UHGV virus genome: UHGV-1493261 | Strand: one strand, 5' to 3' | Source: a virus | DNA length: 64,000 bases | In this document: positions 1-64,000 of the stretch, piece by piece | Layout: each line of letters begins with the position of its first letter | Position numbering within the stretch: the stretch's first letter is position 1 | Notes under the pieces: generated by a model | What the model was told of the DNA's origin: nothing | Database searches by the model: none | Seen by the model: only the letters and a program-made list of their open reading frames with translations | Program-made: the position numbers and the translations under genes

Positions 1-248
1 GTACGAGCTTCTGGAAGGGCTGGAACTCTTGCACGATGATGTCCAGCATACCCTTGTTACAAGTGGGAACGCTGGCCGACAACGTCACAGGTACAGTGCG
101 CACTTCTGGGTTCCAGAGTTCGGAAACAGAAATTATTGGCGTGACAAAGATGCGACAGCTCGTAAACAAGAGCATCGAGCATGCCAACAACAATCTACTG
201 ATCCCGCGCATCAGGGTCACAAAATATCTCCACAGTAAAGGTGCTATT

Positions 249-761
249 ATGTCCAACGTACAATTTAAGAACGAAAACCCTAATTTCGCGGCGTCCGATA
301 AGTGGCGTCTGACTATCGGAGACCTTGTACTCCTAACCCGTAACATCCATGACTTCAGTATACCAGGGGTGTACTCCGAAGGCATCGATGGTCCGTCTCC
401 TGGCGACGTGTTGGTTTCTATCCCATCAGAGCGTTTAACCTATGATCCCGTCGTATTTACTTTCGTTATCGATGAGGAGTGGAAATCATGGTTACAGATC
501 CACCAATGGATCACCAGCAACGTCGGCAAGGATTTGCCTGTCAGCAAGGACATTACCATTGAATTGCTGGATAACCTCAATCGACCGATTGGCCTCACTC
601 TCGTGCTGGAGGAAGCCCGCCCGACTGCTTTGGACAACGTACTGGTGGACGTAGACGCGGCTGTACCTCAGCTGGTGACGACAGTGACCTTCAAGTTCCA
701 ACAGCTGGTTCCACTATCTGGTGGGAAGGCGATTGATTCTAATCCACGAAATGCGGTATAA
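249..761 (+). CDS. tail tube protein-like (gp19 family); start uncertain
   Basis: Track ORF 36..761 is open in-frame to the window edge. Internal ATG 249 is preceded by AAAGG. From M249 (171 aa) the segment TYDPVVFTFVIDEEWKSWLQIHQW resembles T4 gp19 TFDDWTVTVMNDEAHDARQKFVDW as recalled. Length fits gp19. Confidence 0.45.
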   Translation: MSNVQFKNENPNFAASDKWRLTIGDLVLLTRNIHDFSIPGVYSEGIDGPSPGDVLVSIPSERLTYDPVVFTFVIDEEWKSWLQIHQWITSNVGKDLPVSKDITIELLDNLNRPIGLTLVLEEARPTALDNVLVDVDAAVPQLVTTVTFKFQQLVPLSGGKAIDSNPRNAV

Positions 762-791
762 TTCTATGACATTGACAAGCTGGGATATTTT

Positions 792-1244
792 ATGAAAGAA
801 CAACTACAGACAATGGCTACCGAGGACATCATGAACGAACTGGAGCCGCTGATCACAGTGGACCCAGAAGACATGAACCTTGACCAGATCTCGCTGAAAA
901 TCGGGCGCTCTTGGATGGCTGTACAGCGGCATTATCTGCGCGAGGGGCGTTATCTTGAATTTCTCAACGGGCGCTTCCGCCAGATCGATCTCTATCTGCG
1001 CCGCTACTATGCAGGGGAGTTGCCCCCTAACATCTACGCAGAGCGCCCCCTGAAGGTTCGCCCCCTGAAGTCTGACCTGGATACATGGGTCAAAGCAGAC
1101 GATGACTATGTGGAGTTGTCTGTTCTGTTACAAGAACAAAAAGCAAAAGTCAAGTTCATAGAGACTTGTTTGGATCGCCTGAACAAACTGGGATACGAAG
1201 TGAAAAATGCTATTGAGTGGAGAAAATATATTGATGGTGTATAA
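792..1244 (+). CDS. uvsY: UvsY-like recombination mediator
   Basis: 150 aa. YYAGE and C-terminal KSDLDTWVKADDDY...LQEQ...FIETCLDRLNKLGYEVKNAIEWRK align by eye with T4 UvsY (YYSG ... KSEMKTVLSADKD...LQYW...FCSGALDAIKSRGFAIKHIQDMR). GGGA RBS. Confidence 0.55.
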   Translation: MKEQLQTMATEDIMNELEPLITVDPEDMNLDQISLKIGRSWMAVQRHYLREGRYLEFLNGRFRQIDLYLRRYYAGELPPNIYAERPLKVRPLKSDLDTWVKADDDYVELSVLLQEQKAKVKFIETCLDRLNKLGYEVKNAIEWRKYIDGV

Positions 1245-1259
1245 CGAGGATCACACATA

Positions 1260-2006
1260 ATGGCATCTCTCCAGGATCTACGCAAGCTGAATGACTTCGA
1301 AAACCGTCATTACACATTCCAGCAATACGAACTTCCTCATAAGGAACTGGAGTGTGTTACGACGGAGAACGGTCGTCATTACGTTTCACCGTCTGGTGTT
1401 AAACTGACATCCGTCACGACTATGCTGGGACGCACTGGAGATCATGAATGGCTTGAGTCTTGGAGGAAGAAGCTGGGCGCAGAGGCCGCTGACCTTGAGA
1501 CTATGCGCTGTGCTGACCGAGGGGAGAAGCTGCACCTTGCGTGTGAACTGTATCTAAAGAACCGCCCAATGAAAGAAGTGTTGGAAGCGGCTGGCGAATA
1601 CATGTTCATGTTCAAGCAGCTGTTCCCTTACCTGAACAAGATGACAAAGATCTATGCTCAGGAGATCCCATTATATAGCGAGGTGCTTGGTCTTGCAGGT
1701 CGTGTAGACCTTATCGGGGTTTATGAGGGTAAACCTGCTGTCATCGACTTCAAGACATCGAACACCATGAAGACGCGGGGCATGATCGAGGATTACAGTA
1801 TCCAGCTGTGCTTATATTCGGTCATGTTCCAGCAGATGTTCGGCGTCAAGATCACCCGCCTCATCAACGTGATTGCCAACGAGTCTTCCCCTCTACCAAC
1901 CGTCATTGAGTTCAACCGTGATGACATTCTGACTAAGATGTTTGAGCGTGTTCGTCTGTATCATCGCATGGATAAAGAACAAAACGGAGTCTGGCCGGAT
2001 CACTAA
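1260..2006 (+). CDS. RecB-family PD-(D/E)xK nuclease
   Basis: 248 aa. GRVDLIGV ... AVIDFKTS ... QLCLYSVMF (D, ExK-like and QxxxY motifs). GAGGA RBS. Sits between uvsY and uvsW. Confidence 0.5.
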   Translation: MASLQDLRKLNDFENRHYTFQQYELPHKELECVTTENGRHYVSPSGVKLTSVTTMLGRTGDHEWLESWRKKLGAEAADLETMRCADRGEKLHLACELYLKNRPMKEVLEAAGEYMFMFKQLFPYLNKMTKIYAQEIPLYSEVLGLAGRVDLIGVYEGKPAVIDFKTSNTMKTRGMIEDYSIQLCLYSVMFQQMFGVKITRLINVIANESSPLPTVIEFNRDDILTKMFERVRLYHRMDKEQNGVWPDH

Positions 2007-2034
2007 ATACCCCATAATCCTTGGGAGATTTTGT

Positions 2035-3543
2035 ATGGCAGACATTCAGATTGTTAAGGTTAACGAAGTCCGCATGCGTTGCATCGCAGATCTTTCTATC
2101 AGGGAAGAACTTAATGACTACTTCAAATTCGAAGACCCGAACTTCGTTCCCAACCCCTTCTCTAAATGGGACGGGGTTGTCCGCCTATTTACCAAGTCAT
2201 CTGGTCTAATCGATATCGGTCTGCTGTTTGAGGTATTTAAGTTCTGTAAGAACAACGGATACACCATTGAACTGGATCCGGCACTGAAGTACATTCAGGA
2301 CATCCCAGATGAAGAAATCCGTGACTTCATCGACAGTCTGCATCCAAAGATCCGCACCGAAAATCACGAATATATCGATGCCGAGACTCGTGACTACCAG
2401 TACGACACCATTGCCAAGGCTATGCGTCAAACCAGATGCGTCTGTGAACTGGCTACGAGTGCCGGTAAGTCCTTTATTCTGTATGTCATGGCGCGGTACT
2501 ACAGGCGGCGCAGAGAAGCTCTCGAAAGTCCTCTGAAGACGCTTATCGTGGTGCCGTCAATCCACCTAGTCACTCAGCTGTACGACAACTTCGAAGAGTA
2601 TGCGCATGGCAGTGATTGGAAGCCCGTTGTTAACACCCAGCTGATTTTTGAGGGCGCGACAAAGGATATCAGCAAACCAATCGTCATCAGTACATGGCAA
2701 GGCATTCAAGACCAGCCGAAGGAATGGTTCCACCAGTTCGGTGATATCGTGGTGGACGAAGTGCACACCTCCAAGTCTGAGAAACTGTCTTACATCCTAA
2801 ACAACTGCATCTATGCCGACCAGCGCCTGGGGGTTACAGGTACGCTGGCGAACACCAAAGTTGCCGGGCTTCAGGTGGTGGCTCACTTCGGGGCGTACCA
2901 TAAGATCATCACGGCTCGCGACCTTATCAATCTCGGGTACGCCACTGACATCAAAGTGAAGATGATTCAGCTGAAGCACACTCCGGCGGATGCCGTTGGT
3001 CTGGACGGGGATTATTCCAAGGAAATAGAATACCTTATTACACACCAGTCCCGCAACGAACTGATCGCAAAGATGGCGCTGAATCTGAAAGGAAACGTGG
3101 CCATCATGTTCGAGCGTATTGATGGCCACATGATGGTCGTGTATGATATGCTGAGCGCAGTCAAGCCCAACGTGTTTGTCATCAACGGGGAAGTGAAGAT
3201 CGAAGACCGCCGCCACATACAGAAAGCGATGGAGGACGGAGAGGACATCACCCTGTTAGCATCATACGGAACAATGCAGCAGGGTGTGTCAATCAATAAG
3301 CTGCACCACCTTGTACTGGCACACCCGAGCAAGTCATATATCCGCGTCATACAGACATTGGGTCGTCTGATGCGTCAGCACTCCTCTAAGGACGTTGCGT
3401 GGATATGGGACTTAGTTGATGATGCATCGTATAACGCCAGCACGAACCACGCTCTTAGGCACTCTCATGAGCGTTACAAGTTTTACCTGGCAGAGCGCCA
3501 CCCTGTGGAGTTCATGAAGGTGGCGCTGGGTAATCACGATTAA
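2035..3543 (+). CDS. uvsW: UvsW-like SF2 DNA helicase
   Basis: Start moved to ATG 2035 (GGGAGA RBS) inside track ORF 1942..3543. Walker A ATSAGKS, DEVH box, and C-terminal LHHLVLAHPSKSYIRVIQTLGRLMRQHSSKDVAWIWDLVDD nearly matching T4 UvsW LHHVVLAHGVKSKIIVLQTIGRVLRKHGSKTIATVWDLIDD. Confidence 0.85.
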   Translation: MADIQIVKVNEVRMRCIADLSIREELNDYFKFEDPNFVPNPFSKWDGVVRLFTKSSGLIDIGLLFEVFKFCKNNGYTIELDPALKYIQDIPDEEIRDFIDSLHPKIRTENHEYIDAETRDYQYDTIAKAMRQTRCVCELATSAGKSFILYVMARYYRRRREALESPLKTLIVVPSIHLVTQLYDNFEEYAHGSDWKPVVNTQLIFEGATKDISKPIVISTWQGIQDQPKEWFHQFGDIVVDEVHTSKSEKLSYILNNCIYADQRLGVTGTLANTKVAGLQVVAHFGAYHKIITARDLINLGYATDIKVKMIQLKHTPADAVGLDGDYSKEIEYLITHQSRNELIAKMALNLKGNVAIMFERIDGHMMVVYDMLSAVKPNVFVINGEVKIEDRRHIQKAMEDGEDITLLASYGTMQQGVSINKLHHLVLAHPSKSYIRVIQTLGRLMRQHSSKDVAWIWDLVDDASYNASTNHALRHSHERYKFYLAERHPVEFMKVALGNHD

Positions 3544-3911
3544 TCTTGATTCACATAGGCGGGGGTGGCCTCGCCTTCATCAGATACTACGCCGAACAAT
3601 TTGTCCAGAGAAGCCAGACATTGTGAGTTCAGGTGTTCACTGATCGTATCCTTCAGCATTTGTTCACTACCCAATTTGAATGGCAGAACCTTCGCTTCGA
3701 TGCCGTTTTCAAACGTCACAACGCCGACATACAGACCAACTTTCAGGCCTGTCATCAAGCCAAGGGGGACAAATCGCGGTTCCGATGGTAAGTTCTTGTC
3801 TGACGCCAGCTGTGTCAGATAAACTGGGGTGCTTGTGACAAATTGCCCTGCGGTGAGGATGGCGTCTGGCTTACTGCATCCGACCGCATATAATCCTACG
3901 AACTGTTTCAT
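3540..3911 (-). CDS. hypothetical protein
   Basis: 123-aa minus-strand ORF convergent with uvsW. GAGAG RBS about 9 nt upstream of ATG. Protein-like composition, no recognised motif. Confidence 0.4.
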   Translation of the reverse strand: MKQFVGLYAVGCSKPDAILTAGQFVTSTPVYLTQLASDKNLPSEPRFVPLGLMTGLKVGLYVGVVTFENGIEAKVLPFKLGSEQMLKDTISEHLNSQCLASLDKLFGVVSDEGEATPAYVNQD

Positions 3912-4074
3912 ATATTACTCTCGTGTGTTGGTTAACATGACATACATATTATTTCGCGTGCATGTTTAGACCAAATAAATTAATTTTGCTGTTGAATAAA
4001 AACTGCTTTCTTGTTGAACAATGGCGTGGTATTATACGAGTTGTGAGCGTTAGCGAACAACGAGTATTTGTTTT

Positions 4075-4094
4075 ATGAGCGAAGCGAATAGGAT
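4075..4094 (+). repeat. 20-mer ATGAGCGAAGCGAATAGGAT, copy 1
   Basis: Exact 20-nt match to the reverse complement of 49249-49268. Both copies are directly preceded on the + strand by TATTTGTTTTA. Confidence 0.7.
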
Positions 4095-4101
4095 TAATAA
4101 A

Positions 4102-4140
4102 GATTATTATCTTTAATAAAGGTTATTATCTTTAATAAAG
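4102..4140. repeat. AT-rich tandem direct repeat (2 x 19-20 bp, plus partial third copy)
   Basis: TTATTATCTTTAATAAAG at 4104-4121 and again at 4123-4140; partial copy ATTAATAAAG at 4093-4102. In the 360-bp intergenic region upstream of gp45. Confidence 0.7.
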
Positions 4141-4272
4141 TCCATAAATGCCGAAGGCATTTATTATAACGCGTAGCGCAATTTGCCACTTGTTCTATAA
4201 GCAAAACACAGCGATACTAGATTGCGTCAAACATGACTTGAATCCCCCACTATATTTTGAGGATACATACAA

Positions 4273-4941
4273 ATGCAAGAGATCACTCTCTCCGAACGTA
4301 CACTTCAGTTGCTGGCCAACTTTGAGACCATCAACCCATCTATCGTTCTGACACCGGGCAAGATGCTGCGCAGTATTAATGATTCTTCTACTGTGATCGC
4401 CGTGGCGCAGATCGAAGAAGACTTCCCGTTTGAGTTCCCGATTCTGGACCTGACCAAACTTCTGGCCATCCAGCGCCTACCTTCCTTCAAAGGTGCCAAA
4501 GCCGAATTTCATCAGGACTACATCCTGTTGAAAGGTGAAAGCTCTCAACTGCAGTTCTGGCGCTCCGCCAAAGAACTGACTGTGGTCCCGGCCGACACCA
4601 TCGAACTGCCTTCCGTCGACTTTGAAGCGATCATCACTCCAGAGAAGATGAAAGAACTGACCCGCGCCTGTTCTACCCTCGGACACAAGACTGTGCGCCT
4701 GGTTGCTCAGGGTGGCAAAACACGCCTGGTTGCAACCACCACTACCCTAGACAACTCCAACAACTACACTGTTGAGCTGGGCGAAACCGCACTGCCGGAC
4801 TTCGTAATGCCGCTGGATGTTGCCAACCTGAAAATGATCGAAGGCAACTACACTCTGCGTGCATGTGCTGATCTACAGATGGTGAACTTCCAATCATCCG
4901 ACGCGACGATCAATTACTTCGTCGGCGCACAGATTGAGTAA
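4273..4941 (+). CDS. gp45: sliding clamp (gp45-like)
   Basis: 222 aa, GAGGA RBS. N-terminus LSERTLQLLANFETINPSIVL parallels T4 gp45 LSKDTTALLKNFATINSGIML. Immediately followed by the clamp loader genes. Confidence 0.75.
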   Translation: MQEITLSERTLQLLANFETINPSIVLTPGKMLRSINDSSTVIAVAQIEEDFPFEFPILDLTKLLAIQRLPSFKGAKAEFHQDYILLKGESSQLQFWRSAKELTVVPADTIELPSVDFEAIITPEKMKELTRACSTLGHKTVRLVAQGGKTRLVATTTTLDNSNNYTVELGETALPDFVMPLDVANLKMIEGNYTLRACADLQMVNFQSSDATINYFVGAQIE

Positions 4942-4961
4942 TCAATCTCCAGCCTGATGCT

Positions 4962-5000
4962 ATAATGTGTGGGCGGGGCGTTCCCCGCCTATTTGAAATG
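4962..5000 (+). promoter_or_regulatory. TATAAT / GC hairpin / ATTTGAAAT cassette upstream of gp44
   Basis: TGcTATAAT (4962-4967), hairpin GGGCGGGGCGTTCCCCGCC (4972-4990), TATTTGAAAT (4991-5000), then GAGG RBS and ATG 5022. Confidence 0.5.
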
Positions 5001-5021
5001 ATTCTTCTACACGAGGCTGAA

Positions 5022-6011
5022 ATGTCTAATATCACTATCGTTTCCGACCAGTACGCATGGGAAAACAAGTACCGCCCTGACAACCTGGACGAGATTATCA
5101 TCCCTCAAGACGTCCGCGCTAAAATCCATGGCTACATCACCAGCGGCAACGGCAACATCCCGTCTATGCTGTTCTACTCCCCTCAGCCTGGTACTGGCAA
5201 GACTACCTCTGCTCTGGCCGTGTGTAATGAAATCGGCTGTAAGCAACCACTGATGATCAACGCATCCCTGGACAACAGCATCGACGTTATCCGTGACCGC
5301 GTGATTCAGTACTCTACTGGTGTGAGTGTATTCGGTGGCCGCAAAGTCGTTATTCTCGACGAAGTAGAGCGTCTGTCTATGGCGGCACAGGAGTCGCTGA
5401 AGGGTATTGTGGAGAAAGTCTCCAAGAACTGTTCATTCATCCTGACCACCAACGCCAAGCAACGCGTGAACGAACCTCTGCGCTCTCGTTGCCGTGAAAT
5501 CGACTTTATCTGGAACGAGCAGGAAGCACTGGAAGTTCAGAACAAGTTCTGTTTGCGTTGCGTTGAAATCCTCCGCGCCGAAGGTGTTGAGTTCGTTCCC
5601 CAGGTTCTGGCTGCTATCGTTAAGCGCCATTTCCCCGATAATCGCCGCATTATGGGCACCCTGCAGGATAACGTCACCACCTATGGCAAGATTGACGAAC
5701 GCGCCCTGGCTGTGCTGAAAGCAGGCGATATGGGCACGCTGGTCGGTATGCTGAAGACTGAAGATTGGGCTGGTATGAAGCAATGGGTGACTGACAACCA
5801 GAACTACATCACAGAAGACTTCTATTCTCGCTTCTTCCAATTCTGTGTACCACAGGATAAAGAGAAGCCGACGATGGTTAAGAACGAGTCTATCCCAGAT
5901 CTGGTCTGTGTCTGTGGTCAGTCACAAATCGAACATCGTCAGGTGGGTGATGTGTGGCTTCACGCCGTTTATTTCCTGACCAACGTCATGCTCAACATTA
6001 AGTGGAAGTGA
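5022..6011 (+). CDS. gp44: clamp loader large subunit (gp44-like AAA+ ATPase)
   Basis: Start at ATG 5022 (GAGG RBS) inside track ORF 4965..6011. ENKYRPDNLDEIIIPQD vs T4 EQKYRPSTIDECILPAF; Walker A GTGKTT; ILDE Walker B; SRC-like SRCREI. Confidence 0.85.
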   Translation: MSNITIVSDQYAWENKYRPDNLDEIIIPQDVRAKIHGYITSGNGNIPSMLFYSPQPGTGKTTSALAVCNEIGCKQPLMINASLDNSIDVIRDRVIQYSTGVSVFGGRKVVILDEVERLSMAAQESLKGIVEKVSKNCSFILTTNAKQRVNEPLRSRCREIDFIWNEQEALEVQNKFCLRCVEILRAEGVEFVPQVLAAIVKRHFPDNRRIMGTLQDNVTTYGKIDERALAVLKAGDMGTLVGMLKTEDWAGMKQWVTDNQNYITEDFYSRFFQFCVPQDKEKPTMVKNESIPDLVCVCGQSQIEHRQVGDVWLHAVYFLTNVMLNIKWK

Positions 6012-6015
6012 TACG

Positions 6016-6438
6016 ATGGCCGCTCCTGCACTGTTCGATTTCCGCAACGCGCTCATGGAAACGAAGGAAGATATCCTCCGCACGACTGACCCAGAAGTGT
6101 TGAAGGCATTTGACCCGTTCATGATCCGGCGCTGTTTTGCTCAGAGTAAGGACACACTGGTAACGGCAGAGCAGTTGAATAAACTGCACGCCATCACGCC
6201 ATGGATGCAATGGTCATATGCCTTTTACACCATTCCGGCTCGGAAACGCTACGACAAATGGTCTAAGAAAGGTCCGATTGATCCTGACGTGAAGTTACTC
6301 TCAGAGTACTTCTACATCAGCATGGAGAAGGCATCGGAGTACGTCCGTTTCTTGCCGAAGGAAGTTCTGGCCGAGATACGCGAGAAGATGGGACGTACTG
6401 AGCTGAACGCCAAAGCGAAACCGCGCAAGGCTAAGTAG
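6016..6438 (+). CDS. gp62: clamp loader small subunit (gp62-like)
   Basis: 140 aa directly after gp44. ARKRYDKWSK resembles T4 gp62 RGKRYGKWAK. Synteny 45-44-62-regA. Confidence 0.65.
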   Translation: MAAPALFDFRNALMETKEDILRTTDPEVLKAFDPFMIRRCFAQSKDTLVTAEQLNKLHAITPWMQWSYAFYTIPARKRYDKWSKKGPIDPDVKLLSEYFYISMEKASEYVRFLPKEVLAEIREKMGRTELNAKAKPRKAK

Positions 6439-6467
6439 TTCAAACTATTGTAAAAGGGGAATGAGTC

Positions 6468-6932
6468 ATGGCGCGTAATACGCTAGACATATTGAATATT
6501 TCAGCAGTCAACGATGAGGCCAGCATCGTTGATTGTATGGTTGAAGTTCAATTGAACCAAGATCGGCCAGGTATATTCCTGGGGATCAAGGAAACACTGA
6601 GCCGGATTGGGGTAAACACGCGCCAAGAGCCGAATACTCTGTATCAGACTTGCCATATTCTTCATAAGTGTGGTAAGTATTATATCGTCCACTTTAAGCA
6701 TCTATTTATGCTGGACGGGCATTACAACGGATTTAACCGCGAAGATGTCCTGAGGATGAACCGAATCATCAAGCTGCTGGAGCAGTGGAACATGGTGAAG
6801 GTCATTCATCCCGAGCAGGTCACCGAAGCCGCCGATATGTCACGCATTAAAGTGGTTAAACACGATCAGGTTCCTGAATGGAAGCTGGTCCCAAAATACA
6901 TTATCCGGCCCACAAAGGCCAAAAGCGAATAA
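6468..6932 (+). CDS. regA: RegA-like translational repressor
   Basis: LYQTCHILHKCGKYYIVHFKHLFMLDG and EWKLVPKY match T4 RegA LYQSCHILQKKGLYYIVHFKEMLRMDG and EWKLVPKY. AAGGGGAA RBS. Confidence 0.8.
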   Translation: MARNTLDILNISAVNDEASIVDCMVEVQLNQDRPGIFLGIKETLSRIGVNTRQEPNTLYQTCHILHKCGKYYIVHFKHLFMLDGHYNGFNREDVLRMNRIIKLLEQWNMVKVIHPEQVTEAADMSRIKVVKHDQVPEWKLVPKYIIRPTKAKSE

Positions 6933-6948
6933 CTGGAGTCTCTAAATC

Positions 6949-7821
6949 ATGACAACTACATTTTCTAAGAACGTGAATCTGAATCTGGCTTTCGGTAATG
7001 CAAAGGGCGACGTCACATCGCCTGACTTTGGTAAGATCCGCAATCAGGCGAAACTGGTGCTGGAAGAGACCCGCGAACTGCTGGAAGCGGCGTTCTTTGA
7101 CCATGATGTGAAGGTGGAATTCACTGCAACTCCACGAGTCCTGAAAGAACCTGTTGTTGTCGACATCAAAGGCATTATGCGCCAGATCATGGATGCCCAT
7201 GGCGACATCACAACAGTCAACGACGGTGTGGCTCATATTGCTGGTTTCGACGGTGACGAATGCCTACAGCGCGTGTATGCCTCTAACATGAGCAAGTTCG
7301 TCCGCAATGAAGGTGAAGTTGTTCCAGCGCTGGAGTATTACTACAACAAAGGCTTCCCACGCGAAAGTCTACGCATCGAAGGGGAATTCCCTCAGGCATG
7401 CATCAAAGTGGTGGACACCATCACCGTCGACGGCAAAGAATACCCGGCTGGCAAGTTCCTGAAGAACATGGCAACCTTCAAAGAGCCTGACTTCTCTGAT
7501 ATGTTGACCACCGAGCCTAAGCGCCAGATCACCGAAATCATTCTGACGGGCACGGCTACCCCAGGTCGACTCAGTTCTAACGAACATGCTGGTGTTGCCT
7601 ACGCGCCGTTCGATTTTATTGACGAGATCGTAGGATACACCAAGATGGGCTTCCAGGCGTTCTCTGGTGAAACAATCGAGAGTTATATTCCTGTGTTTGT
7701 TTTCAATGAAGACAACTTCCCAACTCTGCCGTTGATCTGGGGTGAATGGAAAGCCAACGTTCGTATCTATGTGTCCAGCCCAGTACAATCATCTATCACC
7801 CAACTGACCCGTATCGATTAA
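6949..7821 (+). CDS. hypothetical protein; possible N-terminal MazG-like NTP pyrophosphohydrolase motif
   Basis: 290 aa, TGGAG RBS. N-terminal KLVLEETRELLEAAFF resembles the MazG EExxELxEA helix. Remainder unassigned. Confidence 0.5.
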   Translation: MTTTFSKNVNLNLAFGNAKGDVTSPDFGKIRNQAKLVLEETRELLEAAFFDHDVKVEFTATPRVLKEPVVVDIKGIMRQIMDAHGDITTVNDGVAHIAGFDGDECLQRVYASNMSKFVRNEGEVVPALEYYYNKGFPRESLRIEGEFPQACIKVVDTITVDGKEYPAGKFLKNMATFKEPDFSDMLTTEPKRQITEIILTGTATPGRLSSNEHAGVAYAPFDFIDEIVGYTKMGFQAFSGETIESYIPVFVFNEDNFPTLPLIWGEWKANVRIYVSSPVQSSITQLTRID

Positions 7822-7843
7822 GATATACAGTTATTCACTAAAC

Positions 7844-7876
7844 AACAGAGGCTATAATGGCCTCTGTTTTCTTATT
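7844..7876 (+). terminator. rho-independent terminator with TATAATG loop
   Basis: ACAGAGGC / loop TATAATG / GCCTCTGT followed by TTTCTTATTCT, after the stop at 7821. Confidence 0.6.
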
Positions 7877-7889
7877 CTGTGAGGATACC

Positions 7890-9086
7890 ATGAAAGACAA
7901 AGCCCTGGACGTCCCGTACTGCGGTGTCCGCGAAGAAAAGATAAAGTCGGCCAAACCGGTTCTCAGTCCGACCCATACCCGCCTGTCTTACGAATGGATG
8001 CGCGATCGTTATCAGATCCACGTCAAGAAGGACGTCCAGCGCCTTCCTGCTCCTTGGACTGATAATCCCATATTACGCCAGGTTAAATTCTGTAACGTCC
8101 GGAGAGAGCACGACAGGCAGTCTCTCAACCTGATCAATAACATTGTCAAGAACGATGCTCTGGGCATGGCAGACAAGATGTTCAACTGCGTGTTGTTCCG
8201 CATGTTCAACCTCTGGGATCCGATCCAGGCTATCGGCGGCGCGATGACGATCAAAGAATTCGCCAAGATCAACCTCGATGCAACCCGCGAACGACTTCAG
8301 AAGTTCGAGGCCGACGGCGGTAAAGTATTCACCAATGCCTTCAACACGGGCGGTCTGAAGCAATGCCTGGCTTTCCCTGAGATGGTTGTCAACCACAAGG
8401 AGCAGCGCTTCGGTGGGATGATGGTGAATCTGATCTGTAAAGACGGTTCAACCCAGAACATGGATTATAAAGAAGCCAAGGCGATAGCCGAAGCAGAGCC
8501 GGACTTCTACACCATCGAAGGTTGGGAACCGTACATGCCAATGCGTGTCATCCGCTCCCTGAAGGCATTCGTCAACAAGTATCCAAATTATTTCCATGAC
8601 CTGCTGCGCCTTGATACGCCTTTGGAAGTATACCAGCGCATGTACGACGACATCGAAGGGCTTGGTCCATTCCTGGCCTATCAGATCTGGGTTGATTTCA
8701 CGTACATTCCTGGATATCCTTTCAGTGAGAACCACTTCACGGTTGCTGGACCAGGCTGTCGCGCAGGGATTGATCTTCTGTTCCTGAACAAAGACGGTAT
8801 GACCCACGAAGAATGCATCTTCTGGTTGCGGGACAATCAGGACGCAGTTTATGGTCCTCTTGGGTATAACAGGGAAGAATTTTGGTCTGAGGAAGAGCCT
8901 TGGGATCGCCATTTAAATATAATGGCAGGAGAAAATATGTTTTGTGAACTTCAGAAATATACCCGTTGTGTAGAGGCCATACAGCAAGGTAAAAAACCGC
9001 GCGGGAAGGTTGGATACGATGGGGAAGGACGACCTAAAGCGACGACATCTGGTTCTAAAAACCTACTAAATTTATTTAAAAAGTAA
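7890..9086 (+). CDS. hypothetical protein (aromatic-rich, about 399 aa)
   Basis: Start at ATG 7890 (GAGGA RBS) downstream of the terminator hairpin at 7844-7876. Track ORF 7857 begins inside that hairpin. No recognised motif. Confidence 0.55.
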   Translation: MKDKALDVPYCGVREEKIKSAKPVLSPTHTRLSYEWMRDRYQIHVKKDVQRLPAPWTDNPILRQVKFCNVRREHDRQSLNLINNIVKNDALGMADKMFNCVLFRMFNLWDPIQAIGGAMTIKEFAKINLDATRERLQKFEADGGKVFTNAFNTGGLKQCLAFPEMVVNHKEQRFGGMMVNLICKDGSTQNMDYKEAKAIAEAEPDFYTIEGWEPYMPMRVIRSLKAFVNKYPNYFHDLLRLDTPLEVYQRMYDDIEGLGPFLAYQIWVDFTYIPGYPFSENHFTVAGPGCRAGIDLLFLNKDGMTHEECIFWLRDNQDAVYGPLGYNREEFWSEEEPWDRHLNIMAGENMFCELQKYTRCVEAIQQGKKPRGKVGYDGEGRPKATTSGSKNLLNLFKK

Positions 9087-9145
9087 CTTACTTTGTGAGT
9101 TAATAAAGTATATTATAACAGGAACTTTCATTTGGAGTTCCTGTT

Positions 9146-10075
9146 ATGTTTTACGAATTATTGATTTCTAAAGGCGGTAAACCGCATTTTATCAAGAAGT
9201 ATTTGAGGATGATTCAATCTTTCAAATATTCTGATGGTGACTACACTGAATTACACCACATCCTTCCCAAGAGCATGTTCCCTGAATATTCTAAAGATAA
9301 GATCAATTTGGCAAGACTTACTGGCAGGCAACATTATCTTGCCCATGTGTGTTTGGCCTTGGCTTTCCCGAATTCTGATATGGTATATGCTGTTATTTTG
9401 ATGAGCCGTGGGGGTAGGTATACACCAACGGGTATAAAATTTAATTCTCACCTTTACGAAAAGTTAAGGAAAGAATTTGGACAAAGAATATCCAAACTCA
9501 CAAAGGGTGTCTCTAAATGCGTCGGGGCAAACAACCCAATGTATGGGAGAAGAGGAAAGAATAATCCCCAATATAGATATAAGAGAACTCCAGAGCAAGT
9601 CAAGAAAATTACCAAAGGATTGATGAAAATCCATGAAAGGATGGCTTCTGATCCTGAATATAAAAGGCGGGTTTTAGAGAAACGCCGCGCCAACATGGAT
9701 TTAGAACAATTTTCTGAACGTGCCAGGAAAGCTAAACTTGGGGAACTTAATCCAAATCATGGCAAAGATATTACCAACACGTTTACCCCTGAACAACGAC
9801 AGAAACAAATAGAAGGTATTAGAAAAGCCCATTTATCAAAAATGCCCTGGGAGAAACCGCGTTGGTCTGATGAAAAGGACATGTATTGGGCGAAAGCTGA
9901 TAAATTCCTTGAAGCAATGAAAACAATGAAAAGAGCGGAAGCCCTCATGCATGTGTACGGAACAAAGGATTTGAAGGCTTTTAATGCGACAAACAGCATT
10001 ATCGAACGTTTCAATAGAGGGTGGGAACCTTTGAAATGTCCTAAATGGACAGAACGATACGGTTCTTCTGAATAA
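9146..10075 (+). CDS. HNH homing endonuclease with NUMOD-like repeats
   Basis: ELHHILPKSMFPEY...NLARLTGRQHYLAHV (HNH motif); NPMYGRRGKNNPQY and NPNHGK repeats. Visibly AT-rich codons compared with flanking genes. Free-standing between conserved genes. Confidence 0.8.
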   Translation: MFYELLISKGGKPHFIKKYLRMIQSFKYSDGDYTELHHILPKSMFPEYSKDKINLARLTGRQHYLAHVCLALAFPNSDMVYAVILMSRGGRYTPTGIKFNSHLYEKLRKEFGQRISKLTKGVSKCVGANNPMYGRRGKNNPQYRYKRTPEQVKKITKGLMKIHERMASDPEYKRRVLEKRRANMDLEQFSERARKAKLGELNPNHGKDITNTFTPEQRQKQIEGIRKAHLSKMPWEKPRWSDEKDMYWAKADKFLEAMKTMKRAEALMHVYGTKDLKAFNATNSIIERFNRGWEPLKCPKWTERYGSSE

Positions 10076-10138
10076 AGATTCCCTTTACTTCGTTCTTCAA
10101 TAACTCAATCCAGCGTATATTGACCTCACTTAAACGAA

Positions 10139-10178
10139 GCGCCCTGGCAAACGGGGCGCACATTTGAACTGAAACAGG
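10139..10178 (+). promoter_or_regulatory. GC hairpin / ATTTGAA cassette
   Basis: Hairpin GCGCCC-loop-GGGCGC (10139-10159) then ACATTTGAACTGAAAC and GGAAGATTACATCATG 10190. Confidence 0.4.
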
Positions 10179-10189
10179 AAGATTACATC

Positions 10190-12208
10190 ATGTCAGATTT
10201 TAAGTCCTTCGCAGTAGCTGTCAACAATAACGTGCTGGCCATGTCAGCAACTGGTCTGTTCATGACCAACATCGATAAAGATGCTCTGTGGGATCTGTAT
10301 CTGTCTTCTTTCCCTGCTGGCACTAACCCGCTTTATCGTGAGCGTACCGAGCACGACTGCACCTGCTGTAAACAATTCATCCGTAACATTGGCGGTGTGG
10401 TCACCATCGACTCCGACCTGAACGTGATCTCTATCTGGGATAACATTCAGCTGGGTAACGAATACGACGTTGTCTCTGCGGCGCTGTCAGCGTATGTTAA
10501 GCAGCACGCAATCGTCGACGTGTACTTCAACGACACCAAGAAAGTTGGTGTTGAGTCGAATCACGAAATGAAAGACGGTATTGTCCGCACCTACAACCAC
10601 TTCCACACCGACCTGCTGGGTAGCTATGTTCTGCGGGCAGATACCATCGCTTCTAAGAAGGGTGAAATCCGCCAGGCGATTGAAGTGTTTGAGCGCGGCC
10701 TGCGCGAACTGTCTCTGGAATCGGCTGAAATCGTCCTGGAACTGATCGATCAGAATTCTCTGTATCGCGGTGAAGAGCACAAAGCGGCAGTGCAGGCGTT
10801 CGTGGTGAACAAGACCATGTACGAACAAACTGCAGAAGAGAAACGCGCTCTGTGGGCTTGGCGCACTGGCTACCGTGCAAACGGTCATACCCCTCACGGC
10901 ATTCGTAATACCGTGATTGGCTCTCTGCTGGTAGACCTCAATGAAGGCCGGGATCTGGAAACCGCCGTGAAGTCCTTTGAAGCCAAAGTCGCTCCGACGA
11001 ACTACAAGCGCCCGACTGCGCTGGTGACAAAGTCGATGATCGAAAACGCGCAGAAAGAAGTCGAAGCGCTGGGTCTGACTGATTCGCTGGGTCGCCGTTA
11101 TGCCGTGTATGACGATCTGACCATCAACAACGTTCTGTTCGCCGATCTGGCAGCGCAGAAGAAGATGGACCCGTTTGCTCAACTGGCGTCTGAAGTGAAG
11201 ACTCCGACCAAGTCCCTGGATAAGGTTGAAGAGATCACCATCGACGACTTCCTGGCCAACGTGTTGCCAAAGGCGCATTCCATGGAAGTGCTGGTTGAGA
11301 ACTCTCACATTGGCAACCTGATGTCTCTGATCGCTCCGGCGAACCCAGATGCACCTAACCTGTTCAAGTGGAACAACGGCTTCAGCTGGTCATACAACGG
11401 TGAAGTGGCAGACTCCATCAAAGAGCGCGTGAAGACCGCTGGTGGCAACGTTGACAGCTTCCTCCGTGTGTCACTGGCTTGGCATAACAACGACGACCTG
11501 GATCTGAGCCTGAACGATCCTCTTCACAACCACGTGTACTTCCGCAACCGTCGTTCGTCAACAGGTGCAACCCTGGACATCGATATGAACGGTATGGATG
11601 GCATTGACCCAAATCGCCGTCCGGTGGAGAACATCTTCTTCAGCGATGAACGCAAGCTACGTGACGGGAATTATGAGTTCTATGTCACCAACTACAACAA
11701 GCGTGAAACCTGTGACGTTGGCTTCGAAATCGAAGTCGAATACAAAGGCCAGACCAAGCGCTTCTCACATCCTGGTCTGGGTAACAAAGATCGCACGTTG
11801 GCTGTTGTGGTTCAGGTTCGCGCTGGTCAGGTAGTAGACATCCGTTCCACCCTGAAAGACGACGAACGCTCTCAGGAAATCTGGGGTATCAAGACTGCTA
11901 CCTTCCAGAAAGTACAGCTGGTCCTGAATTCACCAAACCATTGGGACGGCGAGCAGACGGGCAACAAGCACGTGTTCTTCATCCTGGAAGGTTGCGCCAA
12001 CCCTGTGGGCACCCGTGGCTTCTACAACGAATATCTGAAGCCGGAACTGGATAAACACCGCAAGGTTTTTGAAATGTTAGGTGGTAAGATTAAAGTACAG
12101 CCAAGCACTGAGCAGCTGTCCGGTCTGGGCTTCTCTACCACCCAACGCAACCACGTGTTCGTGAAGGTGAGCGGCTCGTTCAACCGCACTGTGAAAGTTG
12201 TGTTCTAA
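10190..12208 (+). CDS. hypothetical protein (672 aa)
   Basis: Long ORF with strong initiation context GGAAGATTACATCATG and upstream GC hairpin plus ATTTGAA element. No GHKL motifs, so not rIIA-like. Function unknown. Confidence 0.7.
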   Translation: MSDFKSFAVAVNNNVLAMSATGLFMTNIDKDALWDLYLSSFPAGTNPLYRERTEHDCTCCKQFIRNIGGVVTIDSDLNVISIWDNIQLGNEYDVVSAALSAYVKQHAIVDVYFNDTKKVGVESNHEMKDGIVRTYNHFHTDLLGSYVLRADTIASKKGEIRQAIEVFERGLRELSLESAEIVLELIDQNSLYRGEEHKAAVQAFVVNKTMYEQTAEEKRALWAWRTGYRANGHTPHGIRNTVIGSLLVDLNEGRDLETAVKSFEAKVAPTNYKRPTALVTKSMIENAQKEVEALGLTDSLGRRYAVYDDLTINNVLFADLAAQKKMDPFAQLASEVKTPTKSLDKVEEITIDDFLANVLPKAHSMEVLVENSHIGNLMSLIAPANPDAPNLFKWNNGFSWSYNGEVADSIKERVKTAGGNVDSFLRVSLAWHNNDDLDLSLNDPLHNHVYFRNRRSSTGATLDIDMNGMDGIDPNRRPVENIFFSDERKLRDGNYEFYVTNYNKRETCDVGFEIEVEYKGQTKRFSHPGLGNKDRTLAVVVQVRAGQVVDIRSTLKDDERSQEIWGIKTATFQKVQLVLNSPNHWDGEQTGNKHVFFILEGCANPVGTRGFYNEYLKPELDKHRKVFEMLGGKIKVQPSTEQLSGLGFSTTQRNHVFVKVSGSFNRTVKVVF

Positions 12209-12252
12209 ACCTGATTTGAAATTGTGTCCCATTCATCATTGAGGATAGTAAA

Positions 12253-12624
12253 ATGTTTGATAAAGTAACCCGTCTGAAACTGCGCTTCGAGTCTAACAAA
12301 GGTCTGCTGTCTGTTGAGCAGGTCTGGGACCTGAGCCTGACCGCTCTGAACGAAATGGCGAAAAGCCTGAGCCGTCAGGTGAAGGCAGCGGAAACCGATG
12401 AAGAAGATTTCATTGGCACCAAAAGCAACGTTGACTCCGAACTGCAGCTGCGCTTCGACGTTGTCAAGCACATCATCGGCGTTAAGCTGAAAGAACGTGA
12501 CGACAGCAGAGACGCGGCAGAGCGTAAGGCGAACAACCAGGTTATCCTGGAGCTGATCCAGCGTAAGAAACAGCAAGAGCTGGAAAGCAAATCTGTTGAA
12601 GAACTGGAAGCGCTGCTGAAATAA
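12253..12624 (+). CDS. hypothetical coiled-coil protein
   Basis: 123 aa, GAGGA RBS, followed by a rho-independent terminator at 12647-12675. The overlapping minus ORF 12205..13050 looks antisense. Confidence 0.55.
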   Translation: MFDKVTRLKLRFESNKGLLSVEQVWDLSLTALNEMAKSLSRQVKAAETDEEDFIGTKSNVDSELQLRFDVVKHIIGVKLKERDDSRDAAERKANNQVILELIQRKKQQELESKSVEELEALLK

Positions 12625-12646
12625 CCCTGTTGGCCTCGGCCTGAGC

Positions 12647-12675
12647 AACCCCGCCATGTGCGGGGTTTCTTTTGG
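12647..12675 (+). terminator. rho-independent terminator
   Basis: CCCCGC / loop CATGT / GCGGGG then TTTCTTTTGG, after the stop at 12624. Confidence 0.6.
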
Positions 12676-12684
12676 ACAAAGAAT

Positions 12685-13059
12685 ATGAAACCTGTTATAT
12701 GTGATTACTGTGGCCTCCCAGCCGAATTCGTCGGTGGTGATGTTCTCTACCCTCATCGCCCTGACCTCCGTAATCTGAAGTTCTGGGTTTGCACCCCGTG
12801 TGATGCCCGTGTCGGTTGCCATGCCCATGGCGGCGGCAGACAACCTTTGGGAAGGATGGCGAATGCCGCTCTCCGTGCCGAGAAGCAAAATGCCCATAGA
12901 TCGTTTGACCCATTGTGGAAAAGCGGAGAGAGGAGCAGGAGCGACGCTTACAGTTGGCTGGCGCATAAGCTGGGGATAAAGAAGCGTGAGTGTCATATTG
13001 GTTTGTTCGATATCGACATGTGCCGTAAAGTAGTGGAGGTCTGTAAACAAATATCATAG
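12685..13059 (+). CDS. zinc-finger protein (Cys-rich)
   Basis: Start at ATG 12685 inside track ORF 12658. CDYCG...CTPCDARVGCH Cys/His cluster. Weak RBS. Confidence 0.45.
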   Translation: MKPVICDYCGLPAEFVGGDVLYPHRPDLRNLKFWVCTPCDARVGCHAHGGGRQPLGRMANAALRAEKQNAHRSFDPLWKSGERSRSDAYSWLAHKLGIKKRECHIGLFDIDMCRKVVEVCKQIS

Positions 13060-13067
13060 GATAACAC

Positions 13068-13940
13068 ATGACAAATCGTACTGGCATAAAACTCACTCCT
13101 GAAGTCCTGAAGTCACATATCGCTGAGGTGATTTACGAAGACCGCGAAGTCGGCGGTCACCGGGCTATCACTTGTCATTTCAAGATGGATAACGGCTTCG
13201 TCGTTCACGGCACCAAGCCCAGCACATCCATAGACCCGGCCAACTTCGATGAAGCCCTGGGCAAAGAGATTTCCTACAATAACACCTTCGACCAGCTGTG
13301 GCAGCTGGAGGCGTACCGGGCGCTTGTTGAACAAGATCTGTTGGCCAAAGCCACGGAAACGGCAGAGATACAGATCGATCAATACGCTGTTGAACGTAGC
13401 GCCCTCTGTCCGGCCTATCACCTCGGCTTCAATGTGATGGTTCAGGAAGTGATGTTCAAAGCGGAAAATGGTGAGCGCTTCTTGGCATCTTTCGTTTGTG
13501 GGCCGGATGACATGGAACTTGTTGTTGAATCTCACAACGCCAAATCTCGTAAGGCTGTTAGTGATTTCCTGCGCGCCAACTCCAAACTCGATCTCACTTA
13601 TTCGCCATTGGTTCTGCGCATCGCCAAGATTTGTCATGAAGCCAACCGCGCATACTGCAAGTCTATTGGTGACGACTCTCAACTGCCTTGGGAACAATCT
13701 CCGGCCTGGCAGCGTGAGAGCGCTTGCAAAGGTGTTATCTTCCATCTCACTGGTGATCGTAAGCCCAGCGAATCGCATGAGAGATGGATGGCGGAGAAGG
13801 AGTCTGAGGGATGGGTGTATGGCCCAGTCAAAGACCCTCAGACCAAGCAACACCCTTGCATGGTTCCGTATGGAGAACTCCCGGTACAACAACGCTCCAA
13901 AGATTATATTTTCAAATCCATTGTAGACTCCTTTAAATAA
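13068..13940 (+). CDS. RyR-domain protein
   Basis: C-terminal HERWMAEKESEGWVYGPVKDPQTKQHPCMVPYGELPVQQRSKD matches the ryanodine-receptor (RyR) repeat pattern (W..GW.YG...D...K.HP.L.PY..L). N-terminal 200 aa unassigned. Confidence 0.6.
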   Translation: MTNRTGIKLTPEVLKSHIAEVIYEDREVGGHRAITCHFKMDNGFVVHGTKPSTSIDPANFDEALGKEISYNNTFDQLWQLEAYRALVEQDLLAKATETAEIQIDQYAVERSALCPAYHLGFNVMVQEVMFKAENGERFLASFVCGPDDMELVVESHNAKSRKAVSDFLRANSKLDLTYSPLVLRIAKICHEANRAYCKSIGDDSQLPWEQSPAWQRESACKGVIFHLTGDRKPSESHERWMAEKESEGWVYGPVKDPQTKQHPCMVPYGELPVQQRSKDYIFKSIVDSFK

Positions 13941-13974
13941 GCTCTGAATAATATTTCAACCTGTCAATAATATA

Positions 13975-14010
13975 ATGCCCGGTTATATTCAATCGGGCAT
14001 TTTTATTATA
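13975..14010 (+). terminator. rho-independent terminator
   Basis: ATGCCCG / 12-nt loop / CGGGCAT then TTTTATTAT. Preceded by TATAAT at 13971-13976. Confidence 0.55.
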
Positions 14011-14090
14011 TTAATTGGCATCAATACCGCCTGTCGTAATATAATAGTCCCATGTTGAAATAGTTGGGAAATATAACTCACGAGAGCCTG

Positions 14091-14267
14091 ATGACCGACA
14101 ACAAATTAAAACGCGCCGGACTTGATTGTCTTGACAATTCATTCCGCCCCAGTGATGTTCTGGTCGCCCAAATGGAAAACAACCGGGATTTCATTGAAAC
14201 TATGCTGGAGAACGCCGACGCGAACTCCAAACACTCCAAAGCCCAAAAAGGTCAAAACGATGATTGA
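14091..14267 (+). CDS. small hypothetical protein (58 aa)
   Basis: ATG 14091 after GAGAG; charged helical peptide; stop overlaps the start of the vWA gene by 8 nt. Below the 60-aa cut-off from this start. Confidence 0.3.
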   Translation: MTDNKLKRAGLDCLDNSFRPSDVLVAQMENNRDFIETMLENADANSKHSKAQKGQNDD

Positions 14268-16461
14268 GTCATTAACATTTAAGAATGCGGTTGCGACCGT
14301 CGCGCCGTCTAACCATGTAATCGTTGTGGATATCTCCGGTTCCATGTATCGTTCACTTCCAGAAGTCCGTAAGCATCTGAAGGAGAACCTGCCTTCCCTG
14401 GTGAAACCCGAAGATACTGTGAGCATCCTTTACTTTTCATCTCGCGGTGATTTCGGAACGGTATTTGCCGGACGTCAGATCGGTGTCGCATCTGACCTGA
14501 GCGAGCTGAATAAGCTGATCGACCGTTTCCTGCAACCATCCGGCTGTACTGGTTTTGTTGAGCCATTGAAACTGGCGATGGATACTGCGCGCGGCCTGAA
14601 GAAACCCGGCTACGTCAACAACCTGGCATTCATGACCGATGGTTATGACAACTGCTGGCGCTCCAATGAAATCCTGGATACCGCCGAAAAACTTCCTTCC
14701 GCGTTCGACAACGTTACATTCATCGAATACGGCTGGCACTGTAACCGTGAACTGCTGGCGCAGATGGCCGAACGCTCTGGTGCAACCCACGTTTTCGCCG
14801 AAGGTCAGACTGAATATCAGACCGAGCTGGAAAACGTGCTGAAGTCATCAGTGCCGAAGGTGAAAGTTGATGTCCCAGTCATCTACACCCATGCCATCTA
14901 CGTCGAAAACGGTGTGGCAACAGTACTGGCGGTGCAGGACGATGACGCTCACCCGGTCGGTTATGTGAGCATCCCTGAGAGCGTCACCAAGCTGTGGGTT
15001 GTAAACCCTAACATGATCGACCAGATGGATAGCCTGACGGACATCCAGGCGGCATACGTGCTGGCGTTCTACGGCGTACACACTATGGACGCAGATCTGG
15101 TTTGGGCTGCGCTGAAGAAGACGGGCGACGTTCGCTTCATCAAACAGTACAGCAACTGCTTCACCAAGCAGGACTACTCCAACATCAAGAACGATCTGAC
15201 CCAGGCCATCGTTGATGACCAGCTGCGCGGCGTTGACGGTATTGACTATGACCTGGTTCCAGCTGAAGATGCGACCACCGTCGTTGATGTGCTGACGTAC
15301 CTGGCTGAAGCTGGTGTGCCTGTTGCTACCAAGCATCCGATGTTCTCCTATAAGAGTATCGGGCGCGGTACGGTTCAGAAAACCGACGACACCGAAGACA
15401 AGCTGGCAGAACAGATCGCGAATGCTCAGTCCAAAGAAGAGCGTAAAGCCCTGGCTCTCAAGCTGGCAGAACACGAAGAGTGGAACCCGACGTTCGAACC
15501 TACCAACGACCTGGGTGTTGTGCCAATCAGCGATTTGGTCTATAATTCCGAACGCCCGAACATCAGTGTGCGTACAATTCAACACGGTACTGTGGCTGTG
15601 CCTGAATTCGCACAGAAGAAGTTTGGCCTGCCTGAAGAACTGGATACTTTCCAGTGGCGCAACTACACCATCGTCAAAGATGGTATCATCAACGTGAAGA
15701 CCCTGCCGTTCAAGGCTGATATCGAAGTTGTACAGAAGCTGATCGAAATGGGCGTCCACGTGTTTGGTGGTCCGGAAGTGTTCATCTTGAACCTGGAAAG
15801 CGTACCGCTGGTCAACCGCGCCATGGTCAAGAACATCAGTGCTGCTCAGTTCTTTGCGGATAATGTCCGTCTGGAAGCCCTGAAAGGCAAGCAGAAGGTG
15901 CTGAAGTTCTATCGAGACGCCCTGGTTGGTAAGGGTAACGCCAAAGGCCTGGCAGTACAGTACGGCGCTGAGGCGGCCGAGTTCCTGTCCTCCTATGGCA
16001 TCCGCGATTACGGCTTCTCACCGAAGACTGAGACCAAAGAGTCTACCGACTTCTACATGAGCCGTGAGCTGAACGTGAAGATCGCTGGCGCTTCTTCTCT
16101 ACCGTCTATCGCAGCGGTACAGAAGAAGATAGCCGAGAACAAGAAACTCAATGCTGGTGACTTGTTCATCGCCAATGCGCTGAAGGAGTACGAAGCATTC
16201 GTGAAGTCTCCTATGATCACTGCCGTGCCTGAAGCCTTACAGAAACATCTGATCGAAAACTGGATCGACGCTGCTGCCAAGGCGGCCATCACCGAAGTCC
16301 GTGCTCTGAACAAGACGCTGTCTAAAGTGGTGTATGGTATCGTTGCTGGTCATGGCTGGTTCACCGACCTCGACCTGGAAGAGTCCACCATGGAAGTTGA
16401 AGTGGATGGGGTGAAGTACAAGGTCACTGCCGAACTGGCAGAGAAAGAAATCAAAATCTAA
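14260..16461 (+). CDS. vWA-domain protein (MIDAS motif), 733 aa
   Basis: Start at ATG 14260 (AAAGG RBS) inside track ORF 14122. N-terminal VIVVDISGSM...ILYFSSRGD...FMTDG fits a von Willebrand A fold with DxSxS MIDAS. About 500 aa C-terminal unassigned. Confidence 0.7.
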   Translation: MIESLTFKNAVATVAPSNHVIVVDISGSMYRSLPEVRKHLKENLPSLVKPEDTVSILYFSSRGDFGTVFAGRQIGVASDLSELNKLIDRFLQPSGCTGFVEPLKLAMDTARGLKKPGYVNNLAFMTDGYDNCWRSNEILDTAEKLPSAFDNVTFIEYGWHCNRELLAQMAERSGATHVFAEGQTEYQTELENVLKSSVPKVKVDVPVIYTHAIYVENGVATVLAVQDDDAHPVGYVSIPESVTKLWVVNPNMIDQMDSLTDIQAAYVLAFYGVHTMDADLVWAALKKTGDVRFIKQYSNCFTKQDYSNIKNDLTQAIVDDQLRGVDGIDYDLVPAEDATTVVDVLTYLAEAGVPVATKHPMFSYKSIGRGTVQKTDDTEDKLAEQIANAQSKEERKALALKLAEHEEWNPTFEPTNDLGVVPISDLVYNSERPNISVRTIQHGTVAVPEFAQKKFGLPEELDTFQWRNYTIVKDGIINVKTLPFKADIEVVQKLIEMGVHVFGGPEVFILNLESVPLVNRAMVKNISAAQFFADNVRLEALKGKQKVLKFYRDALVGKGNAKGLAVQYGAEAAEFLSSYGIRDYGFSPKTETKESTDFYMSRELNVKIAGASSLPSIAAVQKKIAENKKLNAGDLFIANALKEYEAFVKSPMITAVPEALQKHLIENWIDAAAKAAITEVRALNKTLSKVVYGIVAGHGWFTDLDLEESTMEVEVDGVKYKVTAELAEKEIKI

Positions 16462-16465
16462 TCCA

Positions 16466-16493
16466 ACGGGCGGGTTGCCCCGCCTTTCTTTGG
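16466..16493 (+). terminator. GC hairpin with T-tract between vWA and ACP-like genes
   Basis: GGGCGGG / TTG / CCCCGCC then TTTCTTTGGG. Same hairpin family as the cassettes at 4972 and 17206. Confidence 0.45.
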
Positions 16494-16503
16494 GAGAAGT
16501 AGC

Positions 16504-16830
16504 ATGAGCAGTAAACCAACATATGTTGAAGTCATGCGTCATCTGGCTCAGTACGCCACTGACAATTTGAACTTAGATGCAGATGAGGTGAAATACCCAG
16601 ACGTCAAGAAAATGATTGACGGCGAAGTTGTCATAGACGATGCGTTGGACAAGTTTGCAGGCCTCCGCACCAAGAAAGATCTGGGTGGTGACGAACTCGA
16701 TACCATCGAAATCGTGATGGACCTGGAAGAAGAGTTCAACGTCGAAATCGACGACGGTTGGCTAGGTAGTAAAGGCGATGACCCGACCATGGGTGAACTC
16801 GCTGAACTCGTGGTTGCCCTGCGCAAATAA
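16504..16830 (+). CDS. acyl-carrier-protein-like protein lacking the phosphopantetheine serine
   Basis: DLGGDELDTIEIVMDLEEEFNVEID aligns with E. coli ACP [25 protein letters not shown] but has DELD in place of DSLD. GGGAGA RBS. Terminator at 16837-16866. Confidence 0.6.
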   Translation: MSSKPTYVEVMRHLAQYATDNLNLDADEVKYPDVKKMIDGEVVIDDALDKFAGLRTKKDLGGDELDTIEIVMDLEEEFNVEIDDGWLGSKGDDPTMGELAELVVALRK

Positions 16831-16836
16831 CAGAAG

Positions 16837-16866
16837 TCCCCAACAAACGTTGGGGATTTTTACTTT
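16837..16866 (+). terminator. rho-independent terminator
   Basis: TCCCCAAC / AAAC / GTTGGGGA then TTTTTACTTTT, after the ACP-like gene. Confidence 0.65.
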
Positions 16867-16872
16867 TAGGGG

Positions 16873-16902
16873 GTTTACTTCCTCTAAGGAATGTCCTATT
16901 AT
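16873..16902 (+). promoter_or_regulatory. sigma70/T4-early-like promoter (GTTTAC-N18-TATTAT)
   Basis: GTTTAC at 16873-16878, TATTAT at 16897-16902, upstream of gene 16954. Confidence 0.45.
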
Positions 16903-16953
16903 TCAATAACTGGCGAACGATGGGTTCACCGGGTTGAAAGGTAAGATTATATC

Positions 16954-17193
16954 ATGAAGAACAAAATGGTCGAAACTTCAGTAGAGATTGATCGCAATTG
17001 GGGATTGCTCCGCGCTAAAGGGTTCCGTCGTGTGTATGCGACCAAAGAAGTCTACGCACAGCGCCGTGACGTTATCATCAGCAAGAAAGGCAAAGAGTGG
17101 GTTGCTGAAGAAGTTGATGTCGAGACAGGCATCGTAGGAAAGGTAAAGGCCAAGGCCGTGATCCTCTTCGCTCTTCTGAAGCACATCAGTTAA
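16954..17193 (+). CDS. small basic hypothetical protein
   Basis: 79 aa. Initiation context AAGATTATATCATG. Upstream GTTTAC-N18-TATTAT promoter-like element. Confidence 0.5.
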   Translation: MKNKMVETSVEIDRNWGLLRAKGFRRVYATKEVYAQRRDVIISKKGKEWVAEEVDVETGIVGKVKAKAVILFALLKHIS

Positions 17194-17196
17194 TTC

Positions 17197-17240
17197 TATA
17201 ACTTTGGGCGGGGTATGATTACCCCGTCTATTTGAAATGC
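17197..17240 (+). promoter_or_regulatory. TATAAC / GC hairpin / ATTTGAAAT cassette
   Basis: TATAAC (17197-17202), hairpin GGGCGGGGTATGATTACCCCGTC (17206-17228), TATTTGAAATG (17229-17239), then AGGAACTATACCATG. Confidence 0.5.
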
Positions 17241-17252
17241 AGGAACTATACC

Positions 17253-17759
17253 ATGACCGATCAACAAATTCAAGATTTATTTTACCTCGTCCATGATAAG
17301 TCCCACATCATGCGCCCCGGTACTGTTTCCCCTGCCGTCCGTGATCTGGTGCAAGAATTGCGCGAACCACAGACGACCACACTTTATCGCGGGTTGCCTA
17401 AAGAGGACGTTGCGCGTTTAGAGATGATGTTTGAACGAGGCGACATGTTCCAGACATGGGATTCTTGCCTTAGCTTCAGTGAACTGAAGCATGTGGCCAA
17501 AAAATTTTCTAAATCGTACGGAACCCAAGCTGTTGCCCGCATTTGTTACAAACATCGAAACAGACTCCCGGAGGGGCTTAATGTCTATGGTTCTCTAGAA
17601 AAATTTGTGAACAAAGGCGATGAATCAGAAATGGATATGCTGGACTTGGCGTCCATGGAGAAAGAATGGATATTCTGCCAGCCTCGCGTCATACCAGTTT
17701 CAAGAAAAATGGCAACAGACGGGACGATGGTTTTTACCGTATCACTTGTTACTCTATAA
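17253..17759 (+). CDS. hypothetical protein
   Basis: Start at ATG 17253 with context AGGAACTATACCATG. Track start 17232 is a TTG inside the ATTTGAAAT element. 168 aa. Confidence 0.55.
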   Translation: MTDQQIQDLFYLVHDKSHIMRPGTVSPAVRDLVQELREPQTTTLYRGLPKEDVARLEMMFERGDMFQTWDSCLSFSELKHVAKKFSKSYGTQAVARICYKHRNRLPEGLNVYGSLEKFVNKGDESEMDMLDLASMEKEWIFCQPRVIPVSRKMATDGTMVFTVSLVTL

Positions 17760-17760
17760 C
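17732..17760 (+). promoter_or_regulatory. promoter-like element (TTTTAC-N17-TATAAC)
   Basis: TTTTAC 17732-17737 and TATAAC 17755-17760 with 17-nt spacer, inside the 3' end of gene 17253..17759, 5 nt before hairpin 17765-17786. Confidence 0.4.
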
Positions 17761-17764
17761 CCAC

Positions 17765-17796
17765 GGCGGGGTATGATTACCCCGCCCATTTGAAAC
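17765..17796 (+). promoter_or_regulatory. GC hairpin / ATTTGAAAC cassette
   Basis: Hairpin GGCGGGGTATGATTACCCCGCC (17765-17786) and CATTTGAAAC (17787-17796), then GAGACTATATCATG. Confidence 0.5.
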
Positions 17797-17810
17797 CAAG
17801 AGACTATATC

Positions 17811-18185
17811 ATGAAAAAGTTAATCCTCGCTGTTGCCCTGCTGGGCGCTTCCTTTGCTGCTGTTTCCGCTCCTCCTGTCATTACCGGGGTGTCTACCAAC
17901 GGTGTTTATGCTTTCAAGGCGTATGGTCAAGACCTCGTTCTGTATAAGAACGGGAAGATGATTGAGCGCTGCGTATCAGAAGACGTGAATCGTGGGATCG
18001 ACAATCAGGGTAGCCCATACGTCCTGGACATCTATGCCTGCTCCAACGGGACGAAGTCCTTTGGTGTCAAGACCTTTGGCAACGTCGCCGTCGGCGGCTG
18101 GGGCTTCATGATCGAAACCCGCAACCACCAACCGGTCAAGACCATGCAAGAAGAGTTCTTGATCTCTGTCGGGGGTACGTTATGA
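17811..18185 (+). CDS. exported small protein (signal peptide)
   Basis: Start at ATG 17811 (GAGACTATATCATG). MKKLILAVALLGASFAAVSA then PPV: typical Sec signal peptide with AxA site. Two Cys in mature part. Confidence 0.55.
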   Translation: MKKLILAVALLGASFAAVSAPPVITGVSTNGVYAFKAYGQDLVLYKNGKMIERCVSEDVNRGIDNQGSPYVLDIYACSNGTKSFGVKTFGNVAVGGWGFMIETRNHQPVKTMQEEFLISVGGTL

Positions 18186-18469
18186 CACCATCAGAGAGAA
18201 GTTCTATCAAGGAGATGATCAGAGACAAGGCGTGTGTTGGCCATACTCAGTCAGAGAACATCTTGCGCCTGATGGTAATAAAGAACGATATCGATAACAG
18301 CCGATTCCAAACAGCGTTGTATGGCATGCTGGAGTTTATATCGCGGTCATCTGATCTTGGCACGGTCCGATATCTTGATGATCTAACCAAGCTGTTGAAC
18401 ACGGGCGGGGAAACTTTCGACACCGCTCGTATCCTGATTGACGGTGGACCTGAAGAAGACGAGGTATAA
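18182..18469 (+). CDS. hypothetical protein
   Basis: 95 aa. ATGA start/stop overlap with the upstream gene. Confidence 0.45.
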   Translation: MTPSERSSIKEMIRDKACVGHTQSENILRLMVIKNDIDNSRFQTALYGMLEFISRSSDLGTVRYLDDLTKLLNTGGETFDTARILIDGGPEEDEV

Positions 18470-18470
18470 T

Positions 18471-18629
18471 TTGGATAAAGAATTGGTTTGGGAAATTGTG
18501 AAGGGTGTCCTAGTGATAATTGCGGTGGTTTTCATCTTGGGTGGGAACTTCTTCTATTGGTTATTCCGATCCGACCAGAAACGTCGCGAACGCAAGGAGA
18601 AAGAGAGAAAGGATCGATGGATGCGCTAA
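18471..18629 (+). CDS. small single-pass membrane protein (TTG start, tentative)
   Basis: In-frame TTG 18471 is 8 nt after GACGAGG. Peptide VWEIVKGVLVIIAVVFILGGNFFYWLF followed by a basic tail. Under 60 aa from this start. Confidence 0.3.
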   Translation: MDKELVWEIVKGVLVIIAVVFILGGNFFYWLFRSDQKRRERKEKERKDRWMR

Positions 18630-18661
18630 CTAAGGGATAACCCTATATCCCGAGGTGTGTC

Positions 18662-19111
18662 ATGTTCCTTACATCCTTTATTGACTGGTTGAACATCATT
18701 AACGGCCTGAGGATCCCTGTTGGGAACCTCGGGCTTTCTCGTTCTTCTATGCCGCAAATCGATGCCGACAAACAAGAAGATTTTCACAAATATCTTGAAG
18801 ACAACGGCGTGTCCATAGATGCTGCGCAAGTGCCCATCAAAATGCTTCGTCTTACCCAGAACGAAATCAACAAGATGAAGGTCTGGAAGATTATGAAGCA
18901 GATCAGAAATAAGAAACCTATGGGTCGAGTTTGGGTGTCTTCTGACAATTACGTTGTTGACGGTTCTCACCGATTTGTCGCTGCGTTGAACATGGACGGC
19001 AAACAGCGCATGAAGGTCTACAAAGTTGATTTACCAGCGATGGAATTTGTTAAACTCGCTAAACAGTTTCAGGGTGTGCGATACAGAACGGTCAGCGATA
19101 CCCGTTTCTGA
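18662..19111 (+). CDS. ParB/Srx-like nuclease domain protein
   Basis: VPIKMLRLTQ ... YVVDGSHRFVAALN matches the ParB N-terminal domain (DGxHR) signature. GAGGTG RBS. Confidence 0.5.
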   Translation: MFLTSFIDWLNIINGLRIPVGNLGLSRSSMPQIDADKQEDFHKYLEDNGVSIDAAQVPIKMLRLTQNEINKMKVWKIMKQIRNKKPMGRVWVSSDNYVVDGSHRFVAALNMDGKQRMKVYKVDLPAMEFVKLAKQFQGVRYRTVSDTRF

Positions 19112-19190
19112 ATACGATAGTTTATTGAATCCCTTTACTCATCATGGTGAGCCGCCTATCATTTCATCCAATGAAATAAGGAGAATCACC

Positions 19191-19877
19191 ATGAAACGTT
19201 TAATCCTCGGGGTTGTGCTGGCTGGTCTGGCATTACCCGCCGCTGCCAAGCTGAACTCCACAGGTGATAAACTGTGGTCCGACCTTTCCTATTGTGCTGG
19301 GTTCTCCCAGGCGGTTGCTATCGACAAGTCTGGTTCCATAGAGAACTTCGCTGAACTCTGGAACACAGGCAACGTCTCCACCGCTGTCATCAATGCCGGA
19401 ATTGAGTTCAACCGTTACAAACAGGGAGCCTATAACCTCAAGGGCTACCTCAATGACGACGAATTTAACCGTGGAGGCATGGAGGCTGGCGATTTGATCA
19501 TGACTGGGCGTATGGGCACCCAAGGCCGAATGACCGTAAGACAGTGCCGTTCGCTCCCTTCTCCGGCATTACAGAAGGGTGTGCAGATAGGCCGCCGTCA
19601 CCTGAACCTCATCAACGATGGCAACCAGTGCATCAAAGTATTCGAATACAGCGCTACGCAGACCTCTGATCGCGTCCTGAAGAAGGAATGGCGCACTCGC
19701 GCTCTCGGTCTCAGAGCCTGGCTGGTTGAGAACGATTATTACTTTGAAGACAGGGTTCAGAACGGTCTGAAAGACCTGGCCACGAATCTGAGCGTGAACC
19801 TTGATGATCCTCGCATGTCGCGCGAACTCCAGCAGACTCGTGTTGACTGCGACAATATGATGAAGGAGAACGAGTGA
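19191..19877 (+). CDS. exported protein (signal peptide)
   Basis: Start at ATG 19191 (AAGGAG RBS) inside track ORF 19026. MKRLILGVVLAGLALPAAA then KL signal peptide. Confidence 0.55.
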   Translation: MKRLILGVVLAGLALPAAAKLNSTGDKLWSDLSYCAGFSQAVAIDKSGSIENFAELWNTGNVSTAVINAGIEFNRYKQGAYNLKGYLNDDEFNRGGMEAGDLIMTGRMGTQGRMTVRQCRSLPSPALQKGVQIGRRHLNLINDGNQCIKVFEYSATQTSDRVLKKEWRTRALGLRAWLVENDYYFEDRVQNGLKDLATNLSVNLDDPRMSRELQQTRVDCDNMMKENE

Positions 19878-20203
19878 TGAAATGTAAAATCCTGCTCTTG
19901 TTGGTACTGATAGCCGGGTGTGTAAACGCCGCGCCACCGTCCAAACTGAACACATGTGTGGCATGGATGGAGACGTATCAGCAGTTCCACCCAGATGACA
20001 AAGATACATCTATCCTCTTGTCTGACTTCGAGGGAGAGCTGAAGCGCCTTGATCTGTTCAGTGTTGATCAGATAGAGAATGCGCTGGATCTTCCCATGAT
20101 GCTGACTGCGGCTGACAACAGTTCACAAACGAAGAAAGACCTGATGTATTGCCGGGGGATTGCCCAGGACTTTGTCGGATTTCAAAATAAAGTTTCGGGT
20201 TAA
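19877..20203 (+). CDS. lipoprotein (lipobox LIAGC)
   Basis: ATG 19877 overlaps the upstream stop (TGATG), AAGGAG RBS. MKCKILLLLVLIAGC: signal peptide ending in a lipobox cysteine. Confidence 0.55.
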   Translation: MKCKILLLLVLIAGCVNAAPPSKLNTCVAWMETYQQFHPDDKDTSILLSDFEGELKRLDLFSVDQIENALDLPMMLTAADNSSQTKKDLMYCRGIAQDFVGFQNKVSG

Positions 20204-20243
20204 AATTTTAGCTCTACATTGTGAACTGAAGGAATACACTGTG

Positions 20244-21110
20244 ATGCTCCTGACCAAAACAATCGCTGCAGCGATTATCGAAAAGAATAAGGCTTTTGCC
20301 CCCAACGCAGCCAAAGTTATGTTGGTACACGAAGACGCTCGCGTGATCTTCGCCGAGAAGTTCGAGATGGGCGCGAAGTTCTGGTATGCCGACAACTTAC
20401 GTGAGAGCAAACTTCAGGGTATCATCCACAAACTGACTCTGGTCGCCAAGCGTAATGACCAGGGTGACTGGGTCGGCGTTTCTGACTTCAGTACGAAGAT
20501 CACCCCAAAGGCTCCACTTTCTCGTCAAGAGCGCATTCTGGAAGCCCAGGAAAAGCTGCGTGCGGCTCGGAGTACCCCAAAGGCGAAACCAGATGCAAGC
20601 CCTGTCATCAAGCCAGCGGTTGTTCCTAAGTCCAAATACCTCCCGCCCGTGAGTCAAAAGGCTGTGGAGCAATTGGTTGAGAAGCGCAAGGGTGACGTTG
20701 TGATGAAGTCTGACTCTTCAGTGGAGCCGTTCAAGCCGGATCCAGCAGAAGTACAGGCGCTGGCAGAAAAGGTAAAGAATTCACAATTCATTTCCCTGCG
20801 TGAACTTGAACCGCCTACTCGCCGTCGTATCGCCAACGAGCTGTTTGTGTCGTTCAGGTCGGATGGCAAGATCGTCCTGTGCAAAGCCCTGCGCGATGCA
20901 ATCCCTTGGACAACTCTGAACATGATGGTCACTCGCGACTTCAAGCGTTTTGGTATCATGCAAGGCAAGGACTACAACGTGAACCAGAGTGGGACTTATG
21001 TTAATCGCGCCATGTGTGACAAACTGACCTTCCCAGAAGATACTGGAACGATCCGTGTCGTTCTGAATTGGGACGACAAGCTGAACATGTATGTTGGCGA
21101 TTTCCAATAA
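20244..21110 (+). CDS. hypothetical protein
   Basis: Start at ATG 20244 (AAGGAA RBS) inside track ORF 20160. 288 aa, Pro/Lys-rich linker in the middle. Confidence 0.5.
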   Translation: MLLTKTIAAAIIEKNKAFAPNAAKVMLVHEDARVIFAEKFEMGAKFWYADNLRESKLQGIIHKLTLVAKRNDQGDWVGVSDFSTKITPKAPLSRQERILEAQEKLRAARSTPKAKPDASPVIKPAVVPKSKYLPPVSQKAVEQLVEKRKGDVVMKSDSSVEPFKPDPAEVQALAEKVKNSQFISLRELEPPTRRRIANELFVSFRSDGKIVLCKALRDAIPWTTLNMMVTRDFKRFGIMQGKDYNVNQSGTYVNRAMCDKLTFPEDTGTIRVVLNWDDKLNMYVGDFQ

Positions 21111-21121
21111 TCAATAACCTC

Positions 21122-21160
21122 GGGCGGCTTATCATAAAGCTGCCCTTTCATTTGAGTGAC
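21122..21160 (+). promoter_or_regulatory. GC hairpin / ATTTGAG cassette
   Basis: Hairpin GGGCGGCTTATCATAAAGCTGCCC (21122-21145) and TTCATTTGAGTG, then ACTATATCATG 21167. Confidence 0.4.
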
Positions 21161-21166
21161 TATATC

Positions 21167-21829
21167 ATGGAAAAACTTTATTCTATTATCGTCGGTCCTG
21201 ATCCTGACGGATTATTCTTCGCCCCGTTGTCTTATATTGCCCACGCCCGTATCGGCAGCCATTACGCATATTGCACACGTGGCCACGACGGTTCCAATAT
21301 CCTCCATTATAGCCGCCTGAACGATTTCCTGGCACTTCAACCAGAAGATGTTGTGCTGGCGCGTCGCGTGTTCATCGACTTCAACGCTATGCACAACAAC
21401 GAAATTGACGCTCGCTATCATGCCATGCGTTCTATGGAAGGGGGAGACTGCATTTATCGTATCGACCATTTTAGTGAGTTTACCCAATCTATTGATTGGT
21501 TCGTTTCAGAAAAGACGTTGGGTGAAAGAATCGTCACAACTCCGTGGGCACATGCGGAACAACTTCGTGTGTCTACCGATGCGTACAAAGAAGTCGACAA
21601 TCTGTGCAACAAGTTCCGCATCTCTGTGACCTGTAATCAAGACCCGGGCGAAGAGATACAATGGACAGCCGAGTCTCCTCATTTCAGTGGCCTGGTGATG
21701 ACGGCCGAAACCCGTTCCCGTGCTGTTGTCCAGTTAGTACTCTGGGCGTTCTACCAGCGCACCCCGTTCTCATACATGGGACAGAAAGAGATTGATGAAC
21801 TCCTGAAGTCTCACGCGGTGGAGGTGTGA
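21167..21829 (+). CDS. hypothetical protein
   Basis: Start at ATG 21167 with context GACTATATCATG, preceded by a GC hairpin and ATTTGAG element. 220 aa. Confidence 0.5.
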   Translation: MEKLYSIIVGPDPDGLFFAPLSYIAHARIGSHYAYCTRGHDGSNILHYSRLNDFLALQPEDVVLARRVFIDFNAMHNNEIDARYHAMRSMEGGDCIYRIDHFSEFTQSIDWFVSEKTLGERIVTTPWAHAEQLRVSTDAYKEVDNLCNKFRISVTCNQDPGEEIQWTAESPHFSGLVMTAETRSRAVVQLVLWAFYQRTPFSYMGQKEIDELLKSHAVEV

Positions 21830-21830
21830 T

Positions 21831-22268
21831 ATGGCTGGCGTATGGTGTGATGTCTTGCTGGTTCGTTACAGCGTAAATGGGAGCACGCAAGTGTGTTCTG
21901 CTTTCTATCCGGTCCCGTTCTCTTCCGGTGGCCTGACGGTTCAGCGAGTTCTTGATATTGAGGCAGATCTGAACACGAAGCCATATATCGGTGATACACA
22001 AGTGTTGGGATACGATCTTCTGAACGAAATGTTGATCGATGAAGATCGTGTAGAAACCATTGTTAGCCGTCAAGAAATGGAGGTCTTGATGAAACCGGAA
22101 GGCACCGAAAAGACTGAAGTTCAAACGATGTCTGTGCCTGTCGCGCCAACACAGGAACGCCTTGATGCCATTGCTGGATTATTCACGTATGGATTTTGTG
22201 ATGATCGCATGGCTCGTGGTATCTATGCCGCCGCACTGGGCGTTGAGAAACAAACGGAGCAAATATGA
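21831..22268 (+). CDS. hypothetical protein
   Basis: 145 aa, GGAGG RBS. Confidence 0.45.
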   Translation: MAGVWCDVLLVRYSVNGSTQVCSAFYPVPFSSGGLTVQRVLDIEADLNTKPYIGDTQVLGYDLLNEMLIDEDRVETIVSRQEMEVLMKPEGTEKTEVQTMSVPVAPTQERLDAIAGLFTYGFCDDRMARGIYAAALGVEKQTEQI

Positions 22269-22534
22269 GCACAAAGACTGTAATCGTGTGGGGAGTCGGT
22301 ATGGGGCGTTGTTGTCCTCACAAGACGATCACATTCACACAGGATGACCGTGTAGAAATCTCTCGCATCGAGACAGCCGAAGCACCTGTTGGGGATTCAA
22401 TGATCAGAACTCCGGTGTCCCGTGTGCAGGTATTGCGCCCAGTAGTTGAGGTCATTTGCGAAGATTGCGGACAGCGCGGCACCATGATGTTGGAAGAGAA
22501 TTCTGATGAAGAAATCGTGGTGAAAGGCTATTAA
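22265..22534 (+). CDS. small Cys-containing hypothetical protein
   Basis: 89 aa. ATGA overlap with the upstream gene. CC...CEDC pattern suggests a possible zinc ribbon. Confidence 0.4.
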   Translation: MSTKTVIVWGVGMGRCCPHKTITFTQDDRVEISRIETAEAPVGDSMIRTPVSRVQVLRPVVEVICEDCGQRGTMMLEENSDEEIVVKGY

Positions 22535-22624
22535 TTCCGCTTTATTCAATATGTTTTGTTAGTTAAACTGTAGTCCTCTTGTAGTGAACATGAAAGTAAA
22601 CATTAACCCAACGGAGAAATCCAG

Positions 22625-22903
22625 ATGAATCGTACTGAATTTGTTGCCCACATTGCTTCGACCCAGAATATCACCAAAGGCGAAGCGGAGAAAGTGGTGG
22701 CATCCTTTATCGACGGTGTTAAAACTGCAGTTGCTGCAGGCGCATCTGTACAGCTGGTCGGCTTCGGTGCGTTCGAAGTGAAACACCAAGAAGCGCGTGA
22801 AGGTCGCAACCCTCTGAACGGCCAGACCATTCAGATCGCGGCGAAAAACGTTGTGAAATTCAAAGTGGGCGAAGGTCTGAAGAACGCTGCCAACGGCAAG
22901 TAA
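22625..22903 (+). CDS. HU/IHF-family DNA-binding protein
   Basis: 92 aa. ITKGEAEKVV...VQLVGFGAFEVKHQEAREGRNPLNGQTIQIAAKNVVKFKVGEGLK closely parallels E. coli HU ([45 protein letters not shown]). Terminator at 22953-22985. Confidence 0.85.
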   Translation: MNRTEFVAHIASTQNITKGEAEKVVASFIDGVKTAVAAGASVQLVGFGAFEVKHQEAREGRNPLNGQTIQIAAKNVVKFKVGEGLKNAANGK

Positions 22904-22952
22904 TTCTATCTGACGCGCGGCCAGGCTCTGCAATCAGGGCATGGCAAAAGAG

Positions 22953-22985
22953 AAAGCCGGAGTACAATGCTCCGGCTTTTTCGTT
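22953..22985 (+). terminator. rho-independent terminator
   Basis: GCCGGAG / TACAATG / CTCCGGC then TTTTTCGTT, after the HU-like gene. Confidence 0.65.
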
Positions 22986-23031
22986 CTTGGGGATCGGGTA
23001 AACTATAGGCAAATCCCATAGGAGGAAGAAA

Positions 23032-24750
23032 GTGACAGCATTCAACCAATATACCAAGGCGCTTGACGGCGTCGGACCAGTCAGCATAGACCGCATCAAG
23101 TCTCTTGCCACTGAGTTCTTCCCGTATGACACCGCCAACCCCGGCCAGATGGAATGCATCGTTGAAGCCATTGATGCCCTTGTGAATAAGAAATTCAAAC
23201 ACGTGATCATCGAGGCTCCGACTGGTGTAGGTAAATCCCTCATCGGCACTACCATCCATAACGTGCTTCGCCATTTGGTTCTTGAGCACAACCCGTATGG
23301 TCAGTTCCGCACGTCTATCACGACGCCGACCAAAGGTTTACAGGATCAGTATGCAGCAGAGAAAGCCGTGGCGATAGACATCCTGAAGGGCAAGAAGAAC
23401 TACCGTTGCCACATCAGTCCCGACCTATACTACAACGCCATTCAGTGCCGTATGGCATGCCGTGATGGCCACTGTAGTAAGAATCGTTGCCCATATGTTC
23501 AGGCGCGTCGACAGTGGACCGACGTCTCCTCCTTGCGCTGCACCAACGCCGCCATGATGGTGGAGATGTGCACGACGATCTGTATGAAGCCGGAAAACCG
23601 CGCCGATATGCTGATCCTTGACGAGTGTCATAAGATGCCCTCTACGCTCCTAGAGCATACTATCATGGAATACAACACAAAGGCTGTGGAAGGGCTGCTT
23701 ACGATCCCCGAGGGAGTGCCTATCGTGGAGACCATCAAGGATATCATCATCCGCACAGAGAACTATGAATTGGGCAAGCTGTATTCCCTGTCTGGTGAGA
23801 TGCATGCGATATTTGATGAACTGCACGGCAAGGTTGAAGCCCTGTTGGAAACTCTTGAGGAACTGGTAGAGGACGAGCGCCTGACTGAAGCCCAGGTGAT
23901 GAAGCTGTCTGATATTATTGATACTCTTCACAACCTCAGCGACTACTGTGGTATCATGGGGCAGACCAACGCCAGCACTTTCATCGTACAGGAGAAGGAC
24001 AAGGGTATGATTCAGTTCAAGCCTGTCATCGCCTCTGATGTATCCCAGTTCGGTCTGTTCCGCAAGGGTGACTACCACGTCCACATGTCGGCGACCATTT
24101 GTGGGATTGACTCGTACGCCCGGTCACTGGGTATCCGTGAGGGTGAGTACCACAAGATACAGATCGGCAACCCTATCCCGATTGAGAACCGGAAAGTCAA
24201 CTACATGCCCATCATGAAGATGACGGCGAACATGGGTGACTACGAGATGAAGAAGCTGGCTGAATACGTGGATGAGATTATCGCGTTCCACCCTGGACAG
24301 TCTGGCATCATTCACACAGTCAGTTATGACCGCGCCCTGGCTCTACAGAAGTTCAGTAAGTACCGGAATATGATTCACGTTCCTCGTACTCGTAAGGCTC
24401 TGATGGACATCATGGAACACGCGTTCAGGACGAAGACGCCTTGTGTCATCGCCAGTCCGGCCATGGAAGAGGGGTATGACTTCAAAGGCGATTATAGTCG
24501 ATTTCAGATCTTGATCAAGGTGCCATACGATTACCTTGGTGATCCTCTGGTGGCCCACGTCAACAGTGTGGACCCATCGGCGTACTTCAGGATGGCGGTA
24601 CTGCGTATCGTTCAGATGTGTGGGCGTTCTGTCAGGGGCGTGAATGACTGGGCTGCGACATACATCCTTGATTCTTCTTTTGAATCACTGATGATGCGCA
24701 ACCCAGAGTTCTTCCCCGCTTGGTTCACTGATGCCGTGTTTGAGGTTTAG
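23032..24750 (+). CDS. DinG/XPD-like Fe-S helicase
   Basis: GTG start after AGGAGGAA. Walker A EAPTGVGKS, DECH box (LILDECH), four-Cys cluster (C...C...C...C) between motifs. Confidence 0.7.
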   Translation: MTAFNQYTKALDGVGPVSIDRIKSLATEFFPYDTANPGQMECIVEAIDALVNKKFKHVIIEAPTGVGKSLIGTTIHNVLRHLVLEHNPYGQFRTSITTPTKGLQDQYAAEKAVAIDILKGKKNYRCHISPDLYYNAIQCRMACRDGHCSKNRCPYVQARRQWTDVSSLRCTNAAMMVEMCTTICMKPENRADMLILDECHKMPSTLLEHTIMEYNTKAVEGLLTIPEGVPIVETIKDIIIRTENYELGKLYSLSGEMHAIFDELHGKVEALLETLEELVEDERLTEAQVMKLSDIIDTLHNLSDYCGIMGQTNASTFIVQEKDKGMIQFKPVIASDVSQFGLFRKGDYHVHMSATICGIDSYARSLGIREGEYHKIQIGNPIPIENRKVNYMPIMKMTANMGDYEMKKLAEYVDEIIAFHPGQSGIIHTVSYDRALALQKFSKYRNMIHVPRTRKALMDIMEHAFRTKTPCVIASPAMEEGYDFKGDYSRFQILIKVPYDYLGDPLVAHVNSVDPSAYFRMAVLRIVQMCGRSVRGVNDWAATYILDSSFESLMMRNPEFFPAWFTDAVFEV

Positions 24751-25514
24751 TAACCCGCAACGAAGGACAGATGGCACTTGACATTCGGTTCCAACGACGT
24801 CACAGAAACCGTCATATTGTCCGTATCTTGGCTGAAGTCAATGGTGGCGAGAGGTTTGGTCTGAATATGGTTATAGACACTGTAGATCAGATCCTCGCCA
24901 CGATACCCTACCTTCCCATCGGTGTCTTGCCAATGACCCAGTGTCTCATCGTAGACATGCACTCTGAACTCGATCATATGGAAGAGTGCCTTGGGGATGT
25001 CCTTGAGTACGCTGGTGCCAACCACGGGAATCTCTATACTGGAATCATTGGAGTTCCCTTCATAGACCGAAGCCCATGCAAAGGTAGGATCACCCCCAGC
25101 AACAGGGGTTCGCTTCCAGTATTGGAATTCTGGGTTGCCCGAAGCGTTCTTCTGAAGTAGAATGACCTCACCACCTTTGAAGTTCGAGGTATCGATGTCG
25201 CCTCGCTGAAGTTCATCTGCTGGAGATCCAATAAATTTCCAACCTTCGCGATCCAGTAAAGACTTATAATAGTCGGTGAACACGTTGCTGTCTTCTGCAT
25301 CGTTGATGGCATCTTTGAGACCTTGGCCTGTCACCATCTCGTTGAGCTTCAACCACATGTTCTTGACAGCAGACGCTGCTGCGACTTGTCCAGCAGTCCC
25401 ACCTGCAGCATAATCATAGATGATATCTTCTGACTTGATAGCATCATAGATAGAGAGGAGCAATTGCTCAATCTGCGGGGCGGTGAGACTGAAACGATAT
25501 GCGCGGGGTGCCAT
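24747..25514 (-). CDS. late-expressed virion structural protein (unassigned)
   Basis: Start at minus ATG 25514 (AGAGGA RBS) inside track ORF ending 25673. Exact TATAAATA late promoter 35 nt upstream on the - strand. 256 aa, Gly/Ser/Thr-rich. Confidence 0.55.
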   Translation of the reverse strand: MAPRAYRFSLTAPQIEQLLLSIYDAIKSEDIIYDYAAGGTAGQVAAASAVKNMWLKLNEMVTGQGLKDAINDAEDSNVFTDYYKSLLDREGWKFIGSPADELQRGDIDTSNFKGGEVILLQKNASGNPEFQYWKRTPVAGGDPTFAWASVYEGNSNDSSIEIPVVGTSVLKDIPKALFHMIEFRVHVYDETLGHWQDTDGKVGYRGEDLIYSVYNHIQTKPLATIDFSQDTDNMTVSVTSLEPNVKCHLSFVAGY

Positions 25515-25549
25515 AGTTTCATTCCTCTTTCTATAAAACCAGTTTGGGA

Positions 25550-25557
25550 TATTTATA
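25550..25557 (-). promoter_or_regulatory. T4-type late promoter TATAAATA
   Basis: Exact TATAAATA on the - strand, 35 nt upstream of the ATG at 25514. Confidence 0.6.
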
Positions 25558-25559
25558 TC

Positions 25560-26087
25560 ATGATAGAAATTTATTCTGACGGGGGTTCTAACCCGAAGAC
25601 CAACCAGGCCGCAGGCTGGGCATTTGTCATCAGGCCAATAACGGGTATGCAATGGAAGGTGTTCTTCGGCCATCTACCTCCCCCGTCCACCAACAATATC
25701 GCCGAGTTGTTGGGCGTGACCAACGCATTGAAGCTACTGTGGGCATTCTCAGGAAAGGGTGAGCGCAGAATACCAAAGGCAACAATTTGGTCTGACAGCC
25801 AATACACCATCAAGAGTGTCACCGAATGGCGAACGAAGTGGGAGTATCAGGGGTTCCCAGAAAAGAACGTTGAACTCATCAAAGATCTGTTCAGAATCTA
25901 TGATCTCGTTTGTTCAATCTGTGAAGTTGAACTAAAATGGGTTAAGGGTCATGCGGGGCACGAAGGCAACGAACTTGCCGATGACTGGGCCACAGCAGCC
26001 AAAAACGACAGCAACTTCCTGATTGAGAATGACAATATCTCGGTGAAGAAGGTTGTTGGATCTTTTGATGAATTTATCGGTATCTGA
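25560..26087 (+). CDS. RNase HI-type ribonuclease H
   Basis: Start at ATG 25560 inside track ORF 25464. IEIYSDGG...WSDSQY...WVKGHAGHEGNELADDWA match E. coli RnhA motifs (TDGS, TDSQY, VKGHAGHPENERCDELA). Confidence 0.85.
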   Translation: MIEIYSDGGSNPKTNQAAGWAFVIRPITGMQWKVFFGHLPPPSTNNIAELLGVTNALKLLWAFSGKGERRIPKATIWSDSQYTIKSVTEWRTKWEYQGFPEKNVELIKDLFRIYDLVCSICEVELKWVKGHAGHEGNELADDWATAAKNDSNFLIENDNISVKKVVGSFDEFIGI

Positions 26088-26098
26088 GGGCTATCATA

Positions 26099-26890
26099 AT
26101 GGGAATGAACTTCGTGGACAGAGGGGAGAATGTCGTCAAATATTTCACAGACGAAGATAACGAGCGTGTCATCAGCATCCTGCGTGATTGGATCCCTGCT
26201 CGTAAGAAGGCTCTGGCTGAAGGCACCAGGCTTCCAAAGATCCCCAACTATGTTGCTCTACAGGTCCAGCGCATCATCACCAAGATGAGCACCCGCTACA
26301 ACTATCGCGACTATCCCTTCCGTGAAGACATGGTCTCTGAAGCAATAGTCAACATATTGCGCTACCTCCACACATTTGACGTCGAACACATTGGAAAGAA
26401 AGGGAAGATCAACTTCTTCTCTTGGGTGACCATGTGTGCTGATCGATCATTTGCTCGTAAACTGAACATCGAAGAAGAGCACACGTACATTAAATTGCGC
26501 TCATTTGAAGAGGCGGGTGGGTTCGCAGGCCTGGCAGACGACCCCGACTTCCAACAAGAGATCTTTGTTGACGCGACAGGGATTGGTATGGACTTCCGTG
26601 AGCGTATCGGCAACTTTGAGAACAAAAAGGACGCTCAAAGACAGAAGGAGCGAGAGAAGGTGGAGGCAGCTCGTCTCGCAGAATCGAATAAAAAGATTGC
26701 GAAAGGCATACTTCAATACATGGCGCAGGCTAAGAATACGGTAACAGCGCAGGCCGAAGACAATTCAGATCAGGACTTTGGCAAAACCCAATTCAATCTG
26801 GAAGATGATATCTGTGCGATGGAACCAGATTGGGAAGCCCTCAAACAAAGATTAGAAGAACGGGAGAAAAAGAATAATGGCGATTGCTAA
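26099..26890 (+). CDS. gp55: late sigma factor (gp55-like), tentative
   Basis: 263 aa immediately upstream of gp47/gp46, as in T4. Weak resemblance to the gp55 core (F..Y...M...LH.FD spacing). Exact TATAAATA late promoters in the window make a gp55-type factor plausible. Confidence 0.45.
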   Translation: MGMNFVDRGENVVKYFTDEDNERVISILRDWIPARKKALAEGTRLPKIPNYVALQVQRIITKMSTRYNYRDYPFREDMVSEAIVNILRYLHTFDVEHIGKKGKINFFSWVTMCADRSFARKLNIEEEHTYIKLRSFEEAGGFAGLADDPDFQQEIFVDATGIGMDFRERIGNFENKKDAQRQKEREKVEAARLAESNKKIAKGILQYMAQAKNTVTAQAEDNSDQDFGKTQFNLEDDICAMEPDWEALKQRLEEREKKNNGDC

Positions 26891-27992
26891 AATCGGCGAT
26901 CTGCATATCGGGAGCCGTAATGGTTCCCGTTACGTTCGCGACTTCATCAAGAACTACCTCATCAATTATTTCATCCCTGAACTTGCCGACTCTGATATCA
27001 AAGAGGTCTGGCAGTTCGGTGATACGTTTGATGTCCGCAAATTCATGTACGGTCGTGACAAAGACTGGCTGAAGGATGAACTCACCCCTGCGTTGAAAGC
27101 GGCTGGTATCAAGTGGAATGGCATCGTGGGCAACCATGACATCACCCTGGAAGAGTCCAACCGCATCAACTGGCCATCCTACCTGAACGAACTCGACCCG
27201 GATGTGTACTGCTATTACAGCGAACCGACCGAAGTGATGATCGAGGGTGTCAAGACTCTGCTGCTGCCTTGGATCAACAAGGAGAACTATGATGCGTCTA
27301 TTAAAGCGATACAGGATACAGACGCCGAGTACTGTTTTGCGCATCTGGAGCTGGCGGGGTTCAAAATGTACCAGTCTTCTACTTGTGATCACGGTCAGAT
27401 CGACGTTGCGCTGCTTTCCAAGTTTACCAGGGTCGACACGGGGCATTTCCATACCCGTTCGATGGAAGGTAACATTCAATATATTGGGACTCCGTATCAC
27501 CTGAACTGGGAAGACTACAAAGACGGGACCAATCGTGGCTTCTATGTAGACGACATGCGTGGTGGTGAGATCTTTATCCCGAACGCCGAGCACCAGACGC
27601 TGTTCCGCTATGTGGAATATGATTACACCAAGTTGTCCTCTGATGAAGAAGGTAATTGGATCGACCCGGAATGGTTGAACACAGGCTTGGGTATTGAAGG
27701 GCAAATCGTTAAGGTTATTGTACAGAACCGTGACAATGCTAAGCATTATGAAAAGTTCTGTGATGCCATGAAGCGATGCAAGTGTATTGACTACAACTTC
27801 ATCGACCGGACGATTACTGTTGCTGCCGAGAAGGTTGAGGTCACCGAAGAGATGGTGGCGACCGATGCGGTGGAAGTCCTGAAGAAGGATATCCGCGCCG
27901 GGAACAACATTCAGCGCCCCGACAACGTCTGTAAACTGGCAGAGCACTTCTATAATGCTGCCCAACAACGCCTGAACAAACTGGATGCATAA
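26877..27992 (+). CDS. gp47: Mre11-like nuclease (gp47-like, SbcD family)
   Basis: Metallophosphatase motifs GDLHIG, GDTFD, GNHD. GGAGAA RBS. Followed directly by the Rad50-like gene. Confidence 0.85.
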   Translation: MAIAKIGDLHIGSRNGSRYVRDFIKNYLINYFIPELADSDIKEVWQFGDTFDVRKFMYGRDKDWLKDELTPALKAAGIKWNGIVGNHDITLEESNRINWPSYLNELDPDVYCYYSEPTEVMIEGVKTLLLPWINKENYDASIKAIQDTDAEYCFAHLELAGFKMYQSSTCDHGQIDVALLSKFTRVDTGHFHTRSMEGNIQYIGTPYHLNWEDYKDGTNRGFYVDDMRGGEIFIPNAEHQTLFRYVEYDYTKLSSDEEGNWIDPEWLNTGLGIEGQIVKVIVQNRDNAKHYEKFCDAMKRCKCIDYNFIDRTITVAAEKVEVTEEMVATDAVEVLKKDIRAGNNIQRPDNVCKLAEHFYNAAQQRLNKLDA

Positions 27993-30330
27993 CATGACTC
28001 AGAGCACAGATATCTTGACCAAATTTGGTAATCTTTTGAAGGAAGCCGACGCCCCGGTCGAGGTTGAAGTCCCATTTGAAGTGCGTAACGTTGTTACACA
28101 CAAACTGACCTTCCGCAAAGGCCGCGCCAAGAACTTCCGCTCCATCGGCAATCAGTTCATGGAGATTGATTATCAGCGCAACCCGGCCACCCTTGTCACT
28201 TCTGATGACAACGGCGCGGGTAAATCCACTATGCTGGTATGGCTGCTGTTTTTCGTACTGTACAACGACACGTACAGTAAGAAGGAGAAGAAGGCAGGCC
28301 TGGTTAACTCACAAAGCCGCAAGGAATGTGTGGGTGAGGTGGAGTTTGCCTGCCGTGGTAGCGAATGGAAGGTTCGCCGTGGCATTAAACCTGACTTTGT
28401 TGAAGTCTACCAGATGGTGGACGGCAAGTGGTTGAAGATCGATAACGAAGCAGCCAAGGCCGACATGAACAAGTACATCGTGAACCTCATCGGTGTAGAC
28501 CAGAAGATGTTTGAGAACTCTCTGGTGCTGGGTAAAGAGAAGTTCATTCCGTTTACGGAGATGTACACTGCCGACCGTCGCGCCATGGTGGAGACAATTT
28601 GGGACTTGGGCTTCTTCAGCCTGATGAACGAAGATGTCAAGGCCGCCATCAAAAAGGCAAATGCAACGCTGGACTCCATATCTAACGAATGCGCACTGAA
28701 GGTTATTGACCACACCAACAAGAAGACGCAGCTTCAGCAGATCGAGCAATCCAACGCCCTGATCCAACAGCAGTCGGCCGATATCCTTGTACAGCAACAG
28801 GAAGCCCTGAATTCCCTGGATGCTGACATCGCTTCCCAGAACGAAGAGCGCACCCGCCTCACTGCGGTTGAGTTAGAAGCCACCCAGGAAATGAAGACGG
28901 TAGAAAACCGCCTGCATGATGAATCCATGGTGGAGATCGAGGCTGTCAAGAAAGACTTTGATACCAAGATCCAGGCGGTGAAGGACGCCGCGCAGGACAA
29001 GGCTGACGATTATGAGCGCATCGAAGTGTCTACTGCGGAGCATGATCTTCAGGTCTTGCGTGACCGCGCCTTTACAGTGGCCGAACGCAAGAACACCCTG
29101 CTGACCGAGCGCAACACAAACCTGGACGCTCTGAACGCTGCTATTCAGCGCCGCCAGCAGGGTGAGAACTTCCGCATCAAGTTCCAGACCGAAATGGATG
29201 GCCACCAGTCGGCCATCAAGCGCTTCCACGACATGGGGACTTGCCCAACATGTACCCAACTGGTGTCTGATGACACCAAGGCGCGGATTGAGAGTGAGTA
29301 CAATCCTCAGATCCAGGAACTACAGTCGAAGTTAGATCAACTGGACAAAGTTACCGCCGATATCAATGTCCTGATCGATGACCACAAAGCCCAGGACGAC
29401 AAGTTGGTTGCTGACATTGCTGTGTTGGATGCTGAACTGGATGCAATGCGCAAGCAGGCCGACGAAATCGTTGACAACATCAAGCAGCTGCGCCGTGATA
29501 TTCAAGGTTTTCATGATGCCGCCACGATTGAGTGTAATTCGCTGAACCGTGAATGCCAACAGAAGATCCTTGACATCCGTAAGGCACTGAACGTTCGTTT
29601 TGAAGACATCACTGCGTCACTACAACAAACGCGAGAGAATGCCGTCAGCGGGATTAAAGCCGTCGATGATAAGATCGCCGAGCTGAAAGCCCGTCGTGCT
29701 CCTCTCGTGGCGTCTATTGCCGATCTGGAGCGTAAACTGGCTGTACAGCCAACACCTACCACCGACCTAGAGAACTCTATCGCTGCGTTGGAGGGTGAAC
29801 TGGAGGATCTATACCAGCGCCGCGAGGATGCCGACCAGGAACTCCAGGACTTACAGCACCTGCTGTTCTTCTTGAAAGATGACCAGACCAAGGCGCGTAT
29901 CATCGCCCTGTATCTGCCATTCCTCAATAGCAAGATCAACGAGTATCTTGAAGCCCTCAACATGTTCTTGGACATCGTTGTTGACGATACCTTTGAGATC
30001 ACCATGAGCGCAGCAGGCCGCAAAGGACAGAGTATCTTCTCCCTGTCTACTGGTCAGCGCAGTCGTCTGAACCTGGCTGTGACATTAGCCCTGCGCGATG
30101 TGGCTAACCTCAAGGCGTCTGTACAATGTAACCTGTTCGTGCTGGACGAGATCCTTGAGAACATGAGCGAGCGCGGGGTGCAGGAATCGGTTGAGATGTT
30201 GAAGCATAAGTTCGGCGGGAACAACCTGTTTGTCATCAGCCAGCGTGAGCAGGAGTTCCAGGAATACTTCCAACACAATATTCGCTATGGCCTGCGCAAC
30301 GGCCTGACCGAAGTTATCAAGAAGGATTGA
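27985..30330 (+). CDS. gp46: Rad50-like ATPase (gp46-like, SbcC family)
   Basis: Walker A DDNGAGKST, long coiled coils, CPTC zinc hook, signature LSTGQRSRLNLA, Walker B FVLDE. Alternative start at ATG 27994. Confidence 0.85.
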   Translation: MHNMTQSTDILTKFGNLLKEADAPVEVEVPFEVRNVVTHKLTFRKGRAKNFRSIGNQFMEIDYQRNPATLVTSDDNGAGKSTMLVWLLFFVLYNDTYSKKEKKAGLVNSQSRKECVGEVEFACRGSEWKVRRGIKPDFVEVYQMVDGKWLKIDNEAAKADMNKYIVNLIGVDQKMFENSLVLGKEKFIPFTEMYTADRRAMVETIWDLGFFSLMNEDVKAAIKKANATLDSISNECALKVIDHTNKKTQLQQIEQSNALIQQQSADILVQQQEALNSLDADIASQNEERTRLTAVELEATQEMKTVENRLHDESMVEIEAVKKDFDTKIQAVKDAAQDKADDYERIEVSTAEHDLQVLRDRAFTVAERKNTLLTERNTNLDALNAAIQRRQQGENFRIKFQTEMDGHQSAIKRFHDMGTCPTCTQLVSDDTKARIESEYNPQIQELQSKLDQLDKVTADINVLIDDHKAQDDKLVADIAVLDAELDAMRKQADEIVDNIKQLRRDIQGFHDAATIECNSLNRECQQKILDIRKALNVRFEDITASLQQTRENAVSGIKAVDDKIAELKARRAPLVASIADLERKLAVQPTPTTDLENSIAALEGELEDLYQRREDADQELQDLQHLLFFLKDDQTKARIIALYLPFLNSKINEYLEALNMFLDIVVDDTFEITMSAAGRKGQSIFSLSTGQRSRLNLAVTLALRDVANLKASVQCNLFVLDEILENMSERGVQESVEMLKHKFGGNNLFVISQREQEFQEYFQHNIRYGLRNGLTEVIKKD

Positions 30331-30332
30331 TC

Positions 30333-30497
30333 ATGAACTACGAACAAATTAAACTCGCAATCCTGGTCTTTGCATGCATCATTGACATCGTTGCGTTTTC
30401 TCGTGAAGTCGAAAGGAAAAACTACCTGAAAGCACTGGGGTATCTCGGGTTCTCTGTCTGGTTCTGTTATCTACTTGCAGGTCAAATCCTGAAATGA
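30333..30497 (+). CDS. small membrane peptide (54 aa)
   Basis: ATG 30333 just after the gp46 stop. MNYEQIKLAILVFACIIDIVAF...LGFSVWFCYLLAGQILK: two hydrophobic segments. Stop overlaps the next ATG as ATGA. Not in track (under 60 aa). Confidence 0.4.
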   Translation: MNYEQIKLAILVFACIIDIVAFSREVERKNYLKALGYLGFSVWFCYLLAGQILK

Positions 30498-30823
30498 AAG
30501 TCGTCCACTTCAAGAAGGAGCCATATGACGTCTACATTGGTCGGCCTGGTAAATGGGGGAACCCGTTTGAGGTCAAAGACCATGGACGAGGCGTCTGTAT
30601 CGAACTGTTTGAGGACGACCTGTATGTGCGCCTGATTGAAGGGGATATCACTGAGGATGAACTCCTTGATCTTGACGGGAAGGTATTGGGGTGCTGGTGT
30701 AAGCCGCGCCCCTGTCACGGAGATGTTTACGTCAAAGTCATTGGTCGTATTAAACTATTCCGCAAGCTGGGTAAATCCTTTACCGAACACCTGAGACAAA
30801 CGTATGTCAGAAAACAAAGATGA
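30494..30823 (+). CDS. DUF4326-like protein
   Basis: GRPGKWGNPF ... LGCWCKPRPCHGD matches the DUF4326 signature (WGNPF ... CWC.P..CHGD). Confidence 0.55.
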   Translation: MKVVHFKKEPYDVYIGRPGKWGNPFEVKDHGRGVCIELFEDDLYVRLIEGDITEDELLDLDGKVLGCWCKPRPCHGDVYVKVIGRIKLFRKLGKSFTEHLRQTYVRKQR

Positions 30824-31088
30824 AATTCAGGAATCCTGTGACATTGCTGTGGAGATATGGAATCGCAGGAATCCTCATTACCAAGTGACCGTCACTCTGA
30901 ATCGTTATCTTGAGCAGGGCGGCCTGATTGTGGTTGATGCTGTACTCGCTTTCAACAAGTACCAAGATATGCAGATCCTGGACGGCAACTTTACCGTCGC
31001 GACCAAGACGGCATGGGATGACCCTCTACAGTTCGTCTATGGCTGGCTGGAGTGTATCGAGGAATCCTACCACCTCATCTACGAATGA
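30804..31088 (+). CDS. hypothetical protein
   Basis: 94 aa. Overlaps the upstream gene by 20 nt. Terminator at 31095-31129. Confidence 0.45.
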   Translation: MSENKDEIQESCDIAVEIWNRRNPHYQVTVTLNRYLEQGGLIVVDAVLAFNKYQDMQILDGNFTVATKTAWDDPLQFVYGWLECIEESYHLIYE

Positions 31089-31094
31089 GGCTGA

Positions 31095-31129
31095 AGGGCA
31101 CTAAATATCACGTGCCCTTTATCTTTTAA
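31095..31129 (+). terminator. rho-independent terminator
   Basis: AGGGCAC / 10-nt loop / GTGCCCT then TTATCTTTT. Confidence 0.55.
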
Positions 31130-31184
31130 CCCCTGTCAGGAGGCTCAATCGAGCTGCAAGTCGACAAACATAAGGAACGCCATC

Positions 31185-31799
31185 ATGACGATGACAACGT
31201 TGAAGGCCATGGCCTTGTCCGTGACCTTTACCATTGCCAGCGGGAATGTGCACGCTTCCCAAAATACAAGTCAATGTGGTTATAATTTCTCCGAGCAACA
31301 ACTTAATACGATGGCAACCGCCTATCACGTAGGCAAGACACAAGATCTTGGCTACACTCTGGCCGCCATATCTTGGCGAGAGAGCCGCGCTGGTGAAGAT
31401 GTAGTGTCAATGCGATACGGCCTCAAGGCGGCCAACATGGGAGCCTTTCAGAACAAGGTGAAGACAGTTGGTGATCGCGAAGGTTGTAAGAATCGCAAGT
31501 GCTATGCCAATGTCGCCATAAAGTTGCTGACCGACCAAGAATATGCCGCGCAAGCCGCCCTCGATGAGATGCAGTTCTGGCTGACCTATCACAATCAGAA
31601 TATCCGCAAATCCCTCTCCTCTTACAATGCTGGCTTCGCCCGTAATCCTGCATCGAACGCTTATGCTGCCGACGTCGTGAAGAAAGCTAAATATCTTCAG
31701 AAATGTGTGTCTTTCGAAGGCCGGACCATCTCCGAGGTAGATCCTCAGGTGATCGCCATGAACAAGCACACAATAGAGAAACTGAAGAGGACAAGATAA
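31185..31799 (+). CDS. exported protein, possible lytic transglycosylase-like
   Basis: Signal peptide MTMTTLKAMALSVTFTIASGNVHA. ISWRESRAG ... GAFQ ... SYNAG loosely resemble SLT motifs (ES...GA.GLMQ, AYNAG). AAGGAA RBS. Confidence 0.45.
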   Translation: MTMTTLKAMALSVTFTIASGNVHASQNTSQCGYNFSEQQLNTMATAYHVGKTQDLGYTLAAISWRESRAGEDVVSMRYGLKAANMGAFQNKVKTVGDREGCKNRKCYANVAIKLLTDQEYAAQAALDEMQFWLTYHNQNIRKSLSSYNAGFARNPASNAYAADVVKKAKYLQKCVSFEGRTISEVDPQVIAMNKHTIEKLKRTR

Positions 31800-32437
31800 T
31801 GAACATCACTCCATCTCAGGCCGGATATGAACATATCTTGGTCTTCATTGCTCTACAGGGTGCGAAGGAAGGCATCATCGTATCCGAGTACTCAGGCACG
31901 GTTCGCCTTGCTGATTATGTCGCACCGGAGGCATTTATCAAGAAGTGTATTGACGCATGGTGCCTCTATGCCCTCAGCACATACCCTGCTCCTCCTGATG
32001 GCGAGCTGTTGTTTACTGTACCGACTCCAGCTGCTGGCGATACGGACGCGATCTTTGCCGATATGCTGGCCAAGGGGTATCTGGTGTATGACCTCACCCA
32101 CGATGTCTACTCCTTTACTTCGCTGAACACCGTGTTTGGATTCACCATCACATCTGAAGCCAACATCCCTGACTGGGGTATCTTGGCATGGGGTGTTGAC
32201 GGCCTGGGTGCAACCTACGCATCTTCTGACGTCGGTGCAGTTCTGATTGATGAGGGTGTCACCATGGAGCAGTACCTTGCCCAGTTCCCTCAGCACAATA
32301 TCACAGGCAGCGACATCATTTTGGTCCAGCCTGGCGCTATCGCTCTCCCCCGTTTGGTGGGTGGATGGAATCCTCGGCTGAAGGACATCATCGCAGGTAT
32401 TCGATCCCACATTCCGGTTGTGAATCCGACGCCGTAA
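31799..32437 (+). CDS. hypothetical protein
   Basis: Start at ATG 31799 (GAGGA RBS, TAATG overlap) inside track ORF 31703. 212 aa. Confidence 0.5.
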   Translation: MNITPSQAGYEHILVFIALQGAKEGIIVSEYSGTVRLADYVAPEAFIKKCIDAWCLYALSTYPAPPDGELLFTVPTPAAGDTDAIFADMLAKGYLVYDLTHDVYSFTSLNTVFGFTITSEANIPDWGILAWGVDGLGATYASSDVGAVLIDEGVTMEQYLAQFPQHNITGSDIILVQPGAIALPRLVGGWNPRLKDIIAGIRSHIPVVNPTP

Positions 32438-32451
32438 AAATAATTCAATAA

Positions 32452-32478
32452 AAGGGGCTTTCGCCCCTTTACTTCTTC
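32452..32478 (+). terminator. rho-independent terminator
   Basis: AAGGGGC / TTTC / GCCCCTT then TACTTCTTC. Confidence 0.6.
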
Positions 32479-32544
32479 AATATCCTTCCCTATACTTCAT
32501 TCCATAAGCAGTACGACACCAACTTGAAAAGCAGGAACTATATC

Positions 32545-32862
32545 ATGACACAACTCAAGAACTTCACAGCCGATGACATGTTTGCCTTCCAGGGTGCTGA
32601 GCACTTTGCTGACGGCTCCGTACCTCGCATCTACTACTTCTCCGACGAAGAGATGGAAGCGTTCTTCGACCTGATGGAAAAGGACTACGAACCAGGCGAC
32701 TTCGTTTATATCATCCATCACGCTGAAGGACTGACCTTGGGTTGGACGGCCAACAACGAACCAGAAGAAGTAAACTTCCCTGAAGGTATCATGTCAGAGC
32801 GCGTCGAATATCTACTGGAAGCCCTGGACCCCACACCCTCCCGCTCTGGGCGATGTCTGTAG
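32545..32862 (+). CDS. hypothetical acidic protein
   Basis: Start at ATG 32545 with context AGGAACTATATCATG. 5' leader homologous to that of gene 46262. Confidence 0.5.
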   Translation: MTQLKNFTADDMFAFQGAEHFADGSVPRIYYFSDEEMEAFFDLMEKDYEPGDFVYIIHHAEGLTLGWTANNEPEEVNFPEGIMSERVEYLLEALDPTPSRSGRCL

Positions 32863-32954
32863 CCCAAGTTCAAAAATAAGATAAGGGGGCTGACGCTCCC
32901 TTTTGGTTTCGCTAATTAGAAGAAACCGCCGTTAATTCAGTCAGGAGATATAAA

Positions 32955-35669
32955 ATGTCAAAGCTAAGTTTCCTCCAGTTCATGCAGGAAAGAGATCAGT
33001 TGGACGAAGCGTTCAACTCCGCTCCGTATGAGCTGACTATGGGTAAGAAGAACGCAGGCGATGTGTTCTTCACCTTCGTCGACGAAGATGAAAAGGAATA
33101 CCGTATTCAGTTCTATACCCCTCAGGGGCTGGGCAAGAGCGTTCGTCAGGTTTTCATCGGTCAGAAGCGCGGCTCCGTCTATCCTGACGCCATCGCTCGC
33201 TTCAAGAACCCAATGCGCGTTATCGCTTCCATGATCGAAGCGACCAAACAATTCATGGCGACTCCTCTGGGCAAGACCATCGATGGCTTTGCTGTCAACT
33301 TCTCGAAGAAAGCGCTGGATCGCGGTATGACCCTAATTCCTAAGATCATCCGCCAGTCCGGCCTGAAACAAAAACTGAATGTCATGGACCTGACCTACGC
33401 GCCTGTCCCTGACCGTGGTTATGTGTGGCTGGTCCGCAAGGGTAAAGATCCGGCTCAGGTATTCGACGGTCCGAAGATGCAGGGTATCACCTGGGATGAT
33501 CCAGACAAGGTCGGCGACGTTCCGGTTCAGAATAATACTTCGGATGTGGGAGTTGGGGCTGGTTCTTCTGAAATCGAAGTCAACCGCGAGTGGTACAACA
33601 GCTCGGACACTGGTCTGGAGTTGAAGAGCGGGCGAGACCCGATTCGTGGAAACTACGTCCGCCTGATAAGCGGTTCGAAAGAAGTAGCCGCATTCTATGG
33701 TTATGATTTTGACAAATATCCAGACGGGACTGAGGTATCTTGGAATATGAAGCGCGGCTTCACCAACCAAGACTTGGTCGGTGCGTCCATGACCAAACAG
33801 AAGAAAGGCATGTACGATCAGTACACTTTCAAGAAAGGTGCTCAGATAATTCTGGTGGTGGACGTTGACACCAGCAATGACACCAGCAATGACACCAGCA
33901 ATGACAACGGTTGGAAACTCACAAAAGCCGATGCCACTCAACCAATGTTAGTATGGGCGGGGAAAGAAAAAGGTCGCTTAGTCACGGCAAATATCGCTCC
34001 CCACTACAATGAGCCGGGCGTGTATGTTGGCGCATACATGAATGAGAAACCTGTGCGTGGGCAAAGTGCTGATTTCATTGCTCGTCAGTTGAAATTACCA
34101 CAAGTCCCTATCAGTATCCTGAATGATTTCACCACGGCGTCCACAAAATTTTGGAAAGGTTCTCAGCAGAAGTCCGCGCCAGCTGACTCTAACACCACAA
34201 TCGGGGCAACCAGTATCGATCAATTGCGTGACAGCGGTTTCATCGCTCGTGTTCTGGGTATCATTGATGCCAACATTGACCAGAAAGCAAGCCATCTCCC
34301 AGGGGAAAGCATTAAGAAGATCGGACAGGCACGTTATCAAACTAAAGGTGGTCTGGTGATCATCGTCAGCTTCGATTCAGTCGATGGCAAGAATCTGACC
34401 TACAACGTGTTCTCTGAAATCGAAACTCAGCCTGGTGTCATCTCTGGCGATGCTCGTCTGGTGGCAAACAAAATCATGGAAACGATCACACACGTGGCCA
34501 AACATCAGTACACTGGCAAATGGGAAATTAGCGCAGTGCCAACAAGCGCTCCATACCCTATCAAAGCCATTCGCCGTTCTCGGGGCTGGGGTTATGTGGA
34601 AACCGCAAACTGGACTCTGAAAGTGTCCGACGCTGTCCTGAATCGTGTGAAGCCAGGGAACACTGCTCTGCTGGAACTCATCAAAGAACCTCCTCGTGGC
34701 AAGCACCTGCTGGTAATCATCCCAGAGAAGGGCGACAAGACCCTGATGCTGAAAGATCGTATTAGCGGGGCCATCTATGGTTCTATCGACCTGAATGCCC
34801 AGGGTGCTGATATGGTCAACTCTGGAACCCTGAAGATGCCACGCAACGCCATGGTGTTTGGCGAGACTGTCAACGGTATGTCTATCACTTGGTCTGGAAT
34901 CAATTTCCCGAAAACTGGGAAGTATGATGGTGCTGTATTGACCACGAATGTGACCTATTACTACGACAAAGGAAAAGTCGCGTTCACACCGATGATCTCC
35001 CAGAAAGGGCGGCTGCTGAACAATCCGAAGACATATGAACTTCCTTTGAATAAAGACATTGTTCAGGCATTGATCGATGAAATTTCTTCTAAAATGGAAA
35101 TGATATCTCGGAATATGCAAACTCTGAAAAGCACGTCGCATAATCCGAAACAAGTATTTTTGGACGACATTTCTGTTGACAACAACGGTTCAGTCCTTTG
35201 GCGCGGGTACGACATGGCGGATCGCCGCACTAATGATTTTATGTTGGGTATCCTGTCCAAAGAAACCGAGAGACTGGAGAAAGAGTCGAGTACTGCGAAG
35301 AAGACTGGTGCCGACCTTGCGGCATACGCCGACTCCATCCGCGACAACGCACCAAAAGGTCGCGACCTGGATTGGCAGATCTATGCAAGCCGTGATGGTC
35401 AGACTCTGAACGTGGACTGGGATATCACCTTCCGCCGCAACACAACTGAAGGGGCATATCGCGAGTTCAAAGCTCAGATTGACCGCGCCAACCAGTACCT
35501 GCAGACTCTGTACCGGGATGCGAAGTCCAAGGGTTACAACCCGACTGAACCAAACCTGATGACTCTGGCTAGCGCCCAGCAGTCTGACCAGTGGTCACAA
35601 GACAACGGGGAAAGCGCATACAGCGAGTACGAGCAGTCCCTGGGTGGAAACATGCAGATCAAGATCTGA
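32955..35669 (+). CDS. large hypothetical protein (904 aa) with internal DTSN tandem repeat
   Basis: AGGAGA RBS. No recognised catalytic motif. Perfect 12-nt x3 DNA repeat at 33867-33902 encoding (DTSN)3. Confidence 0.7.
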   Translation: MSKLSFLQFMQERDQLDEAFNSAPYELTMGKKNAGDVFFTFVDEDEKEYRIQFYTPQGLGKSVRQVFIGQKRGSVYPDAIARFKNPMRVIASMIEATKQFMATPLGKTIDGFAVNFSKKALDRGMTLIPKIIRQSGLKQKLNVMDLTYAPVPDRGYVWLVRKGKDPAQVFDGPKMQGITWDDPDKVGDVPVQNNTSDVGVGAGSSEIEVNREWYNSSDTGLELKSGRDPIRGNYVRLISGSKEVAAFYGYDFDKYPDGTEVSWNMKRGFTNQDLVGASMTKQKKGMYDQYTFKKGAQIILVVDVDTSNDTSNDTSNDNGWKLTKADATQPMLVWAGKEKGRLVTANIAPHYNEPGVYVGAYMNEKPVRGQSADFIARQLKLPQVPISILNDFTTASTKFWKGSQQKSAPADSNTTIGATSIDQLRDSGFIARVLGIIDANIDQKASHLPGESIKKIGQARYQTKGGLVIIVSFDSVDGKNLTYNVFSEIETQPGVISGDARLVANKIMETITHVAKHQYTGKWEISAVPTSAPYPIKAIRRSRGWGYVETANWTLKVSDAVLNRVKPGNTALLELIKEPPRGKHLLVIIPEKGDKTLMLKDRISGAIYGSIDLNAQGADMVNSGTLKMPRNAMVFGETVNGMSITWSGINFPKTGKYDGAVLTTNVTYYYDKGKVAFTPMISQKGRLLNNPKTYELPLNKDIVQALIDEISSKMEMISRNMQTLKSTSHNPKQVFLDDISVDNNGSVLWRGYDMADRRTNDFMLGILSKETERLEKESSTAKKTGADLAAYADSIRDNAPKGRDLDWQIYASRDGQTLNVDWDITFRRNTTEGAYREFKAQIDRANQYLQTLYRDAKSKGYNPTEPNLMTLASAQQSDQWSQDNGESAYSEYEQSLGGNMQIKI
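33867..33902 (+). repeat. perfect 12-nt x3 in-frame tandem repeat (GACACCAGCAAT)
   Basis: Encodes DTSN-DTSN-DTSN inside the 904-aa ORF. Confidence 0.8.
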
Positions 35670-35676
35670 TCATCGA

Positions 35677-35694
35677 AAGCCCCTTCGGGGGCTT
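35677..35694 (+). terminator. terminator-like hairpin abutting late promoter
   Basis: AAGCCCC / TTCG / GGGGCTT directly followed by ATAAATAA (TATAAATA at 35694-35701). Confidence 0.45.
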
Positions 35695-35701
35695 ATAAAT
35701 A
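35694..35701 (+). promoter_or_regulatory. T4-type late promoter TATAAATA
   Basis: Exact TATAAATA on the + strand, 25 nt upstream of ATG 35726, abutting the terminator hairpin of the 904-aa gene. Confidence 0.5.
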
Positions 35702-35725
35702 ACTGAAATCCCCGAGGAGATTAAG

Positions 35726-36031
35726 ATGAAACCGTTTATCGAATATTTTAAAGAACAAGCCGCTAAACCTCAGACCCATGCTGGTGTCCAGGGTAAGACC
35801 GTATCCATCACCAAGCAAGCTGACGGCACCCAGTGGTGTTCCGGCGCTACCGTGACCCAGATCACTCCTGACAATCAGGCGGATGTCTACAACCTGGAGT
35901 TAACCAACGGCAACACCATCAAGGTGAAGCTGACCCCAGACCAGACTCACGGTATCTCCCAAGGTCAGGAAGTCGTTGCTGTCCATGACGGTTTCGAATT
36001 CTTCTTTGGCAAGCCTGCCGACAAAGACTAA
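35726..36031 (+). CDS. hypothetical protein, probably late-expressed
   Basis: 101 aa, GAGGAG RBS. Exact TATAAATA on the + strand 25 nt upstream. Confidence 0.5.
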   Translation: MKPFIEYFKEQAAKPQTHAGVQGKTVSITKQADGTQWCSGATVTQITPDNQADVYNLELTNGNTIKVKLTPDQTHGISQGQEVVAVHDGFEFFFGKPADKD

Positions 36032-36061
36032 GTGAAACCATCAAGATGACTCTTGATCATA

Positions 36062-36093
36062 ATCCCCCTAAATACAGGGGGATTTCTTTTTCT
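36062..36093 (+). terminator. rho-independent terminator
   Basis: ATCCCCC / loop / GGGGGAT then TTCTTTTTCTG, between stop 36031 and ATG 36106. Confidence 0.6.
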
Positions 36094-36105
36094 GAGGACA
36101 ACATC

Positions 36106-36459
36106 ATGGTCAATGCGAGTATTTTCATCAACCGTGGACTGCTTGCTATAGCCCACTCTCATGCCTTGCACTTCGTTACAACGTCCTATGCCAAGCACAA
36201 GGCACTCGGGGAGTTCTACGGGGATCTAGAGGACTTGCTGGACACGTTTACCGAAGCATACATCGGTGCAGGTGGTCAGTATGTTCCATCATTCGAGAAT
36301 ATCAAATTGTACAACCCAGACCCTATCTCCTATATTAACAGTGTGGTGATAGACGTCGATGGCATCTACAAGCAGTGTGACTCCCACCTTCAGAGCACTC
36401 TTGACGATATCAAGACACTGTGCTATCAGACGATCTACAAACTGAAGCAGCTGTCGTAA
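36106..36459 (+). CDS. hypothetical protein, possible ferritin/Dps-like helical fold
   Basis: Start at ATG 36106 (GAGGACAACATCATG) downstream of the terminator at 36062-36093. HSHALHFVTTSYAKHKALGEFYGDLEDLLDTFTEAYIGAGG loosely resembles Dps helix A/B. Confidence 0.45.
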   Translation: MVNASIFINRGLLAIAHSHALHFVTTSYAKHKALGEFYGDLEDLLDTFTEAYIGAGGQYVPSFENIKLYNPDPISYINSVVIDVDGIYKQCDSHLQSTLDDIKTLCYQTIYKLKQLS

Positions 36460-36516
36460 GTCAATACGAAATAAAGGCATATAATTTTGCTCATTATTCA
36501 CCAAAAGGAAAGGACA

Positions 36517-37128
36517 ATGAGCAAAATCTTTATCCCGTCACACCGCGAAGGATGTGAAATCGCGGCCAACTACCTGCGCGGTCGCATGAACTGCGGCGCT
36601 GTCTTCATCGAGCCAAATTCGTTTGACAACAAAGAATCACCTGATGCCATCGGGTTCCGTTCCGGCGGTTGCTCTATCCTGATGGAAGTGAAGGTGTCTC
36701 GCTCTGATTTCCTTACCGACAAGAAGAAGCCTCATCGCATGGATCCGACGACGGGCATGGGCGCATACCGCTTTTATGTCTGCCCTCAGGACGTGATCAG
36801 GGTTGAAGACCTACCACCGAAGTGGGGGCTGTTCTACTTCACACCCCGCAAGTCCCTGATGCCAGTTCATGTGCCAGACATGCGGTACTCTTTATTGTCA
36901 TCACCAGATCATTATCAGAAGTACCTTGATGAACAGATCAAGAGAGGAAGAACCGTTACTCGGCATATGCGCAGCTACATGGAACTCCTCGAAGGCTTCG
37001 CCCACTTTGAGCGCAACACTGCCGGGGAGCAGAATATCCTGTATGGGGCTTGGCGCCAACTGTGTATAGCTCAAAGTCGTGGTGTAGACTATACTGTGAC
37101 CGAAGTGTTCCAGAGGCCGAAGATCTAA
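36517..37128 (+). CDS. hypothetical protein, possible PD-(D/E)xK nuclease
   Basis: Start at ATG 36517 (AAGGAAAGGA RBS). PDAIGFRSGGCSILMEVKVS gives a D...E.K arrangement. Stop overlaps the HNH gene start (TAATG). Confidence 0.45.
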   Translation: MSKIFIPSHREGCEIAANYLRGRMNCGAVFIEPNSFDNKESPDAIGFRSGGCSILMEVKVSRSDFLTDKKKPHRMDPTTGMGAYRFYVCPQDVIRVEDLPPKWGLFYFTPRKSLMPVHVPDMRYSLLSSPDHYQKYLDEQIKRGRTVTRHMRSYMELLEGFAHFERNTAGEQNILYGAWRQLCIAQSRGVDYTVTEVFQRPKI

Positions 37129-37784
37129 TGAACTATCAAAAAATTCATGACGCTATAATAACCAGAGCCAGGGATAGAATTTTAACTGGTTACAAGGAAA
37201 AACACCACGTCATCCCTCTATCTCTTGGTGGTGAAGACAGGAACTACAATAAAGTTTCTCTCACAGCATCTGAACATTATATTATTCATCTTCTGTTGGC
37301 AAAAATTCACGGCGGGGTAATGGTCAGCGCATTTAAAAAGATGCGCCACTTGACCTCTAATCCTCCAAACAATAAAGAATTTGCCGCCAGGAGGGAATTG
37401 TTGTGTACGACAGCCGGAGAGAAAGCGAAAGATCCACAAAAACGGAAAAATCATTCTCTGAAAATGAAGGGTAGAAACCATACAGAATCTACCAAATTGT
37501 CAATATCTAATTCCATGACTGGGGAGAATAACCCAATGAAGGGGATACCTGCATGGAGGAATCCGACCAACATCAGCCGAGGAACCCATAAAAATTGGTT
37601 GGCGGCTGGAGAAATTTATGACTTGTACATCACAGGGAAATTTTTAAGAGTTATCGACCTCTTCAATGCTTGCAAATTGCCGACATCATACGGAACGGTT
37701 TCCACCATAAAAACAAAATTGGAATTGGGTTGGAAACCAAGGAAAGACGCGGATTGGTTGCAATTCTATGAGGAACACAAATGA
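37128..37784 (+). CDS. HNH homing endonuclease
   Basis: Start at ATG 37128 inside track ORF 37050. HHVIPLSLGG...N...SEHYIIHLL (HNH); GENNPMKG NUMOD-like. AT-rich codons. Inserted immediately upstream of the primase gene. Confidence 0.75.
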   Translation: MNYQKIHDAIITRARDRILTGYKEKHHVIPLSLGGEDRNYNKVSLTASEHYIIHLLLAKIHGGVMVSAFKKMRHLTSNPPNNKEFAARRELLCTTAGEKAKDPQKRKNHSLKMKGRNHTESTKLSISNSMTGENNPMKGIPAWRNPTNISRGTHKNWLAAGEIYDLYITGKFLRVIDLFNACKLPTSYGTVSTIKTKLELGWKPRKDADWLQFYEEHK

Positions 37785-38839
37785 AATTTCTCGACGAACA
37801 ATTCATAAATTACGTTGCTCCCAGACTCGATAAATTCAAGTGGGAACGTGTTGGGTCTGTCGCAAATTTTAGATGCCCGCTTTGTGGAGATTCTCTCAAA
37901 AGTGCTAATAAGCGACGCGGTTATTTTTTCTTCGATCGAGATAATGATTGCTTTCGGTTCAAATGTCATAATTGCCATAACATGAATGGCTGGTCATTTG
38001 AGTTCTGGCTGAAGAAGTTCGACGAACGCCTCTCAACAGAGTACAACATGGAGAAGTTCCGTCTGCTGGGTGATACTTCGGGCAGACCACTTCCTTCCCT
38101 GAAGCCGTTGCCAAAGCTGACACAGACCGCCCGTATTGGCTCAGTGGCGGCAAAACGCGACGAGAGCCTCCTCGGCAATATGCTACGACTTGATCTGCTA
38201 CCGCCTGACCATAAGGCTCGACAGTACGTACAGTGGCGTGGACTGCCGGATAGCACTTTGTCCCTCCTGTATTACACACAGCACTTCCGCCAGGATCTAC
38301 TCCAGTTCGAAACGAACCCTGAGAAGCAGCTGAAAATTCCCGATGACGAGCGCCTGGTAATCCCATTCTGGACTCAGGATGGTCGCATGAAGATCGTTCA
38401 GGGGCGTGCATTCGACAAGAATGCGACACTGCGCTACGCAACAGTCAAGCCCAAGGATGAAGACACTAAGGTCTATGGTGAAGACCGGGTGAACATTCAC
38501 AAAACCAAGCTGGTTGTGGAAGGTCCGATTGACAGCCTGTTCCTACCCAACTGTCTTGCATCGGCCGACGCTGATCTACTGAGCGTGAAGGGTGACATTT
38601 ATATCCCTGATAATCAGTACCGGAACCCGCAGGTATGTGATGGCATTCAGAAGATGATAGATAAAGGTGTCAAGGTCGTCCTCTTCCCGCCGAATATTCC
38701 GTGGAAGGACATCAATGATATGGTCATGCCTTCGAAGGGTAACATGGCCATACGAGACCTCCTGAAGCTGATCGCCCAGAACGTCTACCAGGGGATGGCT
38801 GCATCACTGCAATTTGCTGAACTGAGGAAAGTGAGATGA
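37781..38839 (+). CDS. gp61: DNA primase (gp61-like)
   Basis: FRCPLCGDS zinc ribbon; LVIPFW, KVYGEDRV, VEGPIDSLF match T4 gp61 (RCPVCGDS, LVIPIYN, KIYGVERV, LEGPIDSLF). GAGGAA RBS. Confidence 0.85.
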   Translation: MKFLDEQFINYVAPRLDKFKWERVGSVANFRCPLCGDSLKSANKRRGYFFFDRDNDCFRFKCHNCHNMNGWSFEFWLKKFDERLSTEYNMEKFRLLGDTSGRPLPSLKPLPKLTQTARIGSVAAKRDESLLGNMLRLDLLPPDHKARQYVQWRGLPDSTLSLLYYTQHFRQDLLQFETNPEKQLKIPDDERLVIPFWTQDGRMKIVQGRAFDKNATLRYATVKPKDEDTKVYGEDRVNIHKTKLVVEGPIDSLFLPNCLASADADLLSVKGDIYIPDNQYRNPQVCDGIQKMIDKGVKVVLFPPNIPWKDINDMVMPSKGNMAIRDLLKLIAQNVYQGMAASLQFAELRKVR

Positions 38840-39042
38840 CATTAGAAGAACTGAACAAACTGGACGACGGGGAGATCGTGCGGGGGTACTTGAAATCTCG
38901 TGAGGGGTATGTCCTATCTGGGGAAGAGTCTCCGAGTTTCATCCACGGCTGGAAGAATGGTCAGGTGGACTTCCATGGGGTTCCCATCAGTGCTGAGCAG
39001 GCCGAATTGGCTCGCGAGTTTGTAAGATTTCGCCCGAACTAA
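38836..39042 (+). CDS. hypothetical protein
   Basis: 68 aa. ATGA overlap with primase. Terminator at 39071-39095. Confidence 0.4.
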   Translation: MTLEELNKLDDGEIVRGYLKSREGYVLSGEESPSFIHGWKNGQVDFHGVPISAEQAELAREFVRFRPN

Positions 39043-39070
39043 AACTTTTTACTTCACATTACTTCCCTCC

Positions 39071-39095
39071 AGGCCTCGTCGAATGAGGCCTTTTA
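39071..39095 (+). terminator. rho-independent terminator
   Basis: AGGCCTC / GTCGAAT / GAGGCCT then TTTTAAAAT. Confidence 0.6.
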
Positions 39096-39133
39096 AAATA
39101 CTTCAAAAATATTTTAAAAAATTATTGAAAAGA

Positions 39134-39166
39134 CTTTACTATTCAATAATAGCGCACTATTATAAT
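39134..39166 (+). promoter_or_regulatory. sigma70/T4-early-like promoter (CTTTAC-N18-TATTATAAT) with A/T-rich UP region
   Basis: AAAATATTTTAAAAAATTATTGAAAAG then CTTTAC (39134-39139) and TATTATAAT (39158-39166), followed by GC hairpin 39175-39191. Confidence 0.5.
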
Positions 39167-39235
39167 TCACATAGGGCGGTAACACACCGCCGAATGAAAG
39201 TGAAACGCACCAACTACATTATGAGGAATTACATC

Positions 39236-39724
39236 ATGGCTACTACCAAAACTCTGATCACCAACGGCACCATCTCTTTCGAACTGAACACCGAAGTTGC
39301 TAAAGTTGAAATGTTCCGCATAGCTCAGGCAGCTGGCTTCACTGGTGGCAAAACTTCCTTCATGAACCTACTGAACGGTAAAGTGAAAGCGACTAACGGC
39401 TTCACCCTGGTAGAGCAGGTTGTGGTTGATAAAGCTGTGGTTGCTAAGACTGCCGACAAAGTTGGTATGCTGAAAAGCCTGGGCCACGACATCCGCATTG
39501 TCGAAGCAAACACCGAAACTTACGGCACCATCGTAGTCGGTAAAGGTCGCATCCAGCTGAACCCGCTGAACAACGGTTCCTTCTCTGTGATGGTCTTCCC
39601 TAAGAAGGGCTACGACAACACCGACATCGTGAAAGCTGCTGGTGGCGAAGCAAAAGCTCAGTACGTCAAAATGGGTAAACTGAGCGCCGACGCAGTTGAA
39701 GCTCTGGTGAGCAAACTGGCGTAA
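39236..39724 (+). CDS. hypothetical protein with strong expression signals
   Basis: Start at ATG 39236 with context GAGGAATTACATCATG. Upstream CTTTAC-N18-TATTAT promoter, A/T-rich UP region and GC hairpin. 162 aa, Ala/Gly/Val/Lys-rich. Confidence 0.55.
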   Translation: MATTKTLITNGTISFELNTEVAKVEMFRIAQAAGFTGGKTSFMNLLNGKVKATNGFTLVEQVVVDKAVVAKTADKVGMLKSLGHDIRIVEANTETYGTIVVGKGRIQLNPLNNGSFSVMVFPKKGYDNTDIVKAAGGEAKAQYVKMGKLSADAVEALVSKLA

Positions 39725-39732
39725 CCGGTGAC

Positions 39733-39765
39733 GGGGGAGGTGACTCCCCTCCTTTCAGGTTTTTG
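39733..39765 (+). terminator. rho-independent terminator (GGGGGAGG-GTGA-CTCCCC hairpin)
   Basis: Hairpin immediately after stop 39724, then CCTTTCAGGTTTTTGG. Near-identical hairpin at 62672-62689. Confidence 0.55.
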
Positions 39766-39778
39766 GTAGGAGACCATC

Positions 39779-39967
39779 ATGTCACAAGCAATTATCCACC
39801 CCTCTTCAGGCGCTCTCTGGGTAGCCAGCCGCATTCCTAACAAAGTCTTCCCTCAGTTCCAAGAGGAGCTAGAGCAAGCGATGTTGTCCGTGTTGGAAAA
39901 ATACGGATACGACACTGAAGTTCGTGCTTCCTTTGGTGAAATCATGCCCGTGGTGGTGACCCGATGA
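39779..39967 (+). CDS. small hypothetical protein
   Basis: 62 aa, GGAGA RBS, follows the terminator at 39733-39765. Confidence 0.35.
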   Translation: MSQAIIHPSSGALWVASRIPNKVFPQFQEELEQAMLSVLEKYGYDTEVRASFGEIMPVVVTR

Positions 39968-40164
39968 AACTGACTCTAGATCAGTTGGCCAGAGCCTCTT
40001 GCGCCCATCTCAAAGAAGTGACGGGTAAAGTATGGACACCATCCGTAATCACTTCTGCTGGGATGATCATGCTAACATCTGAGTCTTCCGTTCTGACTCT
40101 GTTTTATAGGGAACGAGAAGGTAGTTGGGCAGCTCGGCCTAGTGACAAAACCAAAGAAGAGTGA
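39964..40164 (+). CDS. small hypothetical protein
   Basis: 66 aa. ATGA overlap with the upstream ORF. Confidence 0.35.
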   Translation: MKLTLDQLARASCAHLKEVTGKVWTPSVITSAGMIMLTSESSVLTLFYREREGSWAARPSDKTKEE

Positions 40165-40275
40165 ATCCGCTGTTGGTGCTTATAACGCCATGAAGCGTGA
40201 CTTTGGTCCGATGATAGCCAAGTACAACACCATGCTGGAATCTATGTAGTCTCAACCCCTATGAGAGGAAACAAA

Positions 40276-40578
40276 ATGTTACACGGCAGCGAACAATCAA
40301 CCAAGATCGCAAAAGATGCAGCTCAGCAATTGGAAGCCCATACCTCCAAGGAATGGAAGGTCGTGGGTAACTCATTCTCTCAAATCACTCTGATGAACGG
40401 GAACGTCTACGTCGACCACCTGATTTCTACTGGTGCTTGGCGAGCAGGGATTCAGGATTTCTGGATCGAAGACCTCGCTGGCGAGTACCTGAGTTCTCCG
40501 ATTGAGGCTTATGACAGCCTGAAAGTCGCTGTCAAAGAACATCTGAAAGAACTTCAAGAAGTTTCAGACAGTCTGTAG
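40276..40578 (+). CDS. hypothetical protein
   Basis: Start at ATG 40276 (GAGGAA RBS) inside track ORF 40261. 100 aa. Confidence 0.45.
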   Translation: MLHGSEQSTKIAKDAAQQLEAHTSKEWKVVGNSFSQITLMNGNVYVDHLISTGAWRAGIQDFWIEDLAGEYLSSPIEAYDSLKVAVKEHLKELQEVSDSL

Positions 40579-40643
40579 TACCGCAATTCCTCAAGTTCAC
40601 TTTCACTTTAAATACCTCTGCATTCATTGTGGAGGTATTTCTT

Positions 40644-41438
40644 ATGGCCATTCTAAAACTTGGCAACCGTGGCACTGAAGTGAAGGCACTTCAGAATAGC
40701 CTCAACAAAATCGGCTTCACCCTCGTCGCTGATGGTATCTTTGGCAAGGCAACAGAGAACGCTGTCAAGACTGTTCAGGCGGGTGCGGGGCTTGTCATTG
40801 ATGGTATCGTGGGTCCAAAGACCTCCTATGCTATTCGCAACGCCGGAGACGCCCATCAGGATCATCTAACTGAGTCAGACCTGATTGATGCTGCTAACGA
40901 TCTGGGTGTTGACCTCGCCTCTGTCAAGGCGGTGAATCAGGTTGAGTCACGCGGTACGGGCTTCACCAAGTCAGGTAAGATCAAGACATTGTTTGAGCGC
41001 CACATCATGTATAAGAAGCTGACGGCGAAGTTCGGGCAGGCTCGGGCGAATGCCATGGGACATATGTACCCGACGTTGGTCAGCCCTTCCGCAGGCGGGT
41101 ACACGGGTGGCGACGCGGAGTTGGATCGACTTCATGCAGCGATCAACATCGACGAGGATTGTGCGTACGAGAGTGCCTCATACGGCCTCTTTCAGATCAT
41201 GGGCTTCAACTGCCAGGTCTGTGGGTATGCCAACGCCAAGGAGATGTTCAACGACTTCCTGACAGGCGAACGCGCTCATTTGATGGCATTCGTGAAGTTC
41301 ATCAAGGCTGACGCCAAGCTCTGGCAGGCTCTGAAGGACAAGAACTGGGCTGAGTTTGCGCGGCGCTATAATGGTCCGGCATATGCCAAGAACCAGTACG
41401 ACACGAAGCTCGCTGCTGCATACCGCAGCTTCAGTTAA
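40644..41438 (+). CDS. endolysin: peptidoglycan-binding domain plus N-acetylmuramidase-like domain
   Basis: Start at ATG 40644 (GGAGG RBS). N-terminal LKLGNRGTEVKALQNSLNKIGF...DGIFGKATENAVK...DGIVGPKT (PG_binding_1 repeat). C-terminal VNQVESRGTGF ... YGLFQIMGFN muramidase-like motif. Terminator at 41443-41470. Confidence 0.7.
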   Translation: MAILKLGNRGTEVKALQNSLNKIGFTLVADGIFGKATENAVKTVQAGAGLVIDGIVGPKTSYAIRNAGDAHQDHLTESDLIDAANDLGVDLASVKAVNQVESRGTGFTKSGKIKTLFERHIMYKKLTAKFGQARANAMGHMYPTLVSPSAGGYTGGDAELDRLHAAINIDEDCAYESASYGLFQIMGFNCQVCGYANAKEMFNDFLTGERAHLMAFVKFIKADAKLWQALKDKNWAEFARRYNGPAYAKNQYDTKLAAAYRSFS

Positions 41439-41442
41439 CTCA

Positions 41443-41470
41443 AAGGCCGGAAACGGCCTTTTCTTTATCC
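41443..41470 (+). terminator. rho-independent terminator
   Basis: AAGGCCG / GAAA / CGGCCTT then TTCTTTATCC, after the endolysin gene. Confidence 0.65.
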
Positions 41471-41539
41471 AATCCTCAGGTATGCTGGGTTGTCACCTTA
41501 ATTAGAGGTGATGACACCCTGAGATATAGGAAGGTTCCC

Positions 41540-42382
41540 ATGCAATCTGCCACCAAAGTTGTAAGTAAGAAGCCAGCGGGCAAGACCAAGTCAGCACGTA
41601 AGAAGGAGACAATCCAGAAAGAAGATGACTGGATGAAGTTCTCTAAAGGTGACTTCAGAATCGCTCCGTTCAATGGCCTCTCAGAAAATCAGAACCTCGC
41701 GTATCAATCTGCTCTTGAAGAAAACCTCACCATCGCAATCGGTCCGGCAGGCACAGGTAAATCGTACTGTGGTGCCTCAGCCGCCGCCAAGCTCCTGATC
41801 GATAAAGTAGTCAGCAAGATCGTCATCACGCGCTCTCCGCTACCAACAGGCCAGACTGCAGGCTTCCGCCCTGGCGACACATACGAAAAGCTGATGCCAT
41901 ATCTGATGCCCCTGATTCAGACGCTGAAGAAGGTGCTGAAGACTGACACAGGTAGCGACGGTTTCTTCAACTATCTGTGGGAGAAGCGGATCATTGAGAT
42001 CCAGGATCTGGAGACCATCAAGGGGATGACCTTCGACGACACCTTCCTGATCATTGAAGAAGCGCAGGAATGTGATATGGAGCAACTGAAGAACCTACTG
42101 ACCCGCGCATCCGACTCGACTTACATCTTTGTCAACGGTGACATCAAACAGTCTAACAAGCGCCTGCGTGAAAGCGCCCTGGAAAAGTACGTCAGTTCCT
42201 TCCGCGACTTCAACACCAAGCTGGAGGCCGGAACCCTGAAGATCGATGGTGTTGGCGTCGGTGATGAGTACCCTGAATGGGTTCAACCGTTCAGTATCAT
42301 CGAGTTCGACAAGTCTGACCGCAACGGGCGCGGCGACTTCACCCGCCTGATGCTGGAAGTCAACGATCTGTACGACATTTAA
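41540..42382 (+). CDS. phoH: PhoH-like ATPase
   Basis: Walker A GPAGTGKS, PhoH-like GFRPGD...EKL, IIEEAQ Walker B-like. Confidence 0.8.
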   Translation: MQSATKVVSKKPAGKTKSARKKETIQKEDDWMKFSKGDFRIAPFNGLSENQNLAYQSALEENLTIAIGPAGTGKSYCGASAAAKLLIDKVVSKIVITRSPLPTGQTAGFRPGDTYEKLMPYLMPLIQTLKKVLKTDTGSDGFFNYLWEKRIIEIQDLETIKGMTFDDTFLIIEEAQECDMEQLKNLLTRASDSTYIFVNGDIKQSNKRLRESALEKYVSSFRDFNTKLEAGTLKIDGVGVGDEYPEWVQPFSIIEFDKSDRNGRGDFTRLMLEVNDLYDI

Positions 42383-42465
42383 GTAACTCGCCAACCCTCC
42401 CCGCCGCCTTCAATCTACGAGGGCGGCGTATAATAAAACCTGCGTAAACAAACCCGAGGAACACC

Positions 42466-44748
42466 ATGATTAACGTTATAAAACGTGACGGATCTTCTGT
42501 CCCATTTGATATTGAGAAACTACACGCAGTCGTAGACCGCGCATGTGATGGCTTGCCTGGTGTATCAATGTCAGAGGTGATCGCTGCATCGAAGATTCAG
42601 TTCACCGACAACATGAGAACAGATCGCATTCAGGATATCCTCATCCAGGCTGCAGCTTCACTGATCTCTGTAGAGAAACCCAACTACCAGTATGTGGCCG
42701 CTCGCCTGAAGTCATATGATCTGCGCAAGGCTGTCTATGGCCAGTACAAGCCGCCTCACCTGCTGGATATCTTCGTCAAGAACATCAAACAGCGCGTGTA
42801 TGATCGTGAGTTCCTTGATCTCTACACGACCGAAGAGTTCAACGAACTGAACGATGTTATCAACCACAAACGTGACAAGAACTTCACCTGGGCGGCCATG
42901 GGTCAGCTGACAGAGAAGTATCTGCTGCGTGACCGTTCCAAGAAGGACAGCAAGATCTTCTACGAAACCCCTCAGGTCATGTACATGGGCATCGCCATGG
43001 CGTTGTTCTCTAACTGGGACAGAGACAGCCGCCTGGAAATGGTTAAGAAGTTCTATGAATATGCCAGCACAGGCAAGTTCAGTCTTCCAACCCCGATTAT
43101 GGCAGGCGTTCGTACTCCTACCCGTCAGTTCAGTTCCTGCGTGTTAATCAAGACTGATGACACCCTGAACTCTATCAACGCAACAGCCAAGACCATCGTT
43201 GACTATGTGTCCAAACGTGCGGGTATCGGCTTCGACGTCGGGGCTATCCGTGGGATTGGTAGTCCTATTCGCGGCGGAGAAATGGTTCACACAGGCCTGA
43301 TCCCGTTCATCAAGTACCTCACTGGCGCACTGAAGTCGTGCTCTCAGGGCGGCATTCGTGGTGGTGCGGCAACAGCATACATCCCTCTGTGGCATTACCA
43401 GTTCGATGACGTCGTTGTTCTGAAGAACAACCGTGGTACTGAAGAAAACCGCGAACGCCGTATCGACTATGGCATTCAGATCAACCGCGTGATGTTTGAG
43501 CGCCTGGTTGCCAAGCAGCCTCTGTATCTGTTCGACCCGAAAGACAACCGCGAAATGTATGAAGCATACTTCGCTGACGTTGACAAGTTCCGTACTCTGT
43601 ATGAGAACATGATCAAGGCCGCTGATGCTGGTTTGGTTCGTGCTAAAAAGTTGCAGGCAGAAGAGGTGTTCCAGATGCTGTTAGACCAGCGTTCAGACAC
43701 AGGCCGCATCTACATCGCATTTGTCGATCACATGAATGAATACAGTCCATTCAACCTAGACACGATTTATTCTTCAAATCTTTGTTTAGAAATCGCCCTG
43801 CCGACCCGTGAGTTTGAGCAGTACAACGATGAAAACGGGCGCGTGGCTCTGTGCACCCTGGCTTCCTTCAACCTGACAGCGTTCGAAGATCCTACGGAAA
43901 TGGAAGACGTGGCGTTCGTGTTGGTGTCTGCGCTGGACATGCTGTTGGAATATCAGGACTATCCAGCGATTCAGGCTCGTAAAGCTGTTGAAGACTATCG
44001 TCCTCTGGGTGTTGGTATCGTGAACGTGGCTCACTTCCTGGCCAAGAACTTCACGGGTTATGGCTCACCAGCTGGTCTTGAAATGCTGGATGCGTGGATG
44101 GCACACCTGCACTTCTATCTGGTCAAGGCGTCCAACCGTCTGGCTATGAAGTTCGGTGCTTGCAAACGCAGAACCATCCACAATAATGGGCAGGTCACCG
44201 CCGACCTTCAGCCGCTTCCACTTGATATCCTACCAAATGGCAAGAAGCCGGAAGGGATGGCATACGGGCTGGATTGGGATGAGTTGAAGGATAATCTGAA
44301 GACCTATGGTATCCGCAACGCCACTCTGCTGGCAGTAGCCCCTACCGAAAGCTCCTCACAGGTCCTCAACGCAACGAACGGTATTGAGCCACCGAAGGGC
44401 TTGGTGAGCATCAAGGGTAGCAAGGACGGCACTTATAAGCAGGTCGTCCCGGACGTTGAGACCCTTGGACCGATGTATGACCTCAAGTGGGACCTGGACT
44501 GTATTGAGTACCTGAAGACCGCTGCTGTCATCCAGCGCTGGGTTGACCAGTCCATCAGTACCAACACGTGGTATGACCCAGAGAAGTACCCTGACAGCAA
44601 GATCCCTCGCGCCAAGATGATGCAGGATATCCTGTCGTTCTATATGTGGGGTGGCAAGACTCTGTATTACAACACAAACAAGGACGCCAAGGAAGACGAA
44701 GAGCTGAAGCAGGCTGAGGAAACTCAGTGCGATAGCTGTGTTGTATAA
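42466..44748 (+). CDS. nrdA: ribonucleotide reductase large subunit (class Ia NrdA)
   Basis: 760 aa. N-terminal ATP-cone (VIKRDGS...FD..K), active-site region NLCLEI and C-terminal Cys pair CDSC. Length and layout as E. coli NrdA. Confidence 0.9.
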   Translation: MINVIKRDGSSVPFDIEKLHAVVDRACDGLPGVSMSEVIAASKIQFTDNMRTDRIQDILIQAAASLISVEKPNYQYVAARLKSYDLRKAVYGQYKPPHLLDIFVKNIKQRVYDREFLDLYTTEEFNELNDVINHKRDKNFTWAAMGQLTEKYLLRDRSKKDSKIFYETPQVMYMGIAMALFSNWDRDSRLEMVKKFYEYASTGKFSLPTPIMAGVRTPTRQFSSCVLIKTDDTLNSINATAKTIVDYVSKRAGIGFDVGAIRGIGSPIRGGEMVHTGLIPFIKYLTGALKSCSQGGIRGGAATAYIPLWHYQFDDVVVLKNNRGTEENRERRIDYGIQINRVMFERLVAKQPLYLFDPKDNREMYEAYFADVDKFRTLYENMIKAADAGLVRAKKLQAEEVFQMLLDQRSDTGRIYIAFVDHMNEYSPFNLDTIYSSNLCLEIALPTREFEQYNDENGRVALCTLASFNLTAFEDPTEMEDVAFVLVSALDMLLEYQDYPAIQARKAVEDYRPLGVGIVNVAHFLAKNFTGYGSPAGLEMLDAWMAHLHFYLVKASNRLAMKFGACKRRTIHNNGQVTADLQPLPLDILPNGKKPEGMAYGLDWDELKDNLKTYGIRNATLLAVAPTESSSQVLNATNGIEPPKGLVSIKGSKDGTYKQVVPDVETLGPMYDLKWDLDCIEYLKTAAVIQRWVDQSISTNTWYDPEKYPDSKIPRAKMMQDILSFYMWGGKTLYYNTNKDAKEDEELKQAEETQCDSCVV

Positions 44749-44780
44749 ATTGGTCTAAACCTACTACCGTTATATCATCA

Positions 44781-44806
44781 GGGGTGAGAGATCACCCCTT
44801 ATTAAT
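44781..44806 (+). terminator. terminator-like hairpin after nrdA
   Basis: GGGGTGA / GAGA / TCACCCC then TTATTAATC. Confidence 0.45.
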
Positions 44807-44818
44807 CAGGAAAGAAAC

Positions 44819-45922
44819 ATGAGCGAACAGAAACAATTCTCCGTATTCGACCCAAGCTCGGACAACACTGGTCTACCGTTCTTCGGTGACCCAGTGAGCA
44901 TCCAGCGTTACGATGTCGTGGCCTGGCCATTCGTACAGAAGTGGTATGAGAAAGGTCTCAGTCAATTCTGGCGTCCTGAAGAGGTGGACATCACCAAGGA
45001 CAAGGCAGACTTCGCTACTCTGAACGAAGCAGAGAAACATGTCTACTTCAGCAACCTGAAGCGCCAGACCATGCTGGACTCTATCCAGGGTGCGGCTCCG
45101 TTCGAGGCGTTTGGTCCATGGGCGTCTACCCCTGAAATGCAGTTTGCTGTCCTTGAATGGACGCGCCAGGAAGCCATTCACTCTTTATCGTACACCCACA
45201 TTTTGCGCAATACTGTGAACGATCCAGGTATCGTGTTTGACCACGTACTGGATGTTGTGGAGATCGTGGACTGTGCTCACCAGATCAGTGTGTACTACGA
45301 TGACATGGTACAGTACAGTGGCATGCGTATGGCCGGACGCATCTTCACCCGAGAAGATCTGATGAATGCCAAACGCGCATTCTGGCGTGCTCTGTTTGCT
45401 GCCAACACACTGGAAGGCATCCGCTTCTACGTGTCCTTTGCATGCTCTTGGGCATTCACACAGTTCCAGAAGAAGATGGAAGGCAATGCCAAAATCATTC
45501 GACAGATCGCCCGTGATGAGCAGGATCACCTGATCCTGACCCAGACGCTGCTAAACCGCCTGCCTGGTATGGACCCCGACTTTGCAATCATCCGTGAGGA
45601 ACTGCGTGGTGAGATGACCCAGATGTTCCTGGACGTGGTCCATCAGGAGAAGGAGTGGGCGAACTACCTATTCAAAGACGGTTCCATCCTGGGGCTGAAC
45701 GCCAAGATCCTTCATCAGATGGTAGACTGGCTGGCAACCCACCGGATGGGCGCTATCGGGCACCCATATCCCGGTGAACCTCGCAAGGAGAACCCAGTCC
45801 CATGGATTAATGACTGGCTAGATAATAAGGCAATGCAGTACGCGTTGCAGGAAGCGGAAGCTCCTGATTATCTGATGGGTGTACTGACTGGTTCGGTATC
45901 CGATGGCCTCAAATTCGCTTAA
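44819..45922 (+). CDS. nrdB: ribonucleotide reductase small subunit (NrdB)
   Basis: 367 aa. Iron-ligand helices (EAIHS..Y, EGIRFY, DEQDH), as in class Ia R2. Confidence 0.9.
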   Translation: MSEQKQFSVFDPSSDNTGLPFFGDPVSIQRYDVVAWPFVQKWYEKGLSQFWRPEEVDITKDKADFATLNEAEKHVYFSNLKRQTMLDSIQGAAPFEAFGPWASTPEMQFAVLEWTRQEAIHSLSYTHILRNTVNDPGIVFDHVLDVVEIVDCAHQISVYYDDMVQYSGMRMAGRIFTREDLMNAKRAFWRALFAANTLEGIRFYVSFACSWAFTQFQKKMEGNAKIIRQIARDEQDHLILTQTLLNRLPGMDPDFAIIREELRGEMTQMFLDVVHQEKEWANYLFKDGSILGLNAKILHQMVDWLATHRMGAIGHPYPGEPRKENPVPWINDWLDNKAMQYALQEAEAPDYLMGVLTGSVSDGLKFA

Positions 45923-45931
45923 AGGTGAGAA

Positions 45932-46156
45932 ATGATTACGATCTATTCCAAACAAGGTTGCGCTCAGTGTGTAACAGCCGAAAATCTGTGCAAAATGAAA
46001 GGGCTGGAACACAAGATCCTCAAGCTGGACAAAGATTACCGGCTGGAAGAACTTCAGCAGTTGACGGGTAAGCCGCGCGTGTCGATGCCTGTAATCGTCC
46101 TCGCTGACCAGACCGTGACCGACGTTAATGGACTCGCCGCCAGCCTTAAACGCTGA
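45932..46156 (+). CDS. nrdC: glutaredoxin-like NrdC
   Basis: 74 aa. MITIYSKQGCAQC with CxxC active site. Directly downstream of nrdB. Terminator at 46163-46190. Confidence 0.7.
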   Translation: MITIYSKQGCAQCVTAENLCKMKGLEHKILKLDKDYRLEELQQLTGKPRVSMPVIVLADQTVTDVNGLAASLKR

Positions 46157-46162
46157 CAAGCC

Positions 46163-46190
46163 AAAGCCCCTCATTGAGGGGCTTTACTTC
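46163..46190 (+). terminator. rho-independent terminator
   Basis: AGCCCCTC / ATT / GAGGGGCT then TTACTTC, after nrdC. TATAAT at 46191-46196 follows. Confidence 0.6.
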
Positions 46191-46261
46191 TATAATCCCT
46201 GCGCTTATACTTCCCAGTAATTCATTGGCATTCGCCACAAATTGAAAGCGGGAACTATATC

Positions 46262-46723
46262 ATGACAAACAAAGTACTCACCAACCCACTGCACAACTTC
46301 GGTTACATTCAACTCCCTCTGGTGATCGACACCCTGTACGCCGACGACAAAGAAGAGATCTGCTGGTCACCCACCGCACTGATTGAACGCGAAATCTTCA
46401 AGTCTGTTGTTGATGTCATGTTCCGTATCGGTCGCAATGGACCTCTGGTCTACCTCGGCAAGGTGACTGAGTTGAAGACAAGCCACAACGAACGCTTCCT
46501 TCGTATCGATACAACGGGGTGCTCTCAGCAGGACTTCAACACACTACGTAACTATGTACTGATCAACCGTCCGGTCAGCCAGCACCGCCCGTACCTGACG
46601 TCAATGCACATCGACAATTTCATCACCGACGTGCACCTCCGCGCCGAAACCCTTCATGAAGAGGAAACAGGCCGAGCTATCGACACAGTCTTAAATATGG
46701 TTGTGATCACCCTGGCGGAGTAG
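46262..46723 (+). CDS. hypothetical protein
   Basis: 153 aa. Initiation context GGGAACTATATCATG. Confidence 0.5.
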   Translation: MTNKVLTNPLHNFGYIQLPLVIDTLYADDKEEICWSPTALIEREIFKSVVDVMFRIGRNGPLVYLGKVTELKTSHNERFLRIDTTGCSQQDFNTLRNYVLINRPVSQHRPYLTSMHIDNFITDVHLRAETLHEEETGRAIDTVLNMVVITLAE

Positions 46724-46728
46724 TCCTC

Positions 46729-47079
46729 ATGCAAGATTACAAAGAGCTGAGCATGCAGCTGGCAGTCCCCATACCCGACAAAGATTTATACCAGAACCTG
46801 CATCATCTGATGTCTGAAGGACACATGCTGTCATTGCAGTCTGAGGATGGAACTCAGATCGGTTATGCCACCAGTTGCGTGGTCTACGACAAACCAGGAG
46901 ACGAAGAGCGCGGACAGGTCAGTGTGGGTTCCAGATTTGTGTTGAACAAGAAGCTGGAGGGATCAGTGGTTGACGTCAGGCCGATGATTATCCTCTACCA
47001 CTTCAACGGTAAAGAGATGTTCAGGTTATTGAGCCACTTCATGTTAGTCGTGGCTCCGGCATTCAGGACGAAATTCTAA
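46729..47079 (+). CDS. hypothetical protein
   Basis: 116 aa, GGAG RBS. Converges on the gp25-like gene. Confidence 0.45.
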   Translation: MQDYKELSMQLAVPIPDKDLYQNLHHLMSEGHMLSLQSEDGTQIGYATSCVVYDKPGDEERGQVSVGSRFVLNKKLEGSVVDVRPMIILYHFNGKEMFRLLSHFMLVVAPAFRTKF

Positions 47080-47456
47080 TTCGTCCTTTTCAACCACACG
47101 GTGTCTGTTATTGGATCTGGATTGTTGACCACATAGAATGTGATGGTAACGCCCAGAGAATGGTAATCCTCTGACAGACTCACCGTGACTTCTTCTACCT
47201 CTGCTCTGGGTTCATACAGGGCGATAGCGTCCTCTACTTTGTTCCTCACGTCTACCTGGATAGTCGGTGTCGTGTTTTCGCCCAGCAGCCCATAAAGCCC
47301 CGCGCCGATCCCAGGATAAGTAGGCCAATCCCCAACCGAAGACATGACGATATTCCGCACGGATTGTAAGACAGCATACACACCTGATTTCATGGTGACA
47401 TCTTTGGTCACCGGATGCATGCCGAACTTCAGATCGACATCTTTATACTCTTTCAT
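47076..47456 (-). CDS. gp25: baseplate wedge protein (gp25-like, GPW family)
   Basis: 126 aa. GDWPTYPGIGAGLYGLLGENTTP...ALYEPRAEVEEV...FYVVNNPDPI parallels T4 gp25 (GSRPFDPEFGCDLSDQLFENMTP...RNYEPRIDKLAV...FSVIDNPDDI). GAGAGGA RBS. Confidence 0.75.
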   Translation of the reverse strand: MKEYKDVDLKFGMHPVTKDVTMKSGVYAVLQSVRNIVMSSVGDWPTYPGIGAGLYGLLGENTTPTIQVDVRNKVEDAIALYEPRAEVEEVTVSLSEDYHSLGVTITFYVVNNPDPITDTVWLKRTN

Positions 47457-47529
47457 TTCGCGATCCTCTCAGGATGCCTATAAGGAGCAGAGAGACGTGC
47501 TGCCCCTCTGCCACCAAACTTATACCAAC

Positions 47530-49140
47530 TTACTCTTTGGTGCCGAAATTACCACCATTGTCTTTTAATTCTGCCTTGATGTCAATCTCACCCGGACCCG
47601 TAGGGGATGCAGGGGTTGCACCTGACAGAGAAGAAGCGCGACCAGCACCTTCGGCATATATGATGTTACCATTGATCGTCTGAGCGACAGTCAGTTTGTC
47701 AGCGATTATCTCAGTCGTTAGAATCTTAGGAACCTTCAATGTCCCGCCGACCTCCAGAGTCTCGCAGATAATGCGCAGAATATTCTGCGCTTGCATTTCC
47801 GCTAGGTCACTGAATTTCATCAGCGCTGTGCCCGCAACCACATTTGAGTAGTTGTTGGAATGCAAATGATAGACCTCACCTGTCTTGCGCTGAACTTCAG
47901 TTCCTTTGACCGTCAGGTTGTGGTCCCCGCCGACATAATAACGCTTGTTGAACATCGTCAGGTCATAGTGGTCTTTGACGGACTTGTTGACCACATCACC
48001 ATCCGGCAACATTTGCTTGTAAGACCCAGACTTATGCATCCAATGAAGACGTTCACCACCAGGGGTGTCATCCACTTCCATAATATGCCCAGCTCGGGAC
48101 ACCATGACGTTATTGTACGGGTATTTGGAGCCACCCGCAGCCGGAACTATGGTCTCTCCAGTGTTGTCAATATCCCGCACTCGCCCAGTGGGAGCCGGAG
48201 TCGGTTGTTCCTTTGGAGTACGATCTGGGATAGGTTCTGACCATTTACCATTCTGCTGAGCAGGCAAGGCTGTGGCTGTGTTAGCAGGACCAGGCCAACG
48301 ATACCCCAAGACCGAAGAACGTCTGAAACGACTGACCTTCACTGAATCGGATTGGTTGCCACCAATACACCAGACATAGTTTTCATCGAACTTCTGTACA
48401 AACGCCACGTGTCCAAATGTAGGGTTGTTACCACGCCGGAAGACTACGATAGCACCATATTGTGGTGCTGACAGTGGAGTGCCCCATGTAAGGTAAGATC
48501 GGGCAAGAGCGGAGCGTGTAGACGTGTATCCAGCCTGTATCATAACCCAACCCACGAACGCCGCACACCACGACACTTCATCTTCAGAAGCACCAAGGGA
48601 GGTTGTCTTGTGATATTCTATAATGCGCGGGTTGTTGTTGAACTTTCCGGCATACTCCTTGATACCCAATTCGCCACGAGCGATTGTCATCCACTTCTCT
48701 GGATCATACCCACCAACAGGTGGTTGTGGATCTGGTTGTGGTTCGTCTTCTTGTTTCACAGGAACGTCAGTGACAGCGTTGTACGCCTGACGTTCTACAG
48801 ATTGAACGACCTGCCCGAGAGCCAGCGGGTTTGTGTCGGCGCCATCAGTAGGGCTTGAACCAGTCCAAGTCCAGGTGATGCGTAAATTCTGGTATGCTTC
48901 GTCAAGGGCGAACCCCATAACCTCAGTGCCAGGAATGATACCCGTTGGAGACCAACCTAAACCAGCAGAGGAGGCATTTGAAGCAGGCATCAGTACCTTC
49001 GCCCATGGGAGTTTGTCTGTAGGCAGGAGGACGGGATCGTCGGTGTGTACGCCATATATGCGGACGGCGACGCGCCCGTTTTGGTCTGGATCGTTGACAT
49101 CTTCAACGGTGCCGTAAAACCATCTCATATTGTCTAACAT
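47530..49140 (-). CDS. gp5: baseplate hub / tail-associated lysozyme-like protein (gp5-like)
   Basis: 536 aa. N-terminal OB-like FYGTVEDVNDPDQNGRVAVRIYGVH; central peptidase/lysozyme-like block (EYAGKFNNNPRIIEYH...SWCAAFVGWV...GHVAFV); C-terminal repetitive region. CATAAATA 35 nt upstream of ATG on the - strand. Confidence 0.75.
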   Translation of the reverse strand: MLDNMRWFYGTVEDVNDPDQNGRVAVRIYGVHTDDPVLLPTDKLPWAKVLMPASNASSAGLGWSPTGIIPGTEVMGFALDEAYQNLRITWTWTGSSPTDGADTNPLALGQVVQSVERQAYNAVTDVPVKQEDEPQPDPQPPVGGYDPEKWMTIARGELGIKEYAGKFNNNPRIIEYHKTTSLGASEDEVSWCAAFVGWVMIQAGYTSTRSALARSYLTWGTPLSAPQYGAIVVFRRGNNPTFGHVAFVQKFDENYVWCIGGNQSDSVKVSRFRRSSVLGYRWPGPANTATALPAQQNGKWSEPIPDRTPKEQPTPAPTGRVRDIDNTGETIVPAAGGSKYPYNNVMVSRAGHIMEVDDTPGGERLHWMHKSGSYKQMLPDGDVVNKSVKDHYDLTMFNKRYYVGGDHNLTVKGTEVQRKTGEVYHLHSNNYSNVVAGTALMKFSDLAEMQAQNILRIICETLEVGGTLKVPKILTTEIIADKLTVAQTINGNIIYAEGAGRASSLSGATPASPTGPGEIDIKAELKDNGGNFGTKE

Positions 49141-49174
49141 ATTGAGTTCCGGTTGTCAAACAAGGATTTGAAGG

Positions 49175-49182
49175 TATTTATG
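49175..49182 (-). promoter_or_regulatory. late promoter-like CATAAATA
   Basis: 7/8 match to TATAAATA on the - strand, again exactly 35 nt upstream of the gp5-like ATG at 49140. Confidence 0.45.
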
Positions 49183-49248
49183 CGCAGCTGATTTTGCCTT
49201 ATATACTATAGGAAGCTCTGCTTCCGTTCATTTTATTTGTTTTATTCG

Positions 49249-49268
49249 ATCCTATTCGCTTCGCTCAT
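49249..49268 (-). repeat. 20-mer ATGAGCGAAGCGAATAGGAT, copy 2 (inverted)
   Basis: Reverse complement of 4075-4094, located in the 510-bp intergenic region between the gp5-like and zinc-ribbon genes. Confidence 0.7.
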
Positions 49269-49486
49269 CAAACCGCCCTATGCGGGCAGCACCATTCCAA
49301 TGCCATGGAGGCATAAGGGCGAGGCAATAACTGTACACCCCAGAACACTCCTTGAAAAATGGTATTTTACTGACAATCTGATTCAAAACAAACAAACACC
49401 AACAAATGACTCGGGAACAAGCCCATTATAGCAATTTCAGGTAAAGAGAGTGCGTGTTAACCGATTTTACAGTTAAGCCAATAAAA

Positions 49487-49504
49487 ATCCCGCCGAAGCG
49501 GGAT
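49487..49504 (-). terminator. rho-independent terminator (minus-strand orientation)
   Basis: ATCCCGC / CGAA / GCGGGAT with A-run 49483-49487 on the + strand, i.e. U-run on the - strand downstream of the minus gene ending 49653. Confidence 0.55.
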
Positions 49505-49652
49505 TACTGTTTCTTAGACAACCTGACCTTGAGGGCTTCGGTTAACAAGTCAAGATGCCATGGCATCGACTCGTTGATTTCAAATATGCTATAGCCGTGT
49601 AACTTCAATTCATCACACATCACGAAGTAGGATAATAAATCAGTTTCAAACA

Positions 49653-50459
49653 TTAAATGAAAATTTCATTAATACTATTGAATTCGATTTTGTGCTCCTT
49701 ACCACATTTCGGACACTTGATCGAACTCTTGTAGTGGATGCGCGGTATTTTGTGGAAGAAGTTCTTCGTAATGCTGTCAATAACATCTGATTCGATGTTA
49801 TCCTTCACCCACTCAACAAACGCTTCTTTCACACGGCGGCGCTCAGTAGCCTCTTCCGGAGTGATTCCGATTTCTTCAGGATTCTCAACCTTCCACACCT
49901 GACCGTCATCATCGTACAGACAGTCGATAAAGGTGGCCAGCATCATCTCAACGCTTGCAGCATCAGACAGTGCCGTAGCGTCCGAGAAGGAAGGTTGGCG
50001 CATCTTGAGGTGATATCCACCTGGCAAGTCAAACGTCTCCCGGAAGCCGTCCTGAGCAATGCATTTGACGTTGTTCAACGGGATAGGTAGAGTCAGTTCC
50101 TGCTCACAGGGAACCATCTGACGCTTTTCTTGACCATCTCCCAGATCGATCGTTTCTTCAATCTGATTATTGCACTTATAACGAATCTTCATCAATTCAC
50201 CGATGGAGATCATGCGCATGCGGATGAACACTTCCTCAACAACGCCGATTGGCAGTTTACTGAAAGGTGCGCCTGCATTTACACACTCGCTAAAGAGACT
50301 CTCCATCATGGCCGCGCGTTCTTCAATCGGCGTTTGCGGATCTGACACCTGAAGTAATAAAGTTTGTTGCCCCGCAGTAAAGGCGCGATATTTGATCACA
50401 GTAGGCCAAAAGTCGCTTTTATATGTCTTTTCTGTTCTGGGCAATGATGGTAAATTCAT
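49653..50459 (-). CDS. hypothetical protein with C-terminal zinc ribbon; possible baseplate hub component by position
   Basis: Start at minus ATG 50459 (GGAGAT RBS) inside track ORF ending 50573. C-terminal CPKCGKEHKIEF. Adjacent to gp5/gp25 on the same strand. Terminator at 49487-49504. Confidence 0.45.
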   Translation of the reverse strand: MNLPSLPRTEKTYKSDFWPTVIKYRAFTAGQQTLLLQVSDPQTPIEERAAMMESLFSECVNAGAPFSKLPIGVVEEVFIRMRMISIGELMKIRYKCNNQIEETIDLGDGQEKRQMVPCEQELTLPIPLNNVKCIAQDGFRETFDLPGGYHLKMRQPSFSDATALSDAASVEMMLATFIDCLYDDDGQVWKVENPEEIGITPEEATERRRVKEAFVEWVKDNIESDVIDSITKNFFHKIPRIHYKSSIKCPKCGKEHKIEFNSINEIFI

Positions 50460-50508
50460 AATGTATCTCCACGGTATATTGTAAGAGTAATTATAACGAG
50501 GAATGAAA

Positions 50509-51033
50509 ATGCGCGGATTTTGTTTTAGTGAAATAGGCAAAGAACTGTCTATACAATATCCCGATCCCAACACAGACTTCTTTATCTTCCTGACCGATTA
50601 TGCCAAGAAAGAGAATATCCTCCATGTGGCAATGAAACACGAAGATTATAAGTTCTGTCGGCTGGGTGTCAAAGACCTGCTGCGTTATGGTCTACAAGTG
50701 GTCATCGTAGACCCATACTACAGCCCTATCGACGATGAAGAAGTTCTACCCGTATATGTTCACCGCAACATCAATACATTGGACAAGCATTATCCAGATT
50801 GTATTGTCATCGGCGAACTCATCTCGTATTATCATCGTGTGCGAAAGCTAGAACAGATTAAAAGTTATTTTCAAGAGGGTGTTGGTCAATATAAGATGAA
50901 TGCCCTTAGTAGTGGATGGATGGTGCTGTCTTCAGCAGGCAGTGCTGACTATATTAAGATGCGTGTCTACCAATACGTTGTGGAGCGCGATTATGAACTG
51001 GAGAAAAGTAATGCAAAACGAAAAACCCGTTGA
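50509..51033 (+). CDS. hypothetical protein
   Basis: ATG 50509 is 6 nt after GAGGAA. Divergent from the minus gene at 50459 across a 49-bp promoter region containing TTATAAC. Confidence 0.45.
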   Translation: MRGFCFSEIGKELSIQYPDPNTDFFIFLTDYAKKENILHVAMKHEDYKFCRLGVKDLLRYGLQVVIVDPYYSPIDDEEVLPVYVHRNINTLDKHYPDCIVIGELISYYHRVRKLEQIKSYFQEGVGQYKMNALSSGWMVLSSAGSADYIKMRVYQYVVERDYELEKSNAKRKTR

Positions 51034-51502
51034 ACGTGCTCCGATTGAGGAAGTACAACAACACGTCCTGGACCTTATGAAACACACAGTTTCTGATGCC
51101 GAAGGTAAAGTGCCGGATGAGTTCATCGGTGCGTTCGATCAGGTGGCTTTCGATACCGAAGGAGTTCCTTTGATCCAGACGATCGCTGGTATGGTTTTGT
51201 TTGAACCAAAAGCAGTAGAAAATGGCGTAATCGTCTACTCAGCCAACATCGGTGTGGACGGTGAGTCCCTGTCTCTCGAAGTTAGCAACATTGCTAAGTA
51301 CCTGATCAAGTGTGGTTATGATCTGCAGGTTGTGTCAGCCCACTACATCGATCCTCAGGGGCAGATCTCCTACGGTGATGAAGCGCGCAAAGTGAAACGC
51401 CACATTGACACTACCGTGATCCTGCAGAGTATCCAACAGATGCAGAAGAACCTGGACCACCCTGGTCTGATCCTGCCTGATAGCAAAATCATCACCCGTT
51501 AA
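51011..51502 (+). CDS. hypothetical protein
   Basis: Start at ATG 51011 (GGAGAA RBS) inside track ORF 50900. 163 aa, acidic. Confidence 0.45.
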   Translation: MQNEKPVERAPIEEVQQHVLDLMKHTVSDAEGKVPDEFIGAFDQVAFDTEGVPLIQTIAGMVLFEPKAVENGVIVYSANIGVDGESLSLEVSNIAKYLIKCGYDLQVVSAHYIDPQGQISYGDEARKVKRHIDTTVILQSIQQMQKNLDHPGLILPDSKIITR

Positions 51503-51553
51503 CCCGGCGTAAATAGCCCATACACCAATGAAACTTCGTTATGGGCTATTTAC

Positions 51554-52144
51554 ATGAAATATTGCGGAATCGACTACTCCTATGGCTGTCCATCCCTGTG
51601 CTTCTGGGATGATAAAGACCCTCTTGATTTTGATCATCTGCGCTTCTACGCATATTATACTGTGGAGAAGTACTGCACTCAGATTCGTCAGAACATCCTT
51701 ATCATGAAGCAACCGAAGTGGGAGACCCCAGAAGAACGCTTCTATAACATCTGTAAATGGGCTGAGGCTGTCCTGTTGACTGAGAAGCCGGATGCGATCA
51801 CTCTTGAAGGGTATGCTATGGGCAACTCTAAGAACTCCAACAACATATGCCAGACCGCAGAGAATACCTCTCTGTTGAAGCAAGCCCTGCGCCGTAACAA
51901 TTTCGACTTCCAGATCGTGACGCCATCCCATGTGAAGAAGATGTTCACCGACAAGGGCAACGCGGATAAACACGCCATGATCGCTCACTTCGAGTCACTG
52001 TTCAATGTTAGCATGCGCGGTATAATGGATATGTTGGAAGTTAAGGATCCTAAGCCAATCGATGACCTCGTGGATTCGTTTGCGATAATGGCTTGTGGCT
52101 CTTACTTCATTGAGAATAATCCAGACTTCAACAGAGGTGTATGA
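51554..52144 (+). CDS. RuvC-like Holliday junction resolvase (tentative)
   Basis: N-terminal CGIDYSYG (RuvC GIDPG-like Asp), central ITLEGYA (Glu), C-terminal DDLVDSFAIMA (RuvC DxxDAxA-like). Confidence 0.5.
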   Translation: MKYCGIDYSYGCPSLCFWDDKDPLDFDHLRFYAYYTVEKYCTQIRQNILIMKQPKWETPEERFYNICKWAEAVLLTEKPDAITLEGYAMGNSKNSNNICQTAENTSLLKQALRRNNFDFQIVTPSHVKKMFTDKGNADKHAMIAHFESLFNVSMRGIMDMLEVKDPKPIDDLVDSFAIMACGSYFIENNPDFNRGV

Positions 52145-52455
52145 TGGTCGATTATTGGTTGTTGGCGAACTTCCTGACGTTCGCCTTGTTGTTAGTGGTT
52201 GTCTTGGTCTGGGTGAAGTCGTTCTTCACTCTGGTTCATGCGTATGTGTACCAGATCAACTTCTACACACTGTCCCCACATCGTGACACGAACGTTCGTG
52301 CCGATCAACAGGCCGAGGCTATCCTCTCATATCAGTTCATCCACATGCGCGATAAAATGATCAAGCGTGTAGTGTTTTCTACAGTGATGTTGCTGGTTAT
52401 CATTATGGTACGTTTCGTGCTGACAACCGTGGGGGTGTTCCATGCCGCTGTATGA
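52141..52455 (+). CDS. small membrane protein (two predicted TM helices)
   Basis: ATGA overlap with the upstream stop. LLANFLTFALLLVVVLVWV and VVFSTVMLLVIIMVRFVLTTV hydrophobic segments. Confidence 0.45.
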   Translation: MMVDYWLLANFLTFALLLVVVLVWVKSFFTLVHAYVYQINFYTLSPHRDTNVRADQQAEAILSYQFIHMRDKMIKRVVFSTVMLLVIIMVRFVLTTVGVFHAAV

Positions 52456-52687
52456 TTATCAATGCAAGGGCTGTGGTAACGAGGTGACACTGCGTAAATC
52501 TATTGCAGATCGCCATGAGCCTGAATCCAACCCCTGCACTGAGTGCGGAGGGGAGATTAAAATGATCGTGGGTGCTCCCAAGATTGTCTCTGGGGTGAAG
52601 GGACCACAATCAGCTCCAGACGGCTTCAAGGACGTCTTGCGTACGATAAAGAAGGGTTCGGGTAAGGGGAACACAATCGATGTCTGA
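52442..52687 (+). CDS. FmdB-family zinc-ribbon protein
   Basis: MPLYDYQCKGCG ... CTECGG: CxxC...CxxC zinc ribbon with the FmdB-like MP.Y.Y.C N-terminus. Confidence 0.5.
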   Translation: MPLYDYQCKGCGNEVTLRKSIADRHEPESNPCTECGGEIKMIVGAPKIVSGVKGPQSAPDGFKDVLRTIKKGSGKGNTIDV

Positions 52688-52925
52688 CGAAAAACAGCCA
52701 GCGCTTGTGATGACACCAGAATTATTTTCTGAAATCGTCCTACTACGCGCCGCCCAAACCAAGGATAGTATCCTTGAGACTCTGGCAGCTGTCTGTGAAG
52801 AGAACGACATAGACGAGACCAAAGTCAAAAAGATGATTACAGCACCATTGTTGTCACGACTGACAGCTGAGTGCTCCGATGCGCGCCTGATCAAAGACGC
52901 GCTAAAGTCCAAGAAATTAGTGTAG
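52680..52925 (+). CDS. hypothetical protein
   Basis: 81 aa, overlaps the upstream ORF by 8 nt. Confidence 0.4.
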   Translation: MSDEKQPALVMTPELFSEIVLLRAAQTKDSILETLAAVCEENDIDETKVKKMITAPLLSRLTAECSDARLIKDALKSKKLV

Positions 52926-52932
52926 GTCTATT

Positions 52933-53172
52933 ATGAGCAAAGAATCAATTTACAGCGCAATGAAAGCTGCCGAGTTTCTTCCTGGCGCAATGCGCTGGCG
53001 TGTGGGTAGCCTGAACGAGAATGCTGACCAGACGGATCGTATTCGTTACGTTACCCCTGATGGTCGCTCATATGTCGTTGAGTATCACACGCACGACGAA
53101 GGCAAGAAGACGTTTTCGGACGTGTTCGACATTATTGAAATTGACCCAGCAAATCAAGTGCTTAAAGGTTAA
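52933..53172 (+). CDS. hypothetical protein
   Basis: 79 aa. Followed by the long gp32 leader. Confidence 0.4.
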   Translation: MSKESIYSAMKAAEFLPGAMRWRVGSLNENADQTDRIRYVTPDGRSYVVEYHTHDEGKKTFSDVFDIIEIDPANQVLKG

Positions 53173-53271
53173 TTCAATGTAAAATCGGGGTATAATTACC
53201 CCGCTTTGTAGTAAACTGAAAATACATGCAACAGAATAGCCCTGAGGGGCGGAAATAGAGGAAATTAAGAA

Positions 53272-54288
53272 ATGGGTAATTTATTCGAACGTCTGAAAGC
53301 GTCCCGTGGTCAGCAAACTGAAGCAATGCAGGCGCGTCTTGCACAGCAAGGCCAGAAATCCGGTTTCCAGAAGGATCCTCGCATCTGGAAATGGACTTGG
53401 AACAAAGATGGTATCTCCGAGAACATCATCCGCTTCCTGCCAGTCCCGCTGGTAGATCTCAAGGCACAGGAAGAAGGAACGATCGATAAAGATCAGATCC
53501 TCACCCCTTGTGCCATGATCATGAAGCATCAGTTCCAGGGACCTGGTGGTTGGTACATTGAGAACTCACCTCAGACGTTCGGCAACGACGATCCGGTGCG
53601 CGACCATGACCGTCCGCTGTGGGCGCAGCAGAAAGAAACAAACGACGAAAAGCTGAAGGACATCCTGAAGAAACGTCTGCCCGACACCAAATACTACGCT
53701 AACATCCTGGTGATTAAAGATGTCAACGTACCGGAAAACAACGGCAAGGTCTTCCTGCTGGAATTTGGTAACGCCATCAAGAAAATCCTGGATCAGGCAC
53801 AGAATCCTAAGTTCCCAACCGACCCTAAATTCGATCCGTTCGATCTGTGGGAAGGTGCCAACCTGAACCTGAAGCTCTTTGGCGAGCAGAAGAAGTTTGG
53901 GAACTGGGAAGGTCTGGTGGCAAACTTCAGTAAGGTGGTGTGGGAGAACCCTGCCCCGCTGAGTGATGACGAAGCGTATATGGAAGACGTCTGGTCTCGC
54001 GAGCACAGCCTGTTTGAATTCTTCAATCCGGCTAACTTCAAAGACTACGACACCCTGGAAAAGCGCCTGCGCAAAGTTCTGGCAATCCCTGATGACCAGC
54101 CTCTGGTTGAAGGTGGTGCAGCCACGATGGCTCATGCTCCTAGCACCCAGACTACACATCAGCCAACTGCTCAAGACAGCCTGAAACAGCAACAGGCCGC
54201 GCCGTCGCAGGCTCAGACTCAGTCTCAACCAGATGCCAGAAACACGGCTTCCATTGACGACTTCGAGCGGTATCTCAAGTCTAACTGA
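53272..54288 (+). CDS. gp32: single-stranded DNA-binding protein (gp32-like)
   Basis: IRFLPVP, ANILVIKDVNVPENNGKVFLLEFG and WEGANLNLK parallel T4 gp32 ([40 protein letters not shown]). Acidic C-terminal tail. 100-nt leader with hairpin. Confidence 0.85.
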   Translation: MGNLFERLKASRGQQTEAMQARLAQQGQKSGFQKDPRIWKWTWNKDGISENIIRFLPVPLVDLKAQEEGTIDKDQILTPCAMIMKHQFQGPGGWYIENSPQTFGNDDPVRDHDRPLWAQQKETNDEKLKDILKKRLPDTKYYANILVIKDVNVPENNGKVFLLEFGNAIKKILDQAQNPKFPTDPKFDPFDLWEGANLNLKLFGEQKKFGNWEGLVANFSKVVWENPAPLSDDEAYMEDVWSREHSLFEFFNPANFKDYDTLEKRLRKVLAIPDDQPLVEGGAATMAHAPSTQTTHQPTAQDSLKQQQAAPSQAQTQSQPDARNTASIDDFERYLKSN

Positions 54289-54293
54289 TCAAC

Positions 54294-54320
54294 AAGCCAT
54301 CTTCGGATGGCTTTTTATTT
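54294..54320. terminator. bidirectional rho-independent terminator
   Basis: AAGCCATC / TTCG / GATGGCTT then TTTATTTT, between the convergent gp32 (+) and late gene (-). Confidence 0.65.
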
Positions 54321-55259
54321 TCCCATCACGTCTTTCAATATCCCCAACAGGCTTGTCTTCTCCGTCGCCGTCAGGTTATCGTTGCCCATGATGTCGCGAG
54401 AGATACCCACCGAGATGCGCTCGAAGTCCTGTATACTGATCCCAGCCAGGTTGTTTACAAGTTTGTCAAGCTGTTTGTAAGCCAGGAGAGCCTCTCCTGT
54501 GAAGTTCCCTTCTTTCACCTTGCGATAAAGCTGTCCAGCTTTTGAGGCCGCAGTTTCCCAGTCACCACTGGTAAGAGCGTCAGCAATGCCGAGAGGAAGA
54601 AAATCGCTGGAAAGGCTGCGTGTTTCATATTCTGTCTCCGAAAGCACTTTGTTGTAAGAGAAAGAAATGTTGTACTGGTTGAACTGGTCTGTGGCGCCTT
54701 TATCCAGCTCAATAGAACTGAAATTTATTGGGTGAGCCTCGACGATGTAGACGCGGTGGACCACTTGATCTTCGGTGTCAAGCTGTTCAATGCATATGTC
54801 AGTCACGAAGTCTTCGTAATATCCCATTTTGGTGGTGTGTGGATCAAAGATCAGACTCTTCCACTTGTCCATCACAGACTTCTCATAATAGTCATTGGCT
54901 AATAAGAATGACAAGTCGAGGTCGACGTTGGACTTGTTGTTCGGCATCTTGATGTGATTACCGTTGTTTGTCATTGGAGTGGTGTCGATACCAACCCCTG
55001 GCAATGAGGCAACCATACACATCATCTGAAGGGAACGGGACGTCTGGTTTGTCCCTCCAAAGAAAGCGTTTACAATACGGGCTGACTGCTTAAACAAGTC
55101 ACCAAAAGATGAATTGGTTCTGTACGCCTTTCCGTCATTAGCCAGAGTGGCATTGGAGTCAAAGATCCCTGGTGGTAGAGGGATGGTCACTCTGAAGCGG
55201 TTCTTGCGCGACAAGCCCCGCTGTAATATCTGTGTGATAAAATTGCGATAGTCTTCCAC
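54315..55259 (-). CDS. late structural protein, tail-tube/baseplate-tube-like (gp19/gp48/gp54 family), tentative
   Basis: GTG start 55259 after GGAG. Exact TATAAATA 35 nt upstream on the - strand. N-terminal RKNRFRVTIPLPPGI resembles the tube-protein N-terminus (RPNLFQVEI...ALPAGI in T4 gp19). Confidence 0.5.
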   Translation of the reverse strand: MEDYRNFITQILQRGLSRKNRFRVTIPLPPGIFDSNATLANDGKAYRTNSSFGDLFKQSARIVNAFFGGTNQTSRSLQMMCMVASLPGVGIDTTPMTNNGNHIKMPNNKSNVDLDLSFLLANDYYEKSVMDKWKSLIFDPHTTKMGYYEDFVTDICIEQLDTEDQVVHRVYIVEAHPINFSSIELDKGATDQFNQYNISFSYNKVLSETEYETRSLSSDFLPLGIADALTSGDWETAASKAGQLYRKVKEGNFTGEALLAYKQLDKLVNNLAGISIQDFERISVGISRDIMGNDNLTATEKTSLLGILKDVMGK

Positions 55260-55293
55260 GGTGAGGACTCCACTTAAATAAAATAACTGTTAT

Positions 55294-55301
55294 TATTTAT
55301 A
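55294..55301 (-). promoter_or_regulatory. T4-type late promoter TATAAATA
   Basis: Exact TATAAATA on the - strand, 35 nt upstream of the GTG start at 55259. Confidence 0.6.
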
Positions 55302-55312
55302 GGAGTTGACAA

Positions 55313-56017
55313 ATGGCAAAGAATGCAGCTGGCGAAGAAGATCCGTTGCTGTTTCCGGCCGAGATGGACGCCCCCGAGCTGGTCAAGCGTTACATCCGCA
55401 AGTACCGTCAACACTTCGGTCCAGAGGCGAAGCGTAACATCCGCCGTTCACATGTGTGGTTCATGGAGCGTGTGTCTAAGGACGCCAACCTGAGTCCCAA
55501 CCATATGAAACAGGCATTCGCTGATCATAAACGTCCGGTACAAGGTGTGCGGTATATAGTCGGGCGTATGTTCTATTTCAAATATGATGCTCTGACGAAG
55601 AATGAACTACCCTACTGGGATATGTACCCTCTGGTGTTCTTCTTCAACTTTGTCAAGGGTGATGGTATCACCTTTGGAGAGAAGGGTGTGACATACCTCT
55701 GGGGGCTCAACATGCACTACCTGCCACCGAAGCTCAGGCTGTTGGTGTTTGAGGATCTGATCAAGTTGCGTAACGAACGGGCATACCGCTCAAAGACGCG
55801 TCTGAAGCTCACCTGGGAAGCCCTGAAGCGCTTCGCCAACCATCCGCTGTACAATCACTGTGTGAAGCTGTACCGTGCCGATCAGTTCCGTTCACAGCTT
55901 TACGAGATTGAGCCACAGTACTGGGAGATCGTTCTCTTCATGCGCACTGCCCGCTTCCAGAAACAGAGCCAGATGTCTGTGTGGAAAGATGCACGTCGTA
56001 TGCATAAGAAGAAATAG
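55313..56017 (+). CDS. hypothetical basic protein
   Basis: 234 aa, AGGAG RBS. Divergent from the late gene at 55259. Confidence 0.5.
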   Translation: MAKNAAGEEDPLLFPAEMDAPELVKRYIRKYRQHFGPEAKRNIRRSHVWFMERVSKDANLSPNHMKQAFADHKRPVQGVRYIVGRMFYFKYDALTKNELPYWDMYPLVFFFNFVKGDGITFGEKGVTYLWGLNMHYLPPKLRLLVFEDLIKLRNERAYRSKTRLKLTWEALKRFANHPLYNHCVKLYRADQFRSQLYEIEPQYWEIVLFMRTARFQKQSQMSVWKDARRMHKKK

Positions 56018-56079
56018 TTCTATAACCCGTTCCGAGGGATAATTCGTGAACAGGTAATCCTAAATGATGAGGCTATAAC

Positions 56080-56829
56080 ATGTCACAAATTTATCGTATG
56101 TTCGGGTTAGAGTTTACCCCAGCTCGCCTTGATATGAAACTCCCAAATTTTGAAAAGAGTGGATTCGAAGTCGGTTGTGTTCTGGGTTTCGACCGAAACG
56201 GCAGATCCGTTCGTGAACAAAATATTTTCGATGTTCTGGGTGTGAAACCGGACAGTGAAACAGCAATCCGCTTCGAAGAGGACATCCGTTTTGGTCATTC
56301 CGACCTGTACGATTATGTCCGTGATGTGATCGCTGGTTATGAACACGCTAAAGCACACATGAAGATGGCCACCGATGCATGCCTGAAACTGGCGCATTGT
56401 CTGTACTTCTTTGGTCGTAAACATCAGAATCTCGATATGGTATTCCCATCGGAACTACTTGAACGCTTCTCTGAAACCGAATTCCTGCTGAAGCAAGCCG
56501 ACGGAGTTGCTGTCAAATCTAGTGAAGTATTCAAATACCCGATAAATCTGGTGTCTGGACATCTGCTGGTAGGGCGTGATCAGGTCGACCTGGCGATTCA
56601 TCCGGATATGGAGTATGATCAGAACTCCTGTCGTGCCATCCACAACTACGTAGGTGTCATTCTAGAAAACTTGTACTCAGCCATGGAAGAAGTGATGGCA
56701 GCAGAACAACAGGAAGATGTGATTCGTCGTATCCGCGAAGATATCGAAGGGAAGGTGAAACAGGATGTTCTGGTGGGATATCTACCAGAGCATTTCCCTG
56801 AAGTTCCAAACTTCTATCTGTCCAAATAA
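56080..56829 (+). CDS. hypothetical protein
   Basis: 249 aa. TATAAC immediately before the ATG; GAGG RBS. Confidence 0.5.
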   Translation: MSQIYRMFGLEFTPARLDMKLPNFEKSGFEVGCVLGFDRNGRSVREQNIFDVLGVKPDSETAIRFEEDIRFGHSDLYDYVRDVIAGYEHAKAHMKMATDACLKLAHCLYFFGRKHQNLDMVFPSELLERFSETEFLLKQADGVAVKSSEVFKYPINLVSGHLLVGRDQVDLAIHPDMEYDQNSCRAIHNYVGVILENLYSAMEEVMAAEQQEDVIRRIREDIEGKVKQDVLVGYLPEHFPEVPNFYLSK

Positions 56830-56849
56830 CTCCACTGTGAGAGGTGTGT

Positions 56850-57125
56850 ATGAAACGTTATCTGAAGCTGACGACTGTCCTTGAGTCGATCATAGAATAT
56901 TTCATCATGCAACACCTCCGCGCTGACAACATGCATTTAGACGGTTGCCTGACGTATGACCACAAGATCATTGTCCATTCTGTTGAAGTGGTGGATGATG
57001 ATCTGATGATTGCAAATGTAGAACACTGTCTGTTTGATGAGTCGGTTGATGCGTACTGCCAACCACGGTTCGCAAAAGTCGAGCTAACAAATTGTTGGCC
57101 GCCGGAAATGGTTTTTCTATATTGA
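56850..57125 (+). CDS. hypothetical protein
   Basis: Start at ATG 56850 (GAGAGG RBS) inside track ORF 56844. 91 aa. Confidence 0.4.
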   Translation: MKRYLKLTTVLESIIEYFIMQHLRADNMHLDGCLTYDHKIIVHSVEVVDDDLMIANVEHCLFDESVDAYCQPRFAKVELTNCWPPEMVFLY

Positions 57126-57216
57126 CGTAGAAAGTTAATATTCACGCAAGTTCGCGCTCCGCTTGGTCGCGCACCTTATAACACTAAGGTGTTAACTTTC
57201 TTTTCAATAAAAAGTA

Positions 57217-57244
57217 GTTTACATCTATGAAAATGCAGTATATT
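57217..57244 (+). promoter_or_regulatory. sigma70/T4-early-like promoter (GTTTAC-N16-TATATT)
   Basis: GTTTAC at 57217-57222, TATATT at 57239-57244, A-rich stretch AATAAAAAGTA upstream. About 70 nt upstream of gene 57315. Confidence 0.5.
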
Positions 57245-57314
57245 ATGTTCTCACTACACAGTCAGAACAACAATATGCCGCGGATACGGTCTTAATAACG
57301 AAAGGGTTTTTATT

Positions 57315-58154
57315 ATGTCATATATTCTTCATGTGGATTCTGGAACCAAAATTGAAATTGAAGGCAAAGACGTTGCGGCTATCCAGGCTGAAATCAAAGA
57401 AGCAGGTCTGATCATCGGAAACGTTACCCTGCGCCGTATGGTTGAAGGTGTTCTTCAGGCTGCCAACGGCTTCGAACTGATTGAAGGTCTGAGCGCCGAA
57501 GAGAAGGAAGAAACTCAGCAGGCTCTGGCGCAAGCCCAAGAGCAAGCCCAAGCTGAAGTATCCCTGAAAGTCGCTGAAACCGTTGATGCTGAAGCACCGA
57601 TCTCTGCCGATGCATGTGAAGCCCCAGTAGTGTCCGACGCCCCGGTAGACGCGGTTAAAGATGCAGTCAACGCGGCGCTGGAAGAAGGCAATCAGCCGTC
57701 CGACGCGAAAATCGGTTCCTTAGCGTCTTCTATGCTGAAAGAAGCATCGAAGGGTAAGACCCTGACCCCGCAGGCAGCGCTGGTAGAGCGTAAACGCCGT
57801 CACACCAAACGTGAGGAAATGGTTGACTTGGCTCGCGCTTCTAATCACGGTCCGGTCTTGGCGGCGATTGAAGCTGGTGTTGTCCCCGGTGTGTTCCTGA
57901 GCTATGTGAACCCAGACATGCGTTGGTTCCAGTTCCCGGTCACCGAACTGGCTAACCCTGAAAACCTTCACGCCCGCACCAATACGTATGTCGACGTTGC
58001 GCCTATCGTTTCCGGTGGCTGGGGCTTCAGTCTGTACGTGAACGGCAAGTCCTTCACCAAACGTCAGAAGATCAAAGAGTCTGATGCTGAGTCTCTGGTT
58101 AAGGCGATTAATGAATGGCTTCCACAGGCTCTGGCTGAAGCGAAAGCTGTGTAA
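57315..58154 (+). CDS. hypothetical protein with acidic Ala/Glu-rich linker
   Basis: 279 aa, AAAGGG RBS. Own GTTTAC-N16-TATATT promoter with A-rich upstream region at 57217-57244. Terminator at 58186-58217. Confidence 0.55.
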   Translation: MSYILHVDSGTKIEIEGKDVAAIQAEIKEAGLIIGNVTLRRMVEGVLQAANGFELIEGLSAEEKEETQQALAQAQEQAQAEVSLKVAETVDAEAPISADACEAPVVSDAPVDAVKDAVNAALEEGNQPSDAKIGSLASSMLKEASKGKTLTPQAALVERKRRHTKREEMVDLARASNHGPVLAAIEAGVVPGVFLSYVNPDMRWFQFPVTELANPENLHARTNTYVDVAPIVSGGWGFSLYVNGKSFTKRQKIKESDAESLVKAINEWLPQALAEAKAV

Positions 58155-58185
58155 ATTTAAGTTCAGAAACTGTTCAATAGATGAA

Positions 58186-58217
58186 GGGCTGCTATAATAG
58201 CAGCTCCTTTTGTTTTA
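58186..58217 (+). terminator. rho-independent terminator with ATAAT loop
   Basis: GGGCTGCT / ATAAT / AGCAGCTC then CTTTTGTTTTAT. TATAAT spans the stem-loop junction. Confidence 0.55.
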
Positions 58218-58229
58218 TCGGAGCAGTTT

Positions 58230-58889
58230 ATGTCCTACTCCCTGAAGGGGCTGATGAAGCGCCCCGTCCACACATTCTTTAAACCACCCGTCGTAAAGGG
58301 GATCTACCCAGCACGAGGGCAAATCTACTACGTCAAAGGCTCCAATGGTAGCGGTAAATCCACTGTGCCGTCTCAGCTGGCGGAGAGGGATCCTCAGGCG
58401 TATGTCGTGACCCATAACGGCAAGGTAATGCTGACTGTCTGTCCTTCGTTCAACGTGGTCTGTATCGGTAAATATGACAAGTCGAAGTCCAAGGGGGTTG
58501 ATTCCCTGAAGGACACTGAGCAGATGTTGTTCGCGTTGTCTATTGCTGACCAACCAGAATACTTGAAATATGATGTGATTTTCGAAGGTATCATTCCATC
58601 CACATTATTGAGTTCTTGGATCCCCCGTCTGACACGCCCACCACGTGAATTGGTTGTGCTCTTTATGGACACTCCTCTTGAAACGTGTATCACCCGCGTT
58701 AAATCACGTAACGGCGGTGTGGACTTCAATGAAAGTCTGGTGGTCGAGAAGTGGGAGAGAGTTCATGACCATCGTCAACGACATAAAGACTTGTTCCCTA
58801 CGGTGGCTGCGGGTATGATGAAGTCTCACGGCCTAACAGTAGACCAGGCTGTGATGGCATTCCTCTGTCGTGATTTTGGGAGTATCTGA
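58230..58889 (+). CDS. P-loop NTPase / putative kinase
   Basis: Walker A GSNGSGKST; hydrophobic strand then EG (VIFEG). Immediately upstream of and overlapping the TS-fold gene. Confidence 0.55.
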   Translation: MSYSLKGLMKRPVHTFFKPPVVKGIYPARGQIYYVKGSNGSGKSTVPSQLAERDPQAYVVTHNGKVMLTVCPSFNVVCIGKYDKSKSKGVDSLKDTEQMLFALSIADQPEYLKYDVIFEGIIPSTLLSSWIPRLTRPPRELVVLFMDTPLETCITRVKSRNGGVDFNESLVVEKWERVHDHRQRHKDLFPTVAAGMMKSHGLTVDQAVMAFLCRDFGSI

Positions 58890-59935
58890 TGGAAATCAAA
58901 GCAATAAACAACAATGACATGCTGAAACAGGCTGTCTTGGCTATCCGTGAATTCGGGATCGAATCTGATCCTGGTAATGCTGAAATCAATACTGATAGCA
59001 CCCGCTTCCTTGATGGCGTGACCATAACCGTCGCCGACATCCGTGACCGCTGGCTATCCGTTGAAGGTCGTAACTCATCGGCTATCGCCGCCATCGGCGA
59101 GACCTTCTGGGTTCTGTCCGGGCGCGATGACGTTCGCTTCCTGTCCCGCGTGTTGCCCCGCGCCGCCAACTTTTCCGACAACGGCCACACATGGCGAGCT
59201 GCTTATGGTCCGCGTCTGTACGCTCATGGTCAGCTGGATAGCGTTATCAACCGCCTGCGCAAGAATCCAAACACTCGCCAGGCGTACCTCACCATCTATG
59301 ATCCGGCTCTGGATTCAGATGCTGGTCTGGCGAAGTTCAGTGAGAGTGGCGAAGCAAAGACCAAGGACATGGTGTGTAACCTGGCTCTGTTGTTCGCCAT
59401 CGTTGAAGGTCGCCTGAACCTGACGGTTATCAATCGCTCACAGGATGTTCTGTGGGGTATGAGTTCAATCAACTTCATTGAGTTCTCTATTCTTCAGGAA
59501 GTGATTGCTCGGGTGTTGGATGTTGACGTCGGCCAGTACAAGCTCTTCTCCAACAATCTTCATTACTACAACAATGAAGTCAGCCAGAAGCAGCTGGGCA
59601 AGATCACGAAGGACACCAAAGTAGAAGCTGGGTTCATCAACTCCATGATCCACTTCACGAACGTGACCAACCAGAACCATATCCGCGATCTGTTCACTGG
59701 CGTGCTTGTTCATTGTGACTTCGGTAGCCCTTGGGAAACTGTTGTTGCCTTCCTGAAGGAGTATGATGCGGATCGCGGTCTGATTGTGCAGATGGCATAC
59801 TGCCTGCACTGCAAATTGAATAACAAGCTCATTAACCTGGACCTGATTCAGGATCATGGATTGAACACCGCGCTCACCCATTCTCCGGTTGACCGCAAGA
59901 TCGTTGATCCTAAGTTCCTGGAAGGTGTAGTATGA
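58889..59935 (+). CDS. thymidylate synthase-fold enzyme (TS or pyrimidine hydroxymethylase)
   Basis: NPNTRQAYLTIYDP (TS NPxSRR..xxxWNP-like) and MVCNLALLFAIVEGRLNLTVINRSQDVLWGMSSINFIEFSILQEVIA paralleling TS PPCHALCQFYV...[25 protein letters not shown]. 348 aa, longer than ThyA or T4 gp42. Confidence 0.75.
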   Translation: MEIKAINNNDMLKQAVLAIREFGIESDPGNAEINTDSTRFLDGVTITVADIRDRWLSVEGRNSSAIAAIGETFWVLSGRDDVRFLSRVLPRAANFSDNGHTWRAAYGPRLYAHGQLDSVINRLRKNPNTRQAYLTIYDPALDSDAGLAKFSESGEAKTKDMVCNLALLFAIVEGRLNLTVINRSQDVLWGMSSINFIEFSILQEVIARVLDVDVGQYKLFSNNLHYYNNEVSQKQLGKITKDTKVEAGFINSMIHFTNVTNQNHIRDLFTGVLVHCDFGSPWETVVAFLKEYDADRGLIVQMAYCLHCKLNNKLINLDLIQDHGLNTALTHSPVDRKIVDPKFLEGVV

Positions 59936-60501
59936 TGTACCCAAATCTTGAATTCTTTACGGGGCGCAAGCGTTCCGGTAAGGACTTCTGTTTGGAGTCC
60001 CTCATCAGATATCACCAACTACAGGGTGATATGGACATCCAGCGCCTTTCGTTCTCAGATGAACTGCGCCGGGTTGCCAACTTCATCTATCCATGGCTGC
60101 CAGCGGAGGTAGAGGATGCCGTGAAGGACGTTCCTTACGACCACCCTGATAACCCCAAGGGCTTAACCCCACGGCAGATCTGGCTTCATCTAGGCAGCGA
60201 TACGGGCTTACGTTACGTACAACCCGATCTGTTCCTGGCGTTCTTCAAGCGCTTCCAGCTTCCTCTGGTAGAGCAGAACCCCCACGTCCATTATATCGTG
60301 AGCGATCTGCGTACCCCTCAGGAATATGAATGGGCGCTGAGTACGAAATGTCCTATCACCCGTATTTCAAAGGCCGATCGTGCTGGTATCATAGAGGACG
60401 ATATAGAGGCTTTCATTGACCAAATGAAAGTGGACTACGAATTCCTCAATCCATTTGATGGTTGGGAACCGTTCGTTAAATTCTACGGAGAACGTAAATG
60501 A
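59932..60501 (+). CDS. deoxynucleoside monophosphate kinase (gp1-like)
   Basis: N-terminal FFTGRKRSGKDF matches T4 gp1 FLSGVKRSGKDT. 189 aa. ATGA overlap with the upstream gene. Confidence 0.6.
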   Translation: MMYPNLEFFTGRKRSGKDFCLESLIRYHQLQGDMDIQRLSFSDELRRVANFIYPWLPAEVEDAVKDVPYDHPDNPKGLTPRQIWLHLGSDTGLRYVQPDLFLAFFKRFQLPLVEQNPHVHYIVSDLRTPQEYEWALSTKCPITRISKADRAGIIEDDIEAFIDQMKVDYEFLNPFDGWEPFVKFYGERK

Positions 60502-61052
60502 TCACAGCAGGGCATATCAAAAGCCTGCTCGAACTCCAAAAGGCCACTAACGTGGCCTACTTTGGGGAAGAGTGGAAGAATGTATGGAGTCAGAACGCAG
60601 TTATCAACTCCATCTATCGTGAGTGGGCAGAGTTCCTTGATGAAACCACCCGTGACTGGAAGGTCTATGGCAACGACATCGGGTTTGACCATACGAACGC
60701 AGTTTATGAACTGGTGGACGTGGTACACTTCATGTTGTGCTTCATCCTTGTGGACCGCACCAAAGGTGAGATCGAAGAAGAATTTGAAGTCCTGAGTAAT
60801 CGCGAATTCACCCCATCTGCTTTGGGTGTTGTAGGGCATCGCAATGTTACGTACCGCCTTGGGCAATTCATGAACGATCCTTGCGTTGAGACTCTCATGT
60901 TCTTCCTGTCGTCTGCGTGTTCTTATATGGAGATCGACATTGAGACTTACATACTGGCGCACAAACGCAAGAACGATCGCAATCGTCTGCGTGCTTCTGG
61001 TGGTGCGGATTACGACAAGTCCGCAGAAACCCCTCTGACCCTGGAGTTCTAA
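60498..61052 (+). CDS. dCTPase/dUTPase-like all-alpha NTP pyrophosphatase (gp56-like)
   Basis: YELVDVVHFMLCF matches T4 gp56 FELVDIFHFVLNMF. EWAEFLDE acidic helix typical of MazG-like enzymes. Confidence 0.5.
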   Translation: MITAGHIKSLLELQKATNVAYFGEEWKNVWSQNAVINSIYREWAEFLDETTRDWKVYGNDIGFDHTNAVYELVDVVHFMLCFILVDRTKGEIEEEFEVLSNREFTPSALGVVGHRNVTYRLGQFMNDPCVETLMFFLSSACSYMEIDIETYILAHKRKNDRNRLRASGGADYDKSAETPLTLEF

Positions 61053-61594
61053 TGTTTACAGTCGTCGTTTCATACCATGCGGAGAACGCTGCTCAGGCAT
61101 CCTCCAAATTCGCCGAGCACATCATCGGCGGCGGCCATAATGTATTCCTTACCGAATACAACAGGCCTGTTAAACCGGGCGACGGTCTTTCGGCGACTGT
61201 TACGCATAAGATCGCCAGCGAGCAACCAGAGTCTCTGTTCAGAATGATCGAAGAGTATGCCAGTGGTGGCATCAAGATACCAGATGAACTGGTAGACGTT
61301 TATTTTGAAGGCTCGATCTATTATATCCACGCTATGCCAAAGGATGTAACCATTGAACAGATGATGTATATCCTGAATATAGCACTGAACACTGCGTGCA
61401 TCAACCGCACGAACTACAACAATCTGCGCAATATGTACCTAACCGACCGACATAATGAAGCACCGTCACCTATTGAGACGATGTCCCTGAAGAGCATCCA
61501 AGAGGCGGTTAACATTTTGTCCCAGAAGGTTATGGGTGTAGACTTACTAACGACGATTAACAACAAAGAGGAAGTGAAATGGCCAGTTCATTAA
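61052..61594 (+). CDS. hypothetical protein
   Basis: 180 aa. TAATG overlap with the upstream gene. Overlaps the uvsX start by 16 nt. Confidence 0.45.
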   Translation: MFTVVVSYHAENAAQASSKFAEHIIGGGHNVFLTEYNRPVKPGDGLSATVTHKIASEQPESLFRMIEEYASGGIKIPDELVDVYFEGSIYYIHAMPKDVTIEQMMYILNIALNTACINRTNYNNLRNMYLTDRHNEAPSPIETMSLKSIQEAVNILSQKVMGVDLLTTINNKEEVKWPVH

Positions 61595-62664
61595 TGGACC
61601 GCATGCTGAAGGTTGCTAAGAAACACGATGACCAGGCTTCAGTGCTGTCCCAATCAGACGCTCTGGAACCGTCTATCATCTGTTCTACTGGTATTCCCCT
61701 GATCGACATCGCATGGTCTGGGCGTATTGACGGCGGCCTGATCTCCGGTATCAAGATGATGGTGGGTGATTCCCGTACCTTCAAAACGATGTTCGGTCTG
61801 GTGGACGTCAAGGCGTACATGGACAAGTTCCCTGACGCTATCTGTGTATTTGCTGACTCGGAAAAGGGTGCCAACGCCGATTACTGGACCTCTATGGGCA
61901 TTGACATGGACCGCGTCCTGTACGTACCGATCGACAACGTTGAACAGACCAAGATCCGCTTGCTGCAGATCCTACAGGAAGTCAAGAAAGGCGACCATGT
62001 TATAATCTTCATCGACTCTATCAGCCAACTTCCCTCCACCAAGGAAGTTGAAGATGCGATCAAAGGGAACGACACTCAAGACATGACCCGCGCCCGTGCC
62101 CTCAACAGCTTCTGGCGTGTCATGACTCCCGAAATCAACAGCAAAAATCTCGTGTGTGTTTGGATCAACTCCTATTACGATGAGATCGGCAACCAATATG
62201 CCGAGCCTAACATCAAAGGTGGCAAACAGGGCTTCTTATCCTCCAACTTGATCTGGTTTATCACCCGTTCTCAGGTGAAGGAAGACAAAGATCTGCTGGG
62301 CTGGAACTTCAACATAAGCATCATGAAAGGTCGCCATGTCAAAGAGAAAGCCAAGCTCCCTGTGACGGTACTGTACAACGGTGGTATTGATCGCTGGAGC
62401 GGCCTGCTTGAGATCGCTCGTGCTCTGGGTTATGTTGATATGCCGTCTTCCGGCTGGTATGTGCGTACAGCCAAGGGTGGTTTCGATCCTGAGAAGGAAA
62501 AGAAATATCAGAAGCGTCAGATGGGTGATGATTTCTGGTATCCGCTGCTGGAGAATGTCAACTTCGCCGATGACGTGAAGAAAATGTTCGGTGTTTCTAA
62601 CGGTACTGTTATGCCTGCTAACATGCTGGAGCAAATGGACCATGTTATTAACACAAGCGAATAA
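61579..62664 (+). CDS. uvsX: UvsX-like RecA-family recombinase
   Basis: GDSRTFKT (T4 GPSKSFKS), VIIFIDSISQLPSTKEVEDA (T4 VVVFIDSLGNLASKKETEDA), DMTRARALNSFWR, VKEKAKLP. GAGGAAG RBS. Confidence 0.9.
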   Translation: MASSLMDRMLKVAKKHDDQASVLSQSDALEPSIICSTGIPLIDIAWSGRIDGGLISGIKMMVGDSRTFKTMFGLVDVKAYMDKFPDAICVFADSEKGANADYWTSMGIDMDRVLYVPIDNVEQTKIRLLQILQEVKKGDHVIIFIDSISQLPSTKEVEDAIKGNDTQDMTRARALNSFWRVMTPEINSKNLVCVWINSYYDEIGNQYAEPNIKGGKQGFLSSNLIWFITRSQVKEDKDLLGWNFNISIMKGRHVKEKAKLPVTVLYNGGIDRWSGLLEIARALGYVDMPSSGWYVRTAKGGFDPEKEKKYQKRQMGDDFWYPLLENVNFADDVKKMFGVSNGTVMPANMLEQMDHVINTSE

Positions 62665-62971
62665 CAGTGGAGGGGGAGGAGACTCCCCCAATAACTACAC
62701 AATCATCGACCCTGGTGCTGATCAGCTGGCGATTATCAAGATCACTTCTGGCAAATTCCGTGGAGTTCAATTCCGGTTCGGCAAGGTGGCCATCAACGAA
62801 GTGGACGGCGAACCCCGCCTGTCTTTCGTGACTGATATATTGAAGAAACCATTGCGTCTGATGTTTGTGAATTTGAAAGAAAATGACTTGTTCACTGAGG
62901 TGTCAGGGGATATCCTTGTAGATCTCATGCAGCGTAATGCTCAGGAATATAATAAATTTTTGGTGGGGTAG
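62642..62971 (+). CDS. hypothetical protein (ambiguous; may instead be leader of the helicase gene)
   Basis: ATG 62642 overlaps the uvsX 3' end. Would encode 109 aa with a Gly-rich N-terminus whose codons form the GC hairpin at 62672-62689. Sits where T4 gene 40 lies between uvsX and 41. Confidence 0.25.
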   Translation: MLLTQANNSGGGGDSPNNYTIIDPGADQLAIIKITSGKFRGVQFRFGKVAINEVDGEPRLSFVTDILKKPLRLMFVNLKENDLFTEVSGDILVDLMQRNAQEYNKFLVG

Positions 62972-62977
62972 TGGCCA

Positions 62978-64000
62978 ATGTTACTCGAATCTGTCGTGCT
63001 TTCACAGTTGATTTACAATGAAGATTACCAAAGAAAGATCCTGCCGTACCTGAAAGCCGATTATTTTGACAACGAAGGCGAAAAGGTCATCTTTGGTCTG
63101 ATTGACAGTTATACCTCAGAGTACAATGCCCGCCCGTCTGTCGAAGCACTATCTATAATTCTTGAACGGACAAAGCTGAACGAATATGTGTTTGACCAGG
63201 CGGTATCTGCCCTGGAGAACATCAACGACAACACCTTCAATGAAGAGTGGCTGGCGAAGGAAACCGAGGCTTGGGCGCGGCAAAAGGCCGTACACAACGC
63301 AATCAAGACCGCCGTCAACATCTACGGTGACGAGAAGCGCAAGGACGAGATGAACAACATCCCGACCATGTTGCAGGAAGCCCTGGCGATCCGGTTTGAT
63401 TCATACCTCGGTCACATCTATTGGGAGATGGCGGCAGAGCAGTATGACCACATGAACTCCAACGAGGCCAAGATCCCGTTCGCAGTTGAGATATTCAATA
63501 AGGCGACACGTGGTGGCGTTGGTAAGAAGACACTGAACATCGTAACAGGCGCGATCAACGCAGGTAAGACCACAACGCTGATTGACCTGACCGCAGGGTA
63601 CTCGGAGCAGGGGCTGAACGTCTTTGTCTTCACCCTTGAAGTGGCTGAGAACGTCTGGCGACACCGCCTTGATGCCCGTATCATGCGTCGCGACTTTGAG
63701 TCTTTAGAGAAACTCACAAGGCACGAGTATATTGCAACGATAGAGAAGCTCCGCAGTCGCCAAGATGGTGCGCCCAAGGGTGATATCGTCATCAAGGAAT
63801 ATCCTTCCGGTACTGGACACACAGGTTTATTCCGCCGCGATATCCTTGAGTACATCCAGGCAACTGGTCGTGCTCCCGATGTTATCGTTATTGACTATCT
63901 TGGCGAAGCTGCTTCCTCGCGCCTGCCTGCCCACCTGATGCAGAACACGAACGTCTATTACACGTCTGTGGCTCGTGAGTTTCGTGCGCTGGGATTTGAG
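62978..64000 (+). CDS. gp41: replicative DNA helicase (gp41-like, DnaB family), 3' truncated by window
   Basis: Open to window end (341 codons). GAINAGKTT Walker A, VIDYLG Walker B-like, overall layout matching T4 gp41. Not in the ORF track because no stop is reached. Confidence 0.85.
   Translation, partial: MLLESVVLSQLIYNEDYQRKILPYLKADYFDNEGEKVIFGLIDSYTSEYNARPSVEALSIILERTKLNEYVFDQAVSALENINDNTFNEEWLAKETEAWARQKAVHNAIKTAVNIYGDEKRKDEMNNIPTMLQEALAIRFDSYLGHIYWEMAAEQYDHMNSNEAKIPFAVEIFNKATRGGVGKKTLNIVTGAINAGKTTTLIDLTAGYSEQGLNVFVFTLEVAENVWRHRLDARIMRRDFESLEKLTRHEYIATIEKLRSRQDGAPKGDIVIKEYPSGTGHTGLFRRDILEYIQATGRAPDVIVIDYLGEAASSRLPAHLMQNTNVYYTSVAREFRALGFE

Follow-up and report, generated by a model that had tools for sequence, protein, structure and literature searches.

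Two exact copies of a 20-mer, in opposite orientation, are found in widely separated intergenic regions of the virus genome UHGV-1493261, and the question is what keeps them identical and what they do. The stretch analysed, here called the window, is 64,000 nt long and comes from an Agtrevirus-like phage of the Ackermannviridae. One copy is located in the divergent intergenic region 3912-4272, between a 123-aa gene (phrog_4255, minus strand) and gp45. A first-pass annotation had described this region as a control region, which is borne out here, and had listed as candidate functions a replication origin, a regulator binding site, the ends of an invertible or mobile segment and a leader peptide.

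The repeated 20-mer

The 20-mer, ATGAGCGAAGCGAATAGGAT, occurs exactly at 4075-4094 on the plus strand and at 49249-49268 on the minus strand, in agreement with the first-pass annotation, and no match besides these two was found with up to three mismatches allowed. The pair is non-random and functional. No match to the 20-mer was seen in 100 dinucleotide shuffles, and chance is excluded. The similarity of the two copies reaches 25 nt with one mismatch (4070-4094 against 49273-49249), and about 33 nt at 91%. The sequence does not behave as a generic repeat with many copies in coding regions, and its 18-mer core has one or two occurrences per complete Ackermannviridae genome in IMG/VR. Each copy has the orientation of the gene that follows it, gp45 on the plus strand and gp5 on the minus strand, and the pair is inverted because these genes face opposite ways. 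The 20-mer forms the core of a small stem-loop (GAGC-loop-GCGA), designated hp2, and the same motif is found twice in the neighbouring hairpin hp1, 30 nt upstream.

The other parts of the original description also hold in outline. The tandem repeat of 2.5 copies was confirmed, with a period of 19 and 96% matches (TRF), as was the palindrome followed by TATAAC. The TATTTGTTTTAT said to precede both copies is present (4065-4076 and 49234-49245, at site B separated from the inverted 20-mer by TCG), but it is not conserved, being different in site B of SKML-39 and in site A of LIMEstone1. The flanking TATTTGTTTTA was rejected as a part of the element since conservation is lacking in SKML-39 and LIMEstone1; at site B this T-rich run is the tail of the hairpin at 49211-49225 read on the plus strand. 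Long-range minimum free energy (MFE) pairings between the 20-mer and U-rich runs further upstream were not conserved in the alignments and were also discarded.

A family of three elements

The two copies are members of a family with exactly three paralogous elements, of about 200 nt, per genome, designated A (upstream of gp45), B (upstream of gp5) and C (upstream of gp6, outside the window); gp45 is the sliding-clamp gene, and gp5 and gp6 are baseplate genes. An nhmmer paralogue search of the window and the rest of SKML-39 found A, B and C and nothing else. The stem-loop hp2 is the one module common to all three elements, which were found in each of the Ackermannviridae genomes examined. The match of B and C runs over their full length (E 9.5e-15), while A has hp1 in common with C and hp2 in common with B. 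The alignment of A and B in Serratia phage Kevin spans about 270 nt (score 110, against 35.6 +/- 5.9 for shuffles), and the two have an exact 29-mer in common. The expectation that related phages would conserve the elements was confirmed in about 270 genomes of the Ackermannviridae, with 274 records matched for site A, 270 for site B and 275 for site C. In the 160-kb genome of SKML-39 the three copies are found at about 34, 81 and 150 kb.

Every element is oriented with its downstream gene, and the parts follow in a fixed order: a promoter-like module, one or two G·A hairpins, an AT-rich tract, a CGCGCG-type patch and the gene's own promoter. A pseudoknot and a helix, P3, belong to B and C. 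The promoter-like module, consisting of an A-tract, YTTTYC, N17-19 and TAnnnT, is found at all three sites across genera. Positions 1, 2 and 6 of the last hexamer are always T, A and T, the hexamer being TATCGT at site C, and all scores of the module in the consensus scan are below threshold. The tract following hp2 has 75-90% A+T over 20-50 bp in every element and genus, compared with a genome mean of 51% (composition test). The CGCGCG-type patch after it is found at site A in all genera, at site C and at site B of phage Kevin.

The flanks of hp2 are identical at 7-10 of 11 positions between A and B of the same genome and at 1-8 of 11 between genera at the same site. Judged by these identities, the copies of hp2 within a genome undergo concerted evolution.

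The three-copy family is previously undescribed. No hits were obtained with Rfam 15 for the whole window at gathering thresholds, and the two regions gave only sub-threshold, chance-level matches at E <= 10. A metagenome scan with the pseudoknot core gave nine matches, all due to chance and with the rest of the element missing, and no G·A hairpin was found in 171 kb around the gp45 and gp5 homologues of distant relatives. In the papers on ViI-like (Ackermannviridae) phages that were consulted, the three elements are not described; a 2024 review of these phages does not mention promoters, origins or regulatory RNAs, and a search for literature on transcriptomes, transcription start sites and non-coding RNA of Ackermannviridae found nothing. 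The ViI-like phages lack MotA and AsiA, and informatics failed to locate their early promoters (PMC3184105). The family comprises three bounded, family-wide elements supported by covariation, with a shared, putative recognition hairpin and each beside a promoter-like module, and gives concrete targets for studying transcription and replication in phages used for biocontrol and therapy.

Features of sites A and B

Coordinates of the features at the two sites in the window are given in Table 1.

Table 1. Features of elements A and B and their surroundings (positions in the window)
Feature	Position	Strand	Description
Promoter-like site of the 123-aa gene (phrog_4255)	3946..3974	-	TTGGTC (3974-3969), 17-nt spacer, TAATAT (3951-3946); putative
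Promoter-like module A	3995..4035	+	A-tract AATAAAAAC (3995-4003), TTTCTT (4007-4012), 17-nt spacer, TATTAT (4030-4035); putative
hp1	4034..4067	+	AUAC-GA-GUUGU-GA-GC-GUUA-GC-GA-ACAAC-GA-GUAU; two tandem G·A motifs
hp2 of element A	4071..4093	+	UUUUAU-GA-GC-GAA-GC-GA-AUAGGA; 20-mer at 4075-4094
AT-rich tract	4094..4140	+	2.5 copies of a 19-nt unit (TTAATAAAGATTATTATCT); TRF and repeat search
Palindrome ATAAATGCC-GAA-GGCATTTAT	4144..4164	.	Terminator-like hairpin, 9 pairs, 3-nt loop
GC-rich patch CGCGTAGCGC	4170..4179	+	CGCGCG-type
Proximal promoter-like site of gp45	4190..4218	+	TTGTTC, 17-nt spacer, GATACT
Rho-independent terminator of gp26/gp51-like operon	49486..49505	-	Also annotated in LIMEstone1
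TTTACC-N9-TATAAT block	49425..49445	-	Directly past the gp26/gp51 terminator; TATAAY invariant in all genera
Promoter-like module B	49330..49369	-	A-tract (49369-49364), TTTTTC (49359-49354), 18-nt spacer, TACAGT (49335-49330); putative
Pseudoknot of element B	49292..49314	-	S1 AUGCC/GGCAU; S2 CCAU (S1 loop) with AUGG
Helix P3 of element B	49272..49290	-	GCUGCCC-GCAUA-GGGCGGU; MFE -12.1 kcal/mol
hp2 of element B	49250..49273	-	Second 20-mer copy (49268-49249)
Hairpin GGAAGC-AGA-GCUUCC	49211..49225	-	Followed by UAUAGUAUAUAA; compensatory change
T4-type late promoter of gp5	49175..49182	-	CATAAATA, invariant in all genera

At site A, the GTTTAGACCAA block of the divergent promoter-like site is kept in five genera; the score of this site in the consensus scan is under the threshold, and module A was not called. 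The proximal site of gp45 has both hexamers conserved and a spacer that is kept in length and varies in sequence. Phage Kevin has TTGTCA-16-TATAAT at the equivalent position, an 11/12 match. The palindrome is present in Agtrevirus, Limestonevirus and Kuttervirus and missing from Taipeivirus and Miltonvirus; the scan scores it as terminator-like only on the minus strand, the plus-strand tail being UAUAAC. An extra stretch of about 650 bp in some relatives is an ORF between gp45 and gp44, outside the control region.

At site B the gp26/gp51-like operon is upstream and gp5 downstream. The TTTACC-N9-TATAAT block has a spacing different from that of sigma-70 promoters, and a similar TTGAAC-N10-TATTAT block is found at site A. 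A general phage promoter class 'TTGAAC-N9-10-TATAAT' was rejected, as only the two sites and two chance matches were found in 64 kb with 3.8 expected. TAYRGT of module B is conserved in all genera. In the hairpin at 49211-49225 an A-U pair is changed to U-A in Taipeivirus (GGAUGC/GCAUCC). The CATAAATA motif is annotated as a putative late promoter in LIMEstone1, and late promoters have been predicted for gp5 and gp6 of phiSboM-AG3 (PMC3121705). A search for tRNA and tmRNA found none.

Folding and strand

The elements are strand-specific, folded and non-coding. In hp2, two closing pairs are followed by a tandem sheared-type G·A motif (5'-Py-GA-Pu-3'), two G-C pairs and a loop of 3-4 nt. The GAGC-loop-GCGA core is invariant in all genera, and the closing pair covaries from U-A to C-G. 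The distance between GAGC and GCGA is 3, 4, 13 or 18 nt, the longer ones being apical insertions of 13-18 nt, of which one folds into its own helix. Compensatory changes support hp1, hp2, helix P3 and the pseudoknot. In hp1 (RNA MFE -12.3 kcal/mol, z -4.84, with the same fold as DNA), GAGC/GCGA is replaced by GAGU/ACGA, and the outer stem AUAC/GUAU by AUUC/GAAU in Kevin, which also has a 3-nt extension on both arms, and by CUUC/GAAG or CUUU/AAAG at site C. This outer stem covaries even though it overlaps the putative -10 of site A, so that its formation is limited to DNA or a longer RNA.

Stem S1 of the pseudoknot is CAGCC/GGCUG in site C, a result of two double compensatory changes, and S2 changes from CCAU/AUGG to CCCU/AGGG in both B and C of Taipeivirus, with all S2 cells paired. 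The seven pairs of helix P3 are all paired in 100% of cells, with double changes at two pairs and with G·U and U·G pairs that are possible only on the minus strand. Overall, 96% of the cells of the fold are paired, against 29-51% in slid controls; double changes are found in six pairs, and the covariation score was reached by none of 500 shuffles. Wobble pairs make up 27 of 300 cells and are pairs only on the gene-sense strand, which places the fold on that strand. The fold of site A has -36.5 kcal/mol (z -5.2) on the plus strand and -23.7 on the minus strand. As an isolated RNA hp2 is marginal, with -2.3 kcal/mol at A, and it is not part of the MFE structure at B.

Possible origin or primer transcripts

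The reading favoured from this analysis, with a probability of about 0.35, is that the elements may produce early-promoter-driven origin or primer transcripts similar to those of T4 oriF and oriG; it is preferred to a put/nut-like RNA and to paralogous small RNAs. Host RNA polymerase would start at the promoter-like module early in infection, and transcription would run through the folded region into the AT-rich tract. The transcript would stay annealed to the template as an R-loop and prime leading-strand synthesis, as at oriF and oriG and perhaps oriE. The G·A hairpins and the pseudoknot would fold in the RNA, in the displaced non-template DNA strand or in both, where they could hold the bubble open or serve recognition by the initiation machinery. 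The near-identity of hp2 within a genome and its drift between genera would arise because the same machinery reads the copies or because recombination homogenises them, and the exact 20-mer pair would be the visible trace of this constraint.

Several observations agree with such transcripts. The module preceding the late genes 5 and 6 is of a non-late type while the late promoters are downstream of the element, the AT-rich tract is found after hp2 everywhere with a freely varying number of repeats, there are only three copies per genome, and uvsW adjoins site A. The overlap of the hp1 outer stem with the putative -10, and the likeness of hp2 to extra-stable DNA mini-hairpins, also belong to these traits. 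The positions of the sites are similar to those of T4 oriE (near gene 5) and oriF (uvsY/uvsW), which may be a coincidence. A T4 origin is a promoter with a transcript-primed R-loop, oriE uses an early promoter, and origin R-loops are removed by the UvsW helicase (PMC3016281). The elements resemble oriF (uvsY), oriG (gene 34) and oriE in having a non-late promoter, here putative, followed by an easily melted AT-rich tract. As at T4 origins, the promoter may precede a late gene in the same direction, the copies are few and UvsW is encoded (PMC3016281). They differ in that the three copies share hairpins and two of them a pseudoknot, the role as origin being a candidate one. If they are origins, they would be the first in the T4 superfamily with a common sequence or structure signature.

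The earlier proposal of a replication origin is viable as a promoter, hairpins and an AT-rich tract of the oriF/oriG type, but not as iterons. The 19-nt unit, which itself folds as an AT hairpin (AAAGAT-TATT-ATCTTT), varies in number among close relatives, with 1.5 copies in SKML-39, P46FS4 and LIMEstone1, 2.5 in the window and 3.5 in A221, and is absent in Taipeivirus, Kuttervirus and Miltonvirus; unlike the 12-nt repeats of oriE, these repeats are not conserved iterons. Some observations speak against this reading. GC skew gives no signal at 4 kb or 49 kb, although it is often absent at T4 origins too. The AT-rich tracts of B and C are short (15-25 bp), hp2 is marginal as an isolated RNA, and the promoter-like modules are under the scan thresholds. 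Clean covariation in a pseudoknot is a more usual feature of functional RNAs than of primers, and T4 origins have no common sequence motif and need no folded RNA (PMC3016281).

There is a slim chance that the elements act both as sequence-specific initiation sites primed by a transcript and as built-in 'enhancers' of late transcription. The G·A hairpins and the pseudoknot would keep the early RNA's 3' end in an R-loop, where it would provide the clamp loader with a primer-template junction on the side of the non-transcribed strand. This junction would lie just upstream of the late promoters of gp5 and gp6, which deviate slightly from the consensus, and would have their orientation; it would lie before the clamp gene too. 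Loading of gp45 would thereby have the polarity needed at T4 late promoters (PMC2988020). If true, this would hard-wire the coupling of replication and late transcription into dedicated DNA/RNA elements.

Alternative explanations

It is somewhat doubtful, but possible, that the elements are cis-acting RNAs comparable to HK022 put and lambda nut (boxB), with hairpins of the nascent early RNA binding RNA polymerase or a phage or host factor. The outcome would be termination-resistant elongation, or processing or stability, by which an early promoter reaches gp45-44-62-regA, gp5 and gp6. Short paralogous hairpin elements following early promoters, here putative, characterize both systems, and each copy is oriented with its operon, like nutL and nutR, hence the copies are mutually inverted on the genome. 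The elements are folded, covary on the sense strand and are directly downstream of the promoter-like module, two hairpins with a common motif are found as in put, a terminator-like hairpin is next at A (4144-4164) and B (49211-49225), and the concerted evolution fits a single common binding partner. Anti-termination has also been suggested for the delayed-early genes of ViI-like phages, which lack MotA and AsiA (PMC3184105). The stem is, however, a tandem G·A stem and not the boxB pentaloop or the two-stem fold of put, and no N-like gene or boxA is present. Elements B and C stand before late structural genes whose own late promoters are downstream of the element, and the main gp5 and gp6 mRNAs therefore do not contain it; gp45 has its own proximal promoter as well. 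The downstream hairpins have no U-tracts on the sense strand, site A of Taipeivirus and Miltonvirus is without hairpin 4, and the hp1 outer stem and the putative -10 overlap at site A. The copies number only three, and the large early-gene blocks have none. A set of three paralogous small RNAs acting in trans, about 125-200 nt long and with the identical segment as a seed or protein-binding site, is improbable. Each element has its own promoter-like module and folded body, with a terminal hairpin followed by U/A-rich sequence at A and B, and several GGA motifs are found in or beside loops. A short identical segment in divergent paralogues is the pattern of sRNA families with a common seed, such as Vibrio Qrr1-5 or the Qrr and CsrB/C families, but the segment is here base-paired and kept as a structure rather than as a free, single-stranded seed. 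There is no canonical Rho-independent terminator on the sense strand at any site, site C lacks any terminal hairpin, and no complementary target stands out within the window. The constant co-orientation with and closeness to the next gene would not be needed in trans. If the elements are RNAs, they would form a new structured family with tandem G·A hairpins and an H-type pseudoknot, missing from Rfam.

Of the functions proposed by the first-pass annotation, regulator binding is plausible only if the bound form is a folded single strand, since a duplex operator could not tolerate a GAGC-GCGA spacing of 3-18 nt. A double-stranded operator, in which the 20-mer is bound as a duplex by a phage transcription or replication protein, is accordingly very unlikely, despite the invariant GAGC and GCGA blocks and the copies that evolve in concert within the genome. 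Compensatory substitutions are seen in the flanks, and one of the inserted apices has a helix of its own. A 'putative middle promoter' is annotated over the 20-mer in LIMEstone1 on the opposite strand, but it was assigned only by pattern matching to the T4 consensus (PMC3296691), and ViI-like phages have no MotA (PMC3184105). A leader peptide (MSEANRI...), the ends of an invertible or mobile segment and a chance repeat are hardly credible. The 20-mer does start with ATG in this phage, but Taipeivirus and Kuttervirus have ACG in its place and Miltonvirus has CCG; a Shine-Dalgarno sequence is lacking, and the two peptides, of 8 and 13 aa, would end differently. On the plus strand the copies are inverted, as the ends of a segment could be, but among 270-274 records per site the gene neighbourhood of A and B was the same in every record inspected, no recombinase was found, a third copy exists and the copies follow the direction of the genes.

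Likeness to other structures

A structured transcript with a role in priming is known from ColE1, where RNA II, a transcript of a few hundred nt from a sigma-70 promoter, has a fold that decides whether the hybrid persists and primes. The elements have no sequence or structure similarity to RNA II, no equivalent of the antisense RNA I was seen, and the replisome of the phage is of T4 type.

The arrangement GA-helix-GA, with tandem G·A on a G-C helix, is also that of hammerhead domain II (G8 A9, helix II, G12 A13). Site B of contig 142553 has CUGAUGA-GC-GAA-GC-GAA, which literally matches positions 3-14 of the hammerhead core. Reading CUGAUGAGCGAAGCGAA as a hammerhead was nevertheless rejected because the core is not conserved: only G8, A9, G12 and A13 are, while C3 and G5 are not (UUAUGA, CACGA, UACGA, UCCGA), with U or C in place of G5 at site A and in other genera. 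The A expected at position 15.1 is replaced by U or G, neither helix III nor a cleavage site can be drawn, and the Rfam hammerhead models gave no match at E <= 10 in either region.

A 49-aa ORF near the elements is weakly gp51-like; it was looked at as a candidate partner, as was phrog_4255.

As DNA, C(GNA)G triloops, tandem G·A in a Py-GA-Pu context and d(GCGAAGC) are reported by Hirao and co-workers to form unusually stable mini-hairpins. In most copies of hp2 a C-G pair closes a GAA or GTA loop beside the tandem G·A (Py-GA-Pu), and hp2 of element A contains GCGAAGC literally (4079-4085). Some copies depart from this pattern, with AAC, ATA, TTT, TTCA or GTTA as the loop or with long insertions.

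The repeat and the three-copy family

The exact 20-mer pair of the first-pass annotation is confirmed, and its interest exceeds what was proposed there. No such pair arose in 100 shuffles, and no further copy was found in the window at up to 3 mismatches. With a single mismatch the similarity reaches 25 nt (4070-4094 against 49273-49249), and about 33 nt around the pair are alike at 91%. The 12-mer TATTTGTTTTAT on the + strand beside both copies, the tandem repeat and the palindrome were also found as described. The window is Agtrevirus-like, with 92-96% identity to the Ackermannviridae phages SKML-39 and Ag3. Both copies are co-directional with their downstream gene, which accounts for the inverted arrangement; nothing more is implied.

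Positions and make-up of the elements; from the promoter-like module to the downstream gene's promoter, parts are in 5' to 3' order along the gene-sense strand
Feature	Position	Strand	Description
Site A	3912-4272	+	divergent intergenic region between a 123-aa gene (phrog_4255, function unknown, - strand) and gp45
Site B	49141-49503	-	between the terminator of the gp26/gp51-like operon and gp5, all on the - strand
Site C	SKML-39 NC_019910, 150,141-150,489		5' of gp6, a baseplate wedge gene; outside the window
Promoter-like module			A, B and C; A-tract, YTTTYC, 17-19-nt spacer, TAnnnT; invariant bases only T, A and T, -10-hexamer-like
hp1 (longer hairpin)	4034-4067		A, C and Kevin B
H-type pseudoknot and helix P3			B and C; stem S1 AUGCC/GGCAU, stem S2 CCAU (S1 loop) with AUGG
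hp2 (small stem-loop, 20-mer as core)			all three elements; 3' of hp1, pseudoknot and P3
AT-rich tract			all three elements, 3' of hp2; 20-50 bp, 75-90% A+T
GC patch			CGCGCG-type, 3' of the AT-rich tract
Downstream gene's own promoter			last part of each element
gp5 late promoter	49175-49182	-	CATAAATA
gp6 late promoter	site C of relatives		GCTAAATA, resembles the gp5 site
gp45 proximal promoter-like site			TTGTTC-17-GATACT
20-mer, site A	4075-4094	+	ATGAGCGAAGCGAATAGGAT
20-mer, site B	49249-49268	-	reverse complement
Tandem repeat	4094-4140		period 19, 2.5 copies
Palindrome	4144-4164		9 pairs, 3-nt loop
Direct repeat	3985-3999, 4007-4021		TTTGCTGTTGAATAA / TTTCTTGTTGAACAA, 22 bp (two helical turns) apart
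TT(G/T)A(A/C)C-N9-10-TAT(A/T)AT blocks	49425-49445 (-), 4014-4035 (+)		conserved; spacing unlike sigma-70
49-aa ORF (phrog_9633)	49504-49653	-	directly upstream of site B; weak match to T4 gp51-type baseplate hub assembly catalyst, E 4e-4

The 20-mer marks a structured element that the whole family carries in three copies and that has not been described before. When the window and the rest of the SKML-39 genome were scanned with nhmmer profiles of A, B and C, only these three loci were recovered. Homology between B and C covers their full length (E 9.5e-15), while A has hp1 in common with C and hp2 in common with B; site C combines an hp1 as in A, a pseudoknot/P3 core as in B and an hp2 whose apex is enlarged. 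In Serratia phage Kevin, an alignment of A with B spans about 270 nt (score 110; shuffles, 35.6 +/- 5.9), and the two have an exact 29-mer in common, TTGACCTTATCCGAGCGAAGCGAGTGATT. Related phages keep the element, each site being present in 270-275 Ackermannviridae records (site C in 275). The G·A hairpin motif was not found in 171 kb around gp45/gp5 homologues of distant relatives, and metagenome matches to the pseudoknot core were all due to chance. Matches of Ackermannviridae type also occur in records of Enterococcus phage Efm 3-10 and of a Pseudomonas phage (for example, 51 nt of site C at 92%); these records are probably chimeric or carry the wrong label.

The variable flanks of hp2 are identical at 7-10 of 11 positions between A and B of one genome, but at just 1-8 of 11 when one site is compared between genera. 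The exact 20-mer of the window is therefore an instance of a general rule, concerted evolution, with either a common partner or gene conversion keeping the hp2 copies similar.

Architecture and fold

In the B/C alignment standard pairs occupy 96% of the cells, compared with 29-51% after shifting the partners by 1-3 columns. Two-sided changes are seen in six pairs, and the covariation score was reached by none of 500 shuffles. Between B and C, S1 carries two double substitutions; in Taipeivirus, both sites have a C-G pair in place of A-U in S2. Wobble pairs make up 27 of 300 cells, and these can pair on the sense strand only. Site A folds at -36.5 kcal/mol (z -5.2) on the + strand and at -23.7 on the - strand.

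In alignments of five genera (Agtrevirus, Limestonevirus, Taipeivirus, Kuttervirus and Miltonvirus) the GAGC and GCGA of hp2 do not vary, and the bases flanking them 5' and 3' covary from U-A to C-G. From this conservation pattern, hp2 is built from closing pairs, then tandem G·A, G-C and C-G pairs and a loop. The tandem G·A stands in a 5'-Py-GA-Pu-3' context on each strand. The loops are GAA, GTA, AAC, ATA, TTT, TTCA or GTTA, with C(GNA)G triloops in most copies, and the apex at site C has insertions of 13 nt in SKML-39 and 18 nt in Vi01, the latter folding as a separate helix GAGGG...CCCTC. Folded as RNA on its own, hp2 has only marginal stability (-2.3 kcal/mol at A; at B the MFE fold differs from hp2), and the case for it is therefore comparative. 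The longer hp1, 30 nt upstream, contains the hp2 motif and two tandem G·A motifs (RNA MFE -12.3 kcal/mol, z -4.8); it shows several compensatory changes, and Kevin adds 3 nt on each arm. A GAGC-TGG-GCGA with three closing pairs also occurs in the gp45 coding sequence (4774-4784, +), where one such match is about the chance expectation.

The direct repeat lies in the upstream region common to both divergent promoter-like sites and may be a protein-binding pair; its first copy recurs at Kevin site B. The conserved block of site B directly follows the terminator, and the other promoter-like module lies about 90 nt further downstream. The gp5 and gp6 late promoters differ from TATAAATA at other late genes (25557, 35694 and 55301 in the window). 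About 20 nt of common sequence, ATAAATAYCTTCAAC, follow them, as expected because B and C are paralogous.

Variable parts

The TATTTGTTTTA flank is not kept in relatives, and the palindrome is found in three genera and missing in two. The 19-nt unit of the tandem repeat has 1.5 copies in SKML-39, P46FS4 and LIMEstone1 and 3.5 in A221, so that near-identical phages differ in copy number. Other genera have no counterpart, with other AT-rich hairpins instead. The differing copy numbers point to recent slippage, with the repeats as its products rather than iterons. An extra ORF of about 650 bp is present at the gp45/gp44 junction in YX22, PC3, PH4, SW16-7 and CAU_YEP3, annotated as a homing endonuclease in the last; it is missing in the window (junction 4941-4965).

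Possible function

A non-late promoter-like module precedes late genes 5 and 6, whose late promoters are 3' of the element. The main mRNAs therefore do not have the element as their leader, and it resembles an early transcription unit of its own. In T4, oriF and oriG are promoters; their transcripts remain annealed within an AT-rich stretch, where they serve as replication primers. There, oriG lies in front of a late gene, oriE has an early promoter, and R-loops are removed by UvsW (PMC3016281). These origins are the closest precedent, and here uvsW adjoins site A. The favoured reading, tentatively and with a probability of about 0.35, is that the elements may be origin or primer units. The origin proposed in the first-pass annotation thus survives in altered, T4-like form with promoter, hairpins and AT-rich tract, but not as iterons, given the variable copy number of the 19-nt unit and its absence from other genera.

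DNA hairpins with tandem G·A in such a context, and GCGAAGC itself, are known for unusual stability. At site A the outer stem of hp1 and the putative -10 overlap, yet the stem covaries. Because of this overlap, the C(GNA)G triloops and the known hairpin stability, we lean towards folding in the displaced DNA strand, which would occur alongside RNA or in place of it.

The main rival, a put/nut-like cis-acting RNA, is possible; it fits the clean RNA-type covariation and the phages being without MotA/AsiA. That the copies are paralogous small RNAs with one common segment is doubtful. A duplex operator is unlikely, as it could not tolerate a GAGC/GCGA spacing that ranges from 3-4-nt loops to the 13- and 18-nt insertions, too wide for duplex recognition. 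A leader peptide, an invertible segment or a chance repeat are together very improbable: in Taipeivirus and Kuttervirus the ATG is replaced by ACG, and in Miltonvirus by CCG, which excludes the peptide, and an invertible or mobile segment is rejected since the copies simply follow gene direction.

Known families and earlier descriptions

The AG3 and CBA120 papers and the 2024 family review contain no description of such elements; according to them these phages are without MotA/AsiA, and their early promoters and early/middle regulation are unknown. The LIMEstone1 record has a 'putative middle promoter' across the 20-mer on the opposite strand, a pattern match to T4 consensus sequences with no other basis (PMC3296691). 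No Rfam family matched and no tRNA was found. A hammerhead ribozyme was rejected, as G5, position 15.1 and helix III all fail. At site B of IMG/VR contig 3300045988_142553, hp2 with its 5' flank reads CUGAUGAGCGAAGCGAA, literally the hammerhead core positions 3-14; this likeness is confined to that one lineage and was judged coincidental.

Follow-up and report, generated by a model that had tools for sequence, protein, structure and literature searches.

The endonuclease gene and its neighbours

The DNA analysed here, a window of 64,000 nucleotides, is assigned by its sequence to a ViI-like, Agtrevirus-like phage of the Ackermannviridae; its best match is Escherichia phage RPN242 (95%). A free-standing HNH homing endonuclease gene (HEG) of 309 aa occupies positions 9146-10075 of the + strand, from ATG to TAA. 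It is preceded by a 5-hmdU DNA kinase gene (Pfam PF18723, 1e-78; HMUDK_hel match over residues 41-376) and followed by a conserved 672-aa gene of unknown function, so that an earlier note on this DNA was right to place the ORF at 9146..10075 between conserved-looking genes. Phage ViI encodes two paralogues, gp67 and gp243, that are predicted to be kinases of this family, and both were in the set of five products that was enough to make 5-NeOmdU (PMC5889632).

The endonuclease ORF has its own start and stop between the kinase and 672-aa genes and is thus a separate ORF. An Rfam search of 8300-10600 returned no intron family, and an intron-borne origin of the gene was rejected; the lone match was a sub-threshold miRNA-like one, caused by the hairpin in the leader described below. 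A transposon origin was rejected as well, the cassette boundaries being free of terminal direct or inverted repeats. An 11-nt complementarity between 9091-9101 and 9495-9505 was at chance level and is not kept in phage AV101.

The HNH catalytic core was located at 9248..9346 (+ strand, residues 35-67, ELHHILPK...N54...H63...H67). In an alignment the residues ELHH(37,38)ILP...N54...H63...H67 were invariant in seven diverse homologues, and the motif aligned residue for residue with TEIHHILPK..NLV..H..H of the solved HNH domain 6me0 and also with that of McrA (6ghc), in keeping with the general-base His (HH), structural Asn and metal-binding His residues of the superfamily. Matches to the PHROG families phrog_655 ("homing endonuclease", 2e-60) and phrog_12434 ("HNH endonuclease", 5e-18) were obtained for the ORF. 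The protein matched no curated HNH profile in Pfam (E up to 10) or NCBIfam (E up to 1), and no significant family of either collection was found for the ORF; a distant homologue (P0011) gave a sub-threshold match to PF01844 (E = 0.006). Whole-protein phmmer searches of PDB sequences yielded spurious coiled-coil matches only.

Behind the core, NUMOD3-like repeats (GANNPMYGRRGKNNPQY, 9524..9580, + strand, residues 127-145) and a further copy (GELNPNHGKD, 9737-9766, + strand) were read from the sequence; the visible repeats GANNPMYG, GKNNPQY and GELNPNHG are of the GxNNPxYG type. Pfam NUMOD3 (PF07460) reached E = 0.59 on this protein, 10.6 bits against a cut-off of 20.4; it is present in an orthologue (P0005), and a paralogue (P0010) scores 5e-5. 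Of the earlier designation as an HNH/NUMOD gene, the HNH part is supported by the invariant His and Asn and the PHROG match; in Pfam the HNH part has no match and the NUMOD part stays below significance. The last segment, residues 195-309 (9728..10072, + strand), is a presumed DNA-binding module that is also present in F-LimVI, the GIY-YIG endonuclease at this locus in Limestonevirus. From N- to C-terminus, the protein thus appears to be built of a nuclease head of the HNH (beta-beta-alpha-metal) type, a set of NUMOD3-like repeats and the putative DNA-binding module.

The GC content of the ORF was 0.392, the lowest of all 78 ORFs of the window (mean 0.494 ± 0.027, z = -3.7), and its GC3 of 0.384 against 0.574 (z = -3.1) was likewise the lowest; 0.5% of 930-nt windows were equally AT-rich. 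The gene is thus more AT-rich than its neighbours, as the earlier note had it, and the roughly 30% GC given there for the first 60 nt agrees with a direct count (18/60 = 30%). Amino-acid composition was rejected as the cause of the low GC because GC3 is equally depressed; the composition is atypical even at synonymous sites. The GC profile confirmed a low-GC island, but the tract begins at about 8850, within the upstream kinase gene (GC 0.43 in 8851-9020, 0.36 in 9021-9086 and 0.29 in the leader). Values of dN/dS between 0.05 and 0.24 indicate purifying selection on the endonuclease ORF, which was intact in 9/9 orthologues, with synonymous divergence among them of up to 0.8 to saturation; both point to a functional protein.

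Boundaries and distribution of the cassette

The inserted cassette extends over about 9021-10067 and is larger than noted earlier, as it comprises a substitute kinase tail, a 59-nt leader and the endonuclease gene. The native kinase tail (GGEYKKRCDEVVLKRGSVNLLDRLKKPE and stop, the last ~28 codons) is replaced by the AT-rich substitute tail EGRPKATTSGSKNLLNLFKK and its stop at 9021..9086 (+ strand, codons 389-409); in every HEG+ allele the native ~96-nt kinase 3' end has given way to a divergent 66-nt tail. Tail type was linked to the ORF, the substitute being found in all HEG+ alleles (three genera and two metagenomic relatives) and the native tail in all empty alleles. The substitute tail falls outside the HMUDK_hel match of the kinase. 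It keeps a conserved ...GS.NLL..[LF]KK ending, which suggests that kinase function is probably preserved despite the swap.

At the right junction (CTGAATAA, 10068..10075, + strand) the HEG ORF closes with what were the final codons and the stop of the native kinase gene. It is exactly from 10068-10075 on that empty and occupied alleles are homologous again in the window, RPN242, Mansal, Kamild, AV101, Det7 and SeF6a. The native intergenic region before the 672-aa gene (10076..10189, + strand) is undisturbed by the insertion and 93-96% identical to its counterparts in YX22, SKML-39 and Marshall, which have empty alleles; it contains a hairpin of its own (GCGCCCTGGCAAACGGGGCGC, 10139-10159). On the left side, the 3' part of the kinase gene at 8851..9020 (+ strand) has reduced GC and mosaic haplotypes and is probably a co-conversion tract beside the cassette. 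Here the HEG-less phages YX22 and SKML-39 were 61-77% identical to the window, against 90-98% further upstream.

The left junction, searched for with 9021-9200 (substitute tail, leader and the initial 55 nt of the endonuclease ORF), was detected at 90-99% identity in 43 phage records spread over three genera; 38 of these phages are from Salmonella, 3 from Dickeya and 2 from Escherichia. An uninterrupted empty site was present in 132/274 records, and both states were mixed within genera. Among close and distant relatives, the ORF was present at this locus in RPN242, AV101, Det7, phiD3, Mansal, SeF6a and PM10 and absent from YX22, SKML-39, Ag3, Vi01 and Marshall. Other occupants seen at the kinase 3' end were a GIY-YIG endonuclease, a 74-aa ORF and a Zn-ribbon ORF.

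Comparison with the Kuttervirus phages SeF6a and PM10 showed 96-100% identity to the window over 8800-9700 and 63-90% in the flanks; within the kinase gene the values were 93-99% over 8800-9000 and 63-78% over 8400-8800. The common tract stops inside the HEG at ~9750, and this exchange was therefore a recombination between two HEG+ genomes rather than the invasion of an empty site. A sporadic distribution together with an element more alike than its flanks is the pattern that would be expected of a mobile homing endonuclease gene. The earlier proposal of such a gene gains support from the sporadic presence, the signature of lateral transfer and the foreign composition, with homing as the presumed route.

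The leader and its hairpin

Between kinase stop and HEG start lies a leader of 59 nt (9087..9145, + strand), the 5' part of which (CTTACTTTGTGAGTTAA, 9087-9103) is nearly invariant even in orthologues at 57% protein identity; the junction query that includes the leader stays at 90-99% identity, against synonymous divergence in the HEG of up to 0.8 to saturation. The RNA is predicted to form a hairpin at 9114..9148 (+ strand; -17.2 kcal/mol alone) with a helix of 15 bp, its 5' arm at 9114-9128, the loop CAUUU at 9129-9133 and its 3' arm at 9134-9148. The arms ACAGGAACT and AGTTCCTGT are a perfect inverted repeat, the top inverted repeat of the region; the perfect DNA palindrome measures 12 bp (9115-9126 / 9136-9147). 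A 9-bp stem at 9120-9144 with GGAG in its loop had been described before. The inverted repeat itself is real, but 9-nt arms would lie at 9118-9126 and 9136-9144, and GGAG (9134-9137) lies outside the loop, at the top of the 3' arm, where it makes two G-U and two Watson-Crick pairs. The AUG (9146-9148) is also paired in the stem.

The leader folded at -30.4 kcal/mol, compared to -12.3 ± 2.6 for shuffled sequences (z = -7.0; 0/200 shuffles as good), a fold of exceptional stability that covers the ribosome-binding site. The start region from -36 to +6 (-17.8) was the most stable of 77 ORF starts (mean -5.5 ± 3.5). In the metagenomic orthologue L017 the hairpin is kept with five arm substitutions, all of them pair-preserving; in L014 the outer 7 bp are kept, including an A-U to G-C double change. 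Covariation statistics were not significant over the eight distinct leader sequences (25/500 shuffles reached the observed percentage paired) because most pairs are invariant and variation is too small. A metagenome scan with the conserved leader motif for more diverse leaders found nothing, and scans of viral contigs recovered known isolates and chance matches only.

By pairing both SD and AUG the hairpin would keep translation of the endonuclease low. That both lie within the stem, instead of the SD in the loop, strengthens this idea of a throttle; a point against it is that their full sequestration leaves no visible bypass for making the protein. Hairpins sequestering the ribosome-binding site regulate I-TevI, I-TevII, I-TevIII, segB and mobE of Aeromonas phage Aeh1 (PMC2988022), and control of this kind is established for endonuclease genes of the T4 type. 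In I-TevI of the T4 td intron, a stable hairpin over an SD ~8 nt before the AUG limits translation from read-through transcripts, and repression may be similar here. The I-TevI operator resembles the homing site, whereas local alignment of our leader with the empty site was no better than shuffles, and an operator of this kind was rejected.

The endonuclease gene has no recognisable promoter of its own and probably shares the transcript of the kinase gene. A scan of 8700-10400 for sigma-70-type promoters and terminators found nothing on the + strand in the leader. The TATAAC pointed out in the earlier note is indeed at 9114-9119, but it is the portion of the hairpin 5' arm that pairs with GUUAUG, without a sigma-70-type match, and a promoter role is unsupported. 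For the T4-type late promoter TATAAATA, the best 8-mer in 9087-9145 matched 5/8 positions (read by eye), and three exact copies in the window are all away from the endonuclease gene. The extended late-promoter consensus derived from AG3 (PMC3121705) did not fit the leader either (read by eye).

These results bear on a temporal switch of the T4 type, which seems to us improbable. Here the hairpin would form only on read-through from the kinase operon, and a promoter in the leader (e.g., around TATTATAAC, 9111-9119) would start late transcripts within the 5' arm, thereby freeing SD and AUG late in infection. The arrangement is documented for the five regulated genes named above, ViI-like phages encode homologues of gp55, gp33 and gp45, and late promoters of the TATAAATA type have been proposed for them (PMC3121705). 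An A/T-rich block, TATATTATAAC, overlaps the 5' arm and is kept as TATAGTATAAC in L017 and TATAAAATAGC in L014, and TATTATAAC (up to one mismatch) is over-represented in the window, with 15 matches compared to 6.0 expected. The conserved block is, however, equally explained by its pairing with GUUAUG, and both the poor fit to TATAAATA and the lack of a + strand sigma-70-type site in the leader speak against such a promoter. I-TevI has a mapped late promoter that bypasses its hairpin, while a TATAAATA-like promoter is not visible in our case; the lack of a visible late promoter in the hairpin is also a difference from Aeh1 mobE.

It is less probable still that the inverted repeat works mainly on the transcript, as a partial intrinsic terminator, attenuator or RNA-stability element that ends the kinase message and limits read-through. 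The hairpin lies 28 nt past the kinase stop, UUUUAC follows directly after the 15-bp stem (UUUUAU in Det7, AV101, Mansal and phiD3), and intergenic hairpins are common in this phage. Nevertheless, the terminator scan made no call at the hairpin, because its tail has only four U. The U-run corresponds to Phe-Tyr codons of the ORF and is missing in L014 (UUGCUG), though the base of the hairpin is kept there; moreover, the stem includes the SD and ends exactly on the AUG, neither of which a terminator needs. Such a role would be compatible with a translational one and not mutually exclusive with it.

Known relatives and a proposed route of spread

The T4-type Mob endonucleases (MobA-E and Aeh1 mobE) also have an N-terminal HHxxP...N...H...H head; it is followed by NUMOD-type repeats, to which the NUMOD3-like repeats of our protein would correspond. 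As here, their genes are free-standing, co-oriented with their neighbours, devoid of a recognisable promoter of their own and situated at or in a gene of nucleotide or DNA metabolism. Distant tblastn relatives of the endonuclease were Mob-like genes of Tevenvirinae (28-47% over the HNH region). In public records the orthologues are annotated as "T4 MobE-like" in Det7 and "MobD" in Mansal. The present gene differs from Mob genes in that it resides in Ackermannviridae with hypermodified thymidine DNA and targets a 5-hmdU DNA kinase gene. While Aeh1 mobE splits nrdA into two polypeptides, the host kinase gene stays whole here, since a replacement for its C-terminal tail, stop codon included, comes with the cassette. 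I-TevI is intron-encoded and of the GIY-YIG type, unlike the HNH enzyme described here.

For the comparison with F-LimVI, the GIY-YIG protein P0009, so classed in the literature (PMC3296691) and giving sub-threshold GIY-YIG matches, was 50% identical to our protein by BLASTP over residues 84-309; 46 of the last 48 residues are identical and the N-termini are unrelated. F-LimVI (ORF114 of Dickeya phage LIMEstone1, with orthologues in Kamild and JA15) fills the same slot directly after the same kinase gene and has the C-terminal ~115 residues and the right junction (...RYGSSE and stop) in common with our enzyme, but its head is GIY-YIG (I-TevI-like), not HNH. It also differs in its kinase tail variant (...KSRSLLDMIRK and stop) and starts 1 nt past the kinase stop, which suggests translational coupling, and it lacks a leader hairpin.

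I-HmuI and I-HmuII of the Bacillus phages SPO1 and SP82 combine HNH with NUMOD-type DNA-binding modules and act in phages whose DNA contains 5-hydroxymethyluracil instead of thymine; both nick DNA and are encoded by introns of the DNA polymerase gene. PDB searches detected no sequence match between them and our protein.

Overall, we consider it probable that a free-standing homing endonuclease cassette makes up this region of a ViI-like, Agtrevirus-type phage of the Ackermannviridae, and we infer cleavage and its site, homing, immunity and translational repression. In a mixed infection, the enzyme would cut HEG-less genomes in or beside the native kinase tail. Recombinational repair off a HEG+ genome would then carry the cassette, together with part of the adjoining kinase sequence, over into the genome that was cut. 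HEG+ genomes would themselves be immune, because a recoded and shorter tail stands where their native kinase 3' end was. That the ORF might instead be a domesticated or non-homing nuclease (e.g., for inter-phage exclusion), spread by ordinary recombination and with the kinase tail as mere lineage variation, is very unlikely: purifying selection over deep divergence, the one crossover of the SeF6a/PM10 exchange within the ORF and a literature search that found no activity report for any orthologue would fit it, but tail type is strictly tied to the ORF, the junctions are identical in all configurations, a GIY-YIG endonuclease with the same C-terminal module fills the slot elsewhere, the ORF has a foreign composition, and such genes are numerous in these phages (14 in LIMEstone1; PMC3296691).

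Extending the homing cassette reading, we tentatively suggest that mobile genes compete for the kinase 3' end as a landing pad, every occupant bringing its own recoded kinase C-terminal peptide. The new tail would both destroy the target, giving immunity, and restore the required GS.NLL..[LF]KK motif, which may bind the sliding clamp and so tether the kinase to DNA that has just been replicated; the HNH and GIY-YIG pair would then be a natural swap of nuclease heads on one recognition module, directed at the same site in phages with hypermodified DNA.

By itself, the gene is an ordinary mobile endonuclease gene, and its orthologues are already so annotated in public phage records. For annotation, the finding cautions against lineage markers taken from the 3' end of the 5-hmdU kinase gene or from the ORFs beside it, which are prone to recombination. 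The natural HNH / GIY-YIG pair on one DNA-binding module at one locus is useful for studies of the modular assembly of HEGs. The enzyme acts in phages whose thymidines are partly 5-NeOmdU, which raises the question whether modified DNA is a substrate or cleavage is confined to DNA just replicated. The anatomy of the cassette, finally, indicates that a free-standing HEG can settle inside the coding end of its host gene and yet leave that gene in one piece, by means of a replacement tail.

An AT-rich cassette at the 3' end of the kinase gene

The homing endonuclease gene (HEG; 9146-10075, + strand, 309 aa) has a GC content of 0.39, the lowest among the 78 ORFs called in the window (z = -3.7), and only 0.5% of 930-nt windows are equally AT-rich. 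GC3 is the lowest among these ORFs as well (0.384 vs 0.574, z = -3.1), so the AT-rich island is real and amino-acid composition could be ruled out as its cause. The estimate of about 30% GC for the first 60 nt of the ORF, made in an earlier note, was reproduced by direct counting (30%), and the ORF itself is real. The sliding GC profile suggested there dropped from 0.50-0.55 to 0.35-0.41 over ~8900-10100, with an onset earlier than the ORF, within the upstream kinase gene. GC was 0.51 in the 5' part of that gene (7857-8850), 0.43 in its 3' part (8851-9020), 0.36 in its tail (9021-9086), 0.29 in the leader (9087-9145) and 0.52 in the downstream gene (10190-12208). A further GC dip (0.37-0.40) lies at 13800-14200, in the 214-nt gap before ORF 14155.

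The window phage belongs to the Ackermannviridae and matches Escherichia phage RPN242 best (95% over 4.5 kb); Ag3, SKML-39, YX22 and AV101 are among its other relatives. The upstream gene (7857-9086) matches Pfam PF18723, the 5-hmdU DNA kinase helical domain (1e-78, residues 41-376 of 409). In ViI, two predicted kinases of this family, gp67 and gp243, are both among the five products reconstituting 5-NeOmdU thymidine hypermodification (PMC5889632). The downstream gene is conserved (phrog_1735, also listed as DUF8224).

Element boundaries were set by aligning occupied and empty alleles. Homology breaks within the kinase gene at ~9021, after ...GKVGYDG; past this point empty alleles read GGEYKKRCDEVVLKRGSVNLLDRLKKPE*, and every occupied allele, from three genera and both metagenomic relatives, has an AT-rich tail that is shorter, of the EGQPKATTSGSKNLLNLFKK* type. 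Homology restarts at CTGAATAAAGA. This is where the native kinase ends (final codons plus stop), and in the window it forms the end of the endonuclease ORF (...GSSE*, 10068-10075); beyond it, the original spacer before the next gene (10076-10189) is untouched. The break, the new tail and this restart show a cassette in which ~96 nt of the kinase 3' end are swapped for ~1046 nt comprising surrogate tail, leader and HEG. The element thus extends beyond the ORF region 9087-10075 to which it had been assigned, and includes the surrogate kinase tail from ~9021. This exchanged tail is not part of the Pfam kinase domain, and it retains the motif GS.NLL..[LF]KK. The kinase probably remains functional, but its original DNA sequence is lost. 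This destruction of the original 3' sequence would be the simplest source of self-immunity.

The kinase C-terminus (9046-9083 in the window, and its equivalents in all loci) carries [GR]S.[NS]LL..[LFMI].K(K) in every tail variant (GSKNLLNLFKK, GSVNLLDRLKKPE, SRSLLDMIRK, SINLLEKMKK). Speculatively, we take this motif to resemble the C-terminal peptides with which T4-type replication and late-transcription proteins bind the sliding clamp; clamp-loader genes (4965-6438) adjoin the kinase gene. Each configuration of the slot has its own kinase tail variant. Its cargo includes a 74-aa ORF (phrog_19743) after the HEG in AV101 (L004, 2778-3002), Det7 (L006, 2566-2790) and SeF6a (L012, 3552-3776); a 135-aa ORF with weak Zn-ribbon matches, alone in the slot of SilasIsHot (L009, 1594-2001) and also after the HEG in phiD3 (L008, ~2574-3060, unannotated and read by eye from the DNA); and a 120-aa ORF in a metagenomic relative (L014, 3926-4288). 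Marshall (L005, 586-1215) and Kamild (L010, 387-1016) carry a different endonuclease gene of 209 aa (annotation: homing or HNH endonuclease) inserted upstream of the same kinase and overlapping its start; the Kamild kinase has endonuclease genes on both flanks.

The endonuclease and its spread among relatives

The HEG protein matched the PHROG families phrog_655 ('homing endonuclease', 2e-60) and phrog_12434 ('HNH endonuclease', 5e-18, residues 16-92). Curated Pfam and NCBIfam models gave no match, and Pfam NUMOD3 scored only E = 0.59. The catalytic His/Asn residues that the earlier note expected were found on alignment: H37, H38, N54, H63 and H67 are invariant in seven diverse N-terminal domains. 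When a profile from this alignment was compared with solved structures, the top match was 6me0 (E = 0.03), a group II intron reverse transcriptase, through its HNH domain, and McrA (6ghc) came third (E = 0.84); the ELHHILP...NL...H...H motif aligns residue for residue with both. The AlphaFold model (mean pLDDT 71, N-terminal blocks 80-91) places a beta-beta-alpha core at strands 34-38 and 55-59 and helix 60-73, weak as evidence of fold. We accept the protein as an HNH endonuclease on motif and profile evidence, its catalytic activity being predicted. All nine orthologous ORFs examined are intact, and pairwise dN/dS values of 0.05-0.24 indicate that the protein is maintained by selection. Orthologues are already in public records as homing or HNH endonucleases; no experimental study of them turned up in the literature searched. 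A second free-standing HNH gene (37128-37784, +, 218 aa; motif KEKHHVIP...N...EH..H; Pfam NUMOD3 1e-6) overlaps with its start the end of the upstream ORF and has the second-lowest GC among ORFs in the window (0.408).

The comparison of related phages proposed in the earlier note revealed that the HEG occupies this locus in seven named relatives (RPN242, AV101, Det7, phiD3, Mansal, SeF6a and PM10) and is missing from it in five (YX22, SKML-39, Ag3, Vi01 and Marshall). Forty-three phage records contained the left junction (9021-9200, 90-99% identical), 38 of them from Salmonella, 3 from Dickeya and 2 from Escherichia phages; the empty site, counted as uninterrupted sequence over at least 80% of the query, was present in 132/274 records. 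Two metagenomic contigs carry orthologues at the identical position (57-58% protein identity).

Identity to relatives was computed per 100-nt bin. Over ~8800-9700 the Kuttervirus phages SeF6a and PM10 match the window at 96-100%, as against only 63-90% in the kinase body and downstream gene. The identity of the window to empty alleles of its own lineage falls to 61-77% at 8800-9000, a drop that fits a co-conversion tract. The tract common to the window and SeF6a/PM10 ends at ~9750, within the HEG. The segment 9760-9900, in the linker from the NUMOD3-like repeat to the C-terminal module, is only 56-60% identical to all isolates compared; its closest homologue among those found is the metagenomic protein P0001. 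The shared tract and the divergent segment indicate that the ORF itself is mosaic and that at least the exchange with SeF6a/PM10 took place between two HEG-bearing genomes.

The leader hairpin and expression

The inverted repeat of the leader hairpin is the top one in the region. The RNA forms 15 pairs (9114-9128 with 9134-9148, loop CAUUU, -17.2 kcal/mol alone). The earlier note had placed the ribosome-binding site in the loop; the stem was confirmed, but its 3' arm contains both the AUG and, 8 nt before it, GGAG (9134-9137), and the TATAAC noted upstream is paired with GUUAUG. The fold prediction proposed for the leader bore the structure out: the predicted folding energy of the full leader is -30.4 kcal/mol (z = -7.0), and the -36..+6 structure is the most stable of 77 ORF starts in the window (-17.8 vs -5.5 +/- 3.5), with pairing probability over -14..+3 tied highest (0.86). 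The hairpin is retained in all orthologues. Det7 and Mansal changed a U-A pair to U-G. In one relative (L017) the arms differ at five positions, with every pair preserved, and the Shine-Dalgarno (SD) has moved to GAGG; in L014 the upper stem is loosened, but the 7 bp at the base, around the AUG, persist and include an A-U to G-C double change. Covariation was not significant by pair counting over the 8 distinct leader sequences because most pairs never vary; the case for the hairpin therefore consists of stability, outlier status and conservation.

The 17-mer CTTACTTTGTGAGTTAA (9087-9103), which starts directly behind the stop codon of the surrogate kinase tail, hardly varies among all nine occupied loci, even where the HEG proteins are 57% identical and synonymous divergence is saturated. 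Outer helices pairing it with HEG codons 5-10 are plausible but unproven; alternatively, it may be promoter-like, being similar to the native TTTACTT-N8-AATAAC downstream.

Sequestration of the RBS in a hairpin is a known means of controlling I-TevI, I-TevII, I-TevIII, segB and Aeh1 mobE, genes for which a late promoter that skips the inhibitory arm is usual (PMC2988022). ViI-like phages have genes for homologues of gp55, gp33 and gp45, and their late promoters have been proposed to be of the TATAAATA type (PMC3121705). However, a bypass promoter freeing the SD and AUG of the HEG is unlikely here: the leader contained no sigma-70-type site and no match to TATAAATA closer than 5/8. That the hairpin acts as a terminator or attenuator is less probable still. 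With 60 nt between the kinase stop and the HEG AUG downstream of it, a ribosome terminating on the kinase would not reach far enough to open the inner stem. Constitutive throttling of HEG translation on the kinase transcript is our best reading.

The second most stable start structure in the window (40579-40643, -16.1 kcal/mol) lies upstream of ORF 40644-41438 (264 aa), where AATACCTC...GAGGTATT pairs the GGAGG Shine-Dalgarno. A layout of GC-rich hairpin, (C)ATTTGAA, ~6-9 nt, AGGAAC(T)ATA(T/C)C and ATG recurs before the ORF starts 10190, 17253, 17811, 21167, 32545 and 46262, often with TTTACTT...TTC(A/T)ATAAC blocks further upstream, and has the appearance of a phage-specific signal, either promoter or leader; the 5' arm of the HEG hairpin, ACAGGAACT, resembles its SD context. 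The 361-nt gap that precedes ORF 4273 holds a second exact TATTATAAC (4162-4170), located behind the hairpin AAATGCCGAAGGCATTT.

Relation to known systems

The closest known systems are T4-type Mob HNH endonucleases. Aeh1 mobE is similar in its location in a nucleotide-metabolism gene and in hairpin control; Mob and Aeh1 mobE have another host family and target gene, and, unlike Aeh1 mobE, the window HEG comes with a surrogate tail that leaves its host gene unsplit, and it shows no late promoter. F-LimVI, the Dickeya phage LIMEstone1 endonuclease, occupies the same slot in Limestonevirus and is classed as GIY-YIG (PMC3296691). Its C-terminal ~115 residues are common with the HEG protein (46 of the last 48 identical), whereas its N-terminus is unrelated, of the YVYR...GxFYYG type. 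The F-LimVI-type gene of Dickeya phage Kamild (L010, 2198-2983; proteins P0008 and P0009) matches the 3' end of the window HEG at 44/45 nt. The HNH and GIY-YIG proteins would thus represent a natural swap of nuclease heads on a common DNA-binding module.

The identification as a homing endonuclease gene is supported by its agreement with every available computational test, cleavage and homing being predicted. What the locus adds is the replacement of the kinase tail and the HNH/GIY-YIG pair.

Follow-up and report, generated by a model that had tools for sequence, protein, structure and literature searches.

DUF8224 and a strictly linked small partner form a two-gene module in a Kuttervirus-like phage and in distant relatives

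At positions 10190-12208 (+ strand) of virus genome UHGV-1493261 lies the gene for the large subunit of a module of two genes; the other is the open reading frame at 12253-12624 on the same strand. The window, that is the whole stretch of 64,000 nucleotides analysed here, belongs to a Kuttervirus-like Ackermannviridae phage. The large protein (672 aa) belongs over its full length to the uncharacterised family DUF8224 / PHROG 1735. From its N-terminus it comprises an alpha/beta-plus-helical module, a TerD-fold insert, and, at the C-terminus, an alpha/beta domain. It is encoded within a replication and nucleotide-metabolism block, with a clamp loader, RegA, a MazG-like protein, and a 5-hmdU-kinase-helical family gene as neighbours. 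The long-form DUF8224 module is defined here as the large gene plus an adjacent, same-strand PHROG 2018 gene of about 125 aa, and the gene at 12253-12624 is such a partner. Three features are new: the strictly linked 123-aa partner, the occurrence of the pair as a stand-alone cassette in Micromonosporaceae, and the combination of a conservation like that of replication genes with a deletion in the viable phage LIMEstone1.

The ATG-initiated reading frame is present as first annotated, and the gene is genuine and expressed. Its product has a mass of 75.7 kDa and a pI of 5.9, and is soluble, without a transmembrane segment (maximum KD19 = 1.28). It matches the PHROG 1735 profile from end to end (E = 0, 1024 bits, residues 1-672 on profile positions 1-673), and PF26675, named DUF8224, is precomputed on homologues 98% identical to it. 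The window protein is 94-98% identical to its Kuttervirus and Agtrevirus orthologues in published genomes, and the two window proteins show no structural difference from DUF8224, PHROG 1735, and PHROG 2018. Because PHROG 1735, PF26675, and PHROG 2018 carry no functional annotation, membership explains nothing about mechanism.

Single-sequence and profile queries with the 672-aa protein gave no match in a local Pfam-A copy (one without PF26675), NCBIfam, PADLOC, or the PDB sequences, in agreement with the first-pass annotation, which could place no motif in it. The same annotation had set aside a relationship to rIIA and had matched no Alt-type ADP-ribosyltransferase. Indeed, neither a GHKL (HATPase_c) domain nor an ADP-ribosyltransferase family appeared in Pfam scans of the window protein and of 73 diverse members, or among the structural matches. 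Those 73 members gave only sub-threshold beta-sandwich matches in Pfam (P_proprotein in four, DUF2135 in two). In PADLOC-DB 2.0, no family was matched at E <= 0.1 by either protein of the pair, in its phage or its Paractinoplanes version. A clear relationship to any characterised family of structural proteins or metabolic enzymes would have spoken against the initial view of the protein, and none was found; a literature search for DUF8224, PF26675, or phrog_1735 also returned nothing.

The partner (14 kDa) is acidic and helical, and matches PHROG 2018 with E = 1e-46. It begins with the motif MFxKATRLKLRFxSxKGxLSVEDLWDLPL, is 37-46% identical to the product encoded immediately after DUF8224 in distant loci, and has no match in the PDB, PADLOC, or a large protein collection. 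In a survey that counted presence and strand only, every long-form locus with sufficient sequence (111 of 111) had the partner on the strand of the large gene, and none of five short-form loci had it. This gene linkage suggests that DUF8224 and its partner interact physically. When a third co-conserved gene was sought (vWA, AAA ATPase, PRTase, ligase), nothing emerged beyond lineage-level synteny.

Within the large protein, the N-terminal module (residues 1-295; 10190-11074, + strand, as are all features below) comprises an alpha/beta subdomain (1-145) followed by a helical bundle (150-295). It has no structural analogue in the PDB, nor any sequence match in Pfam, NCBIfam, or the PDB. The alpha/beta subdomain bears a conserved Cys57-x-Cys59-Cys60 motif, read here as Cys57-Thr-Cys59-Cys60 (codons at 10358-10369), and an invariant His137 (10598-10600). 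Cys57 and Cys60 are retained in at least 90% of the 73 diverse members, and the Cys motif is also found in the short-form homologue PaMx74_08. To judge from this pattern of residues, the Cys motif and His137 may form a metal site, though a zinc site with a structural role alone would also fit. Next comes a small alpha/beta region (residues 300-415; 11087-11434) in which many polar residues are invariant (RRxA, D309, W394, SWSY, and SIKERVKxAGG). Removing the C-terminal part from the model leaves this region disordered, while the full-length model shows it folded, and it therefore probably packs with the C-terminal domain. The latter (residues ~560-672; 11867-12205) contains the motifs SPNxW (581-585), GNKH (591-594), and RGFYNE (609-614), and is kept in short homologues, for example as LLVLEGCRDG...LFPECLRGEL in PaMx74_08. 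Altogether, about 20 polar or glycine residues are invariant across the 73 diverse sequences.

Between these parts lies the insert (residues ~420-555; 11447-11854), which adopts the TerD beta-sandwich fold. A Foldseek comparison on a predicted structure had been proposed at the outset; the whole model gave only noise against the PDB. Both the TerD-fold domain and the obligate partner gene were overlooked in the first-pass annotation. The insert contains eight invariant residues among the 73 diverse members, W431, D436, D438, L462, D463, D465, E480, and N481. TerD, TerE, and TerZ (PDB 2kxt, 3ibz, 2qz7), from the Ter system of tellurite resistance and phage inhibition, are beta-sandwich proteins that bind Ca2+; the insert has no detectable sequence relationship with them. 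Thus PF02342 (TerD) is not matched at E <= 1 by the window protein or by any of the 73 members, hhalign against TerD gives a probability below 1%, and real TerD sequences score no better than 500 shuffled decoys against an HMM of the domain. The canonical TerD motif GDN(R/L)TGEGDGDDE is likewise absent from the insert, though D436, D438, D463, D465, E480, and N481 are invariant. Since the likeness to TerD is at the level of the fold only, Ca2+ binding by the insert would be an extrapolation. The setting differs as well: TerD makes up a whole protein of about 190 aa by itself, whereas the DUF8224 version is inserted in a 672-aa protein of otherwise unplaced fold, and the TerC, TerB, and TelA genes of the Ter system are not co-conserved with DUF8224.

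The family is large and widespread, with 4913 cluster representatives in a 50%-identity library (1239 at E <= 1e-30) and members in 557 phage records. Full-length identity remains at 40-50% among phages whose hosts are Proteobacteria, Firmicutes, and Cyanobacteria (Enterobacteria, Caulobacter, Bacillus, Clostridioides, Vibrio, and cyanobacteria) and members in actinobacterial chromosomes. Within Ackermannviridae, DUF8224 diverges at the same rate as the clamp, the clamp loader, and UvsW. In Micromonosporaceae chromosomes the pair alone is conserved (81-91% amino acid identity), its flanks being unrelated, ordinary cellular genes without prophage genes, and the actinobacterial DUF8224 is under purifying selection.

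The short forms of about 540 aa (PaMx74_08, DLP4, Xanthomonas siphoviruses) are still members of PF26675. In common with the long forms they have the Cys-bearing N-terminal module and the C-terminal domain, but they lack both the TerD-fold insert and the partner gene, so that the insert is present in exactly those DUF8224 versions that have the partner. Finally, the viable phage LIMEstone1 has lost residues 268-672 together with the partner, a deletion that would fit a defence or anti-defence role as well as it fits the auxiliary role favoured below. The phage transposon-sequencing studies that we found cover PhiKZ, T4, Bas37, and Bas54; at the group level, the E. coli Vequintavirus group of Bas54 gave no sign of the family.

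Upstream of the large gene, the GC hairpin and ATTTGAA cassette described in the first-pass annotation are both present. The hairpin (21 nt, GCGCCCTGGCAAACGGGGCGC, 10139-10159) folds with -18.5 kcal/mol (z = -4.1 vs shuffles), and ATTTGAA follows directly 3' of it (10162-10168). The whole 5' region, hairpin included, is conserved in seven Ackermannviridae, and in the most distant of these, phiMAM1, the hairpin shows a compensatory G-C to A-U change. The window has 22 copies of ATTTGAA, more than the 13.1 +/- 3.2 expected; with a hairpin, at 23-31 nt ahead of an ATG, it also occurs at 4991, 17230, and 17788, and a hairpin-less copy stands ahead of the partner gene (12214-12220). The Shine-Dalgarno sequence AGGAAG is separated by an 8-nt spacer from the ATG (10176-10192), relatives conserving AACAGGAAGACTAyAyCATG. 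The consensus initiation context reported earlier, GGAAGATTACATCATG, is found at 10177-10192, with five matches in the window at no more than three mismatches vs 0.69 expected, a number also reached in 1 of 100 shuffles. The claim that these are among the strongest expression signals of the window, and that expression is early, was not confirmed: a sigma-70 scan of the + strand from 9338 to 12069 found no promoter-like site, the cassette matches no Rfam family, and the hairpin has no T-run and was not called an intrinsic terminator in a consensus scan.

As to the proteins themselves, the only expression data found are from a CsCl-purified virion preparation of phage Sajous1, which gave three spectra for the orthologue gp179 and one for the partner gp180 (PMC10892097). 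These spectra show that both proteins are made and say nothing on abundance; the counts are in the range of those for SSB, the clamp loader, and other non-structural proteins that co-purify. No transcriptomics of Ackermannviridae or Kuttervirus was found in the literature.

We tentatively favour, with a probability of about 0.3, an auxiliary, enzyme-like module acting on a universal nucleic-acid or nucleotide substrate, with the TerD-like insert and the partner as its regulatory part. The N- and C-terminal core, with its Cys-x2-Cys...His cluster and invariant polar motifs, would be enzyme-like, and its substrate would be common to all bacteria, for example a nucleic acid or a nucleotide-type metabolite. 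This is suggested because the family combines 40-50% full-length identity, some 20 invariant residues, and a divergence like that of clamp, clamp loader, and UvsW; the sequence and structure comparisons identified no catalytic motif or fold in the 672-aa protein. The insert, with its six invariant acidic or amide residues, may be a regulatory domain binding a divalent cation (Ca2+) or a ligand, and would work together with the small helical partner. Since LIMEstone1 is viable without most of the protein and without the partner, the module may be auxiliary, and would serve repair, restoration, or competition under particular host or stress conditions, while basic replication would be independent of it.

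The neighbourhoods agree in part with this enzyme-like reading. Short-form loci also lie among nucleotide and nucleic-acid genes (RNR, PseT, ligase, RtcB): PaMx74 and DLP4 share the order RNR, DUF8224, PseT, ligase, and RHph_X66 has RtcB, DUF8224, NMNAT, NAMPT. A census of 150 neighbour families gave RNA_ligase as the commonest Pfam match (four), and no virion gene was among the 25 commonest families listed. In raw counts over 119 loci, NAMPT or PRS occurs in five, ligases in about 17, and RtcB in two, so that the association of DUF8224 with NAD-salvage, ligase, and RtcB neighbours is weak. Large phages carry known auxiliary modules of repair and restoration, in which RtcB or Rnl + Pnk mend RNA and NARP1/NARP2 rebuild NAD+; these are strongly conserved, enzyme-type, non-essential, and patchy across unrelated virulent phages. 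DUF8224 shares this conservation pattern and is physically adjacent to such modules in several lineages; the likeness consists of pattern and neighbourhood only, without homology. A more specific proposal, to be taken as speculative, is that DUF8224 and its obligate partner are a new cation- or ligand-regulated two-component enzyme system that would repair or restore a universal cellular molecule damaged in the course of infection or of an immune attack.

One alternative, a doubtful one, is that the phage carries the pair for exclusion or defence, in a manner akin in principle to the Ter stress and phage-inhibition system. The TerD-like domain would be a sensor of a signal or a cation, the pair would block superinfecting phages, and in Micromonosporaceae it would have been domesticated for immunity. 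The fold of the insert agrees with this, as do the autonomy of the two-gene cassette in variable chromosomal contexts and its dispensability in LIMEstone1. The ter cluster of R478 confers phage inhibition, which also counts in favour. Genes for TerD, TerB, TerF-vWA, and PRTase proteins are known in phages and were proposed to serve competition with superinfecting phages (Iyer et al. 2021, PMC7824862), and a vWA protein gene is found nearby in the window (14122-16461), PRS/NAMPT genes near DUF8224 in ChubbyThor, and TerB in Zuri. However, these neighbours are lineage-specific and not co-conserved, the insert is no member of the TerD family by sequence, and neither protein matches any PADLOC model. 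Moreover, the TerD-like domain is wholly absent from short forms, and the conservation is far above what is usual for defence genes.

The first-pass annotation had proposed an abundant early host-takeover or anti-defence protein; in such a reading it would bind and inhibit a particular host protein or immune system. Location in a non-structural block, non-essentiality in LIMEstone1, and a function as yet unassigned would all suit such a protein, and NARP-like counter-defence genes lie two to three genes away in ChubbyThor and RHph_X66. Nevertheless, 40-50% identity across phages of such distant hosts is unexpected for a binder of a host-specific target, as is persistence under purifying selection in actinobacterial chromosomes; nor do the sigma-70 scan, which gave no promoter-like site, and the trace spectra in a single proteomic data set point to early or high expression. 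Hence this proposal as a whole appears improbable, and a host-specific takeover factor unlikely. Its anti-defence half fares better, being compatible with the LIMEstone1 deletion and with the NARP-like, RtcB, and RNA-ligase neighbours.

Two database labels carry very little weight. In GenBank, ChubbyThor gp166 and the BIS47, Arace01, and GEC_vB_N6 proteins are labelled as a subunit of DNA-directed RNA polymerase or as a transcription factor, which is highly unlikely: most records call the protein hypothetical, no Pfam polymerase domain was detected in the window protein or in the 73 diverse members, and neither a double-psi beta-barrel with DxDGD nor a single-subunit palm with motifs A and C was found. 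The labels in ChubbyThor and Sajous1 probably derive from a Phyre2/HHpred annotation (PMC10892097). A virion or structural protein, the label of the Salmonella phage Arash record, to which the three spectra in CsCl-purified Sajous1 might lend support, is barely credible and was rejected: the gene lies among replication genes, the spectra are at co-purification level, the chromosomal cassettes are free of prophage genes, and the accessible part of the LIMEstone1 structural proteome table does not include the protein, whose gene is deleted in that phage.

The window gene itself is an ordinary orthologue of 'hypothetical proteins' deposited for Kuttervirus and Agtrevirus. DUF8224, in turn, ranks among the better-conserved parts of phage dark matter, with thousands of clusters, full-length conservation across host phyla, a strictly linked partner, and an N-terminal fold without a solved relative. 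Ackermannviridae serve as biocontrol and therapeutic agents against Salmonella, E. coli O157, Klebsiella, and Dickeya; predicting their host range and minimising their genomes would be affected by whether this module acts in repair, in exclusion, or against host defences. Ready-made comparisons for experiments are offered by the natural deletion in LIMEstone1 and by the two length variants of the protein. If a repair or restoration system is indeed at work, it would be a novel type of auxiliary function, in counter-defence or repair, next to the systems that mend RNA and rebuild NAD+; hundreds of unrelated virulent phages would carry it, and Micromonosporaceae would have domesticated it.

The 672-codon frame called in the first-pass annotation is present on the + strand, from an ATG at 10190 to 12208, within a region 94-97% identical in DNA to Escherichia phage vB_EcoM-RPN242, Salmonella phages Marshall and Maynard and other Kuttervirus or Agtrevirus members of Ackermannviridae. 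That annotation could place no motif in the 672-aa protein and, indeed, sequence searches of NCBIfam, PADLOC and the PDB returned nothing, nor did a local Pfam copy older than PF26675. PHROG 1735 aligns with the whole length of the protein (E = 0), and homologues 98% identical to it carry Pfam PF26675 (DUF8224). In a 50%-identity library, 4913 cluster representatives were found at E <= 1e-3 and 1239 at E <= 1e-30; all of the best 150 of the 4913 are 649-764 aa long. Phage records with a family match number 557 and include Ackermannviridae, Certrevirus- and Mydovirus-type myoviruses, phiCbK-like Caulobacter phages, some N4-like phages, ~158-kb Bacillus cereus phages, and phages of Clostridioides, Microcystis and Cellulophaga. 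The family is also carried by 21 large non-mobilisable "plasmids", which are probably phage-plasmids. Identity to the window protein is 40-50% across phages of these different hosts. Between the window and Serratia phage phiMAM1, identity is 56% for DUF8224, 52% for the clamp, 58-67% for the clamp-loader subunits and 60% for UvsW; on these comparisons, DUF8224 diverges inside Ackermannviridae at the rate of replication core genes. The window gene is an ordinary orthologue in a catalogued but uncharacterised family.

In the window, DUF8224 is followed by a 123-aa gene (12253-12624, +; PHROG 2018) that shares 37-46% identity with the one immediately after DUF8224 in distant metagenomic phages. 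This partner adjoins DUF8224 in 27 of 28 genome-derived loci, and an iterative search covering all 119 fetched loci located it on the same strand in 111. The eight remaining loci comprise three contigs ending at the DUF8224 gene and all five loci with a short form of DUF8224. In a few loci, one to three small genes are inserted before the partner, or it lies just upstream. No other neighbour gene family was found to be co-conserved with DUF8224 beyond lineage-level synteny. The partner is an acidic, helical protein whose conserved N-terminal motif reads MFxKATRLKLRFxSxKGxLSVEDLWDLPL; it has no Pfam domain, no source name and no PDB relative. In some gut and environmental phages (loci L066, L073-L075, L098, L109 and L111), the genes between DUF8224 and the partner are a 312-aa ORF, tandem ~90-aa ORFs with a common motif, or a 219-aa ORF, which suggests that the junction is an insertion hotspot.

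The AlphaFold2 model of the 672-aa protein (mean pLDDT 81) has four regions. An alpha/beta subdomain (residues 1-145) has Cys57 and Cys60 at a helix N-terminus, near the invariant His137; residues 150-295 form a helical bundle. The small alpha/beta region at 300-415 is folded only in the full-length model and may therefore pack against the C-terminal domain. A beta-sandwich with a TerD-like fold (residues ~420-555) is followed by that alpha/beta domain, which bears invariant SPNxW, GNKH and RGFYNE motifs. The invariant residues D436, D438, D463, D465, E480 and N481 suggest a putative cation site. The N-terminal fold has no solved relative. Short homologues of ~540 aa, also PF26675 members (PaMx74_08, DLP4 and Xanthomonas phage proteins), retain the C-terminal domain and the N-terminal module with its Cys cluster. 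Neither the TerD-fold insert nor the partner gene accompanies them; insert and partner thus co-occur in every locus examined.

DUF8224 and its partner are also found in eleven assemblies of Actinoplanes, Paractinoplanes, Micromonospora and related bacteria (Micromonosporaceae), on contigs that reach 3.3 Mb. Between species there, conservation is confined to these two genes (81-91% amino acid identity). The flanks are unrelated, and the genes that a Pfam scan listed for them are of ordinary cellular kinds (permeases, regulators and MFS transporters, for example), with no virion or integrase family among the 25 commonest flank families listed. The pair thus appears, from this conservation pattern, to work autonomously and to be held under selection in cells.

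A natural deletion occurs in Dickeya phage LIMEstone1 (locus L120, 3501-4881), where several genes are affected at once: DUF8224 has lost residues 268-672 and NAMPT residues 1-445, and the partner, DUF3268, gp49/RyR and PRS are gone. Frameshifted N-terminal remnants are retained, annotated as three small ORFs and a 110-aa "nadV"; PHROGs 25920, 21434, 38165 and 23228 look like families of DUF8224 fragments. LIMEstone1 is viable, with a record of use in field trials (PMC3296691); on its host, therefore, the module is not essential.

The neighbours of DUF8224 in other phages are replication, nucleotide and RNA-repair genes, and these links are weak. The order is RNR, DUF8224, PseT, ligase in PaMx74 and DLP4, and RtcB, DUF8224, NMNAT/Nudix, NAMPT in Rhizobium phage RHph_X66 (L119, 4500-10383), the last two forming a NARP2-like pair. 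In ChubbyThor (L001, 8124-14421), a NARP1-like PRS and NAMPT pair lies three genes downstream. NAD-salvage genes of these types are absent from the window phage. As raw counts with no background rate, NAMPT or PRS occur in 5/119 loci, ligases in ~17/119 and RtcB in 2/119. A census covering 150 neighbour families had RNA_ligase as its commonest Pfam match (4), with no virion gene among the 25 commonest families listed. N4-like Pseudomonas phage Zuri (L031, 5412-14186) has a 499-aa AAA ATPase directly before the pair and a TerB-domain protein (PF05099, 8.5e-12) ~5 kb downstream.

In the window, the gene order is sliding clamp, clamp loader, RegA, a MazG-like gene, a 5-hmdU-kinase-helical-domain family gene, a homing endonuclease, DUF8224, the partner, a DUF3268 zinc-finger gene, a gp49/RyR protein, a vWA protein and an acyl carrier protein. 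The gene at 7857-9086 (+) matches PF18723 (5-hmdU DNA kinase helical domain; 1e-78) and fits the thymidine hypermodification pathway that ViI-like phages have; it is a neighbour of DUF8224 only in Ackermannviridae. Between the two, a free-standing HNH-type homing endonuclease (9146-10075, +; PHROG 655) has a GC content of 0.39, against 0.52 in its neighbours, and is missing from most close relatives, whose matches start at 10068. F-LimVI of LIMEstone1, a 50%-identical homologue, occupies the same site upstream of the DUF8224 remnant. Further downstream, one protein (13068-13940, +) joins an N4 gp49 / Sf6 gp66 family domain to a RyR domain. Identity is 99% with its counterpart in a Klebsiella-type relative (L036) and 41% and 48% with those in closer relatives (L001 and L034, respectively), which suggests recent exchange. 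The 779-aa protein at 14122-16461 (+; PHROG 2426) has an N-terminal vWA domain and a LIMEstone1 homologue annotated "confirmed structural protein"; an acyl-carrier-protein-like gene follows (16504-16830, +).

The GC hairpin, ATTTGAA and initiation context reported before DUF8224 are all in the sequence: a 21-nt hairpin (10139-10159, +; -18.5 kcal/mol, z = -4.1 against dinucleotide shuffles), ATTTGAA 3' of it (10162-10168, +) and AGGAAG (10176-10181, +), eight bases before the start codon. The 5' region is kept in seven Ackermannviridae, as far as phiMAM1, where the stem sequence is changed and pairing retained. These features are real and functional-looking. The series of hairpin, ATTTGAA and, 23-31 nt on, ATG recurs at 4991, 17230 and 17788, and the window holds 22 ATTTGAA copies (13.1 +/- 3.2 expected). 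The four intergenic copies (4991, 10162, 17230 and 17788, +) share the hairpin, ATTTGAA, a purine-rich SD and ACTAYAYCATG; CTATAAT or CTATAAC precedes three of them. A hairpin-less ATTTGAA lies at 12214 (+), 6 nt past the DUF8224 stop and before the partner. Consensus scans revealed no sigma-70-like promoter on the + strand of 9338-12069 and, for want of a T-run, did not call the hairpin a terminator; no Rfam family matched the cassette, whose candidate roles are terminator, RNase processing site and 5'-UTR element.

Tentatively, with a probability of about 0.3, we favor an auxiliary module in which an enzyme-like core acts on a universal substrate. Several features point to such a core, one that would act on a universal target rather than bind a host-specific protein: high conservation along the whole length and across host phyla, numerous invariant polar residues, the Cys/His cluster and the autonomous persistence of the pair in bacterial chromosomes. 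The TerD-fold insert, gained together with the partner, may be a regulatory or sensing add-on. Being dispensable and patchily distributed, the module would be auxiliary in the manner of RNA-repair or NAD-salvage modules. A Ter-like exclusion or defence module is rather unlikely. It draws on the TerD fold, on the cassette-like behavior of the gene pair and on the proposal of Iyer et al. 2021 (PMC7824862) that phage-borne TerD, TerB, TerF-vWA and PRTase genes serve in competition with superinfecting phages. The TerD likeness, as modelled, is structural only. PF02342 (TerD) matched none of 73 diverse DUF8224 members, hhalign of the insert against TerD gave a probability <1%, and genuine TerD sequences scored no better with an insert-domain HMM than 500 shuffled decoys. 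Slightly less probable still is the inhibitor or host-takeover role that the first-pass annotation derived from a presumed high early expression, on what it took to be one of the window's strongest expression signals. The only expression data found, three spectra for the orthologue gp179 and one for its neighbour gp180 in CsCl-purified Sajous1 particles (PMC10892097), prove translation, not abundance. The DNA-directed RNA polymerase and, least credible, structural-protein labels of some records failed every test.

The family-level findings, namely an obligate partner, a TerD-fold insert that tracks it, an N-terminal fold without a solved relative, cellular cassettes and a natural knockout, make DUF8224 a worthwhile experimental target.
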